From positions 592,213-656,212 of the forward strand of contig OZ246398.1 of the NCBI GenBank assembly GCA_965230995.1: a DNA stretch of 64,000 nt, written 5' to 3'. Positions 1 to 64,000 of this stretch are shown here, piece by piece. This DNA is from an uncultured Candidatus Saccharibacteria bacterium (lineage in GTDB: Bacteria > Patescibacteriota > Minisyncoccia > Phycocordibacterales > G965230995). The notes beneath the pieces are model-generated. The model was not told the origin of the DNA. It worked only from the letters and a program-made list of their open reading frames with translations, and made no database searches. The position numbers were made by a program, and so were the translations under genes. The number at the start of each line of letters is the position of its first letter. The first letter of the stretch is position 1.

Positions 1-1535
1 AGACTGATGGTGTTATAAGAAAAGAAAGCCAAATTAAACATAACGTGGATGTACACGAAAGATGTGGTACGCCTGTAGAATTTCTACCAACAACACAATG
101 GTTTGTTAAGATCCTTGATATGAAGGAAAGAATGTTAGAGGCAGGTAATAAAATAAATTGGCATCCAGAACATATGAAAAAGAGATATGAAGACTGGATA
201 AACGGTCTTAAATGGGATTGGTGTATATCAAGGGAACGTTTTTATGGAATACCAATACCAGTATTTAACTGTGATAAATGTGACCATATTATGGTTCCTA
301 GCATAGATGAGATGCCAATTGACCCCAAAAAAGAAAAAGATTTACAAGTGTGTCCGACTTGTAAAATTGGTAATATGATACCGGAAAAAAGTGTCTTAGA
401 TACATGGTTTACTTCCGCACTATCCACAGAAATTAATAATAGCCACCCTCTTAATGGAAAATTAAATGGTGAGATGTTTCCTATGTCTATGAGACCACAA
501 GCACATGACATTATTAGGACATGGGCTGTTTACTCTATTTTGATGTCTTTATATAAACATAATAATATTCCATGGGAGAATCTTATGATCTCAGGACATA
601 TATTAGTCCAAAAAGGAGAAAAAATTAGTAAAAAGACAGGTGGTGGAAAATACAAACCAGAAGATTTGATTAATCAAAAATCGGCTGATGCAATAAGGTA
701 TGCTATGTCAGGATCTTCTCTCGGGAAAGACACATATTTTGATGAAAAAGAAGTAGAAAAAGGCAAGAAATTAGTAACAAAACTTTACAATGCAGGTAAA
801 TTGATCCTAATCAAATTAAAAGGTTTCGACTCTAAAATAGAATTAAGAAATACCAATCTAGAAGCAATTGACCAGTGGATATTAAACAGATCGGTTGAGA
901 CTGCCCAAAAAATGGCAGTTGCCCTTGAGAAATATGAATATTCTCAAGCCCGTCAAATATTTGAGGATTTTTTCTGGAGAGAGTTTTGTGATAATTATTT
1001 AGAGATAGTAAAGAAGAGATTATCTATTGAATCAGTAGATGATAAATTAAAGATTTCAGCTCAATACGCATGCTACCATAGTTTCCTCAATATTCTAAAA
1101 ATGGCATCTCCTTTTATTCCTCACATAACAGAGGAGATGTTCCATGCAGATATTGTAACCAAAAAAGAAGGTGATAATACCGTAGAATCGGTCAATTCAA
1201 ATAGTAGTTCTGGTTATTTTAGCACATACGAAGGTATAAAAAGTATTCATAATACTTTATGGCCTTCTGTTAAAATAGAATATACTAATGATAAAAATGG
1301 AGAGAACGCAGATTTTGTCTTATCTGTTATCTCCGAAATAAGAAAATATAAGACTGATAATAAAATAAAATTAGGTACACCTGTCTCTGTTCTAAAAATA
1401 AGATGTTCAGAATTACAGAAAACGATGCTAAACGATTTTTTGAATGACATTGCTTCGTTATCTAGAGCAGAAAAAATTGAAATTGAAGTTGATAATTCAG
1501 ATAGTAATCAAATAGGTATTGAAATTACTTTATAG
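1..1535 (+). CDS. valS: Class I aminoacyl-tRNA synthetase, C-terminal portion. Most likely valyl-tRNA synthetase, 5'-truncated by the window edge.
   Basis: The frame is open from nt 3 with no upstream stop. Motifs seen: WDWCISRERFYGIPIP, LDTWFTSAL, and a KMSKS-like 'KISKKTG'. These fit ValRS better than IleRS or LeuRS. Confidence 0.7.
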   Translation, partial: TDGVIRKESQIKHNVDVHERCGTPVEFLPTTQWFVKILDMKERMLEAGNKINWHPEHMKKRYEDWINGLKWDWCISRERFYGIPIPVFNCDKCDHIMVPSIDEMPIDPKKEKDLQVCPTCKIGNMIPEKSVLDTWFTSALSTEINNSHPLNGKLNGEMFPMSMRPQAHDIIRTWAVYSILMSLYKHNNIPWENLMISGHILVQKGEKISKKTGGGKYKPEDLINQKSADAIRYAMSGSSLGKDTYFDEKEVEKGKKLVTKLYNAGKLILIKLKGFDSKIELRNTNLEAIDQWILNRSVETAQKMAVALEKYEYSQARQIFEDFFWREFCDNYLEIVKKRLSIESVDDKLKISAQYACYHSFLNILKMASPFIPHITEEMFHADIVTKKEGDNTVESVNSNSSSGYFSTYEGIKSIHNTLWPSVKIEYTNDKNGENADFVLSVISEIRKYKTDNKIKLGTPVSVLKIRCSELQKTMLNDFLNDIASLSRAEKIEIEVDNSDSNQIGIEITL

Positions 1536-1555
1536 CCTTAAATCATCAAAAATCA

Positions 1556-1585
1556 TTGACAAAATGATATTTTTCGTGCTATAAT
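1556..1585 (+). promoter_or_regulatory. Sigma70-like promoter: TTGACA, 18-nt spacer, TATAAT.
   Basis: Near-consensus -35 (1556-1561) and -10 (1580-1585). A GGAGGTG SD lies at 1620-1626, 5 nt before the ATG at 1632. Confidence 0.6.
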
Positions 1586-1631
1586 ATAAAAGGAAACTAA
1601 ACAGAGCAAGCAAACCTACGGAGGTGGTCAA

Positions 1632-2207
1632 ATGGACCTGACAATTTTGCTTGGTGTAATTGTGGGTGTTGTACACCTTGCTGGGTACTGGTTCTACCAC
1701 AAAGCTCAAAGGAAATCAGGAATCAAACCTGACCAATCGAGCTGGCTGATGTGGGCGGGAGGGAGTATTCTCAATCTGATCTCGTACTCAAAGATGAGTG
1801 GGGATTGGGTGAAGGACATTCTTCCTGCTGTCTGTGCCTTTGCGTGTATCATTTTGTTTGCTGAGCAGTGCTATCTGTTTGGCTTCAAAAAGATACCGCT
1901 CAAGGACATTCCGAGCTTCCTATGTGACCTAGGTGCAACTATGGTCTGGTACATTGCAGGTTCACCGCTCGTCGGTAACATTGCTTATCAGATTGCTACG
2001 GTTGCAACATTTGTACCTATCATTAGGGAGACAAGACGTGAGCCGATGTGCGAGGATCGATTGCCATGGATGACATGGTCAATCGCCTACGGTCTTGATG
2101 TGGTTCTGGTCATAACACGATGGAATCAGTGGGGTGATGTCGTTTATCCGCTGGTCTGTCTCGTGTTGCATATTCTAATGGCTGTCTCTGCAAAAAAAAA
2201 GCAGTAA
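1632..2207 (+). CDS. Polytopic membrane protein of unknown function, in a GC-rich stand-alone cassette.
   Basis: About six hydrophobic segments. Strong SD. GC-richer than its neighbours. Own promoter and terminator. Confidence 0.6.
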   Translation: MDLTILLGVIVGVVHLAGYWFYHKAQRKSGIKPDQSSWLMWAGGSILNLISYSKMSGDWVKDILPAVCAFACIILFAEQCYLFGFKKIPLKDIPSFLCDLGATMVWYIAGSPLVGNIAYQIATVATFVPIIRETRREPMCEDRLPWMTWSIAYGLDVVLVITRWNQWGDVVYPLVCLVLHILMAVSAKKKQ

Positions 2208-2218
2208 CAGAGTTGATG

Positions 2219-2260
2219 CCGGCACGCCCTTGAGAAAGGTGTGCCGTTGTTGTTTTTTTC
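2219..2260 (+). terminator. Rho-independent terminator.
   Basis: ggcacgcc...ggtgtgcc stem followed by a T7 run. Confidence 0.55.
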
Positions 2261-2294
2261 ATCATATCGTTTATAATTTATATACATAACTATC

Positions 2295-2813
2295 ATGCCT
2301 GAAAATTCAGAAAAAGAAACACATATTTATTCAGCTAAAAGTAATATAGCTGGAAAGGGATTATTTACTTCAAAATTTATTAAAAAAAATGAACTTGCTT
2401 TTGTTATGCAAGGACCAATTATTAATTACCACCCAATAAACAAAGAGGAGGCTTGCCAATTACCAAACATTGTTGGTATTGAGAAGGATAAATATATTGA
2501 CCCAATTGAACCGTATGTTTACATTAATCACTCTTGTGAACCAAACCTTGCATATATCGTTGTAGATAAAAAACCACATTTTTATGCTCTTAGAGATATA
2601 GATTTAGGAGAAGAACTTACCTTTGATTACTCTATTTCAGAATATTCAGATTGGGAAATGACATGTAGTTGTGGATCAAAAAAGTGTAGGAAGGTTATTA
2701 AATCTGTAGAAAAGCTTCCTGTCGATTTTTTTGAACAATATTTTCCTTTTATTCCAGAATTTTTTCAAAAGGTCTTTTTTAATAACTATATAAACGCAAA
2801 AGATGAAAAATAA
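2295..2813 (+). CDS. SET-domain protein (putative protein lysine methyltransferase).
   Basis: NHSCEPN and ELTFDY motifs, plus a post-SET CxCGSKKCRK. Confidence 0.75.
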   Translation: MPENSEKETHIYSAKSNIAGKGLFTSKFIKKNELAFVMQGPIINYHPINKEEACQLPNIVGIEKDKYIDPIEPYVYINHSCEPNLAYIVVDKKPHFYALRDIDLGEELTFDYSISEYSDWEMTCSCGSKKCRKVIKSVEKLPVDFFEQYFPFIPEFFQKVFFNNYINAKDEK

Positions 2814-3138
2814 CAAGTGGTTAAAATATACAATCGTCCTCGCGATATTTTTATTGGTATTTTGTCTTTCTTATTATTATCTTTCTCTCAAGAAAGATTT
2901 TTTTGTAATAATGAACGTCCCATGTGAGCAAGGTGATCCAGACGGTAATTGTTTTGTAAATGAAGATGATAACGGAGAAATTTTTCATTATAAGTTATTA
3001 AAAATAAAAGCAAGTGACATGCCAACATGCTCAGGATCTGAATGTGAATTTCCAAAGTGTGATAATGAGACTGCTGACTGTAGTTATGAATATTGTGAAG
3101 CTGGTAATGAGGATGGCTATATTTGCCTAGAAAAATAA
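2803..3138 (+). CDS. Small Cys-rich protein with an N-terminal TM or signal anchor.
   Basis: N-terminal hydrophobic helix followed by about ten Cys in an acidic domain. Sits between two SET genes. Confidence 0.45.
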   Translation: MKNNKWLKYTIVLAIFLLVFCLSYYYLSLKKDFFVIMNVPCEQGDPDGNCFVNEDDNGEIFHYKLLKIKASDMPTCSGSECEFPKCDNETADCSYEYCEAGNEDGYICLEK

Positions 3139-3139
3139 T

Positions 3140-3607
3140 ATGAAAAAGATTTTTTCTTCAAAAAGTAGCATAGATAAAAGCGGAATTTTTGCTGGAGAAA
3201 ATTTTAAAAAAGGGGAATTTGTAGTAAAATTAACTGGAAAATATATTAAATGGAAGTATAATGAAAAGACAGACAGACAAAAATGCGCTAACTGGTTCGG
3301 AATAAAAAAAGACCATTGGATTGATCCAGACTTTCCATTGTCACAGATTAATCATTCATGTGATCCGAACATCGGAATTAAAGGTAGAATTATGTTCTAT
3401 GCTTTGCGCGATATAGGAAAAGGAGAAGAACTAACTTTTGACTATTCTACAGCTGAGGAGGAATCGGATTGGCAGATGAAGTGTAAATGTAAGTCAAAAA
3501 AATGTAGGAAGTTTGTTACCTCAATAATGTTTCTGCCTGATAAGGTTTTTAGATCATATTTACCATTTATACCAACATATTTTAAAAAATTGTATTTTAA
3601 AAAGTAA
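3140..3607 (+). CDS. SET-domain protein, paralog of 2295-2813.
   Basis: NHSCDPN and ELTFDY motifs, plus CKCKSKKCRK. Confidence 0.75.
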   Translation: MKKIFSSKSSIDKSGIFAGENFKKGEFVVKLTGKYIKWKYNEKTDRQKCANWFGIKKDHWIDPDFPLSQINHSCDPNIGIKGRIMFYALRDIGKGEELTFDYSTAEEESDWQMKCKCKSKKCRKFVTSIMFLPDKVFRSYLPFIPTYFKKLYFKK

Positions 3608-3616
3608 ATAACAAAA

Positions 3617-5281
3617 ATGTTTGATTACCTTTCGTGCAATTGGGACAAAGCAAAGTACATGTTTTTTTCTGATAATGTATATGATCCATTAATCTATTAC
3701 TCTCACATTCTTCCGCTTGTTGTTTCGCTCCTTCTTGCTTTTTTTGTTTTTATAAATAACAGAAAAAGTAAAATTAATTTGTCTTTTTTTGTACTAAATA
3801 TATGTTTTTCAATTTGGGTTGGTTTTGATCTAATATTGTGGTCATCAGAAAAACCCGATTTAATAATGTTCTTTTGGTCAATAATTGTTCCAATAGAGTT
3901 ACTAGTCTTTACATTTTCAGTTATATTTAGTCAGGAATTTTTTAATCTAAAATTATTCAAGAAGGTTAATAAATATCTGATTCCGATATTATTTATCCCT
4001 ATATTATTATTTACTCATACTAAATTTAACCTTGTTGCATTTGATTACACGAATTGTGACAGAGGCGCAATAGAAGGTGTGTTAATTACCTATCTTTATG
4101 CTGTAGAAATTTTAATGTTTGTTATGTTGATTATTGATTTTGTATACACATCGTTTCGTAAAAATAATTTTATCGAAAAACGTGTTCATTTTATAGCATC
4201 ATTAGGAATTCTTATATTTTTAGGAATATTTATCGTCGGTAATCTGTCTCTTTTGAGTGACATGGACTGGAGATATGAACAATATAAATTGTTTGGAATG
4301 CCTATATTTCTTGCTGTGATATCTTTTCTTATTGTAAGGTTCAAAGCCTTTAACGTTAAATTGCTTGGTGCACAAGCGCTCGTTGTTGCTCTTGTAATAT
4401 TGATTGGTTCACAATTTTTGTTCATTAGAACAAACATAAATCGTGTACTTACTTCAGTTGCTCTTGTATTTACTGGCGCAATCGGCATAAGCCTCATTCG
4501 TTCTGTTAAAAAAGAAGTAAAGGCACGTGAAGAAATTGAAAAAAGAGAAAAACAGCTGGAGATTGTTAACAAACAGCTCGAAATTGCAAACGAAGGACAA
4601 TCGAATCTTCTTCACTTCATTACTCATCAGGTCAAGGGATATTTTACAAAGAGCCGAAACGTTTTTGCTGAATTAAAAACTGGCGAATACGGAAAGCTAC
4701 CAGATCAGGCAGAGACGATGATTTTTGAAGGCTTTCGTTCTGCGACCGAAGGTGTTGACCTTGTTCAAAATGTTCTAAACGCTGCAAATATTGATAGGGG
4801 AACAATGAAATACAACAAAGAAGATGTGGATTTGAAATCTATTTTAAGGGATGTCATTAGACAAAAAGAAACTTCTGCAACAGAAAAAGGTCTTTCAATT
4901 AAAACAAATATAGGCGATGGGAATTTCAACATTCACGGTGACTCTCTTCAGCTAAAAGAAGTTATGAAGAATTTAATTGAAAACGCAATCAGATATACTC
5001 TAAAGGGTGGTTTGGAAGTTAACTTGAGCATAAACGATCATATGATTTTGTTTTATGTAAAAGACACTGGTGTTGGTGTGTCTGCAGAAGATATGCCAAA
5101 GCTATTTAAAAAAGGTGGACACGGAACTGATTCAACGAAAATCAATCCAGAAAGTACCGGATACGGTCTATATATCGTAAAAGAAATTGTCGAAAAAGCC
5201 CACGGCGGTCGCGTCTGGGTAGAATCCGAAGGAAAAGGCAAGGGTTCAACATTCTTTGTGCAATTGCCAACAGGGAAATAA
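3617..5281 (+). CDS. Sensor histidine kinase with a polytopic N-terminal membrane domain.
   Basis: About 7-8 TM segments. H-box ITHQVKG, N-box LIENAIRYT, G-boxes DTGVGV and GYGLYIVKE. Confidence 0.8.
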   Translation: MFDYLSCNWDKAKYMFFSDNVYDPLIYYSHILPLVVSLLLAFFVFINNRKSKINLSFFVLNICFSIWVGFDLILWSSEKPDLIMFFWSIIVPIELLVFTFSVIFSQEFFNLKLFKKVNKYLIPILFIPILLFTHTKFNLVAFDYTNCDRGAIEGVLITYLYAVEILMFVMLIIDFVYTSFRKNNFIEKRVHFIASLGILIFLGIFIVGNLSLLSDMDWRYEQYKLFGMPIFLAVISFLIVRFKAFNVKLLGAQALVVALVILIGSQFLFIRTNINRVLTSVALVFTGAIGISLIRSVKKEVKAREEIEKREKQLEIVNKQLEIANEGQSNLLHFITHQVKGYFTKSRNVFAELKTGEYGKLPDQAETMIFEGFRSATEGVDLVQNVLNAANIDRGTMKYNKEDVDLKSILRDVIRQKETSATEKGLSIKTNIGDGNFNIHGDSLQLKEVMKNLIENAIRYTLKGGLEVNLSINDHMILFYVKDTGVGVSAEDMPKLFKKGGHGTDSTKINPESTGYGLYIVKEIVEKAHGGRVWVESEGKGKGSTFFVQLPTGK

Positions 5282-5389
5282 AATAGTGAGGAATTTAATC
5301 TTACGTATATGCAATCATTTTTGCTACAAAATATTATTAAATATATAATATAGTAGGCAAGGCTCGTTCGGTGAAAGGAGGTGATCTAG

Positions 5390-5515
5390 ATGGGAAACAA
5401 AACTGGCAATCGCGGAACGCCAGTTCCAGGCACTGGGTCGAAATCGACTAAGAACGTCAACAAGTCGAGCGGCTCCAAACAGTCTGGTACTTCCAGCAAG
5501 TCGGTAAGGAAGTAA
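5390..5515 (+). CDS. Small basic Gly/Ser/Lys-rich peptide (41 aa), paralog of 8295-8444.
   Basis: AGGAGGTG SD 6 nt before the ATG. Peptide is MGNKTGNRGTPVPGTGSKS.... It shares N-x4-N-x-RG-x-PV-x-GTG with the second peptide while the DNA diverges at synonymous sites. It falls below the ORF-track length cut-off. Confidence 0.5.
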   Translation: MGNKTGNRGTPVPGTGSKSTKNVNKSSGSKQSGTSSKSVRK

Positions 5516-5521
5516 CATCCC

Positions 5522-6856
5522 TTGTCAGAGCCGACATACTCCAAGTCTAACCCTTGCTCTGGTGGCACCTTGCCACCAGTCTCTTTAATATCAAACATGA
5601 ATAACGAAGATAGACAATCTTTTAGTCAGACAAAACTAGAGAACGGTATCTCTATCTATTCTCATAGAATGGACATGCCGTTTTTTGAGTTGAGAATTAT
5701 AATCCAAGTTGGTAATGTTCATTCACATTCTAAAAATAAATATGGAGAAAATGGTATTGTACATCTGCTCGAACATTTGGTATTTAATAAATCTAAAAAA
5801 TATCCAGAAAAACACTCGTTTGAAAAAAAATTAGCTCAATATGCGGGCACCTTTAATGCAACTACATATGCTTGGCAAACAGAATTTATAATATACGGAC
5901 CAACAATTTATTTTAACGAACTTGTAGGTGGAGTAATAGACCATATTTTTTTTCCTGTGTTTGACAACGATGATATTCGTCACGAGTCAAAAATAATTTC
6001 AAATGAAAGGAATGAGAGAAAATATTATCCAGGACAAAATAGCATGTCTAAGTATATGTTTACGGAATGGATTAATGACGAATCATACAGCAAAAATCAA
6101 TTATTTGGTTCTGACGAGAATCTCTCTGAAATTGATTCAAGGCAATTATCATCATTTCACAATGAACACTATCTCCAAGATAATACAGAGATAATAATTG
6201 GTGGAAATTTTAATATAGATTTTTTAATTAATCAGCTTCAAAATATTGGAACAAAAAAATCTAATCTTGTAGCAAATTGCAGTCCGACAAAATGGAAGAA
6301 AAAAGAATTTCATACTCATACAGATAAGGATACTGACATGCCACTTTGGGTTATTGGTGGAATTATTGAAAAAAGTAGTCCAAGTGAAAGAGTTTGTTTT
6401 GATGTACTACATAACTATTTAACAAACGAAAAGCACGGCCCAATTTATGATTGGCTTAGAAAAGAAAAAGGTTGGATCTATGGTATGGATTTTGGTTCAA
6501 ATTTTGATGCCAAAAGATTTCTTTGGCACGCAACGATACCTTTTGCTAATCAAAATGACATAGTCATAGCAAGAAAAGATTTTGATAATAAAATTATTGA
6601 TGCAATTTGTGATCAAAACAGAATTGAGATTGAAATCAACAGGCAACTAGCAGAAAGGGTTTTCTTTTATCAGACATTGGGTAGTCGCATGGACACAGCA
6701 TCATATTCTTTGTTTGCAAATAAAAAAATTATTACTGAGTCTGAGTATGTATCTTATATCGAAAGTTGTAGATCAAAAAAAATTTTACTTGATATTTATA
6801 AAAAGTACTTATCACCAGAAGTTAGGAGTGATTTTATCACTATTTCAGAAAAATAA
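5522..6856 (+). CDS. M16-family (pitrilysin/insulinase-like) zinc peptidase.
   Basis: Inverted zinc motif HLLEHLVF (HxxEH) followed by YAGTFNATTYAWQTEF. The real start may be the internal Met near 5597. Confidence 0.75.
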   Translation: MSEPTYSKSNPCSGGTLPPVSLISNMNNEDRQSFSQTKLENGISIYSHRMDMPFFELRIIIQVGNVHSHSKNKYGENGIVHLLEHLVFNKSKKYPEKHSFEKKLAQYAGTFNATTYAWQTEFIIYGPTIYFNELVGGVIDHIFFPVFDNDDIRHESKIISNERNERKYYPGQNSMSKYMFTEWINDESYSKNQLFGSDENLSEIDSRQLSSFHNEHYLQDNTEIIIGGNFNIDFLINQLQNIGTKKSNLVANCSPTKWKKKEFHTHTDKDTDMPLWVIGGIIEKSSPSERVCFDVLHNYLTNEKHGPIYDWLRKEKGWIYGMDFGSNFDAKRFLWHATIPFANQNDIVIARKDFDNKIIDAICDQNRIEIEINRQLAERVFFYQTLGSRMDTASYSLFANKKIITESEYVSYIESCRSKKILLDIYKKYLSPEVRSDFITISEK

Positions 6857-6904
6857 TCCATGTGGATAACCGAGGGGAAATGGGTGTGGTAGAATTCCTC
6901 GGGT

Positions 6905-7768
6905 ATGGAAACAAATATTTTTGGATATTTAGCAGTACTGGCTTTCGTAATGGTAGCAAGTGGCGCATTTTTTAAAAGAAAGATCGTTAGGCTCGAAAAA
7001 GAAGTTCACAATAAAGAAAAAGAATTGGAGTTGGCTTTGGTCAGAGTGAGGGAAGTTGATCAATTAAAAGACGACATTGTTTCTCTTGCGGCACATCAAA
7101 TCAGATCACCGCTTGTCGCCATTAGAGGCTACGCTTCAATGATAGCCGAGGGTGATTTTGGAAATGTTGAAATGAATGTTCAAGACGCAATTCAGAGAAT
7201 TTCTGATTCGAGCAAGAATTTGATGAACATAGCAAATGAATTTCTCGATATTTCTCATATAGAAGAGGGGAGAATAAAATACAATCTAAAAGAATTTGAT
7301 TTAAAGCATACTCTAACTAGAATCTGCGAAAAATATGAAAAGAGGATAAAAGAAAAAGGTCTTGATTTTAGTTTTGATTATGAAAAAAATCTTGATTACA
7401 TGGTTTTTGCAGATAGAGAAAAAATAAAAAGAATAATACAAACAGTTGTTGAAAACGCCATTAGATATACTCGTGAAGGGAAAATAAAAGTCTCGCTATC
7501 CTCTGGTAATGGAAAAGCAATTGTTTCTGTCACTGACACTGGAATTGGTATTAGCAAAAAGGATAGCAATAGGATTTTCCATAGATTTGCAAGGACAAGT
7601 AATGCCAGCAGAATAGATACAACAGGAACTGGAATCGAGCTCTATATCGCAAAAGAGATGCTTCACGCTCAGGGCGGGCATATTTACGCCATATCAGAAG
7701 GTTCAAACAAGGGATCAACATTTGTGATTGAAATAAAGCTTGCAAGTAATATCGGTAGCCAAAAATAG
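6905..7768 (+). CDS. Sensor histidine kinase (single TM, coiled coil, HisKA plus HATPase_c).
   Basis: LAAHQIRSPL H-box, VENAIRYT, DTGIGI, GTGIELYIAKE. Confidence 0.8.
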   Translation: METNIFGYLAVLAFVMVASGAFFKRKIVRLEKEVHNKEKELELALVRVREVDQLKDDIVSLAAHQIRSPLVAIRGYASMIAEGDFGNVEMNVQDAIQRISDSSKNLMNIANEFLDISHIEEGRIKYNLKEFDLKHTLTRICEKYEKRIKEKGLDFSFDYEKNLDYMVFADREKIKRIIQTVVENAIRYTREGKIKVSLSSGNGKAIVSVTDTGIGISKKDSNRIFHRFARTSNASRIDTTGTGIELYIAKEMLHAQGGHIYAISEGSNKGSTFVIEIKLASNIGSQK

Positions 7769-7792
7769 AGTCTTTCTGATATAATTATCCAA

Positions 7793-8233
7793 ATGAAAAA
7801 GGACTATTCGTTTGGAATCATCCCCTTCTGTAAAAAAGAAGAGGAGGCTTTATTTTTAATTGTTAAACATTTTGCGGGTCACTGGGGTTTTCCCAAGGGC
7901 CACAGAGAAGGGAACGAGACTGATATCGAAACAGCAAAAAGGGAATTTTGTGAGGAAACTGGAATATGCGAATTTCAAATAATTTCTGAAAAACCTTTTG
8001 TTACCGAGACATATAAAACACATCATCCGGTATTAAAGGATATGGAGAAAACTGTCTGCTATTACCTAGCAGAAGTTTTTAATGAAAAAGTTTGTTTACC
8101 AGAAGAAGAAATAGTTGATGCAAAATGGTGTGGTGTGTCTATTGCAGAAGAGACTTTGACGCACGAAAGGACTAGAGAAATACTACGCGATGCACACAAA
8201 CACCTTGTTGATAGCGGTGTTATTGATTTATAA
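7793..8233 (+). CDS. NUDIX hydrolase.
   Basis: Nudix box GHWGFPKGHREGNETDIETAKREFCEETG. Confidence 0.75.
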   Translation: MKKDYSFGIIPFCKKEEEALFLIVKHFAGHWGFPKGHREGNETDIETAKREFCEETGICEFQIISEKPFVTETYKTHHPVLKDMEKTVCYYLAEVFNEKVCLPEEEIVDAKWCGVSIAEETLTHERTREILRDAHKHLVDSGVIDL

Positions 8234-8294
8234 TTTATTTGTGGTATATTAAAAAAGGAGTCGACAACAACCAACCCGGAAAGGAGGTAAGAAA

Positions 8295-8444
8295 ATGTCG
8301 AACGTAAAAAGTTCTAATGGCAGGGGTAAACCTGTCGCCGGCACGGGAAGATGTAAACCATCAACCCACGGCAAGAAAAGATACTGGCGAGACCACTGTG
8401 GCCCTTACAAGCCCAGAGCTCCCAAGCATAATCATAATGCTTGA
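8295..8444 (+). CDS. Small basic peptide (49 aa), paralog of 5390-5515.
   Basis: AAGGAGGT SD at 8281-8288. Peptide is MSNVKSSNGRGKPVAGTGRCKPSTHGKKRYWRDHCGPYKPRAPKHNHNA. GC-rich patch. Confidence 0.5.
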   Translation: MSNVKSSNGRGKPVAGTGRCKPSTHGKKRYWRDHCGPYKPRAPKHNHNA

Positions 8445-8499
8445 TATTTGTGCTTATAATGATTGAGTAAGATTTACATCATCATTTCAACATCAACCC

Positions 8500-8519
8500 G
8501 GCGCCGTTTCCACGGCGCC
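8500..8519 (+). promoter_or_regulatory. Perfect 7-bp GC hairpin (ggcgccg-N6-cggcgcc) immediately upstream of the methyltransferase start.
   Basis: Inverted repeat with no following T-run. Possible attenuator or RBS-occluding structure. Confidence 0.3.
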
Positions 8520-8529
8520 ACAACCATAT

Positions 8530-9219
8530 ATGGAGAACCAATTCGACAAATGGGAAAACGAATACAGAAATCCTGTATTCCTCACAAAAGATGAAAAGCC
8601 ACAGTCAGACACTGTAAAATTTTTTCGTTTTCTAAAGAAAAATAAAATTGATTTAAATAATAAAACATTGATGGATATTGGATCCGGTACTGGTAGAAAT
8701 GGTAATTTTTTCGCAGAAAAGGGTGTGATTGTAACCGGAATTGAATTATCGAAAACCGCTGTATCTATTGCAAACGAAAGATCAAGAAATTTTAATTTAA
8801 ACGCAAAATATATTCTCGGAAGTATTGGAGAAACTTTTCCCTTTGAAAATGACAAATTTGATATTGCGCTGGATGTAATGTCTTCTAATTCGCTTTCAGA
8901 ACAAGAAAGAGAAATTTTTGTAAAGGAACTCCTCCGTGTTTTAAAAAAAGATGCTTTTGTATATATAAAAGCACACTCTAAGGATGGAGATAAAAATGCC
9001 AAAGAATTATTAAAGAAATTTCCAGGCAAAGAAAAAGACACCTACACAATGCCTCAGACTGGAATCACAGAAAGAGTTTTTACTGAAAAAGATTTTATAG
9101 ATACATACACAAAAGGATTCAAAATTTTAAAATTGGATAAAAAATCAAACTATTTTGGAATAGGAGATAGAAAATATAAAAGAAACTATTTTGTTTGCTA
9201 TATGCAAAAGATTGGCTAA
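8530..9219 (+). CDS. Class I SAM-dependent methyltransferase.
   Basis: Motif I LMDIGSGTGRNG and a Rossmann-type MTase layout. Confidence 0.7.
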   Translation: MENQFDKWENEYRNPVFLTKDEKPQSDTVKFFRFLKKNKIDLNNKTLMDIGSGTGRNGNFFAEKGVIVTGIELSKTAVSIANERSRNFNLNAKYILGSIGETFPFENDKFDIALDVMSSNSLSEQEREIFVKELLRVLKKDAFVYIKAHSKDGDKNAKELLKKFPGKEKDTYTMPQTGITERVFTEKDFIDTYTKGFKILKLDKKSNYFGIGDRKYKRNYFVCYMQKIG

Positions 9220-9260
9220 TTTCTATGGAAAGACAAAAATAAACCTGCTATTATATAAAT

Positions 9261-10787
9261 ATGAACGAAAAACCAATGCAGGATTTAGACGAAAGAGATG
9301 TACGTGAAAAAGAGGCCGTTGCCCTAAAGAAAGCGGGCAAAATTATCTACAAAGACCGTTTTGATAGAACACACACCTCGCTTCAGGTGGCAAATGATTT
9401 TACCGCAGACAAAACACGCGCTTTTGATGATATTGCAAATGAACCAAAAAAACTTGTTTCTGTATCAGGAAGGGTAATGTCAGTCCGAAGTCATGGAAAA
9501 ATTTCATTTCTAAACATTCAGGATGCCGAAGGACAAGTCCAGATTGCTCTCAAGCAGGATATTCTAGGTGATGAACAATACAAAGAATACACAGAAGGCA
9601 TTCGTGTTGCTGATTTTATTGGTGTGTCTGGTGAACCATTTTTTACAAAACAAAACAAGCTCGCAATTCTTGCGATGGATGTTGTTTTGCTTTCAAAAGC
9701 ACTCCGCCCAATTCCAAAAGAACATTTTGGCATTGAAGATATAGAAACAAAATATCGCCAAAGATATCTGGATTTGATTTTGAACGAAGACACAAGAAAG
9801 AGATTTATAGTTCGTTCAAAAGTCGTTCAATCCTTGCGTCAGTGGCTACTTCAAAATAATTTTATGGAAGTCTCTACACGCTCGCTACATTCTGTGGCTG
9901 GCGGTGCTATGGCGGAAACATTTAATACTCATCATAATGCTTTAGACGAGGATTTTTCTTTGCGTATTTCACCAGAGCTAGATCTCAAAATGTGTGTAGT
10001 GGGTGGATTTGAAAGAGTTTTTGAATTTGCGATTTGCTATAGAAATGAAGGAATGGATCCATCACACGTTCAAGAATTCCAAATGCTTGAATGGTATTGT
10101 GCCTACGAGAATTATGAGGCTGGTATGAAATGGACCGAAGAAATGGTACGCAAGGCAGTACAGGACGCTCTAGGAGGCCTTGTGTTCAATGTTTTTGACA
10201 AGGATGGTGTGGAACACAGCATTGATTTTTCAAAGCCAATTCCAAAGGTAAAATTTGCCGACTTGCTAAAAGAGCATGCAGGAATCGATATGCTCGAAAC
10301 ATCCGATAAGGAATTGGTAAAAAAGGCAGTTTCTCTGGGGATAGACAAAAAAGAAGCCGAGGGACGTTCACGTGGAAACTTGCTTGATGATATTTATAAA
10401 AAGACTGCAAGACCAAAACTAATTCAGCCAGTTTTTGTGACGCATTATCCGGTAGAAATTGTGCCTCTTGCAAGACCGAGCGACGAGGATAGTAGAATTG
10501 CCGAAAGCTATCAGCTACTTATTGGAGGTTGGGAAGTTGTCAAAGCATATTCAGAATTGGTTGATCCTATAATTCAGAGAGAAAAATTTATGGAACAAGC
10601 CAAAGCCAAAGCTGGGGGTGATAAAGAAGCAATGGAATTAAACGAAGAATTTCTCACTGCAATGGAACATGGCATGCCACCTATTACTGGTTGGGGTATG
10701 GGAATTGAAAGATTTGTGACTCTGATCACGGGTCAAAAAAACCTTCGCGACGTTGTGCTATTTCCAACAATGAAGCCGGAGAAATAA
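9261..10787 (+). CDS. lysS: Lysyl-tRNA synthetase (class II).
   Basis: N-terminal OB anticodon domain. Class II motifs FEFAICYRNEG and GMGIERFV. Confidence 0.9.
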   Translation: MNEKPMQDLDERDVREKEAVALKKAGKIIYKDRFDRTHTSLQVANDFTADKTRAFDDIANEPKKLVSVSGRVMSVRSHGKISFLNIQDAEGQVQIALKQDILGDEQYKEYTEGIRVADFIGVSGEPFFTKQNKLAILAMDVVLLSKALRPIPKEHFGIEDIETKYRQRYLDLILNEDTRKRFIVRSKVVQSLRQWLLQNNFMEVSTRSLHSVAGGAMAETFNTHHNALDEDFSLRISPELDLKMCVVGGFERVFEFAICYRNEGMDPSHVQEFQMLEWYCAYENYEAGMKWTEEMVRKAVQDALGGLVFNVFDKDGVEHSIDFSKPIPKVKFADLLKEHAGIDMLETSDKELVKKAVSLGIDKKEAEGRSRGNLLDDIYKKTARPKLIQPVFVTHYPVEIVPLARPSDEDSRIAESYQLLIGGWEVVKAYSELVDPIIQREKFMEQAKAKAGGDKEAMELNEEFLTAMEHGMPPITGWGMGIERFVTLITGQKNLRDVVLFPTMKPEK

Positions 10788-10859
10788 ATATTTTAGGTAA
10801 TGTTTAACCCCGCTCCAGCAACCTGGCGGGCGGGGTCTAGGTTCGTGTTGAACCGGGAA

Positions 10860-11105
10860 TCAGTGGCGGAATGGGGGTTCGTTCTCCCACGTTTGCTGGC
10901 TGCGTTTGAGGTGTTCCGATTGGGCACGGAAGTAGGTCACATTGTCAGTTCCGGCATCGGACTCCTTGGTTGTGGGTTCACCCGTTTTGAGCTCTGTGGC
11001 AGCCTTGACTGCCGCCGCAACAAGCATCTGGTTGAAATCAGGGTCACCTGTGACGAGAACTGTGGTACTCATCGTGTCATCCGTGACGAGGACTGTGGTG
11101 CTCAT
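10860..11105 (-). CDS. Hypothetical small protein (81 aa) with an N-terminal tandem repeat, in a GC-rich patch.
   Basis: AAGGGGGTG SD before the start. MSTTVLVTDDT/MSTTVLVTGDP duplication. A GC-rich bidirectional hairpin follows at 10805-10835. Confidence 0.35.
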   Translation of the reverse strand: MSTTVLVTDDTMSTTVLVTGDPDFNQMLVAAAVKAATELKTGEPTTKESDAGTDNVTYFRAQSEHLKRSQQTWENEPPFRH

Positions 11106-11172
11106 AGTGCCACCCCCTTCTTTTCTTAATACAAATTAGCATAAAAATTGCACATTTGCTAGAATTAGCAAT

Positions 11173-12138
11173 ATGAAAAAATTGATATCGGGCGTCAAGC
11201 CAACAGGGAGGCCTCATATTGGAAATTATTTCGGAGCAATGCGTCAATTTGTGGAAATGCAGGACAAATTTGACTCTACTATTTTTATTGCAGACCTTCA
11301 CGCTCTCACTACTGTACAAAATAGGGAAGAAATGAGTAGTAATATTCTTGATTTGGCGACTGATTATCTTGCAATAGGTTTGGATCCAAAAAAAGTGACT
11401 TTGTTCAAACAATCAGACACTCCAGAAGTCGCCACTCTCGGTTGGATTTTTAACTGCATCACAACGATGCCGTATTTGATGAGGGCACACGCTTTCAAAG
11501 ATGCTGAAGCAAAAAACAAAGAAATAAATGTTGGTATTTTCGATTACCCGTTACTTATGGCAGCGGATATCTTGGTACACGACAGTGAAATTGTGCCAGT
11601 AGGAGAAGACCAAAAACAGCATGTGGAATATGCTCGTGACACAGCAGAAAAATTTAATCGTATTTTTGGCGAGACATTTATTTTGCCAAAGGCTCACATA
11701 CTAGAAGCAGTAAAGGTTGTACCCGGCACAGACGGTCGCAAAATGAGCAAGAGCTACAGCAACACGATTCCTCTTTTTGCTGATTTGGAAACAATAAAAA
11801 AAGCAGTGATGAGCATTCCTACAGATTCTCTCGGTGTATCTCTCCCAAAGCCAGAATACAAAAAGGATAATGTTTTCAAATTGCACGAATTATTTACAAC
11901 AGGTGATGAGTTTTCAAAGATTGAAGAAGGATACAAAAATGGTGGTTTAGGATATGGTGATTCAAAAAAGATTCTCATAAAGAATATTGATGCATTCATT
12001 GCTCCAATGAGAGAGAAAAGAGAGGGAATTGCAAAAGATAAAGATTATGTAATTTCTGTACTCGCAGATGGTGCAAAAAAAGCGCGAAAACAAGTGCAAT
12101 CTAAAATGGAGGAGGTTTATAAAAAGGTGGGCTTTTAG
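11173..12138 (+). CDS. trpS: Tryptophanyl-tRNA synthetase.
   Basis: HIGH-type GRPHIGNYFG and KMSKS; class Ic layout. Confidence 0.9.
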   Translation: MKKLISGVKPTGRPHIGNYFGAMRQFVEMQDKFDSTIFIADLHALTTVQNREEMSSNILDLATDYLAIGLDPKKVTLFKQSDTPEVATLGWIFNCITTMPYLMRAHAFKDAEAKNKEINVGIFDYPLLMAADILVHDSEIVPVGEDQKQHVEYARDTAEKFNRIFGETFILPKAHILEAVKVVPGTDGRKMSKSYSNTIPLFADLETIKKAVMSIPTDSLGVSLPKPEYKKDNVFKLHELFTTGDEFSKIEEGYKNGGLGYGDSKKILIKNIDAFIAPMREKREGIAKDKDYVISVLADGAKKARKQVQSKMEEVYKKVGF

Positions 12139-12178
12139 GTGGATTGCGTAGTATTAAAAATATCAGTAAAAATTAATC

Positions 12179-12871
12179 ATGCTATCAATTTTATTCAAGC
12201 TTCTCTTTACTATTGGGGTCTCTATATTTGTTACAATATTTCTTAATGTAAAAGGTTATTTTAGTGACATGACCACAGTAGTTCTTTCTGCTATAACTGC
12301 CATATTATTATATCTGATCCTTAATAATTCAAATGTTAACGTATTTCTCAGTAAAATTTTTCAGGTTATAAAGAACGGTGCATCGTTAATTCATAAAATT
12401 ATTATCTCTGAAATATTATTGGTAGGAATCATTTATTCATTCGTATGGTTCGATTACACAACCAAATGTGATCAATGTGTTTCAGTATCTGAGTATTTGA
12501 TGCTTGTTTTGTTTTTTGTTATTACTATATCTACACTAATTTTGTTATCGTTAGATGTATATAGGGTTGCTAAGAATAATTACGATAATAACACCTTATT
12601 ATTACTTAATAGGTCAATTATTTTGTCAGCGTTTGGTTGGACAATTACACTGCTTGCTAGTCTTCTAATTTTTTCTTCAACTAGCGAAAGTACTCTGCCT
12701 CTATTTTGTTTTAGTATATCAGGAATTGTCTCGTTGCTAATGAATAGCATAATGCTATTTATAAAATCCAGATTTTTTCATTGTTTTTTAAGCGTCTTAA
12801 TTTTAATTATTTTTACAGGAATAACATTTTCGATTTCCTTTCTTGCAAACATTAGTTCATTTGTATTATAA
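12179..12871 (+). CDS. Polytopic membrane protein of unknown function.
   Basis: About six hydrophobic helices. AT-rich native composition. Confidence 0.5.
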   Translation: MLSILFKLLFTIGVSIFVTIFLNVKGYFSDMTTVVLSAITAILLYLILNNSNVNVFLSKIFQVIKNGASLIHKIIISEILLVGIIYSFVWFDYTTKCDQCVSVSEYLMLVLFFVITISTLILLSLDVYRVAKNNYDNNTLLLLNRSIILSAFGWTITLLASLLIFSSTSESTLPLFCFSISGIVSLLMNSIMLFIKSRFFHCFLSVLILIIFTGITFSISFLANISSFVL

Positions 12872-12899
12872 ATATATAGTCCGAATCTTGAGATTTATA

Positions 12900-13266
12900 A
12901 TAATAAAAGAGTTTGCTTTCGGACTGTGTTAGTGGTATTTTATATACAAAGCAATGAAGCTGAAAACACAGCTGAGCTGAGGGAAGAACCGATACTACTG
13001 TCCGCCCAAGGCGGATTACGAAGTATCGTAATAGACCCCTACGGTAGCGCCCGTCACGCGCATTGGTTCGCCGTAACAGTGATCTGTGTAGGTGACCATT
13101 GGTTCGCCGAAGCATTGCGAAGGCGACCCTGATAAGCTTTGACCGCCTGCGTTATTAAACTTTGGCGAGTCGAGGGAAGCAAGGTGGCACCGCGTCGTAA
13201 AGAACGCCCTTGCACGGAAGCGATTATTCGTTTTTGTGCAAGGGTGTTTTTATTTTATCCTCACAA
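12900..13266 (+). promoter_or_regulatory. T-box riboswitch leader controlling aspS.
   Basis: T-box consensus AAGGUGGCACCGCG at 13181-13194 (UGGC implies a discriminator G). It overlaps an antiterminator/terminator pair, cccttgcac...gtgcaaggg plus U-run, at 13207-13266. The GC-rich structured upstream region contains a GAC triplet in a candidate specifier loop. Confidence 0.7.
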
Positions 13267-13298
13267 AAATTCGCTCCATTATCAGTAATTATAAGAAC

Positions 13299-14699
13299 AT
13301 GCAAAGAACATATATTGGTTCCCTCGGGGAACAAAAAGGACAGGAAGTCACCATCAAGGGATGGGTAGATGTCCGTCGCGATCAAGGAAAATTAATTTTC
13401 TTTGATTTTCGTGATATGACCGGATATGTGCAGGGTGTTGTTTTACCAAAATCTCCGGCAATGGAGAAAGCGGGAGAGCTCCGTCCTGAGTGGGTAGTAG
13501 AGATTAAAGGCAAGGTCAATCCAAGGCCTGAAAAAAATGTTCAAGCCGAAAAACAGAACGGTGATATTGAACTTGAAATATTAGATATAAATGTTTTGAA
13601 CAAATCAGAAGCATTGCCAATAGATATTTACGGCGACGGAAAAGAAATCAATGAAGAAGTCAGATTAAAATACAGGTACTTGGATATGCGACGCCCAAGA
13701 CTTCAGAGAATCTTTAGAAATAGACACAAAATTCAACAAGAGACACGTAATTTCTTTACAAAGGAAGGCTTTGTCGAGGTTGAAACTCCAATGATGACAA
13801 GATCTACTCCGGAAGGATCACGTGACTATGTTGTGCCTTCAAGACTAGAGCAGGGAAAGTTTTATGCTCTCCCACAGTCACCTCAGCAATACAAACAGCT
13901 TCTTATGGCTGGTGGTATGGAAAAATATTTTCAATTCGCGAGATGTTTTCGTGACGAAGATACAAGAGGCGACAGACAGCCAGAATTCACACAGATGGAC
14001 TTGGAAATGAGCTTTGTTGAACAAGAAGACGTGATGGCAATAAACGAAAAGGCGCTCATTCATATAGTAAAGACTCTGTATCCACACAAAAAATTCCAGG
14101 AATTACCTTTTCCAAGAATGACCTACAAGGAAGCAATGGAAAAGTATGGAAGCGACAAGCCAGATATCAGAAAAGACAAAAATGATCCAGACTTGCTCGC
14201 ATTTCTTTGGGTTGTAGATTTTCCTTTCTTTGAAAAGGATGATACTAGTCCTTCAGGTTGGACATTCACACACAACCCATTCTCAAGACCAAAGCCAGAA
14301 CATATGGATATGCTCATGAAAAAAGAAAACATTGGCGATATTTTAACCACTCAATATGACATCACATTGAACGGCTATGAGATTGGTGGGGGAAGTATTA
14401 GAAACCACGAACCAGAAGCTCTGAAAAAAGTTTTTGAAGTTATGGGCTACGAAGACACTCGTATTGAAAACAACTTTGGACATATGCTCAAAGCATTCAA
14501 AATGGGCACACCTCCACACGGTGGAATAGCGTGGGGATTTGATAGATTCCTTATGCTCCTTGAATGTGAGCCAAATATCCGCGAAGTAATTCCATTTGCC
14601 AAAACAGGCGAGGGCAAGGACCCAATGATGGAATCTCCGGCAGATATCAGAGAAGAACAACTGCTCGAATTAGGTATTACAGTTAAAAAGAAGAAATAA
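13299..14699 (+). CDS. aspS: Aspartyl-tRNA synthetase (class II, short form).
   Basis: OB domain. Motifs FQFARCFRDED, QMDLEMSF and GGGSIRNH. Start chosen downstream of the T-box terminator; the ORF-track start at 13236 overlaps the leader. Confidence 0.85.
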   Translation: MQRTYIGSLGEQKGQEVTIKGWVDVRRDQGKLIFFDFRDMTGYVQGVVLPKSPAMEKAGELRPEWVVEIKGKVNPRPEKNVQAEKQNGDIELEILDINVLNKSEALPIDIYGDGKEINEEVRLKYRYLDMRRPRLQRIFRNRHKIQQETRNFFTKEGFVEVETPMMTRSTPEGSRDYVVPSRLEQGKFYALPQSPQQYKQLLMAGGMEKYFQFARCFRDEDTRGDRQPEFTQMDLEMSFVEQEDVMAINEKALIHIVKTLYPHKKFQELPFPRMTYKEAMEKYGSDKPDIRKDKNDPDLLAFLWVVDFPFFEKDDTSPSGWTFTHNPFSRPKPEHMDMLMKKENIGDILTTQYDITLNGYEIGGGSIRNHEPEALKKVFEVMGYEDTRIENNFGHMLKAFKMGTPPHGGIAWGFDRFLMLLECEPNIREVIPFAKTGEGKDPMMESPADIREEQLLELGITVKKKK

Positions 14700-14702
14700 G
14701 GT

Positions 14703-14731
14703 AAAGGCTCCTTCGGGAGCTTTTCCTTTTA
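14703..14731 (+). terminator. Rho-independent terminator.
   Basis: aaggctcc-ttcg-ggagcttt stem plus a T-run. Confidence 0.7.
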
Positions 14732-14760
14732 TAATTCCCTTAAATTGATATTATAGATAT

Positions 14761-15522
14761 ATGCTAGTTGGCAGACCGATTTTTAGTATTAAGACAGAGA
14801 GCTTCGAGGGTCCCCTCGATCTTTTGCTTTCGCTTGTTGAAAAGAGAAAGCTTTTCATCAATGATATTTCGCTTTCAAAAGTGACGGATGATTTTATTGA
14901 ACACATAAACCAAATTACTGAAAACAATCTTGAAAATAGAGCAAATTTTATTGTCGTAGCTTCTACTCTTTTGCTTATAAAATCAAAATCTCTTTTACCA
15001 ACACTTGATTTGACTACCGAAGAACAAGGCGACATATCAGACCTGGAACTGAGATTGAAGTTGCTCTCAAAATACAAAGAAGCATCAGAATTTGTAAAAA
15101 AAATATTTGGTAAAAATATTTCTTTTGAAGGAGTGGGCGAAAGGGAACAGATAAGCGTTTTTGCCCCGCACGAATCAATTACCAAAGACAACATCTATTC
15201 GGCAATTTTGTCTGTTATCGAATCTCTTCCTAAAAAAGAAAAAGTTCCATCAATTCTTGTAAAGAAAGTTGTATCACTTGAAGAAACTATTGATATTCTG
15301 TCCAAAAGAATTGCTTCGAGCCTCAAAATGACTTTCAAAGACTTTTCATCAAAAAACCTTGGCGGTGCTGATATTGCTGAAATAAAAGTAAATGTGATTG
15401 TTAGTTTCCTCGCAATGCTAGAATTAGTAAAACAAGGCATAATTTCTGTTGAGCAGGAAAGTCGTTTTGGAGAAATCAATATGCAATCAAAGACAGTAGA
15501 GGTACCTAGATATGATATATAA
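14761..15522 (+). CDS. scpA: Segregation and condensation protein A.
   Basis: FEGPLDLLLSLVEKRKL signature. Confidence 0.85.
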   Translation: MLVGRPIFSIKTESFEGPLDLLLSLVEKRKLFINDISLSKVTDDFIEHINQITENNLENRANFIVVASTLLLIKSKSLLPTLDLTTEEQGDISDLELRLKLLSKYKEASEFVKKIFGKNISFEGVGEREQISVFAPHESITKDNIYSAILSVIESLPKKEKVPSILVKKVVSLEETIDILSKRIASSLKMTFKDFSSKNLGGADIAEIKVNVIVSFLAMLELVKQGIISVEQESRFGEINMQSKTVEVPRYDI

Positions 15523-15539
15523 AATTAAAAATTTCAAAT

Positions 15540-16076
15540 ATGAATACTGAAAATAAAATTGAAGCAATACTTTTTTACAATGGAGGGAGTATGAAGATTG
15601 CCGAGCTTTCAAAAGTTCTCGGTTTAGGTATAGATGAAATAAAATCATCACTGGAAATTCTTGAAAAAAATATTTCAGGACGTGGAATTGTTCTGGTGAG
15701 AAAAGAAGATGAAGTTATGCTTCGAACACATCCCGAAATTTCAGATTTAATTGAAAAAATTACAAAAGAAGAATTATCAAAAGATTTGGGTAGGGCAGGG
15801 CTTGAAACATTGTCTATCATTTTATACAAAAACCCAATCAGCAAAAAAGAACTAGAATATATTAGAGGTGTAAAATCATCTTTTATTTTAAGAACACTTT
15901 TGATCAGGGGATTAGTAGAGAGAATTTCTGATCCGAAAGATGCAAGGTCACATCTATACAAACCGACACTAGAATTATTTGGTTTTCTCGGAATATCAAA
16001 GATTGAAGACTTACCAGAATACGAAAATATTAAAAAGTCAATAACTGAATTCGAAACCCAAAAAGAACAGGCTTAA
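15540..16076 (+). CDS. scpB: Segregation and condensation protein B.
   Basis: IEAILFYNGGSMKIAELSKVLG winged-helix repeats; adjacent to scpA. Confidence 0.8.
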   Translation: MNTENKIEAILFYNGGSMKIAELSKVLGLGIDEIKSSLEILEKNISGRGIVLVRKEDEVMLRTHPEISDLIEKITKEELSKDLGRAGLETLSIILYKNPISKKELEYIRGVKSSFILRTLLIRGLVERISDPKDARSHLYKPTLELFGFLGISKIEDLPEYENIKKSITEFETQKEQA

Positions 16077-16118
16077 TATTAGTGTTTTTGTTATATTTTG
16101 TGATAATATAATTTTTGT

Positions 16119-17087
16119 ATGAGCAAAGAACAAATAGAAAAAACAAAAATTGCTAGTTTTCTTTTTCTTTCGCTTCTTCTTGCTATCCAGGTAGTTTCAT
16201 CTCTCAAAAATGTAATCGTAAGCAATTTAATACAGAATAAACAAGAAAATATTTCTATTGACGAAAACGCAGTTTTGAGAGCTCTTGCATATGAAGATAT
16301 AAACATAATGGCAAAAAGCGTTGCCGTTTATGACATTAATACAAGCAGATTTATTTTTGAAAAAAATTCAAGCGAGGTAAGACCTATCGCATCTATAACA
16401 AAAGTCGTGTCAGCATTGGTATCGAGTGACGAAATAGGCGAAAATGATAAAATTGCAATTAACAAAGAATCTATTGGTCAAGCAGATGACAACGGACTAC
16501 TTTTGGGTGAAATTTGGCCATTCAAAAAATTGCTCGATTTTTCTTTGCTTGTTTCTTCAAATGACGGCGCGTATGCAATTGCAAACATAGCAGGTTCTAT
16601 TTCAAAAGATAATCTAGAAGAAAAGGAGCAAAATAATCCAATTGATGTTTTTGTTCAAAAAATGAACCAAAAGTCAAAAATGATAGGTCTTGAGAATACA
16701 TTTTTTAATAATCCAAGCGGATTAGACATAGATGAATACGAAGCTGGAGGATATAGTTCTGCAAGAGAAATCGCATTACTGATGTCTTATGTTCTAAGGG
16801 AAAAGCCAACGCTCCTCGAAGCGACTTCGCTTGCAACTGAGGATTTTGTTTCTGATAACAACATTGTGCATAGTGCAAAAAATACTAACGCAGCACTTTC
16901 CTCGATACCAGCTCTGATGGCCTCAAAAACTGGATATACTAAACTTGCGGGTGGAAATCTTGCTGTAATTTATGACGTTGGTGTAGGAAAACCAGTGGTT
17001 GTTGTGGTCCTCGGATCTGGCTACAGCGAAAGATTTTCTGATATGTCAGAAATAGTCAAAGCTACCAACAAATATTTTTCTATTTAA
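16119..17087 (+). CDS. D-alanyl-D-alanine carboxypeptidase (S11, PBP5-like).
   Basis: SITK (SxxK), SSND (SxN) and KTGYT (KTG), with a signal-anchor N-terminus. Confidence 0.75.
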   Translation: MSKEQIEKTKIASFLFLSLLLAIQVVSSLKNVIVSNLIQNKQENISIDENAVLRALAYEDINIMAKSVAVYDINTSRFIFEKNSSEVRPIASITKVVSALVSSDEIGENDKIAINKESIGQADDNGLLLGEIWPFKKLLDFSLLVSSNDGAYAIANIAGSISKDNLEEKEQNNPIDVFVQKMNQKSKMIGLENTFFNNPSGLDIDEYEAGGYSSAREIALLMSYVLREKPTLLEATSLATEDFVSDNNIVHSAKNTNAALSSIPALMASKTGYTKLAGGNLAVIYDVGVGKPVVVVVLGSGYSERFSDMSEIVKATNKYFSI

Positions 17088-17127
17088 TCCTTTGCCGAAG
17101 TACTATTATTGCGTATAATTAATCGAT

Positions 17128-18201
17128 ATGATAATAGACATCGTAAAGGTATTCGTACCATCAGTATTTTCATTTGCTTTTGGAATATTATTCACTCCGA
17201 TACTTACAAACTTTTTATACAAACACCAGATGTGGAAGAAAAAATCTGGCAAAGTAGATATGACGGGAAAAGCAACACCTCTTTTTAATGAACTACATAA
17301 AGAAAAGGAAGTTGGCACACCCCGAATGGGCGGAATTGTCATCTGGTTTTCTAGTTTATCTATCGTTACGGTATTTTGGATTTTATCAAAAGTATTTACA
17401 GGCGAAGTCTTTTCAAAACTAGACTTTTTAAGTCGTGACCAAACTTGGATACCAGTGTTCACGCTTTTTGCTGGAGCAATAATTGGATTGATAGATGATT
17501 ATTTGGAAATAAAAGGAAGCAGGGATCACGTCGCGGGTGGGCTTTCTCTTAAAAAGCGACTTCTCGCTGTCGGCTTAATCGGACTGTTTATTGGATATTG
17601 GTTTTACAGCAAGCTCGATGTTGTTTCTATTGGACTACCTGGAAACGGTGAATTAATTATCGGCTGGCTCATAATTCCGCTTTTTGCTCTCGTAATGACC
17701 TTTATTTATTCCGGTGGAATTATTGATGGAATTGACGGCCTATCTGGTGGAGTATTTGCAACAATTTTTGCCGCATATGCTGGTATTGCATTTTATCAAC
17801 ACCAGATTAACCTAGCGGCATTTTGTACAGTTTTAGTTGGTGGAATTCTTGCGTTTCTATGGTTCAACGTGCCACCGGCAAGATTTTATATGACAGAAAC
17901 CGGAAGCATGGCTCTCACAATTACACTCGCAGTTGTTGCATTTATGACTGATACTTTAGGGGGAGGATATGGTCTGCTTGTTTTGCCAATAATTGCCTTG
18001 CCCCTAGTTGTGACTACCTTATCAAATGTAATTCAAGTTGCATCAAAAAAATTACGAAATGGGAAAAAAGTATTTCTAATTGCTCCTCTACATCATCATT
18101 TCGAGGCGCTTGGCTGGCCATCATATAAAGTCACAATGAGATACTGGATATTCTCTGTTATGCTTGCTGTCTTTGGAATGTCACTTGCTCTCATTGGATA
18201 A
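17128..18201 (+). CDS. mraY: Phospho-N-acetylmuramoyl-pentapeptide transferase.
   Basis: GLIDDY and PLHHHFE motifs; polytopic. Confidence 0.9.
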   Translation: MIIDIVKVFVPSVFSFAFGILFTPILTNFLYKHQMWKKKSGKVDMTGKATPLFNELHKEKEVGTPRMGGIVIWFSSLSIVTVFWILSKVFTGEVFSKLDFLSRDQTWIPVFTLFAGAIIGLIDDYLEIKGSRDHVAGGLSLKKRLLAVGLIGLFIGYWFYSKLDVVSIGLPGNGELIIGWLIIPLFALVMTFIYSGGIIDGIDGLSGGVFATIFAAYAGIAFYQHQINLAAFCTVLVGGILAFLWFNVPPARFYMTETGSMALTITLAVVAFMTDTLGGGYGLLVLPIIALPLVVTTLSNVIQVASKKLRNGKKVFLIAPLHHHFEALGWPSYKVTMRYWIFSVMLAVFGMSLALIG

Positions 18202-18206
18202 TAACA

Positions 18207-19310
18207 ATGATATCGTTTACAAAAATCGATAAGTTATTTCTTGCGATTACAGCACTCTTAGTATTTGCTGGTTTTTTGATTTTTAATTCCGCTTCAATGG
18301 GATTGCTTGCCAAAGCAGGTTCGAATTTTGAAGGCGTTGCAATAAAACAAATAGTAATAGGTTTTATTGGTGGAGGTTTAATGGCTCTTGTATTATCTCA
18401 GGTTCAATATACTTTTTATAAAAAATACGCATTTTATATTTTTTTATTATCGATTATTGCAACATTACTTGTGTTTGTACCCGCATTACAGTTATCTCAT
18501 GGCGGGGCAACTAGATGGATTACTTTATTTGGTTTTTCACTCCAACCAGCTGAAATATTAAAATTTGGTTTTGTTGTTTACGTTGCTGCGTGGTTATCAA
18601 AAAATCAAAAAACAGTAAAAACTTTCAGCGGTGGTTTTGTTCCTTTTTTTATAATCTCATCAATCGTTGCTGTCATACTGTTACTTCAACCAGACACGGA
18701 TACTCTCGCTGTTATATTATTTTCAGGACTTGCAATGTATTTTGTGGCCGGAGCACCCATCAAACATATTTTGCTTTTGGTGTTAATCGGAATAATCGGA
18801 CTAGGTGGCCTTGCGTTTATAAGACCGTATATAAAAGAAAGAATGCTTACTTTGCTCCATCCAACTAGGGACATTTTAGGCTCGGGCTATCAAGTAAACC
18901 AGTCATTAATTGCAATTGGTTCTGGCGGAGTTACAGGTAGGGGGTTTGGTCAAAGCATACAAAAATTTAACTATTTACCGGAGCCAACTAGTGACTCGAT
19001 TTTTGCTGTTGCAGCCGAAGAATTCGGTTTTGTTGGTTCACTTATATTAATAATTTTGTATCTATCATTTGGATTACGTGGCCTAAATATATCAAGCAGA
19101 TCACCAGATATGTTCAGTAGACTACTCGTGCTCGGAATTGTTATAATAATCATAACGCAATCGTTCGTTAATATTTCGGCGATGCTTGCGATAATACCAC
19201 TTTCTGGAATACCGCTCGTTTTTGTAAGTCACGGAGGAACAGCAATGCTTATAGCCCTATCTCTGGTTGGTGTTATTCTTAATATTTCAACGCATTTAGT
19301 AAAAAAATGA
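18207..19310 (+). CDS. ftsW: SEDS-family peptidoglycan glycosyltransferase (FtsW/RodA).
   Basis: 10-TM SEDS fold. Sits between mraY and murG. Confidence 0.8.
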   Translation: MISFTKIDKLFLAITALLVFAGFLIFNSASMGLLAKAGSNFEGVAIKQIVIGFIGGGLMALVLSQVQYTFYKKYAFYIFLLSIIATLLVFVPALQLSHGGATRWITLFGFSLQPAEILKFGFVVYVAAWLSKNQKTVKTFSGGFVPFFIISSIVAVILLLQPDTDTLAVILFSGLAMYFVAGAPIKHILLLVLIGIIGLGGLAFIRPYIKERMLTLLHPTRDILGSGYQVNQSLIAIGSGGVTGRGFGQSIQKFNYLPEPTSDSIFAVAAEEFGFVGSLILIILYLSFGLRGLNISSRSPDMFSRLLVLGIVIIIITQSFVNISAMLAIIPLSGIPLVFVSHGGTAMLIALSLVGVILNISTHLVKK

Positions 19311-19314
19311 CACA

Positions 19315-20436
19315 ATGATAAAAATAGTTCTTACAGGCGGAGGTACTGGTGGTCATTTCTACCCACTAATTGCTGTAGCCGAAAAACTAAAGAAAGTTTT
19401 TTCTGAAAAGGGAGTAAATGATTTCCAAATGTATTTTTTGTCACCTAGCGCCATGGATGAATCATTGCTTTCAAAGAACAATATAATATTCAAAAAAATA
19501 ATCTCTGGAAAAATCAGACTCTATCCATCGATACAAAATATTATTGATATAATAAAAATGCCCTTTGCTATTATTCAGGCTATTTTTGTAATGTTTAAAA
19601 TCTATCCTGATGTTGTTTTCTCTAAGGGGGGGTTTGGCGCTTTTCCAATTGTTTTTGCCTCTAGACTACTTTTTATTCCTGTAGTTATGCATGAATCTGA
19701 TACAGTACCCGGAAAAGTTAATTTATTTACAGGGAAATTTGCAAAAAGAATTGCCGTATCATATCCAGAGACAGGAAAATATTTTCCACTTGAGCGAGTC
19801 GCAAATACAGGACAACCCATAAGAGAAAGCGTACAGGACGGGGAAGGGACACCATCGAGCGAGATTGTTTTGGACGAAAAACTGCCGTTGATTTTTGTGA
19901 TTGGGGGATCACAGGGTTCGCAGATAATAAATGAAAATATATTGGGAGGGTTAGTAGAATTACTCAAAAGATACCAGATAGTACACCAAACCGGCGACCA
20001 AAATTTGAATGATGTAAAAATGATGGCAGACTATTTGCTCAAGGATAATATATTTAAAAATAACTACCACCCAATAGCATTCTTATCTGGTGAAAATCAG
20101 GCTTATTATGGCAAAAAATCTACAGTTGTGATTTCTAGAGCTGGCTCTGCAATTTTTGAAATTGCCGGTTGGGGAGTACCATCTATCATTATCCCCATAA
20201 CAGATTCAAACGGTGATCACCAAAGAAGAAATGCATTTTCATATGCAAGAAAAGGTGGTGCGATTGTTATCGAGGAGCGAAACCTCACATCAAATATTCT
20301 TGTATCAACAATAGATAGAATAATTTCGAATCCAGAAATAAATATCACAATGAAAAAAAGTGCATCATCATCCAGCACACCTGGGGCGTCGCTTTTGATT
20401 GCAAATGAAATAGCTAAAATTGCTTTGTCACATTAA
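19315..20436 (+). CDS. murG: UDP-GlcNAc:lipid I GlcNAc transferase.
   Basis: GGGTGGHFYP N-terminal motif and GT28 layout. Confidence 0.85.
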   Translation: MIKIVLTGGGTGGHFYPLIAVAEKLKKVFSEKGVNDFQMYFLSPSAMDESLLSKNNIIFKKIISGKIRLYPSIQNIIDIIKMPFAIIQAIFVMFKIYPDVVFSKGGFGAFPIVFASRLLFIPVVMHESDTVPGKVNLFTGKFAKRIAVSYPETGKYFPLERVANTGQPIRESVQDGEGTPSSEIVLDEKLPLIFVIGGSQGSQIINENILGGLVELLKRYQIVHQTGDQNLNDVKMMADYLLKDNIFKNNYHPIAFLSGENQAYYGKKSTVVISRAGSAIFEIAGWGVPSIIIPITDSNGDHQRRNAFSYARKGGAIVIEERNLTSNILVSTIDRIISNPEINITMKKSASSSSTPGASLLIANEIAKIALSH

Positions 20437-20438
20437 TT

Positions 20439-21737
20439 ATGATTTTAGAAAAAATAATCAATAAACATAAAGCAGTTTCGATATTAATATCAATATCTGT
20501 AATATTTGGTTTATTTTTTTCCGCCAGTCCAACCGTTAAATCTGAAACCATCGATGAATTACGAAGACAAATAAACGAAACCAATAACGAAAAAGCAAGA
20601 ATCGAAGAAGAGATAGAAAAATACAAAAAGGAATTAAACGAGGTTGGTGCAGAAAAAGACACTTTGGCTAACAAAATTAAGCTCCTTGAAACCACACAAA
20701 AAAAATTAAATGCTGATATTTCTCTAACACAAAACAAAATAAATTCTGCTAGTTTTACTATTGCAGAATTACAAGGTGAAGTAAAAAAGACAGAAAAAAA
20801 AATTGATAACAATAATATGGCGATTGCAAAAACGATCCGCAATATTAATATGATTGAGAATGTCTCTTTTATAGAAATTATCCTTACGAAAGATTCTCGC
20901 GATGTTTGGAACGAGATTGGCTCTCTCGAACAGCTTCAAAATGGATTACGAACGAATGTCTCTGAGTTACAAAATCAAAAAGAACTTTACATAAAACAAA
21001 AAGCAGAACAAGAAGCAAAAAAGAAAGAGCTTCAGGAATTACAAAACGAACTAGGGGACAGAAAACAAATTGTTGATTTAAATAAAAAAGAGCAGAACAC
21101 ATTACTTACAGAAACAGCAAACAAGGAAACTGAGTACAAAAGAATATTAGCTGAAAAAGAATCACTCAGAAAGAAATTTGAGCAAGAATTAGAGGAATAC
21201 GAAAATCAGATTAGTTACATATTAAACCCTTCAAAATTGCCACCGGCAGGCTCTGGTGTTCTTTCATGGCCACTCGACAAGGTCTATATAACACAAAATT
21301 TTGGCGTAACATCAGCATCAGGTAGATTGTACGCATCCGGAAGCCATAATGGTGTAGATTTTAGAGCTCCAATCGGTACCAGAGTCCTTTCTGCAGGTGA
21401 TGGATTTATTGTTGGAACGGGGGATACTGACGTTCAAAAAGGTTGCTATTCTTACGGAAAATGGGTTCTTGTAGAACATCCGAACGGACTTTCTACTGTT
21501 TATGGTCACTTAAGCAGAATTCCAGACAATATAATTCCAGGAAAAAAAGTTAAGGCCGGTGACGTGATAGCATATTCTGGAAGTAGCGGATATTCTACCG
21601 GTCCACATCTCCATTTGTCAGTTTTTGCACCTGGAGGCGTACAGATAGGAAGAAATGTAAATAGTAAATATTGCAAAAACGTTTCCATACCGCTTGCAAG
21701 CACAAAAGCATATTTGGATCCTCTTTTGTATTTATAA
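20439..21737 (+). CDS. M23 peptidoglycan DD-metalloendopeptidase with an N-terminal coiled coil (EnvC-like).
   Basis: HNGVDF, GHLS and GPHLHLSV zinc motifs. Confidence 0.8.
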   Translation: MILEKIINKHKAVSILISISVIFGLFFSASPTVKSETIDELRRQINETNNEKARIEEEIEKYKKELNEVGAEKDTLANKIKLLETTQKKLNADISLTQNKINSASFTIAELQGEVKKTEKKIDNNNMAIAKTIRNINMIENVSFIEIILTKDSRDVWNEIGSLEQLQNGLRTNVSELQNQKELYIKQKAEQEAKKKELQELQNELGDRKQIVDLNKKEQNTLLTETANKETEYKRILAEKESLRKKFEQELEEYENQISYILNPSKLPPAGSGVLSWPLDKVYITQNFGVTSASGRLYASGSHNGVDFRAPIGTRVLSAGDGFIVGTGDTDVQKGCYSYGKWVLVEHPNGLSTVYGHLSRIPDNIIPGKKVKAGDVIAYSGSSGYSTGPHLHLSVFAPGGVQIGRNVNSKYCKNVSIPLASTKAYLDPLLYL

Positions 21738-21761
21738 TATTAAAATTATATAATTCTATAT

Positions 21762-22055
21762 ATGAAAAAAGACCAAAGGGGATTTCTACAAATAATAATC
21801 GTTATAATTATTGCTCTCGCACTTCTCAAATTTGTATTTGATTTTAATATTATAGATTTTATCAAAAAGCCAAAGGTAGCCGAGACTATTAGCTACATCT
21901 GGAACGACATTATTTTATTCCTTTGGAATAACTACATTGAGGGACCGTTTTTCTGGGCATTTAAAAATGTAAAACTTCTTGCAAAAATCGGCTGGGAGAA
22001 TTTTATATTTGTTCTAGATAAAATAAAAGAAATAATAATCGAAATAAAAAAGTAG
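21762..22055 (+). CDS. Small membrane protein (hypothetical).
   Basis: Two hydrophobic segments. Weak call. Confidence 0.3.
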   Translation: MKKDQRGFLQIIIVIIIALALLKFVFDFNIIDFIKKPKVAETISYIWNDIILFLWNNYIEGPFFWAFKNVKLLAKIGWENFIFVLDKIKEIIIEIKK

Positions 22056-22205
22056 TTTTTCAAAATTTTATTTTTAGTAGGGGACAAAAATTTTGCATTT
22101 TAACAGAATACTATCTCTAATCTAGAAAAGAACCTTCGACTAGGCATTTATCATTTATAGCCAAAAAACGAGCTCAAAACTGAGCTAGGACGAATTCAAG
22201 GAAAG

Positions 22206-22237
22206 ACAGATGACTACTTAGTCATCTTCTTTTTATT
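22206..22237 (+). terminator. Rho-independent terminator.
   Basis: agatgacta/tagtcatct stem followed by a T-run. Confidence 0.55.
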
Positions 22238-22442
22238 TAAAAATTCAATTTATTGAATATTTAAAAAATTTTAGAGAAAAATGATTTTGCTAGTCGGATA
22301 GAGAGTGAAGGGAATTAAAATAATTATTTATTTAGATAAATTATTATTTTAATATTAATATTTTTTATTTATTTAATTAGAGGGAATATGTATTTGGCTC
22401 AATATTAATATAAATAATAACCCAGCCATATTCTTTATTTAT

Positions 22443-22471
22443 TGTGTCGCAAAAGATATATTGTGCGACAC
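22443..22471. promoter_or_regulatory. Perfect 9-bp inverted repeat TGTGTCGCA-N11-TGCGACACA in an AT-rich spacer.
   Basis: Isolated palindrome with no coding context. Candidate operator or recombination site. Confidence 0.35.
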
Positions 22472-22599
22472 ATATCTAGTATTCCCCTTTAATAAACTAG
22501 TGAGTGAATTAACGCAAAAATATTTTCTATAAATGGTTACTTATTAATTGTTTATCCCCCAAGTCCTCTGGCTTGGGGGAAATTTGTGCACGATATTGT

Positions 22600-23040
22600 T
22601 TAGTGTTGCAAGCACTTTCTTCCACCTCGAATGTAGCAGTTGTGATTGCCGTCATGACCAGAGACGAGGATCTGTACAACCTCACTCAAGAATGTACAGA
22701 AGCCCTCTGCGGATTGCACCGACTGCCCTCTCCATTCGATAACACCACCCGAAAAGAGCTTGATGTTATCTACCACGATTGAACGTCGAGAAAAGTCACC
22801 AGCATCAGACTCTCTTTCAATCAAGACCTCCTCGACACGGCAAATGCAAAGAGTCATTGATGGCGCATCGAAGATTCCTGGTTCCTCAGTATCACCGAGA
22901 AACCAGTTAAGGTCAGAAAGTGTCTTGCAGTGACGCATCCCATTAGACTCGATCGCCTTCACGATTCGAAGGGTTGAACTGGTCGCACCGACAAGAAGCT
23001 CAAGTGAAGCATCTTTTCTAACGATGTTGATTTCCATCAC
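22600..23040 (-). CDS. Hypothetical protein in a GC-rich island.
   Basis: GGGAG SD before a GTG/ATG start. No recognisable motifs. Confidence 0.45.
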   Translation of the reverse strand: MMEINIVRKDASLELLVGATSSTLRIVKAIESNGMRHCKTLSDLNWFLGDTEEPGIFDAPSMTLCICRVEEVLIERESDAGDFSRRSIVVDNIKLFSGGVIEWRGQSVQSAEGFCTFLSEVVQILVSGHDGNHNCYIRGGRKCLQH

Positions 23041-23256
23041 GTTAATGTCTCCCTTTGGGGGTATGGAGAAGTTTCAAGGTTCAGAACAAGAAGCTAGGAG
23101 ATATCCAAGACCTAATTATACACCCACCAGAATTTTATACAATCAATTAAAAGAATGGGGCTTCCTTCGCAATATATAACAAAACAATAAGGCCCGAGGG
23201 CGGCCTTATTGCCGACACTCGGGTCGTTGGTTGCCAATAGATATTGGCCCCTCTAC

Positions 23257-23589
23257 CTATGCAATCCGACTGCCTCGCTTCCTCGCCCCGAATCTAATAA
23301 CGGGCGGAAGCCCCTTTCTAAGGTCTGTGATGACCTTTCGAGACACGAGTGCCCTGAAAGCACAGTAGCCGACTGCTGTAAGTTGCAAAACAAAAAACAA
23401 GGCACAAATAATACTGATGATGATACCGTCCTCGATCTGAACAAAGACGTAGTACCAGTATCCGATAAAGACGAGTGTCTGTACATCAACGGATACCTCA
23501 GAAAGACGGCGCCGAAAGATAAAAACAAAACAGTACCAAGCCGCCACCGCAAGTGTCACGAAGGGTTGCAGAAGGATGTCGTTCAACAT
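23257..23589 (-). CDS. Small 3-TM membrane protein (holin-like size).
   Basis: AAGGAG SD 8 nt before the ATG (MLNDILL...). Three hydrophobic helices. The opposite-strand ORF 23209-23628 was judged spurious. Confidence 0.5.
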   Translation of the reverse strand: MLNDILLQPFVTLAVAAWYCFVFIFRRRLSEVSVDVQTLVFIGYWYYVFVQIEDGIIISIICALFFVLQLTAVGYCAFRALVSRKVITDLRKGLPPVIRFGARKRGSRIA

Positions 23590-23643
23590 GGCAAGGTTCT
23601 CCTTGGTTACAAAAGTACAATACAATAAATCAAGACAAAAAAC

Positions 23644-23676
23644 AAGACGCCCCGTAAGGGGCGTCTTGTTTTTTAT
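23644..23676. terminator. Bidirectional GC hairpin terminator.
   Basis: aagacgcccc-gtaa-ggggcgtctt, with T-runs on both strands. Confidence 0.65.
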
Positions 23677-24084
23677 TTAGTTAGAAGCAACTTGCAAAGA
23701 CTTTGACCAACACTTTGATGATGCGCTCCATGGCTGGAGACCTTGCTTATCATAAAGATATTTACCATAAGCGAGGTTACCCTCAAGTGTTTCGATATCA
23801 AGACCAAGCTTTTCAGCAGTCTTTCTGTGATAAAATTCGTTGATTTGCATCACTCCAATATCACGATTATCGACTTTTCCTCTTAGAACTTCACCTGAAG
23901 CTGTGAAGTGCGTAAGTGATGACTCACATTTCGCAACCTCAACTAGTACTGGTGTTTCCTTATAATACTGGATTACGATGTCCTTAGTATTTAGAGGAAT
24001 GTCTGTCTTTGTTGTTGATTCTGTCGAAGTGCCTTCTGTTACAGGTGCATTGTCATTTGGCAACGCGTTATTTCCTGTAAACAT
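23677..24084 (-). CDS. Transglycosylase-like (Rpf/lysozyme-like) domain protein without a signal peptide.
   Basis: AKCESS...GVMQIN...W..S.KCW pattern resembling the Rpf/transglycosylase-like catalytic core. No N-terminal hydrophobic segment. Confidence 0.5.
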   Translation of the reverse strand: MFTGNNALPNDNAPVTEGTSTESTTKTDIPLNTKDIVIQYYKETPVLVEVAKCESSLTHFTASGEVLRGKVDNRDIGVMQINEFYHRKTAEKLGLDIETLEGNLAYGKYLYDKQGLQPWSASSKCWSKSLQVASN

Positions 24085-24425
24085 CTGTGCGATACTAATT
24101 AATCCTAGAGCTGTGATGTAAAAAATACATGAAGCTTAGATGATAATTCAGAAAATATAAGGTAATTTGCCAGAGCTCGCGACCACTTTCGTTGTTTAGA
24201 GCCTTGGCAATTAAAAACACCAGCTGTTAACTGATGTACGTATATTGTAGCATACCCTACCCTGTTCTGTCAAGCTATTTTGTGTCTCAATTATATAAAA
24301 TACCTTTATTTATAGCCATATTTATTGTATAATTACCACGCTAAAAATATGCCTTTTTGTCAAAATCCACTAAAAAACACTCTACTTAAAAACTTCAGAG
24401 AAATTAACTGTTCCCTAGTAGTGAT

Positions 24426-24605
24426 TTATATTGCCATTCCAGTAGAAGCTACTGAATCTATACCCTGCGAAGCTATTGATAGCCCCTTTGTGACAATAGT
24501 TAGGAGACTTATGATAATATCCTGCCCTTGTGTAAATACATCTGGAGCAAATGCTCTGATCGCAACTAGCGCGATAATTAGACCGATGACTCGCAAAATA
24601 GGCAT
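24426..24605 (-). CDS. Possible 59-aa two-TM membrane peptide (holin-like).
   Basis: MPILRVIGLIIALVAIRAF...IIISLLTIVTKGLSIA. No clear SD. Competes with the + ORF 24325-24651. Confidence 0.2.
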   Translation of the reverse strand: MPILRVIGLIIALVAIRAFAPDVFTQGQDIIISLLTIVTKGLSIASQGIDSVASTGMAI

Positions 24606-24793
24606 ACTTTTTTGTCGAGGGGTCTTGTTATCGCGTCGACTAAACGCTTAGGGATAAATTCCCATACCCCTCTTCCCTACAAAGAATTATTTCCGTACAC
24701 GGAAGAGGGTCTTGTGCATTTAAATGAACGATTAATACATTATAGCCATCCATTTTTGAATGTCAATAGTTTTATAGCATATATGAGATAATC

Positions 24794-25375
24794 CTAGAAT
24801 CTAATAGGAAATTCCTTGAATTGTGGAAGCAGGTTTTTACCGTAGAGTAGCCTACTAAAAGCTTCTGCTTCGTATAATGCACCCGTTAAAGCGCTTGTGT
24901 GTGGTCTTGGTTCAGCTGGGATACCGACATAAGCCATTATCGAATCACTATCCAGAGCCGAGCGGTTTTTCATTACTGGATATTCTTTGCCTCTATTTGC
25001 AAGGTGCGTGATACAAACAGAATGTAGGTCAATGGTCCTTTTTGCAATTGTATTGTTAATTTTGTATCTCTCACAAGTAGCATTGAGAAAACCCATATCA
25101 AAAGCAGGGTTCTGTCCTGCCAGAGTATGATCTTCGGATTTCATTATGAATTTTAGAAACATAGACACTATTTCTTCGTCTGTAGGTAGGTCTTTGTTTT
25201 CTATATCAGAAAAACCATTGTAATCTAGGGCGTCCTTGTCTACCTTTGCACCCTCAAATAGTCTGCATTTCATATCAAAAGTCCTAGTACAATCAAGGGT
25301 ATCTATTGCCCCAATTGCTAGAATTCCGTGTTGGTATGGGTTTGTACCCGATGTTTCTATATCTACTACTATCAT
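24794..25375 (-). CDS. DEDDh 3'-5' exonuclease (DnaQ/epsilon-like).
   Basis: Exo I VVDIETSG, Exo II, and Exo III HSALTGALYEAEAF motifs. Confidence 0.75.
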   Translation of the reverse strand: MIVVDIETSGTNPYQHGILAIGAIDTLDCTRTFDMKCRLFEGAKVDKDALDYNGFSDIENKDLPTDEEIVSMFLKFIMKSEDHTLAGQNPAFDMGFLNATCERYKINNTIAKRTIDLHSVCITHLANRGKEYPVMKNRSALDSDSIMAYVGIPAEPRPHTSALTGALYEAEAFSRLLYGKNLLPQFKEFPIRF

Positions 25376-25596
25376 ATTTATTGGTTAGTTATTGTAATCG
25401 GCGTCTTTTCTGGTGTTTTGCTTGAAATCGCTGTGATTCTGCCTATTGCAAAGGAAAAAAGACAAAAAGACAGGAAGATTATTCCAATTAGTATTTCCCT
25501 ACTGGGCAGCCTGCTGGGGATATTGCTTTTTTCATCATTATTATGTATACTCATCCCCATACATTTTAACATTATTCAGGAAAGAAACTAGGGACC

Positions 25597-25869
25597 ATGG
25601 CAACAAAAAAATCAGGTGGAACAGTCAAAAACGGCCGAGATTCAAATCCAAAATATTTGGGTATTAAGGTTAATAATGGAGCAAAAGCATCTGCTGGCTC
25701 TATTATAGTTAGACAAAGAGGAACAAAATTCATCGCCGGAAAGAACGTAGAAATGGGAAAGGATAATACTATTTTTGCAGTGAAAGAAGGTATTGTTTCT
25801 ATCACAGACAAGAGAAAGAAACATTTTGACAACACTACTGTCTCGAGAAAATTGGTAGAGGTTAAATAA
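25597..25869 (+). CDS. rpmA: 50S ribosomal protein L27.
   Basis: [21 protein letters not shown]...[10 protein letters not shown]. Confidence 0.9.
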
Positions 25870-25877
25870 ATAAACAC

Positions 25878-25922
25878 AAAAGAAAAATCCCGCTTTTGCG
25901 GGATTTTTCTTTTGTGTTTATT
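25878..25922. terminator. Bidirectional terminator formed by a perfect 20-bp palindrome.
   Basis: acacaaaagaaaaatcccgc/gcgggatttttcttttgtgt, lying between the convergent rpmA and rplI genes. Confidence 0.75.
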
Positions 25923-26361
25923 TTGCTTCTACAATGAGTTTGAATTTTGTCTCTACCTTGCCGGCTTTAACCTCGATTTCGTATTCTCCGACTTCTTTGA
26001 TTGGTTTTTCAAGAATAACGAAATCTGGATCTAGAACTAGGCCTGTCTGCTTTTCAAGTTCTGCAAGCAATTCTGATTTATGTATTCCAGCGAATAAATG
26101 ACCTTTTTCGTTTACTTTGTCTGACATTCTTACGGTAGCTGTTTTTATGTCTTCAACGTTTTTCTCGAGTAAATCTGCTTGAATTTGCTTCTCTGTAACA
26201 TTATTCTTCTTTTCTAGTTCTGCCCACTTTATTTTACCTTCTGTTGCCTGTACTGCCTTTTTCTGTGGAATAAGGAAATTAAGAGCATGTCCGTTTGCCA
26301 CTTCGACTACATCATATTTCTTCCCGATACTTCGTACATCTGCAAGTAATACAACTTTCAT
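25918..26361 (-). CDS. rplI: 50S ribosomal protein L9.
   Basis: MKVVLLADVRSIGKKYDVVEVANGHALNFLIP. Confidence 0.9.
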   Translation of the reverse strand: MKVVLLADVRSIGKKYDVVEVANGHALNFLIPQKKAVQATEGKIKWAELEKKNNVTEKQIQADLLEKNVEDIKTATVRMSDKVNEKGHLFAGIHKSELLAELEKQTGLVLDPDFVILEKPIKEVGEYEIEVKAGKVETKFKLIVEAK

Positions 26362-26401
26362 ATTTTTTCTTATTTATCCTTTATAGTTACTATTTCTACC
26401 A

Positions 26402-27682
26402 TTATTTCTTTAATATTTCAACCGCTTTTTCCATCTGAACATCTTTCTTGTTTTTTATATCTTCGTCTGAAAAATCAACGATATAGTCTGGCGTCAATCC
26501 ACCATCAGAGATAGAAAGACCGTTTGGTGTAAGCCACCTTGCAATGGTTACCTTTAGTGATGTGTCTCTCGTGATATCAACTAATTCCTGCACCGATCCC
26601 TTACCAAATGATTTTGATCCGACCAGTTTTGCAACTCCGTGTTCAGATAGTGCCCCAGCCAAAATTTCGCTTGCGGATGCAGAACCTTCATTTATAAGAA
26701 TAACAGTTTTGTAAATGTCTTTTTTAAATAGATTATATCCCCTGCTTCTGTATATTTCTTCTTTTCCGTTACCAAAATCCTCTCTTAGGACAACTTCACC
26801 TTCTGGTAGAAACCAGCTTGCCATATCAACTGCAGCCTCGAGATAACCACCAGGATTGCCTCGTAAATCTATTATCAAATTTCGCTCTTTTGATTTTGCA
26901 AATTCCATAAGAGCCTCTTTGAATTTTGTTGCAGAGTTTTCAGAAAAACTATAGAGACTGATTACAAACACACCATCTTTTGTTTTGTGTTCTGTTTTTA
27001 TTACTGGAACCTCTATGTTATCTCGGATTATTTTTATATCGATTATTTCAGATTCCTTTCTGGCAACAGAAAGAACTACAGTAGTACCTCTTTCACCACG
27101 TATTTTTGTAATTGCGGATTCTACGGAAAGTCCTTGGGCGCTTTTGCCGTCAATTGAAACGATAATATCTTCTGGTAAAAGTCCTGCCTTTTCTGCTGGG
27201 GAATTTTTTAGTGGACTCACGACGACAATACTTCCATCTTTTGCAGAAAGTTCTGCTCCAATACCACTAAAACTACCGCTGATTTCTTCAGAAAAAGCCT
27301 TGGCATCTTCTGGAGGAAAGAAAACAGTATGTGGATCTCCAAGAGAAGCCGTCATTCCTTTTATTGCACCCCAAACTCTGTCTTGATCAGAAATATTTTG
27401 AGTCGATGATGATGTTGCTATAAATTTTTCATCTAGCACGTTCCACGCTTTCCAGAAAGGAGCAAAATCAATTGCGTTTGGAGAAATATTTTTTGCTTCA
27501 GTATTTTTTAAAGTTGGAACAGAAAATTCTTTATATGTATTGTGTGTCCCGAGAGAATATCCTCCAAAAAAAGAAATTCCGATCACAATAATGACCAAAA
27601 AAGAAATTATGGAATATTTTGTTGTTAGATCATTATCGTTCATTTGTTTTGCTATTATCTCAAAGTATAAGCCGACGGTCAA
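26402..27682 (-). CDS. ctpA: Carboxyl-terminal processing protease (S41) with a PDZ domain.
   Basis: GNPGGYL motif, PDZ domain and a TM anchor. Confidence 0.8.
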   Translation of the reverse strand: MTVGLYFEIIAKQMNDNDLTTKYSIISFLVIIVIGISFFGGYSLGTHNTYKEFSVPTLKNTEAKNISPNAIDFAPFWKAWNVLDEKFIATSSSTQNISDQDRVWGAIKGMTASLGDPHTVFFPPEDAKAFSEEISGSFSGIGAELSAKDGSIVVVSPLKNSPAEKAGLLPEDIIVSIDGKSAQGLSVESAITKIRGERGTTVVLSVARKESEIIDIKIIRDNIEVPVIKTEHKTKDGVFVISLYSFSENSATKFKEALMEFAKSKERNLIIDLRGNPGGYLEAAVDMASWFLPEGEVVLREDFGNGKEEIYRSRGYNLFKKDIYKTVILINEGSASASEILAGALSEHGVAKLVGSKSFGKGSVQELVDITRDTSLKVTIARWLTPNGLSISDGGLTPDYIVDFSDEDIKNKKDVQMEKAVEILKK

Positions 27683-27730
27683 ACAAATATTTTCTCTTCT
27701 TTAAATTTTGGAAACTGCTATAATCTCAAT

Positions 27731-29128
27731 ATGTCAATATATTTCTGGAATACATTAACAAAAAGAAAAGACGAACTAAAACCTGTTAAAAAAGGCGTAG
27801 TTTCAATGTATCATTGCGGGCCAACTGTATACAATTATGCTCATATTGGAAATATAATCTCATATATTTTTGCGGATACAATAAGGCGTGTTGCTGAATA
27901 CAATGGCTATAAAGTAAATCAGGTTATAAACATAACCGATTTTGGCCATATTGTGAGCGATGCTGATTCAGGAGAAGACAAAATGATGACTGGATTAAAG
28001 AGAGAAGGCTTACCTGTTTCTATGGAAGGGCTAAAAATCTTGTCTTCAAAATACACAGATGCATTCGTAAATGATCTAAAATCACTCAATATAAAATTGC
28101 CGACACATATGCCTCTCGCAACCGAGCATATTAATGAATATATCAAACTGATAGAAAAACTTTTTGAAAAAAGTCTAGCCTACGATACCGAAACGGCAAT
28201 ATATTTTGACACAGAAAAAATTGATGATTACGGAAGACTTGGTGGACTTTCACCAGTAATGCAGAGTAGGCTTGATGATAAAGAAAAAAAGAGATCACCT
28301 CGAGATTTTGCACTGTGGAAAAAGAGTAACGAATTTGGCTGGAAAAGCCCTTGGGGACAAGGCTTTCCAGGCTGGCATATAGAATGTTCAGCAATGTCGA
28401 TGAAATATCTCGGCGATACATTTGATATTCACACTGGTGGAATTGATCATATTCCAGTTCATCACAATAACGAAATAGCGCAATCCGAGCACGCAACAGG
28501 AAAACCATTTGCAAATATTTGGATGCACAAAGCATTCGTAACGCTAAACAGCCAAAAAATTGCAAAATCAACCGGAAATACTTTTTTTGTGAAAGATTTA
28601 ACAAAAAGCAATGTCCATCCCCTATCACTACGATATTGGACGCTACTTTCTCATTACAAAACAGAAACAGATTTTACCATCGAAGCAGTAAAATCAGTAC
28701 AAACTGCATTTGAAAATCTTGTCCAAGAATTAATTGGTGTACCGAACACTGGAAATATTTCTGTTTCTGCAAAAGAAAAATTCCTCCAAGCAGTAAACGA
28801 TGATTTAAATACTCCAGAAGCAATTGCTATAATGTGGAATCTTTTGAAAGACAATTCAATTTCAATCGAAGACAAGAAAGCAACCATTTTTGATTTCGAT
28901 CAGGTTCTCGGACTTGGCATAAAAGAAATTGTTGAAAAAAATGAAAACGAATTATCAAAAATAAACACTCACATTTCTAATTTGCTCGAAAGAAGAAAAA
29001 TTGCTCGCGAGAGACAGGACTGGGCTGAATCTGACCAAATAAGAGATTTGCTAAAAGACCATGGTTTTGTTGTTAGAGACACAAATGAGGGTCAAAAAAT
29101 CCTTTTATCAAGGCCTCTTTTTGCGTAA
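27731..29128 (+). CDS. cysS: Cysteinyl-tRNA synthetase.
   Basis: HCGPTVYNYAHIGN (HIGH) and KIAKSTGN (KMSKS). Confidence 0.9.
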   Translation: MSIYFWNTLTKRKDELKPVKKGVVSMYHCGPTVYNYAHIGNIISYIFADTIRRVAEYNGYKVNQVINITDFGHIVSDADSGEDKMMTGLKREGLPVSMEGLKILSSKYTDAFVNDLKSLNIKLPTHMPLATEHINEYIKLIEKLFEKSLAYDTETAIYFDTEKIDDYGRLGGLSPVMQSRLDDKEKKRSPRDFALWKKSNEFGWKSPWGQGFPGWHIECSAMSMKYLGDTFDIHTGGIDHIPVHHNNEIAQSEHATGKPFANIWMHKAFVTLNSQKIAKSTGNTFFVKDLTKSNVHPLSLRYWTLLSHYKTETDFTIEAVKSVQTAFENLVQELIGVPNTGNISVSAKEKFLQAVNDDLNTPEAIAIMWNLLKDNSISIEDKKATIFDFDQVLGLGIKEIVEKNENELSKINTHISNLLERRKIARERQDWAESDQIRDLLKDHGFVVRDTNEGQKILLSRPLFA

Positions 29129-29205
29129 TTATCGTCCACAGGATATACACCTGTTGTTCTATTATTTTGCTTTTTGTAGCCTTGCCTCTGTGTTAGTATT
29201 TCTCT

Positions 29206-30591
29206 ATGGAAAAGAAAAACTTGCGAATACCTCCGCACAATAAAGAGGCAGAAATGGCACTTTTGGGTTCTATAATGCTTAGGCCGGATGCCATTCATGA
29301 AATAAACGATATTATATCTGCCGATTCTTTTTATTTCGACAAACACAAAACAATTTTTAATCATATGATGGAGCTTATGAAAAAAACAGCTCCTATCGAT
29401 TTGCTTTCCCTATCTGCCAGATTAAAAGAAACTGGCGACCTCGAAAAAGTTGGCGGACAAACATATCTCGTTGAACTTACAGAAATCGTTCCGTCTGCTG
29501 CAAACGTAAAGCACTATGCAGAAATAGTATTAAAGAAATATATGATGAGAAATCTCATCGAAGCTTCCGAATATATTTCAAATCTAGGATACGATGAAAA
29601 CACATCTGAACTCGAAGAGATTTTAGATAAAGCAGAGAAAAAAGTTTACGATGTAACCAACTTTTCTACTACACACAAATTTATCGAACTCAAAGAAGAA
29701 TTAAACGAGGCATGGGAGAGATTCGACAGACTACACAATTCGACCGAAGCAATGCGTGGTGTACCTTCTGGATTTAGGGATATAGACAATTTTCTCGCTG
29801 GTTTTCAGCCATCAGACCTCATTATTCTCGCTGCGAGACCTTCTATGGGAAAGACTGCCCTTGCTCTAGACTTTGCTCGAAATGCAGCTATTCAACATAA
29901 TAAAAAAGTAGGAATATTTTCTCTTGAAATGAGCTCGCAACAGCTTGTTGATAGAATGCTCGCCGCCCAAGCAAACGTAGACGCATGGAAAATGCGAACT
30001 GGTAAAATAACAGCCGAAGATGACTTTGGTGCAATCAGAGCAGCTCTCGATTCCCTATCGTCCGCACCGATATTTATCGATGATCAACCTGGAAATAACA
30101 TTCTCAAAATGAGATCTGTTGCAAGAAGACTTCAGCGAGAAAAAGGCCTTGATTTGATTCTTGTTGACTATCTCCAACTTATGACCCCAATCGGAAATTT
30201 TAAAAGCGATTCCACAGTTCAACAAGTGACAGAAATTTCTAGATCATTAAAAAATCTAGCAAGAGACCTGAAAGTTCCAGTGATTGCCCTGTCACAGCTT
30301 TCCCGAGCTGTCGAAGCGCGCGGTGGTAGACCGAGACTTTCAGACCTGCGAGACTCTGGTTCTATCGAACAAGATGCCGATGTTGTTATGTTCATACACA
30401 GAGAAAAAGACGAGACTGGCGAGAAAGCAAGAGAAAACAATGCCGAAATATTAATCGAAAAGCACAGAAACGGTGCCACAGGAACAGTAAAGCTATATTT
30501 CAACGACAAGAAAGCAACATTCCAAACAGTCGAAAAAGCCGAATTTGGAGCGGATTTTGGCCCACAAGCAGATGGTTTGGAGGATTTCTAA
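29206..30591 (+). CDS. dnaB: Replicative DNA helicase.
   Basis: ARPSMGKTALALDFA Walker A; DnaB N- and C-terminal layout. Confidence 0.9.
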   Translation: MEKKNLRIPPHNKEAEMALLGSIMLRPDAIHEINDIISADSFYFDKHKTIFNHMMELMKKTAPIDLLSLSARLKETGDLEKVGGQTYLVELTEIVPSAANVKHYAEIVLKKYMMRNLIEASEYISNLGYDENTSELEEILDKAEKKVYDVTNFSTTHKFIELKEELNEAWERFDRLHNSTEAMRGVPSGFRDIDNFLAGFQPSDLIILAARPSMGKTALALDFARNAAIQHNKKVGIFSLEMSSQQLVDRMLAAQANVDAWKMRTGKITAEDDFGAIRAALDSLSSAPIFIDDQPGNNILKMRSVARRLQREKGLDLILVDYLQLMTPIGNFKSDSTVQQVTEISRSLKNLARDLKVPVIALSQLSRAVEARGGRPRLSDLRDSGSIEQDADVVMFIHREKDETGEKARENNAEILIEKHRNGATGTVKLYFNDKKATFQTVEKAEFGADFGPQADGLEDF

Positions 30592-30594
30592 TAT

Positions 30595-31212
30595 ATGAAC
30601 GAAATACACAATTTAGCTGAATATTTAAGAGAATTGCCCGGAATAGGCCCGAGACAGGCAAAACGTCTCGCCTATTATCTCGTAAGAAGACAAGATGATT
30701 TAGCATTGAAATTATCAGAAGCAATTAGGAAAGCTAGATCAAGCACGATTATTTGTGGAAAATGCCAAAGATTACACACAAAAACTAGCGCTCAGTTTTG
30801 TGATATCTGTTCTGGCAAAAGAGACAGCACACTGCTAATTTTACCAACAGATACTGACCTAGATCATGTAGAAAAAACCGGTGCGTATAGTGGATACTAT
30901 TTTGTGTTGGGTGGAACCGTCCCAATCCTTGAAAAAGAACCGGAGAAAAAAATAAGGGTTAGAAAATTATTTTCTTTACTTGAATCAGAAACATATCCTA
31001 ATCTAAATGAAATTATTTTGGCGTTTAATGCAAATCCCGAGGGTGACAATACTGTCGATTATCTAAAAGAAAAACTTGCGCCTTTGTGTGAAAAAAAGAA
31101 TATTACAATATCAACTTTAGCGAGAGGTCTATCTACAGGATCAGAACTAGAATATTCTGACAAAAACACACTAGACAACGCCCTAAAATACCGCATCCAC
31201 GATATTATTTAA
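30595..31212 (+). CDS. recR: Recombination protein RecR.
   Basis: HhH LPGIGPRQAKRLAYYL, a C4 zinc finger and a Toprim domain. Confidence 0.9.
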   Translation: MNEIHNLAEYLRELPGIGPRQAKRLAYYLVRRQDDLALKLSEAIRKARSSTIICGKCQRLHTKTSAQFCDICSGKRDSTLLILPTDTDLDHVEKTGAYSGYYFVLGGTVPILEKEPEKKIRVRKLFSLLESETYPNLNEIILAFNANPEGDNTVDYLKEKLAPLCEKKNITISTLARGLSTGSELEYSDKNTLDNALKYRIHDII

Positions 31213-31215
31213 CAA

Positions 31216-31250
31216 AGCAAAACCGCCTGAAATTTGGCGGTTTTGTTTTG
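31216..31250. terminator. Bidirectional terminator.
   Basis: aaaccgcc-tgaaattt-ggcggtttt. Confidence 0.7.
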
Positions 31251-31251
31251 A

Positions 31252-31569
31252 TTATTTAAGAGAATCAATTTTGACTTTGAAATATTCTTGTCTGTGTCCG
31301 TTGATTTTTAGTCTGTTGCTCTTTGCTTTGTATCGAAATACTCGGACTTTTTTGTTTCGGTCTATTCTTTCGATAGTTCCAGAAACCTTTGCTCCTTTTA
31401 CTTCTGGCTCACCAATTACGGTATCCTTTCCATCAAAAGCAAGGAGGACTCGGTCAAAGACAATTTTGTCTCCAGCCTTGTATTCACCTTTTATTTTCTC
31501 TATTTTTATTGATTGTCCAGGAGAAACTTTGTACTGCTTTCCTCCGGTTTTTATTACTGAAAATTCCAT
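31252..31569 (-). CDS. rplU: 50S ribosomal protein L21.
   Basis: MEFSVIKTGGKQYKVSPGQ. Confidence 0.9.
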   Translation of the reverse strand: MEFSVIKTGGKQYKVSPGQSIKIEKIKGEYKAGDKIVFDRVLLAFDGKDTVIGEPEVKGAKVSGTIERIDRNKKVRVFRYKAKSNRLKINGHRQEYFKVKIDSLK

Positions 31570-31649
31570 AGTCGCTATACTTTAAACTACTTTTCGAAAA
31601 AAAGCAAGGGTAAAAAGCCTCAAAAACAGTCAATTTTATGGCTATAAAT

Positions 31650-32729
31650 CTACTCTTCTGACGGCTTCTCGATTGTTCCACTCTCTATACCTACTGAATC
31701 CCCTGTTATTTTATATACATCTTTGTCGATTTTTTTGAATTCTTTTGTCGAATTATTGTAATGGTTTACAACAGTTCCGAGCGACGTTCCTAGTTTTGTA
31801 TGTAATTCCTCGTATCGATCCAAATGTCTTTTCAGTTCTGCCACTTGTTTACCGATTAATTTTGCTGATTCTTCAATTTTAAATGCTTTAAAGCCATACA
31901 GGACAGAGTGAAGATATGCTGAAAAAGTCGTTGGCGAAACTATGATGACTTTTTTGTCGTTATAAGCATAATCAATGAGGCTTCTTGAATTTACCGTCAC
32001 GCCTACTTCGTTTACTATCAAATCATAGTAGATTCCTTCGGCAGGTATAAACATAAAAGCAAATGGTAGTGTCCCCTCTTCTGGTCTAATATATTTTGCT
32101 GTTTCGTCAATTCTCTTTTTTAGGTCGTTTGCAAATTCTTTCTGCAAGGCTTCTTTTCTTTCTGCATCATCTTCGTTTATAAACCTACTGTAGTTATCAA
32201 GAGAAAATTTTGCATCAACTGGAATTATTCCATCTTTTGTTTTGATTACTGCATCGGCTTTGTCGCTGTTTTTAAACAAATATTGTAGTTCGTATGATTC
32301 AGGAGGAAGCATATTGGACAATATTAATTCAAGACCTGCTTCACCGAGGTTTCCTCTTTGTTTTTGATTTTTCAAAACTTTTTCAAGTGAATGTAGCTGT
32401 TCTGCAATCTTGACGACTTGTTTGCTTGATTCGTTGGTTTGAGTGATTTCCTTTGTGACACTCATCAAATGTTTGGTGACTTCGTTGTTTATGTCTCTCA
32501 TCAACATCTGAGATTGAGACATCTGATTTTGCATCGAATTCTGAACCATTTTTGTGGTTTCGCCAATTTTGGAATCGACCGTTCTAGATAGTTCGTTTAT
32601 CTGCGACAAAAGCAAATTCACAGCTCCATCGTCTTTTTTTTGCTCGGTTGTTTTTTTGAGCAAAATAATAATGTACGCAAACAATGCAATTACAACCAAA
32701 ATCCCTACAAAAATTAAAGTTTCTAACAT
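31650..32729 (-). CDS. rmuC: DNA recombination protein RmuC.
   Basis: N-terminal TM, long coiled coil, and a RmuC C-terminal nuclease-like domain. Confidence 0.75.
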   Translation of the reverse strand: MLETLIFVGILVVIALFAYIIILLKKTTEQKKDDGAVNLLLSQINELSRTVDSKIGETTKMVQNSMQNQMSQSQMLMRDINNEVTKHLMSVTKEITQTNESSKQVVKIAEQLHSLEKVLKNQKQRGNLGEAGLELILSNMLPPESYELQYLFKNSDKADAVIKTKDGIIPVDAKFSLDNYSRFINEDDAERKEALQKEFANDLKKRIDETAKYIRPEEGTLPFAFMFIPAEGIYYDLIVNEVGVTVNSRSLIDYAYNDKKVIIVSPTTFSAYLHSVLYGFKAFKIEESAKLIGKQVAELKRHLDRYEELHTKLGTSLGTVVNHYNNSTKEFKKIDKDVYKITGDSVGIESGTIEKPSEE

Positions 32730-32795
32730 ATCTAAAGTATATCAAGTAACAGGTTTTCGTGATACTATGTGAATATACACAAATAATATATTTTT

Positions 32796-33251
32796 ATGAC
32801 AATAGCAGAAAATATAAAGAAATTGACAATAGAAGCGATGAAGGCCAAAGATCCTCTACGAACAGACACGCTTCGTGGATTAACTGCTGGTTTTGTTAGC
32901 GAGCTCACTTCACAAAAGAGACCTCCTAATGATCCTGTGACTGACGAAATTGCTTTGGCAGTAATCAAAAGACAAGTAAAGCAAAGAAAGGATTCTATCG
33001 AACAATTTACAAAAGGTGGTAGACCAGAATTGGCAGATAAAGAAAAATTGGAGCTTACGATACTCGAAAGTTTTCTCCCAGCACAAATGAGCGAAGAGGA
33101 AATTGAAAAAATTGTGAGCGCCAAAATGACAGAGCTCGGTGTAACAGATAAAAGCGGTATGGGAAAACTAATGGGAGCAGTAATGAAAGAAACGGGCGGA
33201 AATGCAGACGGAGCAATTGTAAAGAAAATAATAGAATCAAAGTTTAATTAA
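32796..33251 (+). CDS. GatB/YqeY-domain protein.
   Basis: YqeY-like helical repeats; typical size. Confidence 0.7.
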   Translation: MTIAENIKKLTIEAMKAKDPLRTDTLRGLTAGFVSELTSQKRPPNDPVTDEIALAVIKRQVKQRKDSIEQFTKGGRPELADKEKLELTILESFLPAQMSEEEIEKIVSAKMTELGVTDKSGMGKLMGAVMKETGGNADGAIVKKIIESKFN

Positions 33252-33258
33252 AAAATTC

Positions 33259-33297
33259 CACCCGCCGAAGGCTCTGCCTTCGGCGGGTTTCGTTTCT
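33259..33297. terminator. Bidirectional GC hairpin terminator.
   Basis: cccgccgaagg-ctct-gccttcggcggg followed by ttt. Confidence 0.7.
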
Positions 33298-33299
33298 GC

Positions 33300-33560
33300 T
33301 CAGTTGAGGTGTTTGGAATCGTAGATCTCCTTGCTTTTAGCGAGAAAGAGATTCCTCAAATCACCCAGAACTGCCAGAAACTTGGGGTAGGCTTCGGGAT
33401 GACGAGGCGAGATGTAAACAGAGACGTTTACACCAACACCGTTGCGAGAGAGTTCGAACCGAAGACCTTCGATTCGAAGATTCTTCATCACCATCTCGAC
33501 AGCACACAAAGAGACCATCTCCTCGACAGAAAACACGTGATCAGCATTGCGAGTACACAT
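33300..33560 (-). CDS. Hypothetical small protein (86 aa) in a GC-rich island.
   Basis: GGAGGGGG SD 6 nt before the ATG (MCTRNADHVF...). A TTTCCA-aagc-TGGAAA palindrome lies upstream. Confidence 0.4.
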   Translation of the reverse strand: MCTRNADHVFSVEEMVSLCAVEMVMKNLRIEGLRFELSRNGVGVNVSVYISPRHPEAYPKFLAVLGDLRNLFLAKSKEIYDSKHLN

Positions 33561-33812
33561 CTCGGCCCCCTCCGTTAAAGAACTAGTTTCCAGAATCACC
33601 ATGACTCTGGAAACTAGGAGCAAATATTGCGCATAATTTCCAAAGCTGGAAACAGAAAGTCCCCTTTCGGGGACTTTCTTTACGCAATTAACGATTTTTA
33701 GACTATTTCAGTTTTTGCATACAAAGAAAGCTCCCGAAGGGGATTCCCAGCAGCAGACCCAAAACTGAAATATTTAACTTCATAAATTAATAATATCAAC
33801 TAAATGTTTGCT

Positions 33813-33846
33813 GTCAAACAAAAAGGGTGCGCGCAAGGCACACCCA
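33813..33846 (-). terminator. Rho-independent terminator on the minus strand.
   Basis: gggtgtgc-cttgc-gcgcaccc followed by a T5 run on the minus strand. Confidence 0.55.
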
Positions 33847-33856
33847 CACAAAAGGA

Positions 33857-34051
33857 TCAGGGCTGACGGAGTGAAAAAGTGCCATCGGGCAACTTCACCA
33901 CACCAGCCTTCTCCATACCCAAATTGAACCACCTCCTCGCAAGCTGTTGGTCCTCCGCAGGCATTTTCGGAATGGAAGGACCATTTTGAAATGCCAAGAA
34001 AATCCGATTAGGATCAGGAGAACCGACTTGCACTACAGTTTGTTCGCTCAT
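33857..34051 (-). CDS. Hypothetical small protein (64 aa), co-regulated with the PDT-like gene.
   Basis: GTGGAGG SD 6 nt before ATG (MSEQTVVQ...). GC-rich. Own copy of the conserved upstream operator. Confidence 0.45.
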   Translation of the reverse strand: MSEQTVVQVGSPDPNRIFLAFQNGPSIPKMPAEDQQLARRWFNLGMEKAGVVKLPDGTFSLRQP

Positions 34052-34081
34052 ACCAAACCTCCACACAATGTTGTTGACGTT

Positions 34082-34158
34082 AAAGAACTATTGGTACAAC
34101 ATTTTGTACCAAAATGTAGCTACGTAAATACATAACGACATTTTGATAAAAAACAAAA
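34082..34158 (-). promoter_or_regulatory. Promoter/operator region, copy A. Contains the palindrome GGTACAAC-ATTT-TGTACC.
   Basis: About 75 nt, near-identical to 35081-35157. Both lie upstream of minus-strand genes. Confidence 0.55.
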
Positions 34159-34210
34159 TTAATTTTGGGCTGGGCTGTCGTTTCTCTCCGACAGCCCTTC
34201 CCAATTTGAC

Positions 34211-35062
34211 TCAGTCCCTCACCTCAAAGGGACCAAAGATTTGGTTTTTTGTCACACACAAAGAGAAGAGCTTGCGAGCAATACGAAACCTCCACAGAGC
34301 ACTCCGCTTCATCTCGACTTCGACGCCGAAATGATACGTGCCGTTCTCGATATGAACAGAATGAATCTGCGTCATATTAATCCCGAGAAGCACAAGCGGA
34401 GTGAGAGCAAGCCACAGAGCCCCAGGTATGTTGTGTACCTGGAACGTGAGCACTGCTCTGTTCGTCTTGCCCACCGCCCCAGACACACCACCCGGTGCAA
34501 GCAGGTAGAATGTCGTGACGGCCGGTTCGTCTTCGAATCCCTCGATGAGGACATCGAGACCATAGACCTGGGCGTTCGCAACCGGCCCGAGACAAGCCCA
34601 GTTCTGGTAGCTTTCGTCCTCGGCTACCAATCTCGATGCTTCGCCATTGCTCGGAACCTCCATCGTTTTGACTTGAAGACTACCGACCTTCGCCTTGCAT
34701 GCACCAAAGGACTTTTGATGCCCGATGATGCCAGCGACCTGCTCGATACTCATACCCTTCCTCGCCATCAAGGCAAAAGTAATGGGCATTTTGTATCCAG
34801 CAACGATCGCAGGTACACTGCCCGTGCGAAGAAGAGCGATAAGCGCATCGAGAGACTCGGTCACGCGACCCTGAGCCAGAGTCTCGACAGCAAGAGCGCC
34901 CCAAGCCGATTTCGTCATCACCACAGACACAACATCACCATTTCTGGCAGTCGGAATGTAGTTTCGATCGGAAACAGCAGGAGCCCCAAAGTTCTGGACG
35001 AAGTACTCATATGCTACATGAGTAAACGTAGAACCAAACGGCCCGAGATAAGTAACATTCAT
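34211..35062 (-). CDS. pheA: Prephenate dehydratase-like protein (PDT domain plus C-terminal ACT domain).
   Basis: N-terminal VTYLGPFGSTFTHVAY, a TTF motif corresponding to the catalytic TRF, and an ACT-like C-terminus with the ESRP motif diverged. GC-rich. Confidence 0.6.
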   Translation of the reverse strand: MNVTYLGPFGSTFTHVAYEYFVQNFGAPAVSDRNYIPTARNGDVVSVVMTKSAWGALAVETLAQGRVTESLDALIALLRTGSVPAIVAGYKMPITFALMARKGMSIEQVAGIIGHQKSFGACKAKVGSLQVKTMEVPSNGEASRLVAEDESYQNWACLGPVANAQVYGLDVLIEGFEDEPAVTTFYLLAPGGVSGAVGKTNRAVLTFQVHNIPGALWLALTPLVLLGINMTQIHSVHIENGTYHFGVEVEMKRSALWRFRIARKLFSLCVTKNQIFGPFEVRD

Positions 35063-35080
35063 CGTAGATCCCTCTCTTTA

Positions 35081-35157
35081 GTGTGATTGTAAAGAACTCT
35101 CGGTACAACGTTTTGTACCAAAGTGTTGCTGTGTAATACATAGCGACATTTTGATAC
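35081..35157 (-). promoter_or_regulatory. Promoter/operator region, copy B. Contains the palindrome GGTACAAC-GTTT-TGTACC.
   Basis: Direct-repeat copy of 34082-34158. Confidence 0.55.
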
Positions 35158-35180
35158 AAAACAAAAGCCCCGCTTACGCG
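35154..35180. terminator. GC hairpin terminator, with a degenerate second copy at 35218-35245.
   Basis: aaaagccccgc-ttac-gcggggctttt. Confidence 0.6.
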
Positions 35181-35314
35181 GGGCTTTTGCTGTAGTTTCA
35201 TTTCTCTTTTTTAAATACTAGCAAAATTCCCCGCTACGCGGTTATATGCAAAAAAGAAAAATGAAAACCAATTTGACTTCATATTTAAATACTATCAGTT
35301 TAGAGTATTTTTTG

Positions 35315-36385
35315 TCAAATACCCTTTTCTATTCTCTTACAGATATCAGAAATGATATGCGGGCCTTCGTATATCATCCCAGTAATCAATTGCACCAAGT
35401 CTGCGCCGGCATTAATTTTTTCTATCGCATCATCGGCACTCATAATTCCACCACAACCGATAATGGTCATTTTGTTTCCGACTTTTGATCTGGTTTTTTT
35501 AATTAATTTTGTCGACAATTCTCTGCATGGATCACCAGACATTCCACCTCTCGCCTTTCCGCTTGCTTCTTCGGGATGTTTTAGACAAGATATTTCTTTG
35601 TTTAGATTTCCAATCACATATCCTTTTACAAAAGGAAATTTAAGCGACACATCAATTAATTTTGAAAAATCTTCCCATTCGAGATTTATTGGCATTTTCA
35701 AATATACAGGTTTATCTGTTTTAATTTTAGCCAATTGCACAAGGAGCATTTGGAGAGCGTGCGGTGTTGCATATGCTTCGCCACAATATGAATTTGGGCA
35801 AGAAATATTTATGGTGTAATAGTCGCCTATTTTTTCTTTGTTCAGTCTTTCAAAAGAATATACATAATCCTCTACCCCACCCTCGAGAGTTTTACACAAG
35901 ACATCATTCGTTCTTGCTATGCTCACACCAATAACAAAATCCTTCGGTATATGTGATTTTTTAATTCTACGAATTACAGTATCAACTCCATCGTTTCGGA
36001 GACCTTTTCTCACGATAATACTTCCTGATTTTTTGAGCCTAATTAAACGAGGCTTTCTATTCCCTTCACAAGCTCTCGCTGTGACAGAGCCGATTTCTTC
36101 ACCACCAAAACCGAGCGAAGCAAGTATCCCTGTAAGTTTTCCATTGTAATCAAAACCAGCAGAAAGCAGGACTGGCGTTTTGTATTTTATTCCATCAATT
36201 GTTTTTGAAATGTCTTTGCCATGATACCCATACAACAAAGAAATAATTTTTCTACTGATAGAAAAATACCCAAGTAATCTTCCTTTTGCAATGAAAATAT
36301 TATGAACAAATTCCGGATCAAAGATAAACAGAAATGGTTTTAGGATATAGCGGTATAAAAATTTCATATAGGCATTATATATCAA
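35315..36385 (-). CDS. pyrD: Dihydroorotate dehydrogenase (class 2-like).
   Basis: TIM-barrel motifs NISCPNS and IGCGGI, with an N-terminal membrane-association helix. Confidence 0.75.
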   Translation of the reverse strand: MIYNAYMKFLYRYILKPFLFIFDPEFVHNIFIAKGRLLGYFSISRKIISLLYGYHGKDISKTIDGIKYKTPVLLSAGFDYNGKLTGILASLGFGGEEIGSVTARACEGNRKPRLIRLKKSGSIIVRKGLRNDGVDTVIRRIKKSHIPKDFVIGVSIARTNDVLCKTLEGGVEDYVYSFERLNKEKIGDYYTINISCPNSYCGEAYATPHALQMLLVQLAKIKTDKPVYLKMPINLEWEDFSKLIDVSLKFPFVKGYVIGNLNKEISCLKHPEEASGKARGGMSGDPCRELSTKLIKKTRSKVGNKMTIIGCGGIMSADDAIEKINAGADLVQLITGMIYEGPHIISDICKRIEKGI

Positions 36386-36389
36386 AGAA

Positions 36390-36404
36390 TATGGAAAAAA
36401 TAGC
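36390..36404. repeat. 15-bp perfect direct repeat tatggaaaaaatagc, left copy.
   Basis: Identical copy at 36838-36852. Together they bracket the GC-rich element. Confidence 0.7.
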
Positions 36405-36837
36405 TAATATAAAGTATGATTTACACGGGTTCCAACACCAACGACGAAAGGAGGATACATGCACAGCCCGAATGCCTGACGAATCTCATTTCTGTATAAT
36501 GGGCCAACCACCAAAACCGACCCCACAGGCTAATTTGGGGCACGGCTACAGGGTCATGGTGGACATGTTCTTCGGAGCAAGCCTTCGCACCGGATGCCTA
36601 CCAAGTGAGTTAGGAAAAGAAGGGCGAAGTTTGTGGGTTTGCTCAATGGGAATATGCTGTTGTTCCCCCAAGGACGTACAACCCGATCAACCACGAAGTG
36701 GTAAACAACAGGTGGTAGTGATACCACGGTGTCTGGTAGACACACCCAGATGAAGTGGCTTTGCCCACATACTCTACCAAATTCCGGTGCGTCAGCAATG
36801 ACGCACCAATTTATTTATCGAGAAATAATGATTTTAA
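36405..36837 (+). ncRNA. Unclassified GC-rich structured non-coding element ending in a hairpin plus U-tract terminator.
   Basis: No credible ORF on either strand. Multiple GC stems. Terminator ggtgcgtca-gcaa-tgacgcacc plus a T-run at 36786-36818. Flanked by 15-bp direct repeats. Confidence 0.4.
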
Positions 36838-36852
36838 TATGGAAAAAATAGC
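36838..36852. repeat. 15-bp perfect direct repeat tatggaaaaaatagc, right copy.
   Basis: See the left copy at 36390-36404. Confidence 0.7.
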
Positions 36853-36981
36853 AGTTTGTGCTATATTATGAAAGTTCTAAATAGAACAATGGCCTTATCG
36901 TTAAATGAAGAAAGGAGCGATAGCGACTATTCTGAATTTATGCCAGAGCCAAAAATATAGAGACATAATTGAATATAAATT

Positions 36982-37054
36982 GGCCTTATCGTCTAACGGT
37001 TAGGACGAAGCCTTCTCAAGGCTTAAATCGGGGTTCGATTCCCCGTAAGGTCAC
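36982..37054 (+). tRNA. tRNA-Glu (anticodon CUC), no encoded CCA.
   Basis: Cloverleaf folded by hand. Acceptor GGCCTTA/TAAGGTC. Anticodon stem AAGCC/GGCTT with loop TTCTCAA. T-arm CGGGG-TTCGATT-CCCCG. Confidence 0.8.
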
Positions 37055-37056
37055 AT

Positions 37057-37104
37057 AAAACAGTTAGTCCGGATGCGAATAGCATTCGGGCTTTACTGTT
37101 TTAC
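37057..37104 (+). terminator. Structured terminator after the tRNA.
   Basis: aaaacagt...actgtttt outer stem enclosing ccggatgc/gcattcgg. Confidence 0.5.
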
Positions 37105-37410
37105 TGAACATATGGGAATCGAAAGACGGAGCCGGTATACAAGATTTTACGAAATGAAATGGAGTAAAATACTTGTCGGCGAGTCGGGGTCGCGACCTTC
37201 GTTGCGGAGATTTATCGAAGCAGAAGAGTTGTGACCGATTCCCCGTTTGAAGTGATAGCGAACAATTATACTTAGTGACTCGTGATCACAGCAATTAAAT
37301 AAATAGGAAACCTATACTGTCCATGTAATGGAAGATTTCCCGTAGGGATACATCTCCCATAACTTTAAATATGGCATTTTGGAATAATACGCAATGGAAT
37401 ATTATTATAT

Positions 37411-37638
37411 ATGCATATGCCAAGAGCAATTTATAATGATGAACATAAGGAAATTATTGAACGCTTAAAACAGGCTCGTCTTGAAGCTGATCTCGGTCAA
37501 ATTGAAGTAGCTGAAAAACTCGGCAGAACTCAGTCATATGTCTCAAAAATAGAATCGGGACAGAGACGCCTTGACGTTTTGCAACTTAAAGAGTTTGCAA
37601 AACTTTATAAAAAATCGCTAGATTTTTTCGTTAAATAA
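37411..37638 (+). CDS. XRE-family HTH regulator; probable controller (C) protein of an R-M system.
   Basis: 75-aa HTH_3 domain (QIEVAEKLGRTQSYVSKIESG). Its stop lies 2 nt before the downstream gene, the classic C-R arrangement. Confidence 0.6.
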   Translation: MHMPRAIYNDEHKEIIERLKQARLEADLGQIEVAEKLGRTQSYVSKIESGQRRLDVLQLKEFAKLYKKSLDFFVK

Positions 37639-37640
37639 TT

Positions 37641-38213
37641 ATGAAAATTTTAGAACATAAAGCAAAAGTATTTGGTCAAGAATGTAAGCTTGAACTTATG
37701 CATTTTAATAAAAATGATGGAAAGGAATGGAAAAGAATTTTTGATATTTGGAAAGAGTTAAAGCTTGGTTTGAGAGGTTATAAATCCCGTGAACCAAATA
37801 TGCCTGAGGGCTTATCAGAAGTCGCCTTTTGTCTTTGGTCGGGTTCTGCGAGATATATAAAATTAAAAGGCGCCAAGAAAGGAATAGCTGGTTCATTTGA
37901 TACTTTTAATTTAAAGTCAAACAAGGCTCAACAAATAAAAGCTTGTAGTATTGAAGATGATCTAACTTCCTTTGGACCAAAATCAAAATGGGACGATTTG
38001 TATTTTGTGGATTTTTATAACGGCGGTAAAATTGATGGTAAATTTGATATCTATTTAATTCCTAATAAATACATCAAAAATCAATCATTGAATAAGAAAG
38101 AATCTTTTACAGATCAGCAGGCACAAAAAAGACGACCTCGTTTTGGAATTAAAAAACAAATTATTACAAAATATAAAATCAAACCTCTAGCTAGTAAGGT
38201 AAAAGTTTGGTAA
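37641..38213 (+). CDS. Putative type II restriction endonuclease (hypothetical).
   Basis: Position follows the C gene and is convergent with the MTase. No clear family match. Possible degenerate D...(E/Q)xK. Confidence 0.35.
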   Translation: MKILEHKAKVFGQECKLELMHFNKNDGKEWKRIFDIWKELKLGLRGYKSREPNMPEGLSEVAFCLWSGSARYIKLKGAKKGIAGSFDTFNLKSNKAQQIKACSIEDDLTSFGPKSKWDDLYFVDFYNGGKIDGKFDIYLIPNKYIKNQSLNKKESFTDQQAQKRRPRFGIKKQIITKYKIKPLASKVKVW

Positions 38214-39791
38214 TTACTCCATTGCTTTCATCATTTGTTTTGCTACAGCTTCAACGACAGGTACACTCACAGAATTTCCAGCTTGTTTGTATAGTGCTGA
38301 GTCAGATATTTTTGGTAAAATATAATCTTTTGGAAAACCCTGTATCCTAAAGCATTCTAATGGTGTCAGCTTTCGGATGCCTTTCTTGTCCTTAATAATT
38401 GGAACATTGTGCCCACCTGTACCCATGTTTGCGGTTAATGTCGGACAAACTCCACTTTTATTTTCCCTTACATATTGCCTTCTCCATTGATAAACTTTAC
38501 CTTCCTCTTTTACTACATTTTTAAGTTTCTCAAACAATGGTTTACCGTTGTAATAATATTTTTCTGAGACATTACTCTCTAATAAATCAGTTATTTTTGT
38601 TGTTAATTTAATTGGGCTTGGAAACTCAAACCTATCTAAATATATTTTGTTCTTAAAACCAACAATATAAATTCTTTCACGATTTTGAGGAATATTTCCG
38701 TATTCCATTGTGTTTAGGACTTTTACTTTTACATGATAACCCAGGTCTTTTAATGCATCCTCAATAATTTTAAAAGTTTTTCCACCATCATGACTTTTTA
38801 GATTCTTAACATTTTCTAAAAGAAAACCTTCTGGTTTTCTTGCTTCCAAAATACGAGCAATATCAAAAAATAAGTTTCCTCTACCCTTCTCATCATTAAA
38901 CCCCTGTCTATATCCCGCAATAGAAAATGCCTGGCAAGGAAAACCACCTAAAAGAAAATCGAACTTTGGGAGATCATCTATTCCAATTTTTCTTATATCC
39001 TCGACAACCAATTTTGAATCTCTAAAATTCAGATCATAAGTATCCTTACATCGTGTTTCAAAATCGTTTGCAAAAACAGTTTTAAACCCTGCGTTTTCAA
39101 AGCCCAAGCGAATACCACCAACTCCAGCAAATAAATCTATTGTTTTAAACCCATGTTTTGTTTTCTTTTGCTCAAATTCTTTAGGTTCATTATTTGGGTT
39201 ACTAATAACCTGAATTACAACACCCCGAACCTCTACGAACTCTCTAAAAAGAGATTTCATATTTGGGTTCCTTGGTTCAAGTCTGAACCTATCTTTTTCT
39301 TTATAAAGTCTTTTAAGAGTTGCTTCATTTTCGTCAATAATTGCAACAACGGTTTGTCCATTTTCTGCAACAGATTGCTGTTTTATAACAACAATATCGC
39401 CATCAAAAATTCCGTCATCAATCATAGAATCACCCACAACACGGAGGGCATAATATCCTTCGGCTGTTTTAATTTGAGGATTGATTACAGAAACAGAGCC
39501 ATCTCTTTCTTCAATTGCTGGAAGTGGATATCCGGCTTTTATACTTCCAATTATTGGAATTTCTACAATTGACCTTATTTCTTTTTTAGGAGCTAAACTT
39601 CTAGCGGAATTTTCTGATTTTGAAAGATATCCCTTTGTCTTTAGTGAATTGATATGTTCGTGAACTGTAGATACTGCTTTTAGTTTTAGTTTTTTTCTTA
39701 TTTCCTCGATAGTGGGAGCTATACCATTTTCACCAATATATAGATTTATAAAGTCAAAGACTTGTTTTTGTTTTTTTGTAAGGCTTGGCAT
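38214..39791 (-). CDS. LexA (HTH plus S24 autoprotease) fused to a DNA cytosine-5 methyltransferase.
   Basis: LexA part, aa 1-~200: LexA DNA-binding domain, cleavage site IKAG, catalytic GDSM Ser and TLKRL Lys. MTase part, aa ~205-525: motif I DLFAGVGG, motif IV GFPCQAFS, ENV, QNRERIYIVG, RKLTPLECFRIQGFP. Single uninterrupted ORF with no internal start. Confidence 0.75.
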   Translation of the reverse strand: MPSLTKKQKQVFDFINLYIGENGIAPTIEEIRKKLKLKAVSTVHEHINSLKTKGYLSKSENSARSLAPKKEIRSIVEIPIIGSIKAGYPLPAIEERDGSVSVINPQIKTAEGYYALRVVGDSMIDDGIFDGDIVVIKQQSVAENGQTVVAIIDENEATLKRLYKEKDRFRLEPRNPNMKSLFREFVEVRGVVIQVISNPNNEPKEFEQKKTKHGFKTIDLFAGVGGIRLGFENAGFKTVFANDFETRCKDTYDLNFRDSKLVVEDIRKIGIDDLPKFDFLLGGFPCQAFSIAGYRQGFNDEKGRGNLFFDIARILEARKPEGFLLENVKNLKSHDGGKTFKIIEDALKDLGYHVKVKVLNTMEYGNIPQNRERIYIVGFKNKIYLDRFEFPSPIKLTTKITDLLESNVSEKYYYNGKPLFEKLKNVVKEEGKVYQWRRQYVRENKSGVCPTLTANMGTGGHNVPIIKDKKGIRKLTPLECFRIQGFPKDYILPKISDSALYKQAGNSVSVPVVEAVAKQMMKAME

Positions 39792-39881
39792 ATTGTATTT
39801 AAAATACTATTGAGCTACAATTATATTATAACCGAACAAAAACCGAAAAGTAAGGCTACTTATCCACAATCAAGTAAGTAT

Positions 39882-40460
39882 ATGATTTCAGAAAAAGAAT
39901 TTAAAGAAAAATTAATCACCAAATTAAATTTTATTAATTCTGGTTGGAGAGATGGTGATCTAGATTTATTTTTAGGGCCAAAGTCGGATATTATCAATGA
40001 TCAGTTAAAAGTCGCCATAGAAATTAAGGATGACACAAAATTTAATAGGAGAATGCCGACAACCTCTGGAGAAATAGTATTGAATGGAACGAATCTTTCA
40101 GAAAAAAATAGACAGTTCAAAGATGACATTAAAAGTGCCAACAAAAAATTTAAGAGTTATATTGGATACAAAACAATATTATTATTAAGAACAGAGATGA
40201 TAGATTTCTTTTCTGATATTGTAAATTACACAATTGATGGACCAAGATCATTTGCAAAGATTAATGGAGAACTAGTCTGTGCTGGTAGACCTAGCACATT
40301 TTGGTCTGGTCACGATAAAAGCACAGCAGAAGTGGGGGGAATATTATTTTGGGGAAACAGATGCACTTATAGGATAAATGAAAATCCAAATATAAATAAG
40401 AAAAGAATTATTGATAAAATTGATTTGGAAAAAATGATGAATATTAGTATTGATCTATAG
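39882..40460 (+). CDS. Hypothetical protein (possible PD-(D/E)xK nuclease) at the island edge.
   Basis: GDLDLF...(20)...AIEIKDD resembles D...ExK. Start chosen at the internal Met because the ORF-track start overlaps the MTase start. Confidence 0.35.
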   Translation: MISEKEFKEKLITKLNFINSGWRDGDLDLFLGPKSDIINDQLKVAIEIKDDTKFNRRMPTTSGEIVLNGTNLSEKNRQFKDDIKSANKKFKSYIGYKTILLLRTEMIDFFSDIVNYTIDGPRSFAKINGELVCAGRPSTFWSGHDKSTAEVGGILFWGNRCTYRINENPNINKKRIIDKIDLEKMMNISIDL

Positions 40461-40478
40461 ATTTATTATAAAACATAA

Positions 40479-41777
40479 TCACCTCCTCCCCCACTCTTCC
40501 TCCTGCCTCACAAGAAGGCTTTCGGCAAGCTGTGGCTCTGCCATTATTTCAAGCACCGCCTTTTCCATTCGAATTGATTGAGACCCCTTTATCAAAACTG
40601 TATCGTATGGATCGACAATTCCTTCGAGGAATTTTCCTGCAATTTGTGAATCTTCGAATTGATATAATTTCTTTTCACTAAAACCGTTTTCTAGAGCGCC
40701 CTCGGCAATCTTTCTCGCACGTACACCGACTGTAACCAAAACATCGGCGACTTCGGCACATATCTTGCCTATTTCTTTGTGCTCTTCGACTGAATATTGT
40801 CCCAATTCCATCATATCCCCTAGCACAGCAATTTTCTTTTGTTCAGTCTGTTCTTTAATCTGTCTCAAAGTCTCTAATGCTTCTCTCATTGCAATTGGTG
40901 AGGCATTGTATGTATCGTCAATGATCAAAGAATGTTTGATACCGGAAATGAGTCTCATTCTTCCTGGTGGTGTTATGTGCTCCATCATTACTGAAGACAA
41001 TTCGACACCATTTATTCCAAAGACCTTTGCTACTCCTATAGCACCAAGGATTGGATAAATATGTTGTTTTCCTATTGCCCCGATTAGGTTAAATGGAACA
41101 CTGTTTCCTTCGTAATCTATACGAAAATTAATTCCAGTTGGTCTGTCTGAATTATCGTAAGAGATTTCATAATTTGAAGCTTTAAAATATGAGCCATCTC
41201 CCAATCCAAAAGAATATCTTTTTGCCTTTGTTTTTTCTTTTGCAAGGTGAGCCTTTTCGTCGTCTTCGATATATATTAGTGTACCTGTTTCTTTTAGAGC
41301 AGAAACTAGATATGATTTTTCTTTTACTAATTCATCACTGTCTTTAAAATATTCCACGTGAACTGGAGTTTTGCCGATTGCGGTAAATACGACAACATCT
41401 GGCTTTATCCATTTTGAAACTCTACGAATATCCCCCGGCCTGTCTGCACCTATTTCGAGGACAAGTATTTCCGGATATTTTGATCTAAATATTATTAAAA
41501 GAAAGCCTTCGATAAAATTCCTAATCCACAAAAATGGATTCGCCCATCCATTTTCACAATTTAAAATAGTGAGAGGTATTCCTATTTCGCTATTAAAACT
41601 CTTTTGGCTTTTTCTTGTATTAAATTTATCTTTGAGTGCTGTATATATTGCATCCTTTGTCGATGTTTTTCCTACACTACCGGTTATGGCAACGATCTTT
41701 GGTTTGTATTTTGCGAGAACTAGTCTGGCTTCTAAAATTAGTACGCTTTGGATAACCGATTTTAAAAATGATTTCAT
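40479..41777 (-). CDS. murF: UDP-MurNAc-tripeptide--D-Ala-D-Ala ligase.
   Basis: GSVGKTSTKD P-loop; Mur ligase domains. Confidence 0.85.
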   Translation of the reverse strand: MKSFLKSVIQSVLILEARLVLAKYKPKIVAITGSVGKTSTKDAIYTALKDKFNTRKSQKSFNSEIGIPLTILNCENGWANPFLWIRNFIEGFLLIIFRSKYPEILVLEIGADRPGDIRRVSKWIKPDVVVFTAIGKTPVHVEYFKDSDELVKEKSYLVSALKETGTLIYIEDDEKAHLAKEKTKAKRYSFGLGDGSYFKASNYEISYDNSDRPTGINFRIDYEGNSVPFNLIGAIGKQHIYPILGAIGVAKVFGINGVELSSVMMEHITPPGRMRLISGIKHSLIIDDTYNASPIAMREALETLRQIKEQTEQKKIAVLGDMMELGQYSVEEHKEIGKICAEVADVLVTVGVRARKIAEGALENGFSEKKLYQFEDSQIAGKFLEGIVDPYDTVLIKGSQSIRMEKAVLEIMAEPQLAESLLVRQEEEWGRR

Positions 41778-43492
41778 ATTTTATTTTGCCTGTCAGGCAC
41801 TATCTCATAATAATGCAAAAGAAACTTCGCAATGTCCATAAAGCTAGCTGTTAATGTGTCGGAAGCGTACTGGACACCTTTTGGTTCTACTGTAAACAGA
41901 AAGACTATGAATTCTGGGTTTCGAGCTGGAAAATATCCAAAAAATGAGTGGAGGAATTTGTCAGCATAATATCCGCCGTTCTTTGCATCAGCAATCTGTG
42001 CTGTTCCGGTCTTTGCAGCAACGGTGTAATTATCAATTTTCGATTTTCCGCTATTTAATGCTTCGTCTACGGCTTTGATTAGCATATTCGTAACAGATTG
42101 GGCGGTTTCTTTTTTCATTACTTGGACCGGAGCTGGGTATTCTATTTTCTTTGAAATTCCTGATTTATTTTTGATTGATACACCTATATGTGGTGTCACC
42201 ATTTTACCTTCGTTTGCAAGACTTGATAGTGATTTTATTAGCGACATCGGAGAGAGCGCAATTCCCTGCCCAAAAGATGCCGTCGCCAGCTCTATCATTC
42301 TGTTGCTATCTAGGTTTTTTGTAAGGCCTGATGATTCGTTTGGCAAATCAATTCCAGATTTTTGACCAATTCCAAATGATTTAAAATATGTAGGAAATTT
42401 TTCTGTTCCAACACTTTCTGCGATAAATGAAGCTCCGACGTTTAGAGAATGACTGAGGATATCTTGGATTGTTGATAAACCTCGTGATAATTTGTCGTGG
42501 TTGGAAATAGTCTTTCCATTATAGGTAACGCTTCCTTTGTCTATGTATGTTGTTTGTTCTGTAATTGCTCCAGAATCAAGCCCAACTGCAACTGTTAGGG
42601 GTTTAATAACAGAACCCATTTCGTAGACATTTTCTGTTAGAGGGTTACTAAAAACAGAAACGTCTTTTACAGAACCAAAATTGTTTGGATCAAATGATGG
42701 GTAGCTTCCGAGAGCAAGTATCTCGCCTGTTTTTGGATCCATAATAATTCCACCTGTAATTTTTGAACTATATGTTTTTTGTACTTTGTTTATTACACCA
42801 TCTAAATAACCCTGGACTGATGGTTCAATACTGGTGACCAAATCACCTTTCTGTTCTGAATCAAAAATATTTTCTTTTAAGTTTAGAAAAACATCCGCAA
42901 AAAAATTAACTTTCGAAGAACTGCCGTCTCGTGATAGCAAATCTTCGTAATATCTTTCGAGTCCGTAACGACCAGATAGAGATTCTGTTTTGTCATCATA
43001 ACCGACAAAGCCAACTGTCTGAGACGCCAATTCTGCAAATGGATAATATCGCCATTTGTCTTTGTACAACCGAACACCCTTTTGTCCTAGTGAAGCAATT
43101 CTTGAGGCTTGTTCACTGGTTAGATTTTTTGCTACTTCTTCGAATGGATCATCTTTCTTTTGGGCCTTCTTCATAAAATCTACCTCGTTTAGGGTCACTA
43201 CAGAAGAAAGGAGATTGAACAAATCTTCTGGTTCTGTAATTTCTTTTGGCACAATTGCCATATAATATCCTGATTGTAGTGTTGCCCCCGAGACAACTGT
43301 GCCGTCTTTTGTGGTAAAGAAAATAGAGCCTCTTTCAAAGGTTTTTGAAGGTGCTGATACATATTGTCTATCGGCTTGTTCCCTAAAGCTTTCGCCTTGG
43401 ACTATTTGCAGGCTATAAAGCCTGTACACCAAAACAGTAGTAAGTAGGACTAAAATTCCGGATATAAGTCTTATTCTGCTCTTAAACGACAT
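41774..43492 (-). CDS. ftsI: Class B penicillin-binding protein (division transpeptidase).
   Basis: N-terminal TM. SVIKP (SxxK), SHSLN and KTGTA motifs. Confidence 0.85.
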   Translation of the reverse strand: MSFKSRIRLISGILVLLTTVLVYRLYSLQIVQGESFREQADRQYVSAPSKTFERGSIFFTTKDGTVVSGATLQSGYYMAIVPKEITEPEDLFNLLSSVVTLNEVDFMKKAQKKDDPFEEVAKNLTSEQASRIASLGQKGVRLYKDKWRYYPFAELASQTVGFVGYDDKTESLSGRYGLERYYEDLLSRDGSSSKVNFFADVFLNLKENIFDSEQKGDLVTSIEPSVQGYLDGVINKVQKTYSSKITGGIIMDPKTGEILALGSYPSFDPNNFGSVKDVSVFSNPLTENVYEMGSVIKPLTVAVGLDSGAITEQTTYIDKGSVTYNGKTISNHDKLSRGLSTIQDILSHSLNVGASFIAESVGTEKFPTYFKSFGIGQKSGIDLPNESSGLTKNLDSNRMIELATASFGQGIALSPMSLIKSLSSLANEGKMVTPHIGVSIKNKSGISKKIEYPAPVQVMKKETAQSVTNMLIKAVDEALNSGKSKIDNYTVAAKTGTAQIADAKNGGYYADKFLHSFFGYFPARNPEFIVFLFTVEPKGVQYASDTLTASFMDIAKFLLHYYEIVPDRQNKI

Positions 43493-43494
43493 AA

Positions 43495-43797
43495 TTAATT
43501 TGAACGAGATACTGAAGATGTCAAACCTGCGTATGTATAGGTGTTGTTTTTCATATCAACGAAGCCAAGTTCGTTTACTAGGTTGCTATCTATTTTTGAA
43601 TCGAGTTTGATGAATTTTGATTCTAGAACAGATAATTCTCCTCGCATACCAGCCATTTTTGATTCTGCTTCTTTTAATGATACAGCATTAAATACGCTAC
43701 TTGAGACGAGTATAAAATATAGAGCAACAAGAAAGACAGCAATTAAAGAAACGAACCAAAATGTTTTTCTATATTCAGATGTTAGTATTTTTATCAT
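43495..43797 (-). CDS. ftsL: Cell division protein FtsL-like (single TM plus coiled coil).
   Basis: Size, topology and position between rsmH and ftsI. Confidence 0.6.
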   Translation of the reverse strand: MIKILTSEYRKTFWFVSLIAVFLVALYFILVSSSVFNAVSLKEAESKMAGMRGELSVLESKFIKLDSKIDSNLVNELGFVDMKNNTYTYAGLTSSVSRSN

Positions 43798-43798
43798 T

Positions 43799-44689
43799 TT
43801 AGTTTTTTATAAAGGTTCTTAATTTTGCACTTCTTGATCTTGGGTTTTCTTTTATTTCTTCTTCGGTTGCTATTTGTGGTTTTTTTGTAAGTGACTCTCC
43901 CAGTTCTTGTTTTTTCCATTCTCTGAATTGATCTTTGACTATTCTGTCCTCGAGACTATGGAAGGAAATTATCGATATTCTTCCGCCGGTATTTAATAAT
44001 GAAATTGATTTTGATAAGAGTTCTTTTAGAGCGGATAGTTCATCGTTGACTGCTATTCTGATTGCTTGGAAGGTTCTGGTTGCAGGATGGATTCTGCCTC
44101 TTTTGTACATTGCTGGAACGGCTGATTCAATTATCGAAACAAGTCTTGCCGTGGTTTCAATCGGAGCCTCGGTTCTCGCTTCTACGATTGCTCTTGAAAT
44201 TCTCTTTGCATATCTTTCTTCGCCGTAATATTTGATGATTGTAAAAATGTTTTCTTCGTCCCAAGTGTTGACCAGCTCTCTCGCGGTTAAATCATTCTCT
44301 TCTACCGGAGATTTCATATTCATAAGAAGTGGTTCGTCACGAAGAAATGAAAAACCTCTTTTTGATTCATCCATTTGGTCTGAAGAGAATCCTAGATCTG
44401 CAAGTATTCTGTCTGCTTTTTCAATTCCGTTTTGTGCGAGGGCTTTTTCTATTTCTCTGAAATTACTTGCGACTGGGATAATTTTGTTTTTTGTATCTGC
44501 TATGTCTTTGATTGCTGTTTCAAGGCTTGTTTTATCTTGATCCATTGCAATCAAAGTGGCATTAGAGATTGTCTGTAGAATTGCCCTAGAGTGTCCGCCA
44601 GCCCCGAATGTGCAATCAACAATTACATTGCCATCTTTGGCTGAAATTCCTTGTATTACTTCATTTAAAAGAACTGGCTTGTGAATCAT
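43799..44689 (-). CDS. rsmH: 16S rRNA m4C1402 methyltransferase.
   Basis: VDCTFGAGGHS motif. Confidence 0.9.
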   Translation of the reverse strand: MIHKPVLLNEVIQGISAKDGNVIVDCTFGAGGHSRAILQTISNATLIAMDQDKTSLETAIKDIADTKNKIIPVASNFREIEKALAQNGIEKADRILADLGFSSDQMDESKRGFSFLRDEPLLMNMKSPVEENDLTARELVNTWDEENIFTIIKYYGEERYAKRISRAIVEARTEAPIETTARLVSIIESAVPAMYKRGRIHPATRTFQAIRIAVNDELSALKELLSKSISLLNTGGRISIISFHSLEDRIVKDQFREWKKQELGESLTKKPQIATEEEIKENPRSRSAKLRTFIKN

Positions 44690-44693
44690 TGTT

Positions 44694-45128
44694 TTATATC
44701 ATTCCTATATCTCCGAGCTTTTCTGCCATCTCACCTGCATCTTTCTGAATTTTTGTCTTGTATGAATTCCATTTATCTTCGTTCCAAATTTCAATTCTGT
44801 TTGCGACTCCGGCAAAGACGACTTTTGTTGCAAGACCAGCAAAGTTTCGCAAAAAGTCTGGGATGAGAATTCTACCGAGAGAGTCAACATCGATTTCAGT
44901 TGCACCAGCGAGCATAAATCTTGCGAAGCCTCGAGTATCTGCCTGACCCATTCCGAGCGATGAAATCTTTTGAGATATTTTTTTCCATTCTGATATCGGA
45001 TATATAAACAGACAGTTATCGAGACCATGTGTGACGACAATTTTTTTACCCATTTCCTTTCTGAATTTTGAAGGAAGCGAGATTCTTTTTTTATCATCAA
45101 CTGTGTGTGTATATTCTCCGATTAGCAT
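44694..45128 (-). CDS. mraZ: Transcriptional regulator MraZ.
   Basis: MLIGEYTHTVDDKKRISLPSKFR; tandem DUF-like halves. Confidence 0.9.
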   Translation of the reverse strand: MLIGEYTHTVDDKKRISLPSKFRKEMGKKIVVTHGLDNCLFIYPISEWKKISQKISSLGMGQADTRGFARFMLAGATEIDVDSLGRILIPDFLRNFAGLATKVVFAGVANRIEIWNEDKWNSYKTKIQKDAGEMAEKLGDIGMI

Positions 45129-45149
45129 TTTTTTCTTTGTATTCCACTT

Positions 45150-45222
45150 TATCCCACTTGATATATATTGTATTACATTTCATCCCACTTTACAAAACAT
45201 GTTATCCACATTTGCCCACAAA
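45150..45222 (-). promoter_or_regulatory. MraZ-box array: five direct repeats of (A)AGTGG(G/A)A on the mraZ strand, phased at about 10-21 bp.
   Basis: Plus-strand CCAC/CCCAC cores at 45154, 45163, 45184, 45206 and 45215. They lie 25-95 bp upstream of the mraZ start. Confidence 0.6.
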
Positions 45223-45294
45223 AATATGGCTCTGTTTAGCAACAAAAAACAGCTCCATTTTTTTGGAGCTGTTTTTTGTTTTAAATTTATTTTG

Positions 45295-45756
45295 TTACTT
45301 TAAAGCTGTAATTTTGTATTCAATTTTTCCGTTTGGAGTTTCTACAAAAAAGCTATCGCCTTTCTTTTTTCCAACGACTCCAATACCAAATGGAGACTTT
45401 ACGGATATCTTGCCCTGGCTCATATCTGCTTCTTCGGAACCAACAATTGTGTAGACCAATTTCTTTCCTTTAAATTCTACAGTTACAACAGAGCCGACAG
45501 AAACTGCATTGCCTTCGTTTTTAGAAACGATAACAGCATGCTTGATTAATTTTTCAAGTCTGCCAATTCTATCTTCGAGATTTGCTTGAGCATCTCTTGC
45601 TTCGTGATATTCTGCATTTTCTGACAAGTCTCCGAGAGATTTTGCATATTCAAGCTGATCTGCTACTTCTTTTCTTTTTTCAGATCGAAGAAGCATGAGT
45701 TCTGCTTTTATCTCATCGTATTTTTCTTGTGTTAAATATTCAATTTCTTCTGGCAT
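45295..45756 (-). CDS. greA: Transcription elongation factor GreA.
   Basis: N-terminal coiled coil with acidic tip; C-terminal FKBP-like domain. Confidence 0.85.
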   Translation of the reverse strand: MPEEIEYLTQEKYDEIKAELMLLRSEKRKEVADQLEYAKSLGDLSENAEYHEARDAQANLEDRIGRLEKLIKHAVIVSKNEGNAVSVGSVVTVEFKGKKLVYTIVGSEEADMSQGKISVKSPFGIGVVGKKKGDSFFVETPNGKIEYKITALK

Positions 45757-45903
45757 ATTTTTTATTATTTACTAATCTCCCGCGTGGTATTTCTGAAAGT
45801 TAGAATTTCATCAATTTGAGAGCCACAGTATATTATCAAATGTAGTGTAAAAGTCAATTTTTCTATATTTTGAGCCATTTTTTAGATATTTACAGATAGT
45901 ATT

Positions 45904-47598
45904 TTATCTAACATATTCTGGCCTATTTTCGTTCATCCAAAGGAATAATTCATTGGTTACATACACTGAACCGATGGTATTTGTCTTTAGTCCTCTCTCC
46001 ATCATAATTGCGAATGCATATTTGGGATTATCATAAGGGAAAAATCCCGTTATCCAAGAGTTAATATTTTCTTTTGTAACACCCAATTCGGCAGTTCCGG
46101 TCTTTGCTCCTATCTTGAAAGGAAGTGAAGATAGATTATGCGCTGTCCCACCATTGTACACAGCACGATACATTCCTTCTTTTACCACATCATAATATTT
46201 TTCTTCGAAGTCTAATTTTTCAAATTTTGGCTCTTCGTCTTCTACCAGCGATGGCGTGTAAAGATTTCCATTATTTACAATTGCCGTCGTTCCACGGAGA
46301 ATTTGGATGAGTGTAGCAAGTGATCCATACTGACCAATCGAAGTCAAAAATGTATCTCCAAGCCTCCAACTATCACCATCAAAATTTTGTTTTTTCCATT
46401 CTGGATCTGGGACAACTCCCGAGGCCTCATTTGGAAGATTCAACCCAGTTTTATTTCCAAAACCAAACATTCTAAAATAGTTTACTATTTTTTCTATACC
46501 AATTCCTTTTTGACCATCAAAACCTCCGCCAACGTGAAAGAAATATATGTTAGAAGAAAATGACAGCGCGTCTCTCATATCAACCCATCCAAGGGGTTTC
46601 CAGTCTCTAAAAGTGGTACCAGTACCCGGAGAGTATGGGTTCGGAACTGTAATTGAACCTTTACTTTCAATTTTTTTGTTTGGGTCTATAACACCTTCTT
46701 TTTGGACACCCATAGCAAGAAAAATTTTCATAACAGAACCCGGTGCATACAATCCAGATATCGCCCTATTCAAATAGACATTTCTTTTGTCGGTAATATA
46801 CGAACTGATGACTTCCTTGTTTGTTCCATCAGTTAGAATTTGAGAATTGTATTCAGGAAAACTTGTCAGTGCAATTAATTTTCCTGTCTTTATATCCATT
46901 ATCGCACCAGCGCCACCACTGTATCCTGCTTTGCTAGCAAGAGATTCTATTTCTGTAAATAGTTTGTCCTGCAACTCTGAGTCAATTGAAAGTTTTAGAT
47001 TCTTTCCATTAATTGGTGGATCGATAACACTGTATGTTGCGATTTCACCACCAGCGTCCACTTCAATAATTCTCAAACCATTTTTGCCGGTAAGATAATC
47101 GTTGTAGGTTTTTTCTACTCCGTCTACACCAGTGAATTCTGTTTGATAGTAATATCCATTTTTGTCTTTCTGTGGATATTTTAGATAACCAAGAATATGT
47201 GCTAACCCCTTTAAATCTGTATATCTTCTCAATGAGAAATCTCCGCCTTCTTTTGCTGGGACATTTGTTGCGAGAATCTTGTCGTTTCTGTCTAGAATTG
47301 ACCCCCTTTCTGAAAAAATCGATGTTTTTATAAGGCTATTTCTAGCGCTTCTTTCAGCCAATTTCTCTCCTTGTACAATCTGAAGCCCCCAGACTTTCCA
47401 AGAAAAAATTAGTGTGACTAAAATAAAAAAAGAAAGTGTGAGAATAGGGACAACACGAGAAAATGGTTTTTCAATTCTTCCCTCAAATTGGTCTTTGTCA
47501 AAATTAGGCAAATTGCTTGAATCAAGAAAAATTTCATCAGGATTTATTTCTACCCTATCACCTCCCAATATTGAATTTAGGAATCTCTTTATTCGCAT
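45904..47598 (-). CDS. mrdA: Class B PBP (elongasome PBP2).
   Basis: SVMKI, SSN and KTGTAE motifs. Downstream of mreBCD. Confidence 0.8.
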   Translation of the reverse strand: MRIKRFLNSILGGDRVEINPDEIFLDSSNLPNFDKDQFEGRIEKPFSRVVPILTLSFFILVTLIFSWKVWGLQIVQGEKLAERSARNSLIKTSIFSERGSILDRNDKILATNVPAKEGGDFSLRRYTDLKGLAHILGYLKYPQKDKNGYYYQTEFTGVDGVEKTYNDYLTGKNGLRIIEVDAGGEIATYSVIDPPINGKNLKLSIDSELQDKLFTEIESLASKAGYSGGAGAIMDIKTGKLIALTSFPEYNSQILTDGTNKEVISSYITDKRNVYLNRAISGLYAPGSVMKIFLAMGVQKEGVIDPNKKIESKGSITVPNPYSPGTGTTFRDWKPLGWVDMRDALSFSSNIYFFHVGGGFDGQKGIGIEKIVNYFRMFGFGNKTGLNLPNEASGVVPDPEWKKQNFDGDSWRLGDTFLTSIGQYGSLATLIQILRGTTAIVNNGNLYTPSLVEDEEPKFEKLDFEEKYYDVVKEGMYRAVYNGGTAHNLSSLPFKIGAKTGTAELGVTKENINSWITGFFPYDNPKYAFAIMMERGLKTNTIGSVYVTNELFLWMNENRPEYVR

Positions 47599-47606
47599 TT
47601 ATAAAA

Positions 47607-47900
47607 TTATACACGATCACGTCCAAACACAAGAAGCCTTTTTGATACGAGAATAAAAATTAAATATATTGCAATAGAAATAATAGTAAAAATATGCCCC
47701 GAAAAAGAAAATGAATTACCTCCATATAACGAATCAAAAAGTGCTCCAAAAAGAATTATCTCTACAAAAGATGGAATTAAGATGAGCAGAACAACTGCAA
47801 TTATTGAAAATAGCCACCAAGGTAATACAAAAAATGCCACGAGCAATGCCGAATCAATCGCAAGTCTTGAAAAAAAAGTATTACTGAATGATTTCTTCAT
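47607..47900 (-). CDS. mreD: Rod shape-determining protein MreD-like.
   Basis: Small polytopic membrane protein following mreC. Confidence 0.5.
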   Translation of the reverse strand: MKKSFSNTFFSRLAIDSALLVAFFVLPWWLFSIIAVVLLILIPSFVEIILFGALFDSLYGGNSFSFSGHIFTIISIAIYLIFILVSKRLLVFGRDRV

Positions 47901-48675
47901 TTGTTTCTTTGTGAACAGTTACTCTTGAAATAGAATAGACCGAAGATGGCGATACCGCATAAACAAATAGAAATGGGCTACTTTCTCTCGTTTCGATTTC
48001 TCCAATTTTTGCAACAACATAAACACCGCTGGCTTTTCTGATTATCATCACGTCGTCTTTCCTTATGTCTGTATCTTTTGGAACGGAAATTAGAAAATTG
48101 TTTGTTCCCTTTCCGGTCATTTCGTATCTCTCGGCCGTTCTTGAATTTTCAACAGTCAAAATATTTCCTCCATTTGAAGCAAGCAAGACTTTTGCAAGCG
48201 ATCCGTGTTTTTCTGAAATTGTGCCTAAAAATATATCTGATACAGATGTAACAGTGTCACCGACAGAAGCTTTTTCGGAACCAGTAATTACCATCATAGA
48301 AAATGGAGATTGGGGTGGAGTGGCTATAACATCTGCAATGTATTCATCTGCTGTGACATTAATTGATTTTAGTTTTAGATTTTCTTGTTTCAAAAAATCG
48401 TTCTGCAATCTATAACCACCAAGCTCATCTACAAGCTCTCTGAGTTTTTCATTTTGAATCGCCATCCTTGTCTGTCCAGAAAAATACGAAGTCACGATTT
48501 CATATCCAGACACTACCGTTGCCTTTACGGATAAAGAGCCTTTTGCAAAAAATGCTCCGATTGTAAAAAAGAAACCCGGAAATATAATCGTCACCAAAAT
48601 AACAGTCGCAACTGCAATAATTGCAATTCTCTTGCCCCCTCTATATGTTCTGTTACTTTTTAGGTGGTAAGGCAT
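47881..48675 (-). CDS. mreC: Rod shape-determining protein MreC.
   Basis: TM, coiled coil and beta-rich domain. Sits between mreB and mreD. Confidence 0.7.
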   Translation of the reverse strand: MPYHLKSNRTYRGGKRIAIIAVATVILVTIIFPGFFFTIGAFFAKGSLSVKATVVSGYEIVTSYFSGQTRMAIQNEKLRELVDELGGYRLQNDFLKQENLKLKSINVTADEYIADVIATPPQSPFSMMVITGSEKASVGDTVTSVSDIFLGTISEKHGSLAKVLLASNGGNILTVENSRTAERYEMTGKGTNNFLISVPKDTDIRKDDVMIIRKASGVYVVAKIGEIETRESSPFLFVYAVSPSSVYSISRVTVHKETNEEIIQ

Positions 48676-49732
48676 CTTCGTTTTGTATTAATACGTCTTG
48701 ATATTCCTCGAGATTTTCAAGAATAATTCCACAACCTCTTGCTACTGCCGTGAGAGGATCATTTGCTATATGTACTGGAATTTTTGCATTTTCTGCAATC
48801 AATGTATCTAGCCCTCGAATGAGTGCCCCGCCACCGATTAGATGCACCCCACGATGCATAACATCACCAAGAATTTCTGGTGGAGTCATTTCGAGAACTT
48901 CTTTTGTTGATTCAACAAGGTTATCTATCGAATGTGAAATTGCTTCTCTTATGTCGGAATCAGTAATAATAACTTCACGAGGAAGACCCGAGATCAAATC
49001 ACGACCTTTGATTGTAGCTTCTAGTGGTTCTTCGAGAGGAAGCACAGCCCCAATTGCAATCTTAATGTTTTCTGCTGTTTTTTCTCCGATTAAAATTTTG
49101 AATTCTGAACGAATGTAACTGATGATATCGTTGTTGAATTTATCGCCAGCAATTCGAAGGCTCTTTGAAGCAACTACACCCCCGAGAGAAATAACAGCAA
49201 TATCCGAAGTGCCACCACCAATATCTATAACCATATTTCCTACTGGTTCGTTAACAGGAAGCCTAATACCTATTGCACCAGCCATTGGTTCTTCGACAAT
49301 GAAAACCTCTCTCGCTCCAGCGTTTTTTGTAGCATCTCTAACAGCTCTGATTTCTACATTAGTAATTCCAGAAGGTACGCCGACAACTACACGTGGTCCA
49401 AAAATCTTTTTGCCTGTTTGTTGTGATTTGTTTAGCAAATAAGCAACCATTTCTTCTGTAATCTCAAAATCAGAAATGACACCGTCGACAACCGGCTTTA
49501 CAGCAGTAATATGTGCTGGAGTTCTACCGAGCATTTGTTTTGCCTGGATTCCAACCGCAACTACTTGCCCAGTCTTTTGGTTGACCGCAACAACAGATGG
49601 TTCGTTCATAACAATTCCACGACCCCTAACATACACAAGAGTATTTGCGGTACCAAGATCAATACCTATGTCATTGGATAGCAACCCCATCCATTTTTCT
49701 GGTGAGAATGTATTCTTTAAAAAGTCATTCAT
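48653..49732 (-). CDS. mreB: Actin-like MreB.
   Basis: IGIDLGTANTLVYV and actin-fold phosphate motifs. Confidence 0.9.
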   Translation of the reverse strand: MNDFLKNTFSPEKWMGLLSNDIGIDLGTANTLVYVRGRGIVMNEPSVVAVNQKTGQVVAVGIQAKQMLGRTPAHITAVKPVVDGVISDFEITEEMVAYLLNKSQQTGKKIFGPRVVVGVPSGITNVEIRAVRDATKNAGAREVFIVEEPMAGAIGIRLPVNEPVGNMVIDIGGGTSDIAVISLGGVVASKSLRIAGDKFNNDIISYIRSEFKILIGEKTAENIKIAIGAVLPLEEPLEATIKGRDLISGLPREVIITDSDIREAISHSIDNLVESTKEVLEMTPPEILGDVMHRGVHLIGGGALIRGLDTLIAENAKIPVHIANDPLTAVARGCGIILENLEEYQDVLIQNEDALPPKK

Positions 49733-49734
49733 AA

Positions 49735-50985
49735 TTATTTCAAGGCGGACAAAACGTCCTCTATGGCAATTTTCTTTATTTCTCCTGTCGCTCTGTCTTT
49801 CATTTCTACCTCGTTTCCTTCTAGAGTTTTTTCACTGACAATTAGTCTTGTTGGTATTCCGATTAAATCGCTGTCTGCAAATTTTTCTCCAGGTCTCGCA
49901 TTTCTGTCATCCCACAATACAGAGATACCTGCCTGCCATAATTTTTTGTATATATTATCACTTTCTTTCAAGACTTTTTCGCTGTCGCCAATACTGATTA
50001 GATGAACGAGGAACGGAGCAACACCTTTTGGCCAGATTATTCCATTTTCGTCGTGTGAGGCTTCTACTACTGTCCCAATCAATCTGCTTAGGCCTATACC
50101 ATAACATCCCATATAGACTTCTTTTTGGTTACTTTTTTCGTCTTTAAACATATATTCAAAAGGAGCAGAATATTTTGTTTTGAGTTTAAAAATATTTCCA
50201 ACCTCGACAGCTTTTTCTTCGATTAAATCCTCGCGTTTAACACCAATTTCTGATAGGACTTCGTCGTTTAAGGCTTCTTTGTTTATAGCTATCCCCTTCT
50301 TTTTGTCTATGTAAATTAAATCTTCACCAGCAGAGGTAAGGGTCTGAAATTCGTGTGAATATTTACTAAATGAACCGCCCAAAGCAAAGGTCAGATATGT
50401 TTTTTCTCCTATACCAATTCGATTAAATATTTTTCTGTAGGCTCCAGATACTGTTTCGTAATATTTGTCCATATCAGGAATCTCTGTATGGAAAGAATAC
50501 ATATCCTTCATTATGAATTCCCTACCTCGAAGTATTCCTGATTTTGCGCGCATTTCCATTCGGAATTTAGTCTGAAATTGATACGCAGAAAAAGGCAGAT
50601 CTTTGTATGACAAACCAAATTCTTTTGCGATTGGGACAATTAATTCTTCGTGTGTTGGACCGAGAGCAACTTCTCTTCCTGAACTATCCGAGACTTTGTA
50701 CAGATCATCCATTGTTTCCCATCTACCTGTTTTTAGCCAATTTTCTTTTGGCTGAAATGATGTCATAAGTATTTCCTGCCCTCCGATTGCATTCATTTCC
50801 TCGCGTATGATGTTTTCTATTTTTTTATACACAAGTAGACCAAGCGGAAGCAAAGAATATACACCTGCCATTTCTTTGTGAATAAAGCCAGCCCTAATAA
50901 GGAGGCTCGCATTAATAGAGACCTCGTCTTTTGGCGCCTCTCTTCTTGTTTTTGTAAATAGTTTTGACTGAAGCATATATGCCAA
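49735..50985 (-). CDS. proS: Prolyl-tRNA synthetase (short form without the INS editing domain).
   Basis: Close match to the bacterial ProRS N-terminus and class II motifs (FRMEMRAKSGILRGREF). Confidence 0.8.
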   Translation of the reverse strand: MAYMLQSKLFTKTRREAPKDEVSINASLLIRAGFIHKEMAGVYSLLPLGLLVYKKIENIIREEMNAIGGQEILMTSFQPKENWLKTGRWETMDDLYKVSDSSGREVALGPTHEELIVPIAKEFGLSYKDLPFSAYQFQTKFRMEMRAKSGILRGREFIMKDMYSFHTEIPDMDKYYETVSGAYRKIFNRIGIGEKTYLTFALGGSFSKYSHEFQTLTSAGEDLIYIDKKKGIAINKEALNDEVLSEIGVKREDLIEEKAVEVGNIFKLKTKYSAPFEYMFKDEKSNQKEVYMGCYGIGLSRLIGTVVEASHDENGIIWPKGVAPFLVHLISIGDSEKVLKESDNIYKKLWQAGISVLWDDRNARPGEKFADSDLIGIPTRLIVSEKTLEGNEVEMKDRATGEIKKIAIEDVLSALK

Positions 50986-51053
50986 TATTACCGCAAAACA
51001 AAAAACGGGTCAAAAAAGCATTATTTTATAACACACCTTTAGAAAATGGCTAT

Positions 51054-52151
51054 TTAAAAGAATTTTAGGATGTCGCTAAAGGTAACCACGATCATAAGCA
51101 AAATCAAGGCTGAAAATCCTGCCATATTTATCCATGAAATTATCTTTGGAGAAATCGGTTTTCTCATAACAGCTTCAATCAATACAAAGACTATTTGACC
51201 ACCGTCTAGAGCTGGAAATGGAATTAGGTTAAGCACCGCCAAGTTCACAGAGATGATTGCGATAAATGTTACCAGATAAGAAATGCCGAGTTTTGAAGCG
51301 TCCCCCACCATATTTGCAATACCAACTGGACCGCTCACCTGCGAGAGGGCTCCGTCTTTACCTGTAAACAAATCGCCGAAAAAGTTCCACATAGAAACCA
51401 CTGTCATTTTTGTTATATCCACCGTTGTCATATATCCTTCAGCGAGGGCTTTGTGTATTGGCAATGACACATTAATCAAATCACTAAAAGCAATACCGAC
51501 AGCTTTTTTGTCTGGAATTATTCCATCTTTTGGTGTGACTTGTATTTGGATATTTTCCTCGCCTCTCTTTATATCAAAAACAATTGGGCTGTTTTGATTT
51601 TCAGAAATAAATTCAGTTAATTTGTCTGAATCCATTTGTGTCAAAGTATTATTTCCAGATTTTACAGACAATACAACATCCCCCGCACCTATACCCATCT
51701 CTTGTGCTGGGCTATTTTGAGAAACCATCGTGACAGTTGTAAGTCCTTTGTCTGTTCTACCAAGAAAGCCCTCAGGAGCAGAAACTCCGAGCATATATAC
51801 AAAAGAAAAACAAAGCCAAGCAAAAATGAAATTAAACAATACACCCGCAACCAGAACAGCTAATCTTGATAGTTTTGGTTTGTTTAAAAAGCTATCATTT
51901 TTGTCATAGTTTTGATTATCTAGACTTTCTACATCTGATGCTGTTTCCCCAAATATTTTTACAAAACCTCCAAGCGGTACAATGTTTATAGAATACAGTG
52001 TCTCACCAATTTTTTTCGAAAATATTTTTGGCGGGAAACCAATTGCAAATTCAAGCACCTTCATTTTTGTTGCCTTTGCAACCAAAAAATGCCCTAGCTC
52101 GTGTACAAAAACGAGTAGACCTAGAACTAAAATAAATAAAATGACTGTCAT
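51054..52151 (-). CDS. rseP: Site-2 protease RseP (M50) with a PDZ domain.
   Basis: HELGHFLVAK (HExxH), PDZ domain and C-terminal LDGG. Confidence 0.85.
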   Translation of the reverse strand: MTVILFILVLGLLVFVHELGHFLVAKATKMKVLEFAIGFPPKIFSKKIGETLYSINIVPLGGFVKIFGETASDVESLDNQNYDKNDSFLNKPKLSRLAVLVAGVLFNFIFAWLCFSFVYMLGVSAPEGFLGRTDKGLTTVTMVSQNSPAQEMGIGAGDVVLSVKSGNNTLTQMDSDKLTEFISENQNSPIVFDIKRGEENIQIQVTPKDGIIPDKKAVGIAFSDLINVSLPIHKALAEGYMTTVDITKMTVVSMWNFFGDLFTGKDGALSQVSGPVGIANMVGDASKLGISYLVTFIAIISVNLAVLNLIPFPALDGGQIVFVLIEAVMRKPISPKIISWINMAGFSALILLMIVVTFSDILKFF

Positions 52152-52703
52152 TTAATTTTGTATTTCTTCTTCCTTTTTTGCTAAATGTTCTTCAAATTTT
52201 TTGTTAGCTTCATCAACAAATTTTTGCATTTCTTCTTTGCTTCTGAATTTTTCGTCTTCGTTCATAAGACCGTCTTTTTCTTTCTTTTGTATGTCGCTCC
52301 AAACATTTTCTCTGTGCATACGGAGAGACACTCTGGCGTCTTCTAGTTTTTGTTTTGAAAGTTTTATCAATTGTGTCCTTCTCTCACCTGTAAGTTCTGG
52401 AAAAATAACACGAAGAGATTTTCCATCTGAATTTACAGACAAGCCAAGATCTGCAGATATGATTGCTTTTTCTACCGCAGAAACAATAGAAGTATCCCAA
52501 GGGGTGACTTTTAGTGTTCTGGCGTCTTCAGATGCGATATTAGCAACATTTTTAACCGGCATAAAAGAACCGTATGATTCAACCATTACTTTGTCCAAGA
52601 TGAGCGGTGTCGCCCTGCCAGTTCTAACCAGAGAAAATTCTGATATAAGCCAGTTTTCTACCTCCTGTATTTTGTTTTTGAAGTCGTTAAAATTGTATAC
52701 CAT
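52152..52703 (-). CDS. frr: Ribosome recycling factor.
   Basis: RRF family pattern across the full length. Confidence 0.85.
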   Translation of the reverse strand: MVYNFNDFKNKIQEVENWLISEFSLVRTGRATPLILDKVMVESYGSFMPVKNVANIASEDARTLKVTPWDTSIVSAVEKAIISADLGLSVNSDGKSLRVIFPELTGERRTQLIKLSKQKLEDARVSLRMHRENVWSDIQKKEKDGLMNEDEKFRSKEEMQKFVDEANKKFEEHLAKKEEEIQN

Positions 52704-52730
52704 ATTTTTGTTTTATTTATGTTTAGATTA

Positions 52731-53225
52731 TCAGATGAGAGCGACCGCGACAATTGCTATAGCCCAAATCCCTACTTGCATAACAATACCAATTCCAGGC
52801 CTGCCATCAAATCTCTTTTTTGAATGAACTAAATTATGGAATTTAATATACCAGCCTAGCCATTTAGCTTTTGTCTTGAAAAATAGAAACTGAAAAAAGT
52901 CAGGTAATATCGCAAACACCGCACCAAGCAAAGCAATATACAGATGATTTCCAACAAGCAAAAACATTATTACCAGAGGAAGAGATAGCCCGAGTAAGCC
53001 ATCAAATGCCACCCTACACATATCAGGATACAAATGATGATTTCTGATAATTTTTGTAAGCAGTGGATCTTTTTGTGATTCTAGAGATTTTAGCTCGTAG
53101 TCCCAGTGAGGAATTGCATCGAGCAAAAAATGACTTGCAAAAGCAAGAACCGCACCGAGCACAGGTGAATTCGGCATAGACAGCGCTATCGAGGCTCCAA
53201 CAATTCCGTGTGTAACTAATATCAT
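52731..53225 (-). CDS. Membrane-bound metal-dependent hydrolase-like protein (DUF457/YdjM-like).
   Basis: His-rich polytopic membrane protein (HFLLDAIPHW). Confidence 0.4.
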   Translation of the reverse strand: MILVTHGIVGASIALSMPNSPVLGAVLAFASHFLLDAIPHWDYELKSLESQKDPLLTKIIRNHHLYPDMCRVAFDGLLGLSLPLVIMFLLVGNHLYIALLGAVFAILPDFFQFLFFKTKAKWLGWYIKFHNLVHSKKRFDGRPGIGIVMQVGIWAIAIVAVALI

Positions 53226-53881
53226 TTTTTTTGTAATGGCAAAATTAAAGCAATATGTTCAAGTGTCATTTTGATTGGCGATGTCGGTTTGCCTATTTCT
53301 CTTGATGCTGTAAGCAAACATCTCGCCAAATCTTCTACCAGTATACCTTTATTTTTAGAAAAAGCATAAATATTTCTCACGTATGTCATCGCTTTTTTTC
53401 TATCTTTGTCTTTGTTAATCTTTTCTGCAATTTTCAAACGTTCTAGAATTGTTCCAAAAATAAAATCATCTGCAATATTTTCTTCGTGATCATCCTTCAA
53501 ATCGATCTCAACAACCCGAGATATAATTGTTGGTAATGCAAAACCTTTGCTTTGTGTTAAAAAGAAAAAATGTGTTCCAAGATCTGGTTCCTCTATTAAT
53601 TTTAAAAGTGCATTTTGAGCTTCGTGAAGTATAGAATTAAATTCTACTAAAAATATTCTTTTTTCAGAAAAAGATTTTCTGGAGCTCGCATATAATATTT
53701 CGTGGGCAACATCAATTGATATATTGTCACAAACATAATTAAAGAAATCTGGATTGTTTTCTTTTTTTACATTACATTTCTCGGATAAATATCTAATGAC
53801 TAATTCTCTAGACATATCCAAATCGCCATAGATTATATAGGCATGGTGTAGATTCTCTGGATTTGGAAAAATATCCGTCAT
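53222..53881 (-). CDS. holB: DNA polymerase III delta'-like clamp-loader subunit.
   Basis: HHAYIIYG and NALLKLIEEP box; no intact P-loop. Start taken at the internal Met to avoid a 100-nt overlap. Confidence 0.55.
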   Translation of the reverse strand: MTDIFPNPENLHHAYIIYGDLDMSRELVIRYLSEKCNVKKENNPDFFNYVCDNISIDVAHEILYASSRKSFSEKRIFLVEFNSILHEAQNALLKLIEEPDLGTHFFFLTQSKGFALPTIISRVVEIDLKDDHEENIADDFIFGTILERLKIAEKINKDKDRKKAMTYVRNIYAFSKNKGILVEDLARCLLTASREIGKPTSPIKMTLEHIALILPLQKK

Positions 53882-54912
53882 CTTTTTGAAATAACGCTTT
53901 TTTTGTATGTATCCAAGTGATCGAGGGCAATACCAGTTCCTCTTGCAACACAATACAGAGGGTCTTTTGCAGTGGCACATTTTACTCCAGTTCGTCTGAA
54001 TACGAGTTCAGGCAAATTTCGAAGCTGGGACGATCCACCGGTCATAATTATTCCTTTATCGATAATATCAGAAGACAATTCTGGAGGAGTTTCTTGCAAG
54101 ACATCTTTTATAGCTTTTATCATTTCCCTTAGTTCTTTTGTAATTGCTTTTACTATTTCGTTGGTTTTAATTTCAACCGATCTTGGTAGACCAGAAATAA
54201 AATCTCTTCCTCTTATCACCATCGACAATTCTTCTTCGAGGGGTATCGCCGAGCCAATAGCAATTTTGATGTCTTCTGCCATTTTATCTCCGATTGCGAG
54301 GTTAAAGGTTTTCTTTATATAGTCAGCAATAGCATGATCCATTTTATTTCCAGCAACCTTTACTGAAGTCGAAGCCACAATTCCTCCAAGAGAAATCACA
54401 GCAACGTCTGTTGTGCCACCCCCTATATCAACGATCATATGGCCCACGGCCTCTTGGATTGGAATACCAGCACCGATTGCTGCGAGAATTGGCTCTTTTA
54501 CTATGTATGCATTTTTTGCACCGGCTTTTATGACAGCTTCAATGACAGCTCTGCGTTCAGTAGAAGTCACACCAGCAGGAACAGACACGAGCACGTCGGG
54601 TCTAAACAAAGTAAATTTTCCGAGAGCCTTGTCGATATAATATCTAAGCATTGCTTCGGTGACCCTATAATCAGCTATCACCCCGTCTTTTAGTGGTCTG
54701 TACGCAATTATATTTTCTGGAGTTCTACCAATCATTTCTTTTGCATCATTTCCGATAGCTAAAATTTTGTTGTCTTCCTCGGAAACAGCAACAACAGAAG
54801 GTTCGTTTAAAACAATCCCCTTTCCTTTTACGTAAACCAAGGTATTTGCAGTACCTAAATCAATCCCAAGTTTTGTTCCGAAAATTCCCATATAGTCCCT
54901 ATAATAGTACAA
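53878..54912 (-). CDS. Second MreB-family actin homolog (Mbl-like paralog).
   Basis: LGIDLGTANTLVYVKG; paralog of 48653-49732. Confidence 0.85.
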   Translation of the reverse strand: MYYYRDYMGIFGTKLGIDLGTANTLVYVKGKGIVLNEPSVVAVSEEDNKILAIGNDAKEMIGRTPENIIAYRPLKDGVIADYRVTEAMLRYYIDKALGKFTLFRPDVLVSVPAGVTSTERRAVIEAVIKAGAKNAYIVKEPILAAIGAGIPIQEAVGHMIVDIGGGTTDVAVISLGGIVASTSVKVAGNKMDHAIADYIKKTFNLAIGDKMAEDIKIAIGSAIPLEEELSMVIRGRDFISGLPRSVEIKTNEIVKAITKELREMIKAIKDVLQETPPELSSDIIDKGIIMTGGSSQLRNLPELVFRRTGVKCATAKDPLYCVARGTGIALDHLDTYKKSVISKR

Positions 54913-55001
54913 AATCAGGAAAGCTCAAATAAGGGGAGTTTTAAATGTTATCCACTTTTAATTTATATCATATATGATATAATGCTTGGAAACATAAAAA
55001 T

Positions 55002-56534
55002 ATGAAAAACGACACAACAAAACAAATCCAGAAGGCTCTCGGCTCTCTTGTTCGTAACATAAGAGAAGAAAAAAATATTACCCAAGCAGATTTTGCAAAG
55101 AAACTTGGCACAACACAGAGCGCCGTTGCACGTATGGAAAATGGCGAACAAAACCTCAGCACTGCAATGCTCGAGAAAATAAGTGAGACTCTAAAAAGAG
55201 ACCTCGTTCACATATCAGACGGTGCCCTAAATATAAAAATCGAGGGCGGACATCCATTGTCTGGTGAAATTACAACCAAAACCTCAAAAAATGGTGCAAT
55301 GGGACTTTTGGCTGCTTCCCTATTAAATAAAGGCACAACCATATTAAAAAACGTTCCAAAAATAGAAGAAGTAAACCGAATGGTAGAAGTCTTCGAAAGT
55401 ATTGGCATTTCAATGAAATGGCGAGGAAATGATTTGGAAATAAATCCACCAGAAAAACTTTCTTTGGAAAAATTGAACAAAGACTCTGCTTCCAAAACAA
55501 GAAGCATAGTTATGTTGATCGGACCATTAATCCACCACCTAAATAATTTCTCTCTTCCAGAACCAGGTGGATGCAAATTAGGTTCGAGAACTGTGAGACC
55601 ACATTTCTATGCCCTTGAAAATCTCGGAGTAGATATTAAAGCCACATCAAATAGCTATGAAATTTCATACAAAAAATTAAAACCAGCAGAAATCATTCTC
55701 TATGAATCTGGTGATACAGTAACAGAAAACGCGATAATTGCTGCCGCTGGTATTCCAGGAAAAACAGTCATCAAATACGCTTCTGCCAACTATATGGGGC
55801 AAGAGGTCTGCCATTTTCTCGAGGAGCTCGGAGTAAAAATCGAAGGAATTGGTACGACAACAATTACAGTCCACGGTCAAAGTGACATAAACAAATCTGT
55901 TACATATTCCCTTTCCGAAGACCCAATTGAATCTATGTTCTTTATTGCAGTAGCAATAGTCACAAATTCAAATATCACAATAAAAAGATGCCCCATTGAT
56001 TTTCTCGAGATTGAACTTCTCAAATTAGAAAAAATGGGATTCAAATACAAGAAATCAAAAAGATACAAAGCAAACAACGGTAAAACAGATTTGGTTGACA
56101 TAGAAACTTTCCCTTCGAAACTAAAAGCTCTCGAAGAAAAAATTCACCCGAATGTCTATCCGGGACTAAATATGGACAACCTTCCGTTCTTTACTGTAAT
56201 AGCCACCCAAGCAAAAGGTATGACTCTGATACACGACTGGGTATATGAAAAAAGAGCAATATATTTCAAGGATCTAGAAAAACTTGGAGCAGACATACTT
56301 CTCGCCGACCAACACAGATTGTTTATAAAAGGACCAACAGAATTAAAACCAGCCGAAGTAATCTGTCCGCCTGCCCTAAGACCAGGTGCCGTAATCCTAA
56401 TAGGAATGCTCGGAGCCAAAGGAACATCAATACTTCGAAACATCTACAGCATAAACAGAGGTTATGAGGATATAGTCGAGAGATTGAACAGTATAGGTGC
56501 AAAAATACGCATATTAAGAGAAATAGAAAGATAG
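55002..56534 (+). CDS. murA: XRE-type HTH domain fused to UDP-GlcNAc 1-carboxyvinyltransferase (MurA).
   Basis: N-terminal ~70 aa HTH_3 (ITQADFAKKLGTTQSAVARMENG). EPT-fold body with GGHPLSGEITTKTSKNGAMGLLAASLL and active-site loop GGCKLGSRTVRPH (Cys conserved). Confidence 0.75.
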   Translation: MKNDTTKQIQKALGSLVRNIREEKNITQADFAKKLGTTQSAVARMENGEQNLSTAMLEKISETLKRDLVHISDGALNIKIEGGHPLSGEITTKTSKNGAMGLLAASLLNKGTTILKNVPKIEEVNRMVEVFESIGISMKWRGNDLEINPPEKLSLEKLNKDSASKTRSIVMLIGPLIHHLNNFSLPEPGGCKLGSRTVRPHFYALENLGVDIKATSNSYEISYKKLKPAEIILYESGDTVTENAIIAAAGIPGKTVIKYASANYMGQEVCHFLEELGVKIEGIGTTTITVHGQSDINKSVTYSLSEDPIESMFFIAVAIVTNSNITIKRCPIDFLEIELLKLEKMGFKYKKSKRYKANNGKTDLVDIETFPSKLKALEEKIHPNVYPGLNMDNLPFFTVIATQAKGMTLIHDWVYEKRAIYFKDLEKLGADILLADQHRLFIKGPTELKPAEVICPPALRPGAVILIGMLGAKGTSILRNIYSINRGYEDIVERLNSIGAKIRILREIER

Positions 56535-56572
56535 TCGTTGCCAATTAAATAAATTTTTGTAGTATTAACGAT

Positions 56573-57361
56573 ATGAAAATCAGAAAAGCCCACATCTACA
56601 GCATAGTGTCAGGAATAATCCTCGCTCTTGTAATAATATTCTTTGGATCAGGATATAGAATTGAAGATTTCAAAGTCGTCAGAGCAGGATCAATCGAACT
56701 CTCAATACCACATAAGGGTTCTGTTATTTACCTAAACAACAAAGAATACAAGACAACCAAAATCGACAATCAGACAGTAAAAATTTCTGGATTGCCAAAA
56801 CGTACACAATCAATAATTGTTGCCAAACAAGGAAAGTGGCCTTGGGCAAAAGAAGTCTATACAAACAGAAACTACAAACACGAATTTTCTGTATGGAATA
56901 TAGACGAAGTTTCTTCAATGGAAATTGTAAACAAAGATACTGCTTTATATGCAGAAAAATCATCTTTGATTGCTTCACAAAAATTACCTAGCGAAGAACT
57001 GCCACTTTATTCAAGTGACAGAAAGATGTCTCTATATGTAAAAAATTCGACCGTATATGTAACATGGTATGGCGACGCACAATCTGTCCCATCATTATTC
57101 TGTGATGAAAAAATGGCATGTAAAAGAACTGTTTCTTTAATATCTCTTGCAAAAAATGTCTCTGGAATATTCTTCTATCCAAACACAAATGACAGAATAA
57201 TCATTTCATCCGAAGGTTATGTGAGTGCTCTCGAAATCGCAAAAGAAGGAAATCAGAATTTCCAATACATAACACTTAGTCCGAACCCAACAATCACTCT
57301 AGACGAAAATACCCTATACATAAAAGACGGAGAAGCAATGGGCAAATTAGTGCTACAATAG
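56573..57361 (+). CDS. Membrane-anchored hypothetical protein.
   Basis: N-terminal TM followed by a beta-rich extracytoplasmic domain. Confidence 0.45.
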   Translation: MKIRKAHIYSIVSGIILALVIIFFGSGYRIEDFKVVRAGSIELSIPHKGSVIYLNNKEYKTTKIDNQTVKISGLPKRTQSIIVAKQGKWPWAKEVYTNRNYKHEFSVWNIDEVSSMEIVNKDTALYAEKSSLIASQKLPSEELPLYSSDRKMSLYVKNSTVYVTWYGDAQSVPSLFCDEKMACKRTVSLISLAKNVSGIFFYPNTNDRIIISSEGYVSALEIAKEGNQNFQYITLSPNPTITLDENTLYIKDGEAMGKLVLQ

Positions 57362-57365
57362 AAAT

Positions 57366-59276
57366 ATGGATAAACAGGAAGAAAGAGATCTAGTGATTAT
57401 AGATGTCTTTCCTATAGACAAAGGAACAACCCTTTCTTCCCTCTCCTTTTTTACTAGTGAAAAGACAGATATTGGCGATACTGTTACTGTACCCATCAGA
57501 GGCAAAAGCACACACGCAATAGTCACATCCATAAGACACATAAAAGATGCAAAGTCTGAATTAAAAAAAGCGAGCTTTTCCCTAAAAAAGGCAAGTGGTC
57601 TAAAACCAAAAAAAATACTGAGCGAAGATTTTATTCTTGCAGTCAAAGACACTGCGGAATATTTTGGTACAACAGCGGGCGCCGTTATATCTCTCTTGGT
57701 ACCAAAAGCGATACTCCAAACAAAACCACTCAAAGTAGAGAAAAATGATTTGCCATCCCAAGACAGATTTGAAAACTTTGTAATTCAAACAGACGAAAAA
57801 GAACGCTATGCAAATTACAGAGGTTTGATTAGAGAAGAATTTGCAAAATCTTGCTCTGTATTCTTTTGTGTTCCTACCATTGCGGATGCAAAAAATGCCG
57901 AAGCCAATCTTTCAAAAGGAATTGAAAAATACACTTTTGTCCTCCATGGAAATTTGAGCAAAGAAGAATTTGAAAAAAATCTAAAAGAAGCGATATCCTG
58001 CAATCATCCAGTCGTGATTATTGGCACAGCAGGAAACATTTCTATTCAGAGGTATGATATCCGAACTATAATTGTCGAAAAAGAAAGCAGTTCTGCATAC
58101 AAAACAATACAAAGACCATTTCTAGATATAAGAACCGCAATGATATTCATTGCCAAAAGGATGAAAGCCAGAATTGTTTTTGGTGATGATTTGCTTCGAA
58201 TAGAAACCATTTGGAAACAAAAACAAGGAGAATATATAGAAAGCTCCCCTCTAAAATTTAGATCACTTACAACTGCTTCATACAAAATTATCAGCCCAGA
58301 AAAACCGAAAGAGAATGAAGAAAAAAAAGAATTTAGTGTTTTCTTTGGTGATGCATTAGATGTAATCAAACAAGCCAGAATCGCTAGTGAAAGAACTTTG
58401 GTTATTTGTACCAGAAAAGGCCTAGCTCCAATAACAGTTTGTGATGATTGCGGTACTTCAGTAAATTGCAAATCTTGTGGTGCTCCGGTCACCTTGCATG
58501 AAAATCCGAAAGGTAATTTTTTCTTATGCCACAGATGCGGTGAAAGAAGCGAACCAGAGATTTCTTGCGTACAGTGTGGTAGCTGGAGGCTTTCTACATT
58601 GGGTATCGGAACTGATTTGATTGTAAAAAAACTTGAACAAGAACTGCCGAGTGCAAAAATAATCAAAGTAGACGGGACTTCGGTAAAGACTGAAAAACAA
58701 AAGGAGAGAAAATTCCAAGATTTTTATTCTTCTCCGGGTTCGATTATGGTCGGAACTGAAATGGCGCTCAGAAATTTGAGAGAGCCAATTGAACATATTG
58801 TCGTTGCTTCTATTGATTCCCTATTTGCAATGCCAGATTTTAGAGTGTACGAGAGGATTATACATATGATTCTCAACATAAAAGAAAAGGCAACAAAAAC
58901 AATTACAATACAAACCAGAAATAGTGATAAAAAAATATTAGAATACGCACTATCTGGAAACCTGCTCGATTTCTACAAAGAAGACATAGAAGATAGAAAA
59001 AAAATGTTTTATCCGCCATTTTCGGTCTTGGTCAAAATCACACTGACCGGAGAAAAGAAAAAAATAATATCCCAAATGCAGGAACTACAAGATTCAGTCG
59101 GCAAGGAAACTATAGATGTCTTCCCTGCCTTTGTATCCAAAAAAAACAACAAAGTAAGTATGCATGCCCTTCTCAGATTTGATTCAAAAAGGTGGCCAGA
59201 TAAAGAAATTTTGGAAAAACTAAGACTACTTCCGCCAAGCGCCGAAATAGACGTCGAACCAGAGACAATACTGTAA
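57366..59276 (+). CDS. priA: PriA-like primosomal protein with degenerate ATPase motifs.
   Basis: PriA-type N-terminal 3'-binding domain and paired CxxC zinc ribbons (CDDCG...CKSCG...CHRCG...CVQCG). EKERYANY replaces Walker A GxGKT. Confidence 0.55.
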   Translation: MDKQEERDLVIIDVFPIDKGTTLSSLSFFTSEKTDIGDTVTVPIRGKSTHAIVTSIRHIKDAKSELKKASFSLKKASGLKPKKILSEDFILAVKDTAEYFGTTAGAVISLLVPKAILQTKPLKVEKNDLPSQDRFENFVIQTDEKERYANYRGLIREEFAKSCSVFFCVPTIADAKNAEANLSKGIEKYTFVLHGNLSKEEFEKNLKEAISCNHPVVIIGTAGNISIQRYDIRTIIVEKESSSAYKTIQRPFLDIRTAMIFIAKRMKARIVFGDDLLRIETIWKQKQGEYIESSPLKFRSLTTASYKIISPEKPKENEEKKEFSVFFGDALDVIKQARIASERTLVICTRKGLAPITVCDDCGTSVNCKSCGAPVTLHENPKGNFFLCHRCGERSEPEISCVQCGSWRLSTLGIGTDLIVKKLEQELPSAKIIKVDGTSVKTEKQKERKFQDFYSSPGSIMVGTEMALRNLREPIEHIVVASIDSLFAMPDFRVYERIIHMILNIKEKATKTITIQTRNSDKKILEYALSGNLLDFYKEDIEDRKKMFYPPFSVLVKITLTGEKKKIISQMQELQDSVGKETIDVFPAFVSKKNNKVSMHALLRFDSKRWPDKEILEKLRLLPPSAEIDVEPETIL

Positions 59277-59313
59277 ATCTTCCATTTTTCATAAAAAAAG
59301 CTATAGTTAACCT

Positions 59314-59802
59314 ATGAACGAGATTGTCCAGGTCGGAAATGAAGTCCTAAGGGAAAAAGCAAAACACATTCTTGTGTCTGAAATTACCTCTGAAAAAATT
59401 CAGAAAATAGTCGACAGAATGAAAAAAGCATTGGCTTCACAAGATGACGGTGTGGCAATTGCTGCCCCACAAATAGGCGAACCGCTTAGAATTTTTGTCG
59501 TCGCTGGAAAAGTTTGGAAAACAGACGGCGAACCAGTACCAGAAGACAAAACATACATAAACCCTGTGATATTGAAGAGATCTCGCAAAAAGAGCTCGAT
59601 GGAAGAAGGTTGTCTTTCAGTACGAGGTCTATTTGGTCAAATAAAAAGACATGAAAAGGTAACAATCGAAGCCTACGATGAAACTGGGACAAAATTTACA
59701 CAAGGTGCCTCTGGCTTACTTGCCCAAATTTTTCAACACGAAACTGACCATCTAGAGGGCAAACTTTTTATCGATGAAGCAACACACCTAGTCGATGCAT
59801 AA
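59314..59802 (+). CDS. def: Peptide deformylase.
   Basis: GVAIAAPQIG, EGCLS and QHETDHLEG motifs. Confidence 0.9.
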   Translation: MNEIVQVGNEVLREKAKHILVSEITSEKIQKIVDRMKKALASQDDGVAIAAPQIGEPLRIFVVAGKVWKTDGEPVPEDKTYINPVILKRSRKKSSMEEGCLSVRGLFGQIKRHEKVTIEAYDETGTKFTQGASGLLAQIFQHETDHLEGKLFIDEATHLVDA

Positions 59803-60673
59803 TATGAACAAATCATTTGTATTTTGGGGTAGTGATGAATTTTCTGTAAAAGTTCTTGAAGTAATAATTTCAAGTAGTTTTATGCCTACAGCAATAATTA
59901 CAGTGCCACCAAAACCAGTTGGCAGAAAAAAGATTATAACCCCTACCCCAATTGCTCTATTTGCAAAAGAAAAAAATATTAGACTGATAGAAGAGGAAAA
60001 TATAAAAAGTGATTCATTTGCAAATGAATATAAAGGTATTAATCCCGATATTGCAATTGTCGCTTCATACGGAAAAATAATTCCAACTGAAATTCTAAAT
60101 ACTCCAAAATATAAAACTTTTAATGTTCACCCTTCACTATTACCAAAATGGCGAGGGGCAACACCTATTGAGCACACAATAATGCATGATGATATTGCAG
60201 GAGTAACAATTATTGAATTGGATGAAAAAATGGATCATGGCCCTATTGTCTTTCAAAAGGAAATCTCAATGAAAGATCCGGATTCAAACCCACTTTATTA
60301 TTCAGAATTGAGAGATATTCTTGCACAAAATGGAGGGCAGATGATTGTAGAGCTTTTACAAACAGTACCAGAAATAGAAAAAACACCACAAAATCATTCC
60401 GAGGCGACTTTTACAAAATTACTTTCAAAAGGTGATGGAAAAATAGACTTGATGGATAACCCATATTTGAATATCAGAAAAATCAGAGCGCTATCTAATT
60501 GGCCAGAAACATATTTTTTACACAAAAACGGCGACAAGGAAATAAGAGTCATAATTAAAGAAGCGCAAATCGAAAACAACACGCTTGTTTTGAAGCGTGT
60601 TATTCCAGAGGGTAAAAAAGAAATGGATTTTGAATCTTTTAAAAGGGGCTATTTAGAAAGAAAGTCCTCTTAA
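59795..60673 (+). CDS. fmt: Methionyl-tRNA formyltransferase.
   Basis: HPSLLPKWRGATPI motif. Overlaps the def stop. Confidence 0.85.
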   Translation: MHNMNKSFVFWGSDEFSVKVLEVIISSSFMPTAIITVPPKPVGRKKIITPTPIALFAKEKNIRLIEEENIKSDSFANEYKGINPDIAIVASYGKIIPTEILNTPKYKTFNVHPSLLPKWRGATPIEHTIMHDDIAGVTIIELDEKMDHGPIVFQKEISMKDPDSNPLYYSELRDILAQNGGQMIVELLQTVPEIEKTPQNHSEATFTKLLSKGDGKIDLMDNPYLNIRKIRALSNWPETYFLHKNGDKEIRVIIKEAQIENNTLVLKRVIPEGKKEMDFESFKRGYLERKSS

Positions 60674-61015
60674 CATCTTTTTTATTGATTGCTTTCCTTT
60701 TTTCCAAACTGTATCTTTTTTCTCTTTTCTATTTTTAAGGACACTCACTAGTTCGTCTTTTGCAATATCAATTCCAGCAAAAAGACTTTCTTGTTCTGTC
60801 TTTGCAAAGAAAGTCTGACCATCTGATACCAAATTAATTTCTACTGCGTAGACCTCACCATTCTTATGGTGATTTGTGTCTCTACCGAGTTTTACATCGG
60901 CGAGAGCTGACATGCTATTTTTTAGCAATTTTTCAACTGACCCCAGTCTCTTTTCTAGATAAGAATTTATCTCTGGTGTTAGTTCTATGTTATTTGCTGT
61001 TGTTTGTATTTTCAT
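60653..61015 (-). CDS. hpf: Ribosome hibernation promoting factor (HPF/RaiA short form).
   Basis: MKIQTTANNIELTPEINSYLEKRL. Confidence 0.8.
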   Translation of the reverse strand: MKIQTTANNIELTPEINSYLEKRLGSVEKLLKNSMSALADVKLGRDTNHHKNGEVYAVEINLVSDGQTFFAKTEQESLFAGIDIAKDELVSVLKNRKEKKDTVWKKGKQSIKKMLRGLSF

Positions 61016-61138
61016 TTCTGAAAAATTATTTTTTAATCTCCGTAGACAAATCTAACGAGTTTTCTCGCTTTAAAATTTGTTTTTTACGGAACCTCTTTGT
61101 ATATATAATATCACAAAACGACACAGTAAACATCTTCC

Positions 61139-61387
61139 CTATTTTTCATTTTTGATGTCTATACTGAGCATTTTTTTGGGGCTGTGATGACCGCTTATTA
61201 TTCTAACAGCCGATACCGGTACAGACATAGTTTTTGACATAATCTCTCTTATGCGGTTGTTTGCTAGATTCTGCTTTGCTTTTTCTTTTACAGATATACA
61301 AAAAGAGCTGTCGCTAGTTTTTTCGACTTTTTCTTTTTTACTTCCTGCTGTAACTGACACCTTTATATACATATTTATATTATACAC
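61139..61387 (-). CDS. DUF167/YggU-family protein.
   Basis: Pattern V.V.V..AK...........L.V..........AN..L...LA..L.V....V.II.G..S..K. Confidence 0.5.
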   Translation of the reverse strand: MYNINMYIKVSVTAGSKKEKVEKTSDSSFCISVKEKAKQNLANNRIREIMSKTMSVPVSAVRIISGHHSPKKMLSIDIKNEK

Positions 61388-61434
61388 ACAAAAACGACCC
61401 TTGCGGGTCGTTTTTGTTTTGTAGATAGCGAGGA

Positions 61435-61641
61435 TTAAGCCTCAACTTTTTCTACGTTCACAGCGTTAGGTCCTTTCTCTCCCTGTGCAACTTCGAAAGT
61501 AACGGCATCTCCTTCTCTAAGAGAATTGAATGGTACGTTCTTTACTTCGTTTGCATGGAAGAAAAGATCCTTCTGCTCTCCTTCACGAGATATGAAGCCG
61601 AAGCCTCGATCTGTGATTCGAACAATAGTTCCTTTCTGCAT
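61435..61641 (-). CDS. cspA: Cold-shock protein (CSD).
   Basis: MQKGTIVRITDRGFGFI with RNP1/RNP2 motifs. Confidence 0.9.
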   Translation of the reverse strand: MQKGTIVRITDRGFGFISREGEQKDLFFHANEVKNVPFNSLREGDAVTFEVAQGEKGPNAVNVEKVEA

Positions 61642-61771
61642 TTGAAGAAATATAACTAATTCTACTAAATCAAACGCTCTCCGTACGAAATACTCAACCT
61701 TTTATTTCTTCAAAGACAGCTATTTGATGGAGATATGATACCACTTATTGAGATTTTACGCAATAGCTATT

Positions 61772-62524
61772 TTAGCCCTTTTTGTAGCCATCGAAAGCCT
61801 TGAGGATCTCGAGTGGCACGGCAAAGACAACAGTATTAGACTGGTCTGATGATATGTCATTTATCGACTGGAGTGTCCTCAAATGCAAAGCCCCAGGCGT
61901 TTTACTGAGCGTTTCTGCTGCCATTGCAATATTCTGTGACGCTGCCAATTCCCCTTCGGAATTAATTATGACGGCTCTTTTTTCTCTTTCTGCTTCTGCT
62001 TGTTTTGCAATCGTTCTTGCCATACTCTCTGGTAAAGATACATCTTTTAATTCAACGTTGTTTACCTTGAGTCCCCAAGCATCAGTTTCTTTGTCAACAA
62101 TTAATCTTATCTTGTCAGCAATTTTGTCACGGCTAGATAGGAGTTCGTCGAGAGTGACTTCACCAACAATATTTCTCATCGTCGTCTGTGCATATTGAGA
62201 TATTGCATATTCAAAATCTTCGACAACGATAATTGCCTTTTCTGCAGACGAAACAAAGTAATAAATAACCGCATTAACTTTGACCGAGACGTTGTCCTTT
62301 GTAATTGCATCTTGATCTGGAACATCTACTGCTTTTACTCGCATATCAACTTTTTGGAAAGATTGGAATATTGGTATTACAATTCTCCAACCTGGTTCCA
62401 TAATTCCAGAATATCTACCCAAGGTGAACCTAACACCCCTTTCGTACTGGTTTATCTGTTTTATTGAGATTACAACCACAACAAAAACAAACACCCAAAT
62501 AGGAAAAGTTTCTATTGAAAACAT
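61772..62524 (-). CDS. SPFH/band-7 (stomatin/HflC-like) protein.
   Basis: N-terminal TM, SPFH domain and C-terminal coiled coil. Confidence 0.8.
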   Translation of the reverse strand: MFSIETFPIWVFVFVVVVISIKQINQYERGVRFTLGRYSGIMEPGWRIVIPIFQSFQKVDMRVKAVDVPDQDAITKDNVSVKVNAVIYYFVSSAEKAIIVVEDFEYAISQYAQTTMRNIVGEVTLDELLSSRDKIADKIRLIVDKETDAWGLKVNNVELKDVSLPESMARTIAKQAEAEREKRAVIINSEGELAASQNIAMAAETLSKTPGALHLRTLQSINDISSDQSNTVVFAVPLEILKAFDGYKKG

Positions 62525-62558
62525 ATAAATTTTATTATCTAGTAATAGCTATATTATA

Positions 62559-62732
62559 CTACCAATCAAGGGTGTGTATATAGAAAAGGAGACCCGGAAC
62601 GAGAGAAATTACTAGAATAAAATTCCAGCTGAAGGTGCCGTAATCAAGGATATGTGTTACCAGATATGTAATTCCAGCCAAGATTCCGACCGAATATACA
62701 TAACCGGCCATTCCAAATACTATCTGTACCAT
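62559..62732 (-). CDS. 57-aa two-TM membrane peptide immediately upstream of the SPFH gene.
   Basis: MVQIVFGMAGYVYSVGILAGITYLVTHILDYGTFSWNFILVISLVPGLLFYIHTLDW. Below the ORF-track cut-off. Position recalls NfeD-like partners of stomatins. Confidence 0.3.
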   Translation of the reverse strand: MVQIVFGMAGYVYSVGILAGITYLVTHILDYGTFSWNFILVISLVPGLLFYIHTLDW

Positions 62733-62822
62733 AAAATAAAATTATAGAACTCTGGAGCAAAAAATCAACAGGAACAAAAAAATGGCTTTCGCCATTTTTT
62801 TGTTCAAAATATTTTAACCTAT

Positions 62823-63491
62823 TTATTTTGTAGCAACCAAATCAAATGCAACTGTAAAATTGTCATCGATTACATTATTTTTTAGGTTATCAAAGAATGA
62901 TCCGGAACCGTAAATTATTCCCCACTTTGTTCTATCTATTACCGCCACCCCTTTTATACGAAGCTCACCGTTTTCCATATACATTTGTGCCGGAAACAGC
63001 ACCTCACCCTTTTTTCCTTTTACCTCAAGATCACCTGCAATATATCTTCCATCTTCTATAGGTGGAATCTTTAATTCAAATGTCGATGTCGGGTATGTTG
63101 CAACATCAAAAAAATCTTTTGATTTTAGGTGTCTTGTAAGATTTTCTGCTCCAACACCAGTACCTGTTTTAACTGCCATAATACTATCCATATCCATTAC
63201 AACCTTTCCTCCTGACACTCTACCTTCGGAAACTACAATTGTGCCCGACTTAACTTTAATTGTTCCTTCATCTTTGTAACCATCAATCAAAGTCTTTTTT
63301 CCTTCCCAAAGACCGGTTGTTCTCTCTATAGAAACAGTATATGTACCTTCGGGTAACATTTCACTTTCTCTAACAGAAATATCATTTTGTAATTGCGAAA
63401 TAGCAGTATCTTTTTTACCACCAAGGAAAATAACGAGACCCACAATCACTACCACCAGAATTACAACAGCTACTATATATTTTGAATTCAT
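62823..63491 (-). CDS. YceI-like polyisoprenoid-binding protein (membrane-anchored).
   Basis: LTRHLKSKDFFDVATYPTSTFE matches the YceI core. N-terminal TM. Confidence 0.65.
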   Translation of the reverse strand: MNSKYIVAVVILVVVIVGLVIFLGGKKDTAISQLQNDISVRESEMLPEGTYTVSIERTTGLWEGKKTLIDGYKDEGTIKVKSGTIVVSEGRVSGGKVVMDMDSIMAVKTGTGVGAENLTRHLKSKDFFDVATYPTSTFELKIPPIEDGRYIAGDLEVKGKKGEVLFPAQMYMENGELRIKGVAVIDRTKWGIIYGSGSFFDNLKNNVIDDNFTVAFDLVATK

Positions 63492-63587
63492 ACCTATAAT
63501 ATTAATTTGTATATCTGCATTATAGCAATATAAAAACAGGCTGTGGGTTTAAAAAACTACACACAATTTTTTATGGATTTTGTCTAT

Positions 63588-64000
63588 CTACTGCAGAATA
63601 TAGTACCAAGCAAGAACAATCAGCAATACTGCATAAATATAATCAGAACCAAAATATCTTAGAAAATTTAGAACCTTTATTAGAAAATAAAAAGGATAAG
63701 CAAAAATATGCCAAACAGCCAAATGTTCTCTAATCTGTCTTCTGCTGTAATCTAGAACCACACCCGCATCAGCATCGCTCGGGAAGCTGTGGCTTCCAAA
63801 AGAAAACGCTACCCACAATAGTATCGCTTTTTTTAATTCAAATATGTTTCCATCCATAGAAAAAGCAATTCCCGCCAACAGAAAACAAAAGAAGGTATTT
63901 ACAAAAATTGGTCCAGTAGAAATTAAAAAGGTATCAAAAAAACTTTGAGCTGGTTCATGCAAAACATATCCTGCTTCCCTTCCTCTAAATTGCAAATATT
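63588..64000 (-). CDS. Polytopic membrane protein, possibly 5'-truncated by the window edge.
   Basis: Hydrophobic helices. ORF start lies within 5 nt of the window end. Confidence 0.35.
   Translation of the reverse strand, partial: YLQFRGREAGYVLHEPAQSFFDTFLISTGPIFVNTFFCFLLAGIAFSMDGNIFELKKAILLWVAFSFGSHSFPSDADAGVVLDYSRRQIREHLAVWHIFAYPFYFLIKVLNFLRYFGSDYIYAVLLIVLAWYYILQ

Follow-up and report, generated by a model that had tools for sequence, protein, structure and literature searches.

A MurA fused to an XRE-type helix-turn-helix domain in Patescibacteria and a conserved palindrome overlapping its promoter

The window analysed here, a 64,000-nucleotide stretch of DNA from an uncultured Candidatus Saccharibacteria bacterium, encodes a MurA with an XRE-type helix-turn-helix (HTH) domain at its N-terminus. 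The computational analysis shows that the fusion is conserved, that its catalytic residues are intact, that a conserved palindrome overlaps its promoter, and that palindrome and HTH domain occur together. MurA, the target of fosfomycin, catalyses the first committed step of peptidoglycan synthesis. The comparative evidence makes it probable that HTH-MurA is a bifunctional protein, a competent MurA whose N-terminal HTH domain represses its own gene.

The HTH-MurA fusion and its conservation

The features of the gene are as follows.

55002..56534, + strand: HTH-MurA fusion gene, 510 aa plus stop codon; open reading frame without internal stop, assigned with Pfam and NCBIfam
55050..55205, + strand: XRE/Cro-C1 type HTH domain, aa 17-68; HTH_3, E 6.3e-15
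55116..55139, + strand: predicted recognition helix QSAVARME, aa 39-46
55194..55229, + strand: inter-domain linker, aa 65-76; residues 70-73 with pLDDT < 50
55230..56516, + strand: MurA (enolpyruvyl transferase) domain, aa 77-505; PRK09369, 5ujs, Foldseek
55572..55574, + strand: codon of catalytic Cys191 (E. coli Cys115), by alignment to E. coli MurA

A sequence-only reading of this DNA had proposed an in-frame HTH(XRE)-MurA fusion, and this was confirmed. The open reading frame at 55002..56534 starts with ATG and runs through both domains with zero stops or frameshifts. Both domains were significant in the Pfam scan that the reading had suggested. HTH_3 matched aa 17-68 of the full protein with 55.4 bits against a cut-off of 23 (59.8 bits, again above the gathering cut-off of 23, when the HTH domain was scanned alone), and PF00275 (EPSP_synthase) matched aa 81-495 over model positions 2-417 of 417 with an E value of 8.4e-48. 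The AF2 model of the whole protein has a pLDDT of 88.4.

The enzyme part resembles canonical MurA along its full length. It scores above the cut-off of the MurA subfamily model PRK09369 of NCBIfam (329.6 bits vs. 297) and below that of the MurA equivalog model TIGR01072 (323.8 bits vs. 392.7). The best match among solved sequences is 5ujs (E 2.7e-56), and the Foldseek comparison with solved MurAs, including those of E. coli and E. cloacae, gave TM scores of 0.85-0.92 over the common EPT fold (for example 1uae, rmsd 2.3 Å). The active-site loop is of the Cys type (GGCKLGSRTVRPH, aa 189-201), and Cys191 is invariant among 62 relatives. Residues K96, N97, R167, C191, R196, D392, R418, R460 and R486, which correspond in order to K22, N23, R91, C115, R120, D305, R331, R371 and R397 of E. 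coli MurA, are all invariant in the relatives; the equivalence of R460 was taken from the alignment to a solved MurA and the others from the alignment to E. coli MurA. Thus the catalytic Cys loop is intact, as had been noted from the sequence, and the other catalytic residues are present as well. In the best explanation of these alignments, the MurA domain of the fusion is catalytically competent. HTH-MurA differs from the canonical enzymes in its 76 additional N-terminal residues, in its identity of about 27% to E. coli MurA, in about 11 residues inserted near aa 352-365, and in Ala458, which stands where E. coli has Asp369.

The modelled HTH domain consists of helices at aa 3-23, 28-35, 39-46 and 54-64. 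It belongs to the HTH_3 family together with the phage 434 repressor and Cro and the small XRE proteins, and its nearest solved sequences are HipB, PezA, the 434 repressor and C.BclI. Among 75 orthologues the HTH domain, with a mean pairwise identity of 0.59, is as conserved as the enzyme (identity 0.59-0.65 vs. 0.63); the linker span at aa 65-80 has an identity of just 0.32 and a constant length of 16 residues plus or minus one. R21, Q39, R44, E46, G48, Q50 and N51 are invariant in these orthologues and S40 is present in 74 of them. The strongest conservation is found in helix 2-turn-helix 3 and not in helix 4. Q28, Q39, S40 and R44, all invariant or nearly so, align with Q17, Q28, Q29 and Q33 of the 434 repressor, residues that contact DNA in the 434 complex, Q28, Q29 and Q33 through its bases, and the two HTH domains are 37% identical across the DNA-contact residues.

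Relatives of HTH-MurA are encoded by at least 598 species-representative genomes, mostly of Patescibacteria, and records of an identical protein exist for four contigs, of which the longest has 742,714 bp. The best 120 relatives (66-100% identity, 500-538 aa) all contain both domains, and the HTH domain is in frame at 74 of the 80 best loci. The unbroken reading frame, the domain scores and the presence of both domains in the best 120 relatives show that the fusion is real and conserved. The sequence-only reading had called this a non-standard MurA architecture. That holds against textbook and solved MurAs, since the PDB matches do not cover the HTH domain, and does not hold within Patescibacteria, where the architecture is widespread.

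A palindrome overlapping the murA promoter

The region between murA and the divergent mreB gene contains the following features.

54965..54980: predicted operator, 16-bp palindrome ATAKCAYATATGMTAT (= ATATCATATATGATAT), conserved upstream of murA
54975..54983, + strand: extended -10 promoter TGATATAAT, right half of the predicted operator
54948..54956, + strand: DnaA-box-like TTATCCACT, 8 nt upstream of the predicted operator
53878..54891, - strand: mreB, divergent neighbour; MreB_Mbl, E 1.8e-136

The search for a palindrome upstream of the gene, also suggested by the sequence-only reading, found one just before murA. In the window the perfect palindrome extends to 20 bp (54963-54982). With up to 3 mismatches, the 16-bp palindrome overlaps an extended -10 element (TGnTATAnT, positions 11-19 of the position matrix) at 71 of the 74 loci with the HTH domain; nine of these loci have 3 mismatches, and the other three have no recognisable palindrome. 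In 722 kb of loci plus the window, 71 sites have no more than 2 mismatches and 65 of them lie at the 5' end of murA; 0.37 such sites would be expected by chance in the window. The palindrome is kept at 16 or more loci where the upstream gene is co-directional. The right half-site coincides with the promoter, so that independent weight attaches only to the left half and to the symmetry. Symmetric covariation is seen between positions 4 and 13, with G·C at 35 sites and T·A at 20 (P = 1.5e-12, not corrected for phylogeny), even though the extended -10 element leaves position 13 free (its "n"). Residue 38 of the protein (T or S) is also associated with operator type (P = 6e-10, again not corrected for phylogeny). 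We dropped this association as evidence; many other positions associate likewise, the window is an exception, and we judged it to be confounded by phylogeny.

Six relatives without the HTH domain are nested at four or more places inside the fusion clade and serve as natural controls. All six retain a perfect extended -10 element, and their left half-sites carry 2-6 mismatches in 6 positions (Fisher P = 6e-5). The palindrome tracks the presence of the HTH domain.

The same fusion was found in four species of the actinomycete Nonomuraea with 70-73% GC. The identical perfect AT-rich palindrome ATCTCATATGTGAGAT is located 12-14 nt before the start codon in all four; it is the sole match in each locus, against a chance expectation of 0.03, and the bases on either side of it diverge. 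The Nonomuraea fusion with its palindrome is an independent lineage that supports the operator reading. In Nonomuraea the gene lies in a cassette with a formyltransferase/ECH fusion and an integrase, partners that were not found adjoining murA in Patescibacteria.

It can be argued that the palindrome is mere promoter architecture, made of back-to-back -10 boxes or otherwise typical of the lineage, and that the HTH domain serves in dimerisation, in non-specific nucleoid tethering or in nothing at all. The right half matches the consensus of an extended -10 element, the genomes are AT-rich, mreB diverges from the same intergenic region in many loci, and copies of the same 16-mer exist where there is no HTH gene, as in an interspersed repeat. 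We nevertheless regard this explanation as unlikely. The counterpart of the final T is not conserved in the mirrored -10 box, with an A at position -2 in just 24 of the 71 sites. In most loci mreB has a -10 box of its own, 34-80 nt from the palindrome, and the palindrome persists where the upstream genes are co-directional; in Nonomuraea, at 70% GC, it falls within the 3' end of an ORF that runs in the same direction. The relatives without the HTH domain retain the -10 element and the divergent mreB and lose the left half, and the motif is nearly exclusive to murA within the 722 kb. On the separate -10 box of mreB, the co-directional loci, Nonomuraea and the loss of the left half we rejected the specific case of two divergent promoters.

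The neighbouring mreB suggested another role for the HTH domain. The cytoplasmic XRE-type HTH of RodZ binds MreB, a precedent for such a domain as a protein-binding module, and HTH-MurA might likewise be an adaptor whose HTH domain binds MreB instead of DNA and tethers MurA to the cytoskeleton. As with RodZ, an XRE-like HTH is found in a cell-wall or cell-shape protein with genetic linkage to mreB; murA and mreB are divergent neighbours in the window, and 52 of 80 loci show them linked. This linkage is independent of the HTH domain; the loci that lack the domain retain the divergent mreB, 22 loci with the domain have no mreB within 4 kb, and the Nonomuraea locus has none nearby. The RodZ family model HTH_25 gives 13.9 bits, below its cut-off of 24.6, against 59.8 bits for HTH_3, and RodZ is missing among the solved-structure matches to the HTH domain. 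Conservation is highest at the DNA-contact positions of the 434 repressor and not in helix 4. After the HTH domain the rest of the protein is MurA and not a transmembrane helix with DUF4115, and no transmembrane or periplasmic part is present. A RodZ-like role would also leave unexplained the palindrome and its loss together with the HTH domain. On the family scores, the conservation pattern and the HTH-independent synteny we rejected the MreB tether, which we consider very improbable. The -10 box of mreB lies 7-12 nt before the mreB start codon, and in the window the mreB promoter is predicted at 54928-54901; mreB is probably not part of the regulated unit.

We see practically no chance of an artefact, in which a separate XRE gene and murA were merged by a sequencing error or the real start is an internal methionine: small XRE genes do frequently lie upstream of other genes and Met56 is common at its position, but the window and 74 independent loci, drawn from different studies, all have an unbroken frame, the linker length is constant across orthologues, the stretch around the start of the MurA domain (aa 69-77) contains no start codon, residue 56 varies between M, T and I as a hydrophobic core position and is not a conserved start, and in the relatives without the HTH domain a stop and a new ATG fall exactly at the domain boundary.

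Occurrence of the palindrome at other genes

Two other sites were seen in the window. A near-operator at 24774, next to a 59-aa ORF, is possibly a further target of HTH-MurA; no Rfam family was found at this site and the adjacent ORF has no Pfam match. The third site, at 35343, is probably a chance match within a 356-aa ORF.

The specificity of the palindrome was examined in reverse with 120 metagenome contigs picked solely by the exact 16-mer. An ORF matching the profile of the MurA HTH domain was found on 38 of these contigs, and for about 24 of the ORFs the motif is no more than 36 nt from the start. The encoded proteins share the recognition-helix signature GT.QS.I[AS]R[LI]E.G, and we count them in favour of the operator reading. 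The HTH-murA gene itself was present on just 6 contigs. About 35-40 contigs represent an unrelated interspersed repeat, and on about 7 the motif adjoins an XRE protein with a different recognition helix. With HTH-murA on 6 of 120 contigs, our expectation that the palindrome is a mostly murA-specific site was revised. This outcome indicates that a wider XRE subfamily uses it as operator and that it also belongs to an unrelated interspersed repeat.

Like HTH-MurA, small XRE proteins, including HigA-type antitoxins of Gp49/HigB (PF05973) modules, have the palindrome, as ATAGCATATATGCTAT, at their promoters, and they share with it the signature TQ..LA...GT.QS.I.R.E.G. These regulators are 73-170 aa long, carry no enzyme and are in many cases paired with a toxin, whereas HTH-MurA has no toxin gene and its HTH domain is N-terminal to a 430-aa enzyme. 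No toxin gene was found adjoining murA in a test for a type II antitoxin; the neighbours are mreB and a 262-aa protein without Pfam match. The HTH domain resembles antitoxins of the HigA, HipB and PezA kind, yet it scores below every curated antitoxin cut-off. The HTH domain and the operator were probably recruited together from a small XRE protein that regulated its own gene, similar to those acting as antitoxins in Gp49/HigB-type modules. The finding illustrates how gene fusion can co-opt an antitoxin-like autoregulator along with its operator.

Predicted autoregulation and comparison with known systems

We infer that HTH-MurA binds DNA, that it does so as a dimer and that the direction of its effect is repression. 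Two molecules would bind the half-sites ATAKCA and TGMTAT through their HTH domains, with centres 10 bp apart. The murA promoter has its extended -10 element (TGnTATAnT) as the right half-site, so that a palindrome occupied by HTH-MurA would be expected to exclude RNA polymerase. Transcription of murA would then fall as HTH-MurA accumulates, giving negative autoregulation at the first committed step of peptidoglycan synthesis. Of the two ideas in the sequence-only reading, a moonlighting enzyme and transcription factor is favoured by a palindrome that is conserved, tracks the HTH domain and overlaps the promoter. The evidence does not favour the other, tethering of MurA to DNA or the nucleoid, since the site is a single, specific one that overlaps the promoter, as opposed to dispersed sites. 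It counts against dimeric binding on the palindrome that MurA is generally monomeric and that the modelled HTH domain, with only four helices, has no obvious dimerisation element.

The ligand state of MurA (UDP-GlcNAc, PEP, UDP-MurNAc) may, speculatively, modulate DNA binding. The large open-to-closed movement of MurA caused by UDP-GlcNAc and PEP, or UDP-MurNAc as a tightly bound feedback ligand, could alter the pairing of the HTH domains on the operator, so that the precursor pool directly sets murA transcription. Such metabolite gating is a tentative proposal that we hold to be rather unlikely, and the inter-domain linker, short, constant in length and modelled with low confidence, speaks neither for nor against such coupling. 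If it is true, HTH-MurA would be a one-protein homeostat of cell-wall synthesis for the regulator-poor Patescibacteria. The DnaA-box-like site is possibly an additional input, and under metabolite gating it may add a cell-cycle signal; TTATCCACA, with at most 1 mismatch, was found within 80 nt upstream of the operator at 19 of 73 loci, compared to 1.8 expected.

In model bacteria the level of MurA is tightly controlled by proteolysis and signalling proteins, which to our knowledge are not known in Patescibacteria. The known control of canonical MurA is post-translational (ClpCP/ReoM in Firmicutes) and involves no fused DNA-binding domain, whereas that of HTH-MurA is predicted to act through the fused HTH domain. 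If the proposed autoregulation is true, a MurA equipped with a repressor domain and an operator of its own would solve this control compactly at the level of transcription, and it would be the first Mur-pathway enzyme of the enzyme-repressor type; we found no description in the literature of an HTH-MurA fusion or of a Mur-pathway enzyme of such design. For a vast radiation that is largely uncultured, it would also be one of the few regulatory circuits in concrete form, with its operator sequence already available. The hypothesis lends itself to direct tests, since cultured Nonomuraea has the fusion as well as the operator, and the protein and the operator alike are small and defined.

BzdR-type regulators (NCBIfam PRK08154) also have an N-terminal XRE HTH on an enzyme-derived domain, in their case shikimate-kinase-like, and PRK08154 matches the HTH domain weakly (31.7 bits). 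The enzyme-like domain of BzdR is a ligand sensor and not a pathway enzyme. HTH-MurA, unlike BzdR, retains all the catalytic residues and is named as the MurA of the organism.

At the sequence level, HTH-MurA can be likened to the trigger enzymes BirA, PutA and NadR, in that it combines catalytic residues, an HTH domain and a promoter palindrome. As with BirA, a dimer is predicted on a palindromic operator that overlaps the promoter, and the abundance or state of the enzyme would feed back on transcription. Ligand control of DNA binding defines BirA and PutA and is speculative for HTH-MurA. The DNA-binding fold is an XRE/Cro-C1 HTH in HTH-MurA, a winged HTH in BirA and a ribbon-helix-helix in PutA. 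HTH-MurA further differs from BirA and PutA in that its enzyme is MurA, of peptidoglycan synthesis, and its predicted target is its own promoter.

HTH-MurA as one protein of two domains

The sequence-only reading had placed a fusion of an XRE-type helix-turn-helix (HTH) with MurA at 55002-56534, and this observation holds as written.

Features of the fusion gene
55002-56534, + strand: HTH-MurA ORF, 510 aa, a single uninterrupted frame
aa 17-68 of HTH-MurA: HTH_3 domain (Pfam E 6.3e-15, 55.4 bits, cut-off 23)
aa 81-495 of HTH-MurA: EPSP_synthase domain (Pfam E 8.4e-48, entire model covered)

The Pfam scan it had proposed found both domains significant in the same 510-aa protein. The gene reads through with no stop or frameshift between the domains, and the MurA loop it had quoted, GGCKLGSRTVRPH, was located at aa 189-201. 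The C-terminal part scored 329.6 bits against PRK09369, an NCBIfam MurA subfamily (cut-off 297), and the protein scored 323.8 bits against the stricter equivalog TIGR01072, under its cut-off of 392.7.

Alignment of the MurA part with solved MurAs spans its full length (best 5ujs, E 2.7e-56), and none of these structures covers the N-terminal 76 residues of the protein. The AlphaFold model (pLDDT 88.4) matched solved MurAs with TM 0.85-0.92 (1uae, rmsd 2.3 A). For residue numbering we used an E. coli MurA sequence, which we take to be the reference and whose numbering reproduces K22, R91, C115 and R120. By alignment to it, the invariant residues K96, N97, R167, C191, R196, D392, R418 and R486 correspond to E. 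coli K22, N23, R91, C115, R120, D305, R331 and R397, respectively. R460 corresponds to R371 in the HMMER alignment, and the invariant Ala458 (56373-56375) stands where E. coli MurA has D369. Because the catalytic residues match those of E. coli MurA, the enzyme appears to be competent for catalysis and to belong to the Cys (fosfomycin-sensitive) type, an activity that we infer from these residues. An insertion of about 11 residues relative to solved MurAs lies in the RYKANNGKTDLVD region (aa about 352-365, window about 56055-56096).

The HTH is modelled as four helices (aa 3-23, 28-35, 39-46 and 54-64), and the linker joining it to MurA has low model confidence. Among solved sequences its closest matches are HipB, PezA, 434 repressor and C.BclI, every one a DNA-binding XRE protein. 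It shares 37% identity over 38 residues with the 434 repressor sequence. Q28, Q39, S40 and R44 of the HTH align with Q17, Q28, Q29 and Q33 of 434 repressor, which are the phosphate- and base-contact residues in its DNA complex.

Conservation and distribution of the fusion

Each of the 120 best-matching relatives (500-538 aa, at 66-100% identity) has both domains, and their sources, where named, are Paceibacterota, Parcubacteria or Patescibacteria. With each species represented by a single genome, at least 598 genomes encode a relative. The best 80 of these include some labelled Paceibacteria, Uhr-, Doudna-, Kerfeld-, Kaiser-, Nomura-, Lipton- and Taylorbacteria or Saccharimonadales; the organism labels on several loci are generic and possibly wrong. 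Full-length fusions were found down to 33% identity in a library clustered at 50% identity. The sequence read comprised 64 kb of this genome and, in the others, flanks of at most 10 kb. Checking relatives for the same fusion, as had been advised, showed the HTH in frame with MurA in 74 of the 80 best loci (HTH+). The remaining six (HTH-less) have an upstream stop and a new ATG at the domain boundary. A crude, quick NJ tree placed them at four or more points within the fusion clade, and this scatter indicates that the HTH has been secondarily lost more than once.

Mean pairwise identity was 0.59 in the HTH core, 0.65 in helix 2-turn-helix 3 and 0.63 in MurA, and R21, Q39, R44, E46, G48, Q50 and N51 of the HTH were invariant in 75 sequences. 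The inter-domain linker is fixed in length and variable in sequence (identity 0.32). Judged by these alignments, both domains are under constraint, that on the HTH being comparable to that on the enzyme. Public databases already hold such proteins, named MurA or 'helix-turn-helix domain-containing protein', though the fusion type appears not to have been described: full-text literature searching found no paper describing the fusion, its operator or its distribution.

A 52%-identity protein cluster of 246 members (P0122) belongs to Nonomuraea, cultured actinomycetes with genomes of 11-13 Mb. In four species (70-73% GC) a formyltransferase/enoyl-CoA-hydratase fusion is followed by HTH-MurA and then a tyrosine recombinase. 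This three-gene cassette, with its phage-type integrase and variable flanks, was seen in L081 (HTH-MurA at 6001-7530) and L082-L086, and its HTH-MurA nests among Patescibacteria sequences in a crude NJ tree. The Nonomuraea protein retains the catalytic Cys, and its identity to several Patescibacteria fusions is 55-57%. The comparison suggests that the gene moved long ago, by horizontal transfer, between Patescibacteria and Actinomycetota, and the Nonomuraea protein is likely an extra MurA copy.

A palindrome at the murA promoter

A search upstream of the gene, also advised earlier, found a perfect 20-bp palindrome, TTATATCATATATGATATAA, at 54963-54982, with 19 nt between it and the ATG, and a counterpart is visible upstream of nearly every orthologue. 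The pattern ATAKCAYATATGMTAT, used to search for this predicted operator, matched 71 of the 74 HTH+ loci with at most three mismatches and 62 with at most two; positions 1-3, 5, 9, 11, 12 and 14-16 are nearly invariant. An extended -10 promoter, TGnTATAnT, occupies motif positions 11-19, so a protein on the palindrome would cover the core promoter. The -10 ends 6-10 nt 5' of the start codon in 35 of 62 loci (18 nt in the window), a gap so short that it implies leaderless or nearly leaderless murA mRNAs. The 722 kb made up of the loci and the window contain 71 sites with at most two mismatches, 65 of them at the 5' end of murA, to which the motif appears specific within that sequence. The window has three such sites, one perfect (0.37 expected by chance).

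Two operator copies, 56-72 bp apart, lie upstream of murA in L023, L030, L032, L038 and L062, which form one subclade including genomes labelled Doudnabacteria; other loci are single-copy. Paired copies would permit cooperative binding or looping. A near-operator with one mismatch, ATAGCATATATGAGAT, occurs at 24774-24789 (context 24426-24800). Just downstream on the - strand is a strong TTGACA-16-TATAAT promoter, followed by a hairpin (about 24710-24665) and then an ORF for a hydrophobic protein of 59 aa (24426..24605, - strand); the region, ORF included, had no match in Rfam or Pfam. This site could be a second HTH-MurA target or a chance match. A DnaA-box-like TTATCCACA lies at 54948-54956. 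Allowing at most one mismatch, 19 of 73 loci (L019, L026, L040, L041 and L048 among them) have a copy in the 80 nt preceding the operator, where copies in 1.8 loci would be expected. The copies mostly share the strand of murA and precede the operator by 9-21 nt; a -35-like hexamer, TTGAAN, often comes after them. The murA promoter may therefore receive a second conserved input.

The palindrome, with its extended -10, might be promoter architecture alone, and five comparisons, which tie it to the HTH, argue against this. First, TGnTATAnT is perfect in all six HTH-less relatives, with 2-6 of 6 left half-site positions mismatched; the full site with at most two mismatches was found in 0/6 of these versus 62/74 HTH+ loci (Fisher P 6e-5). 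The predicted operator co-occurs with the HTH across lineages. Second, the palindrome is kept in at least 16 loci whose upstream ORF is co-directional, and the mirrored hexamer shows no conservation at the position matching the conserved final T. Moreover, where mreB diverges from murA, a separate -10 box for mreB lies 7-12 nt upstream of its ATG, and in most such loci the palindrome is 34-80 nt further upstream.

Promoter of the divergent neighbour
54928-54901, - strand: predicted mreB promoter

Third, operator positions 4 and 13 pair as G·C in 35 sites and as T·A in 20 (P 1.5e-12, uncorrected for phylogeny), position 13 being the unconstrained base of the extended -10; symmetry thus appears to be maintained despite sequence change. 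Fourth, 4/4 Nonomuraea species share one perfect palindrome, ATCTCATATGTGAGAT, located 12-14 nt upstream of the conserved N-terminus. It is the sole match in each 7.5-13.5 kb locus (0.03 expected by chance), its flanking bases differ among species, and it departs from the consensus only at positions 3 and 14, symmetrically.

The fifth comparison ran in reverse, from the first 120 metagenome contigs listed with the exact 16-mer ATAGCATATATGCTAT. Only six carried HTH-murA, which ruled out the 16-mer as murA-specific everywhere. An ORF matching the MurA-HTH profile was present in 38, these six included, and about 24 such ORFs begin within 36 nt of the 16-mer. The non-fusion ORFs encode small XRE proteins that share the signature TQ..LA...GT.QS.I[AS]R[LI]E.G with the fusions. 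In about 13 of the 38, a Gp49/HigB-family gene (PF05973, E 1e-20 to 1e-27) comes first and the HTH gene second, and this group holds the closest stand-alone MurA-HTH relatives among the contigs listed (L140 and L199). From the shared signature and motif, the palindrome would be the operator type of an XRE subfamily that includes the MurA HTH. Modules of this Gp49/HigB kind with ATAGCATATATGCTAT at the promoter (L140, L199, L146, L182, L093 and L153) have HTHs up to 56% identical to that of MurA. Among the other 82 contigs, about 35-40 represent one interspersed repeat from few samples, about 7 adjoin an XRE of another kind, and those remaining are singletons. The repeat, ...AGCGCGCT-ATAGCATATATGCTAT-CGCGCGCTAAAAA..., is a longer conserved element with the 16-mer as core (L089, L090, L094, L102, L106, L117 and about 30 more; samples Ga0056131, Ga0056132, Ga0209681 and Ga0209788), and no HTH gene adjoins the 16-mer on these contigs.

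Proposed autorepression and known systems

All the evidence is comparative, and the best-supported reading is that HTH-MurA represses its own gene. Two molecules would bind the palindrome, its half-site centres 10 bp apart, and occlude the extended -10, so that murA transcription would be limited as HTH-MurA accumulates. That HTH-MurA binds DNA, that it does so as a dimer and that the outcome is repression are all things we infer; MurA is normally monomeric, and the HTH here is a four-helix one. That ligand-driven closure of the MurA domain or a dormant UDP-MurNAc/PEP state modulates DNA binding is speculative.

A RodZ-like tether to MreB is unlikely. Linkage of mreB to murA was seen in 52 of 80 loci (the two diverge directly in 39, and mreB is further upstream in 7 and downstream in 6), but this linkage holds with or without the HTH, Nonomuraea has no mreB nearby, and the domain scored 13.9 bits against HTH_25 versus 59.8 against HTH_3, so HTH-MurA was rejected as a RodZ. 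In the window, the region between mreB (53878-54891) and murA is 54892-55001. The -10 boxes of both genes typically lie 6-12 nt before the start codon, implying leaderless transcripts. A DNA polymerase III delta'-like ORF (53222-53980, - strand), read from its first ATG, overlaps the mreB 3' end by ~100 nt and probably starts at an internal Met near MTDIFPNPENL. An assembly artefact is excluded; the identical protein is recorded on four contigs, the longest of 742,714 bp.

The autorepressor design proposed for HTH-MurA would work like BirA, PutA and NadR, which are enzymes with a DNA-binding domain. Its DNA-binding module, itself of the XRE/Cro-C1 family, is closest to antitoxin-type autoregulators; HTH-MurA was rejected as an antitoxin because no toxin gene is adjacent. 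Its catalytic module belongs to the MurA family and is divergent within it.
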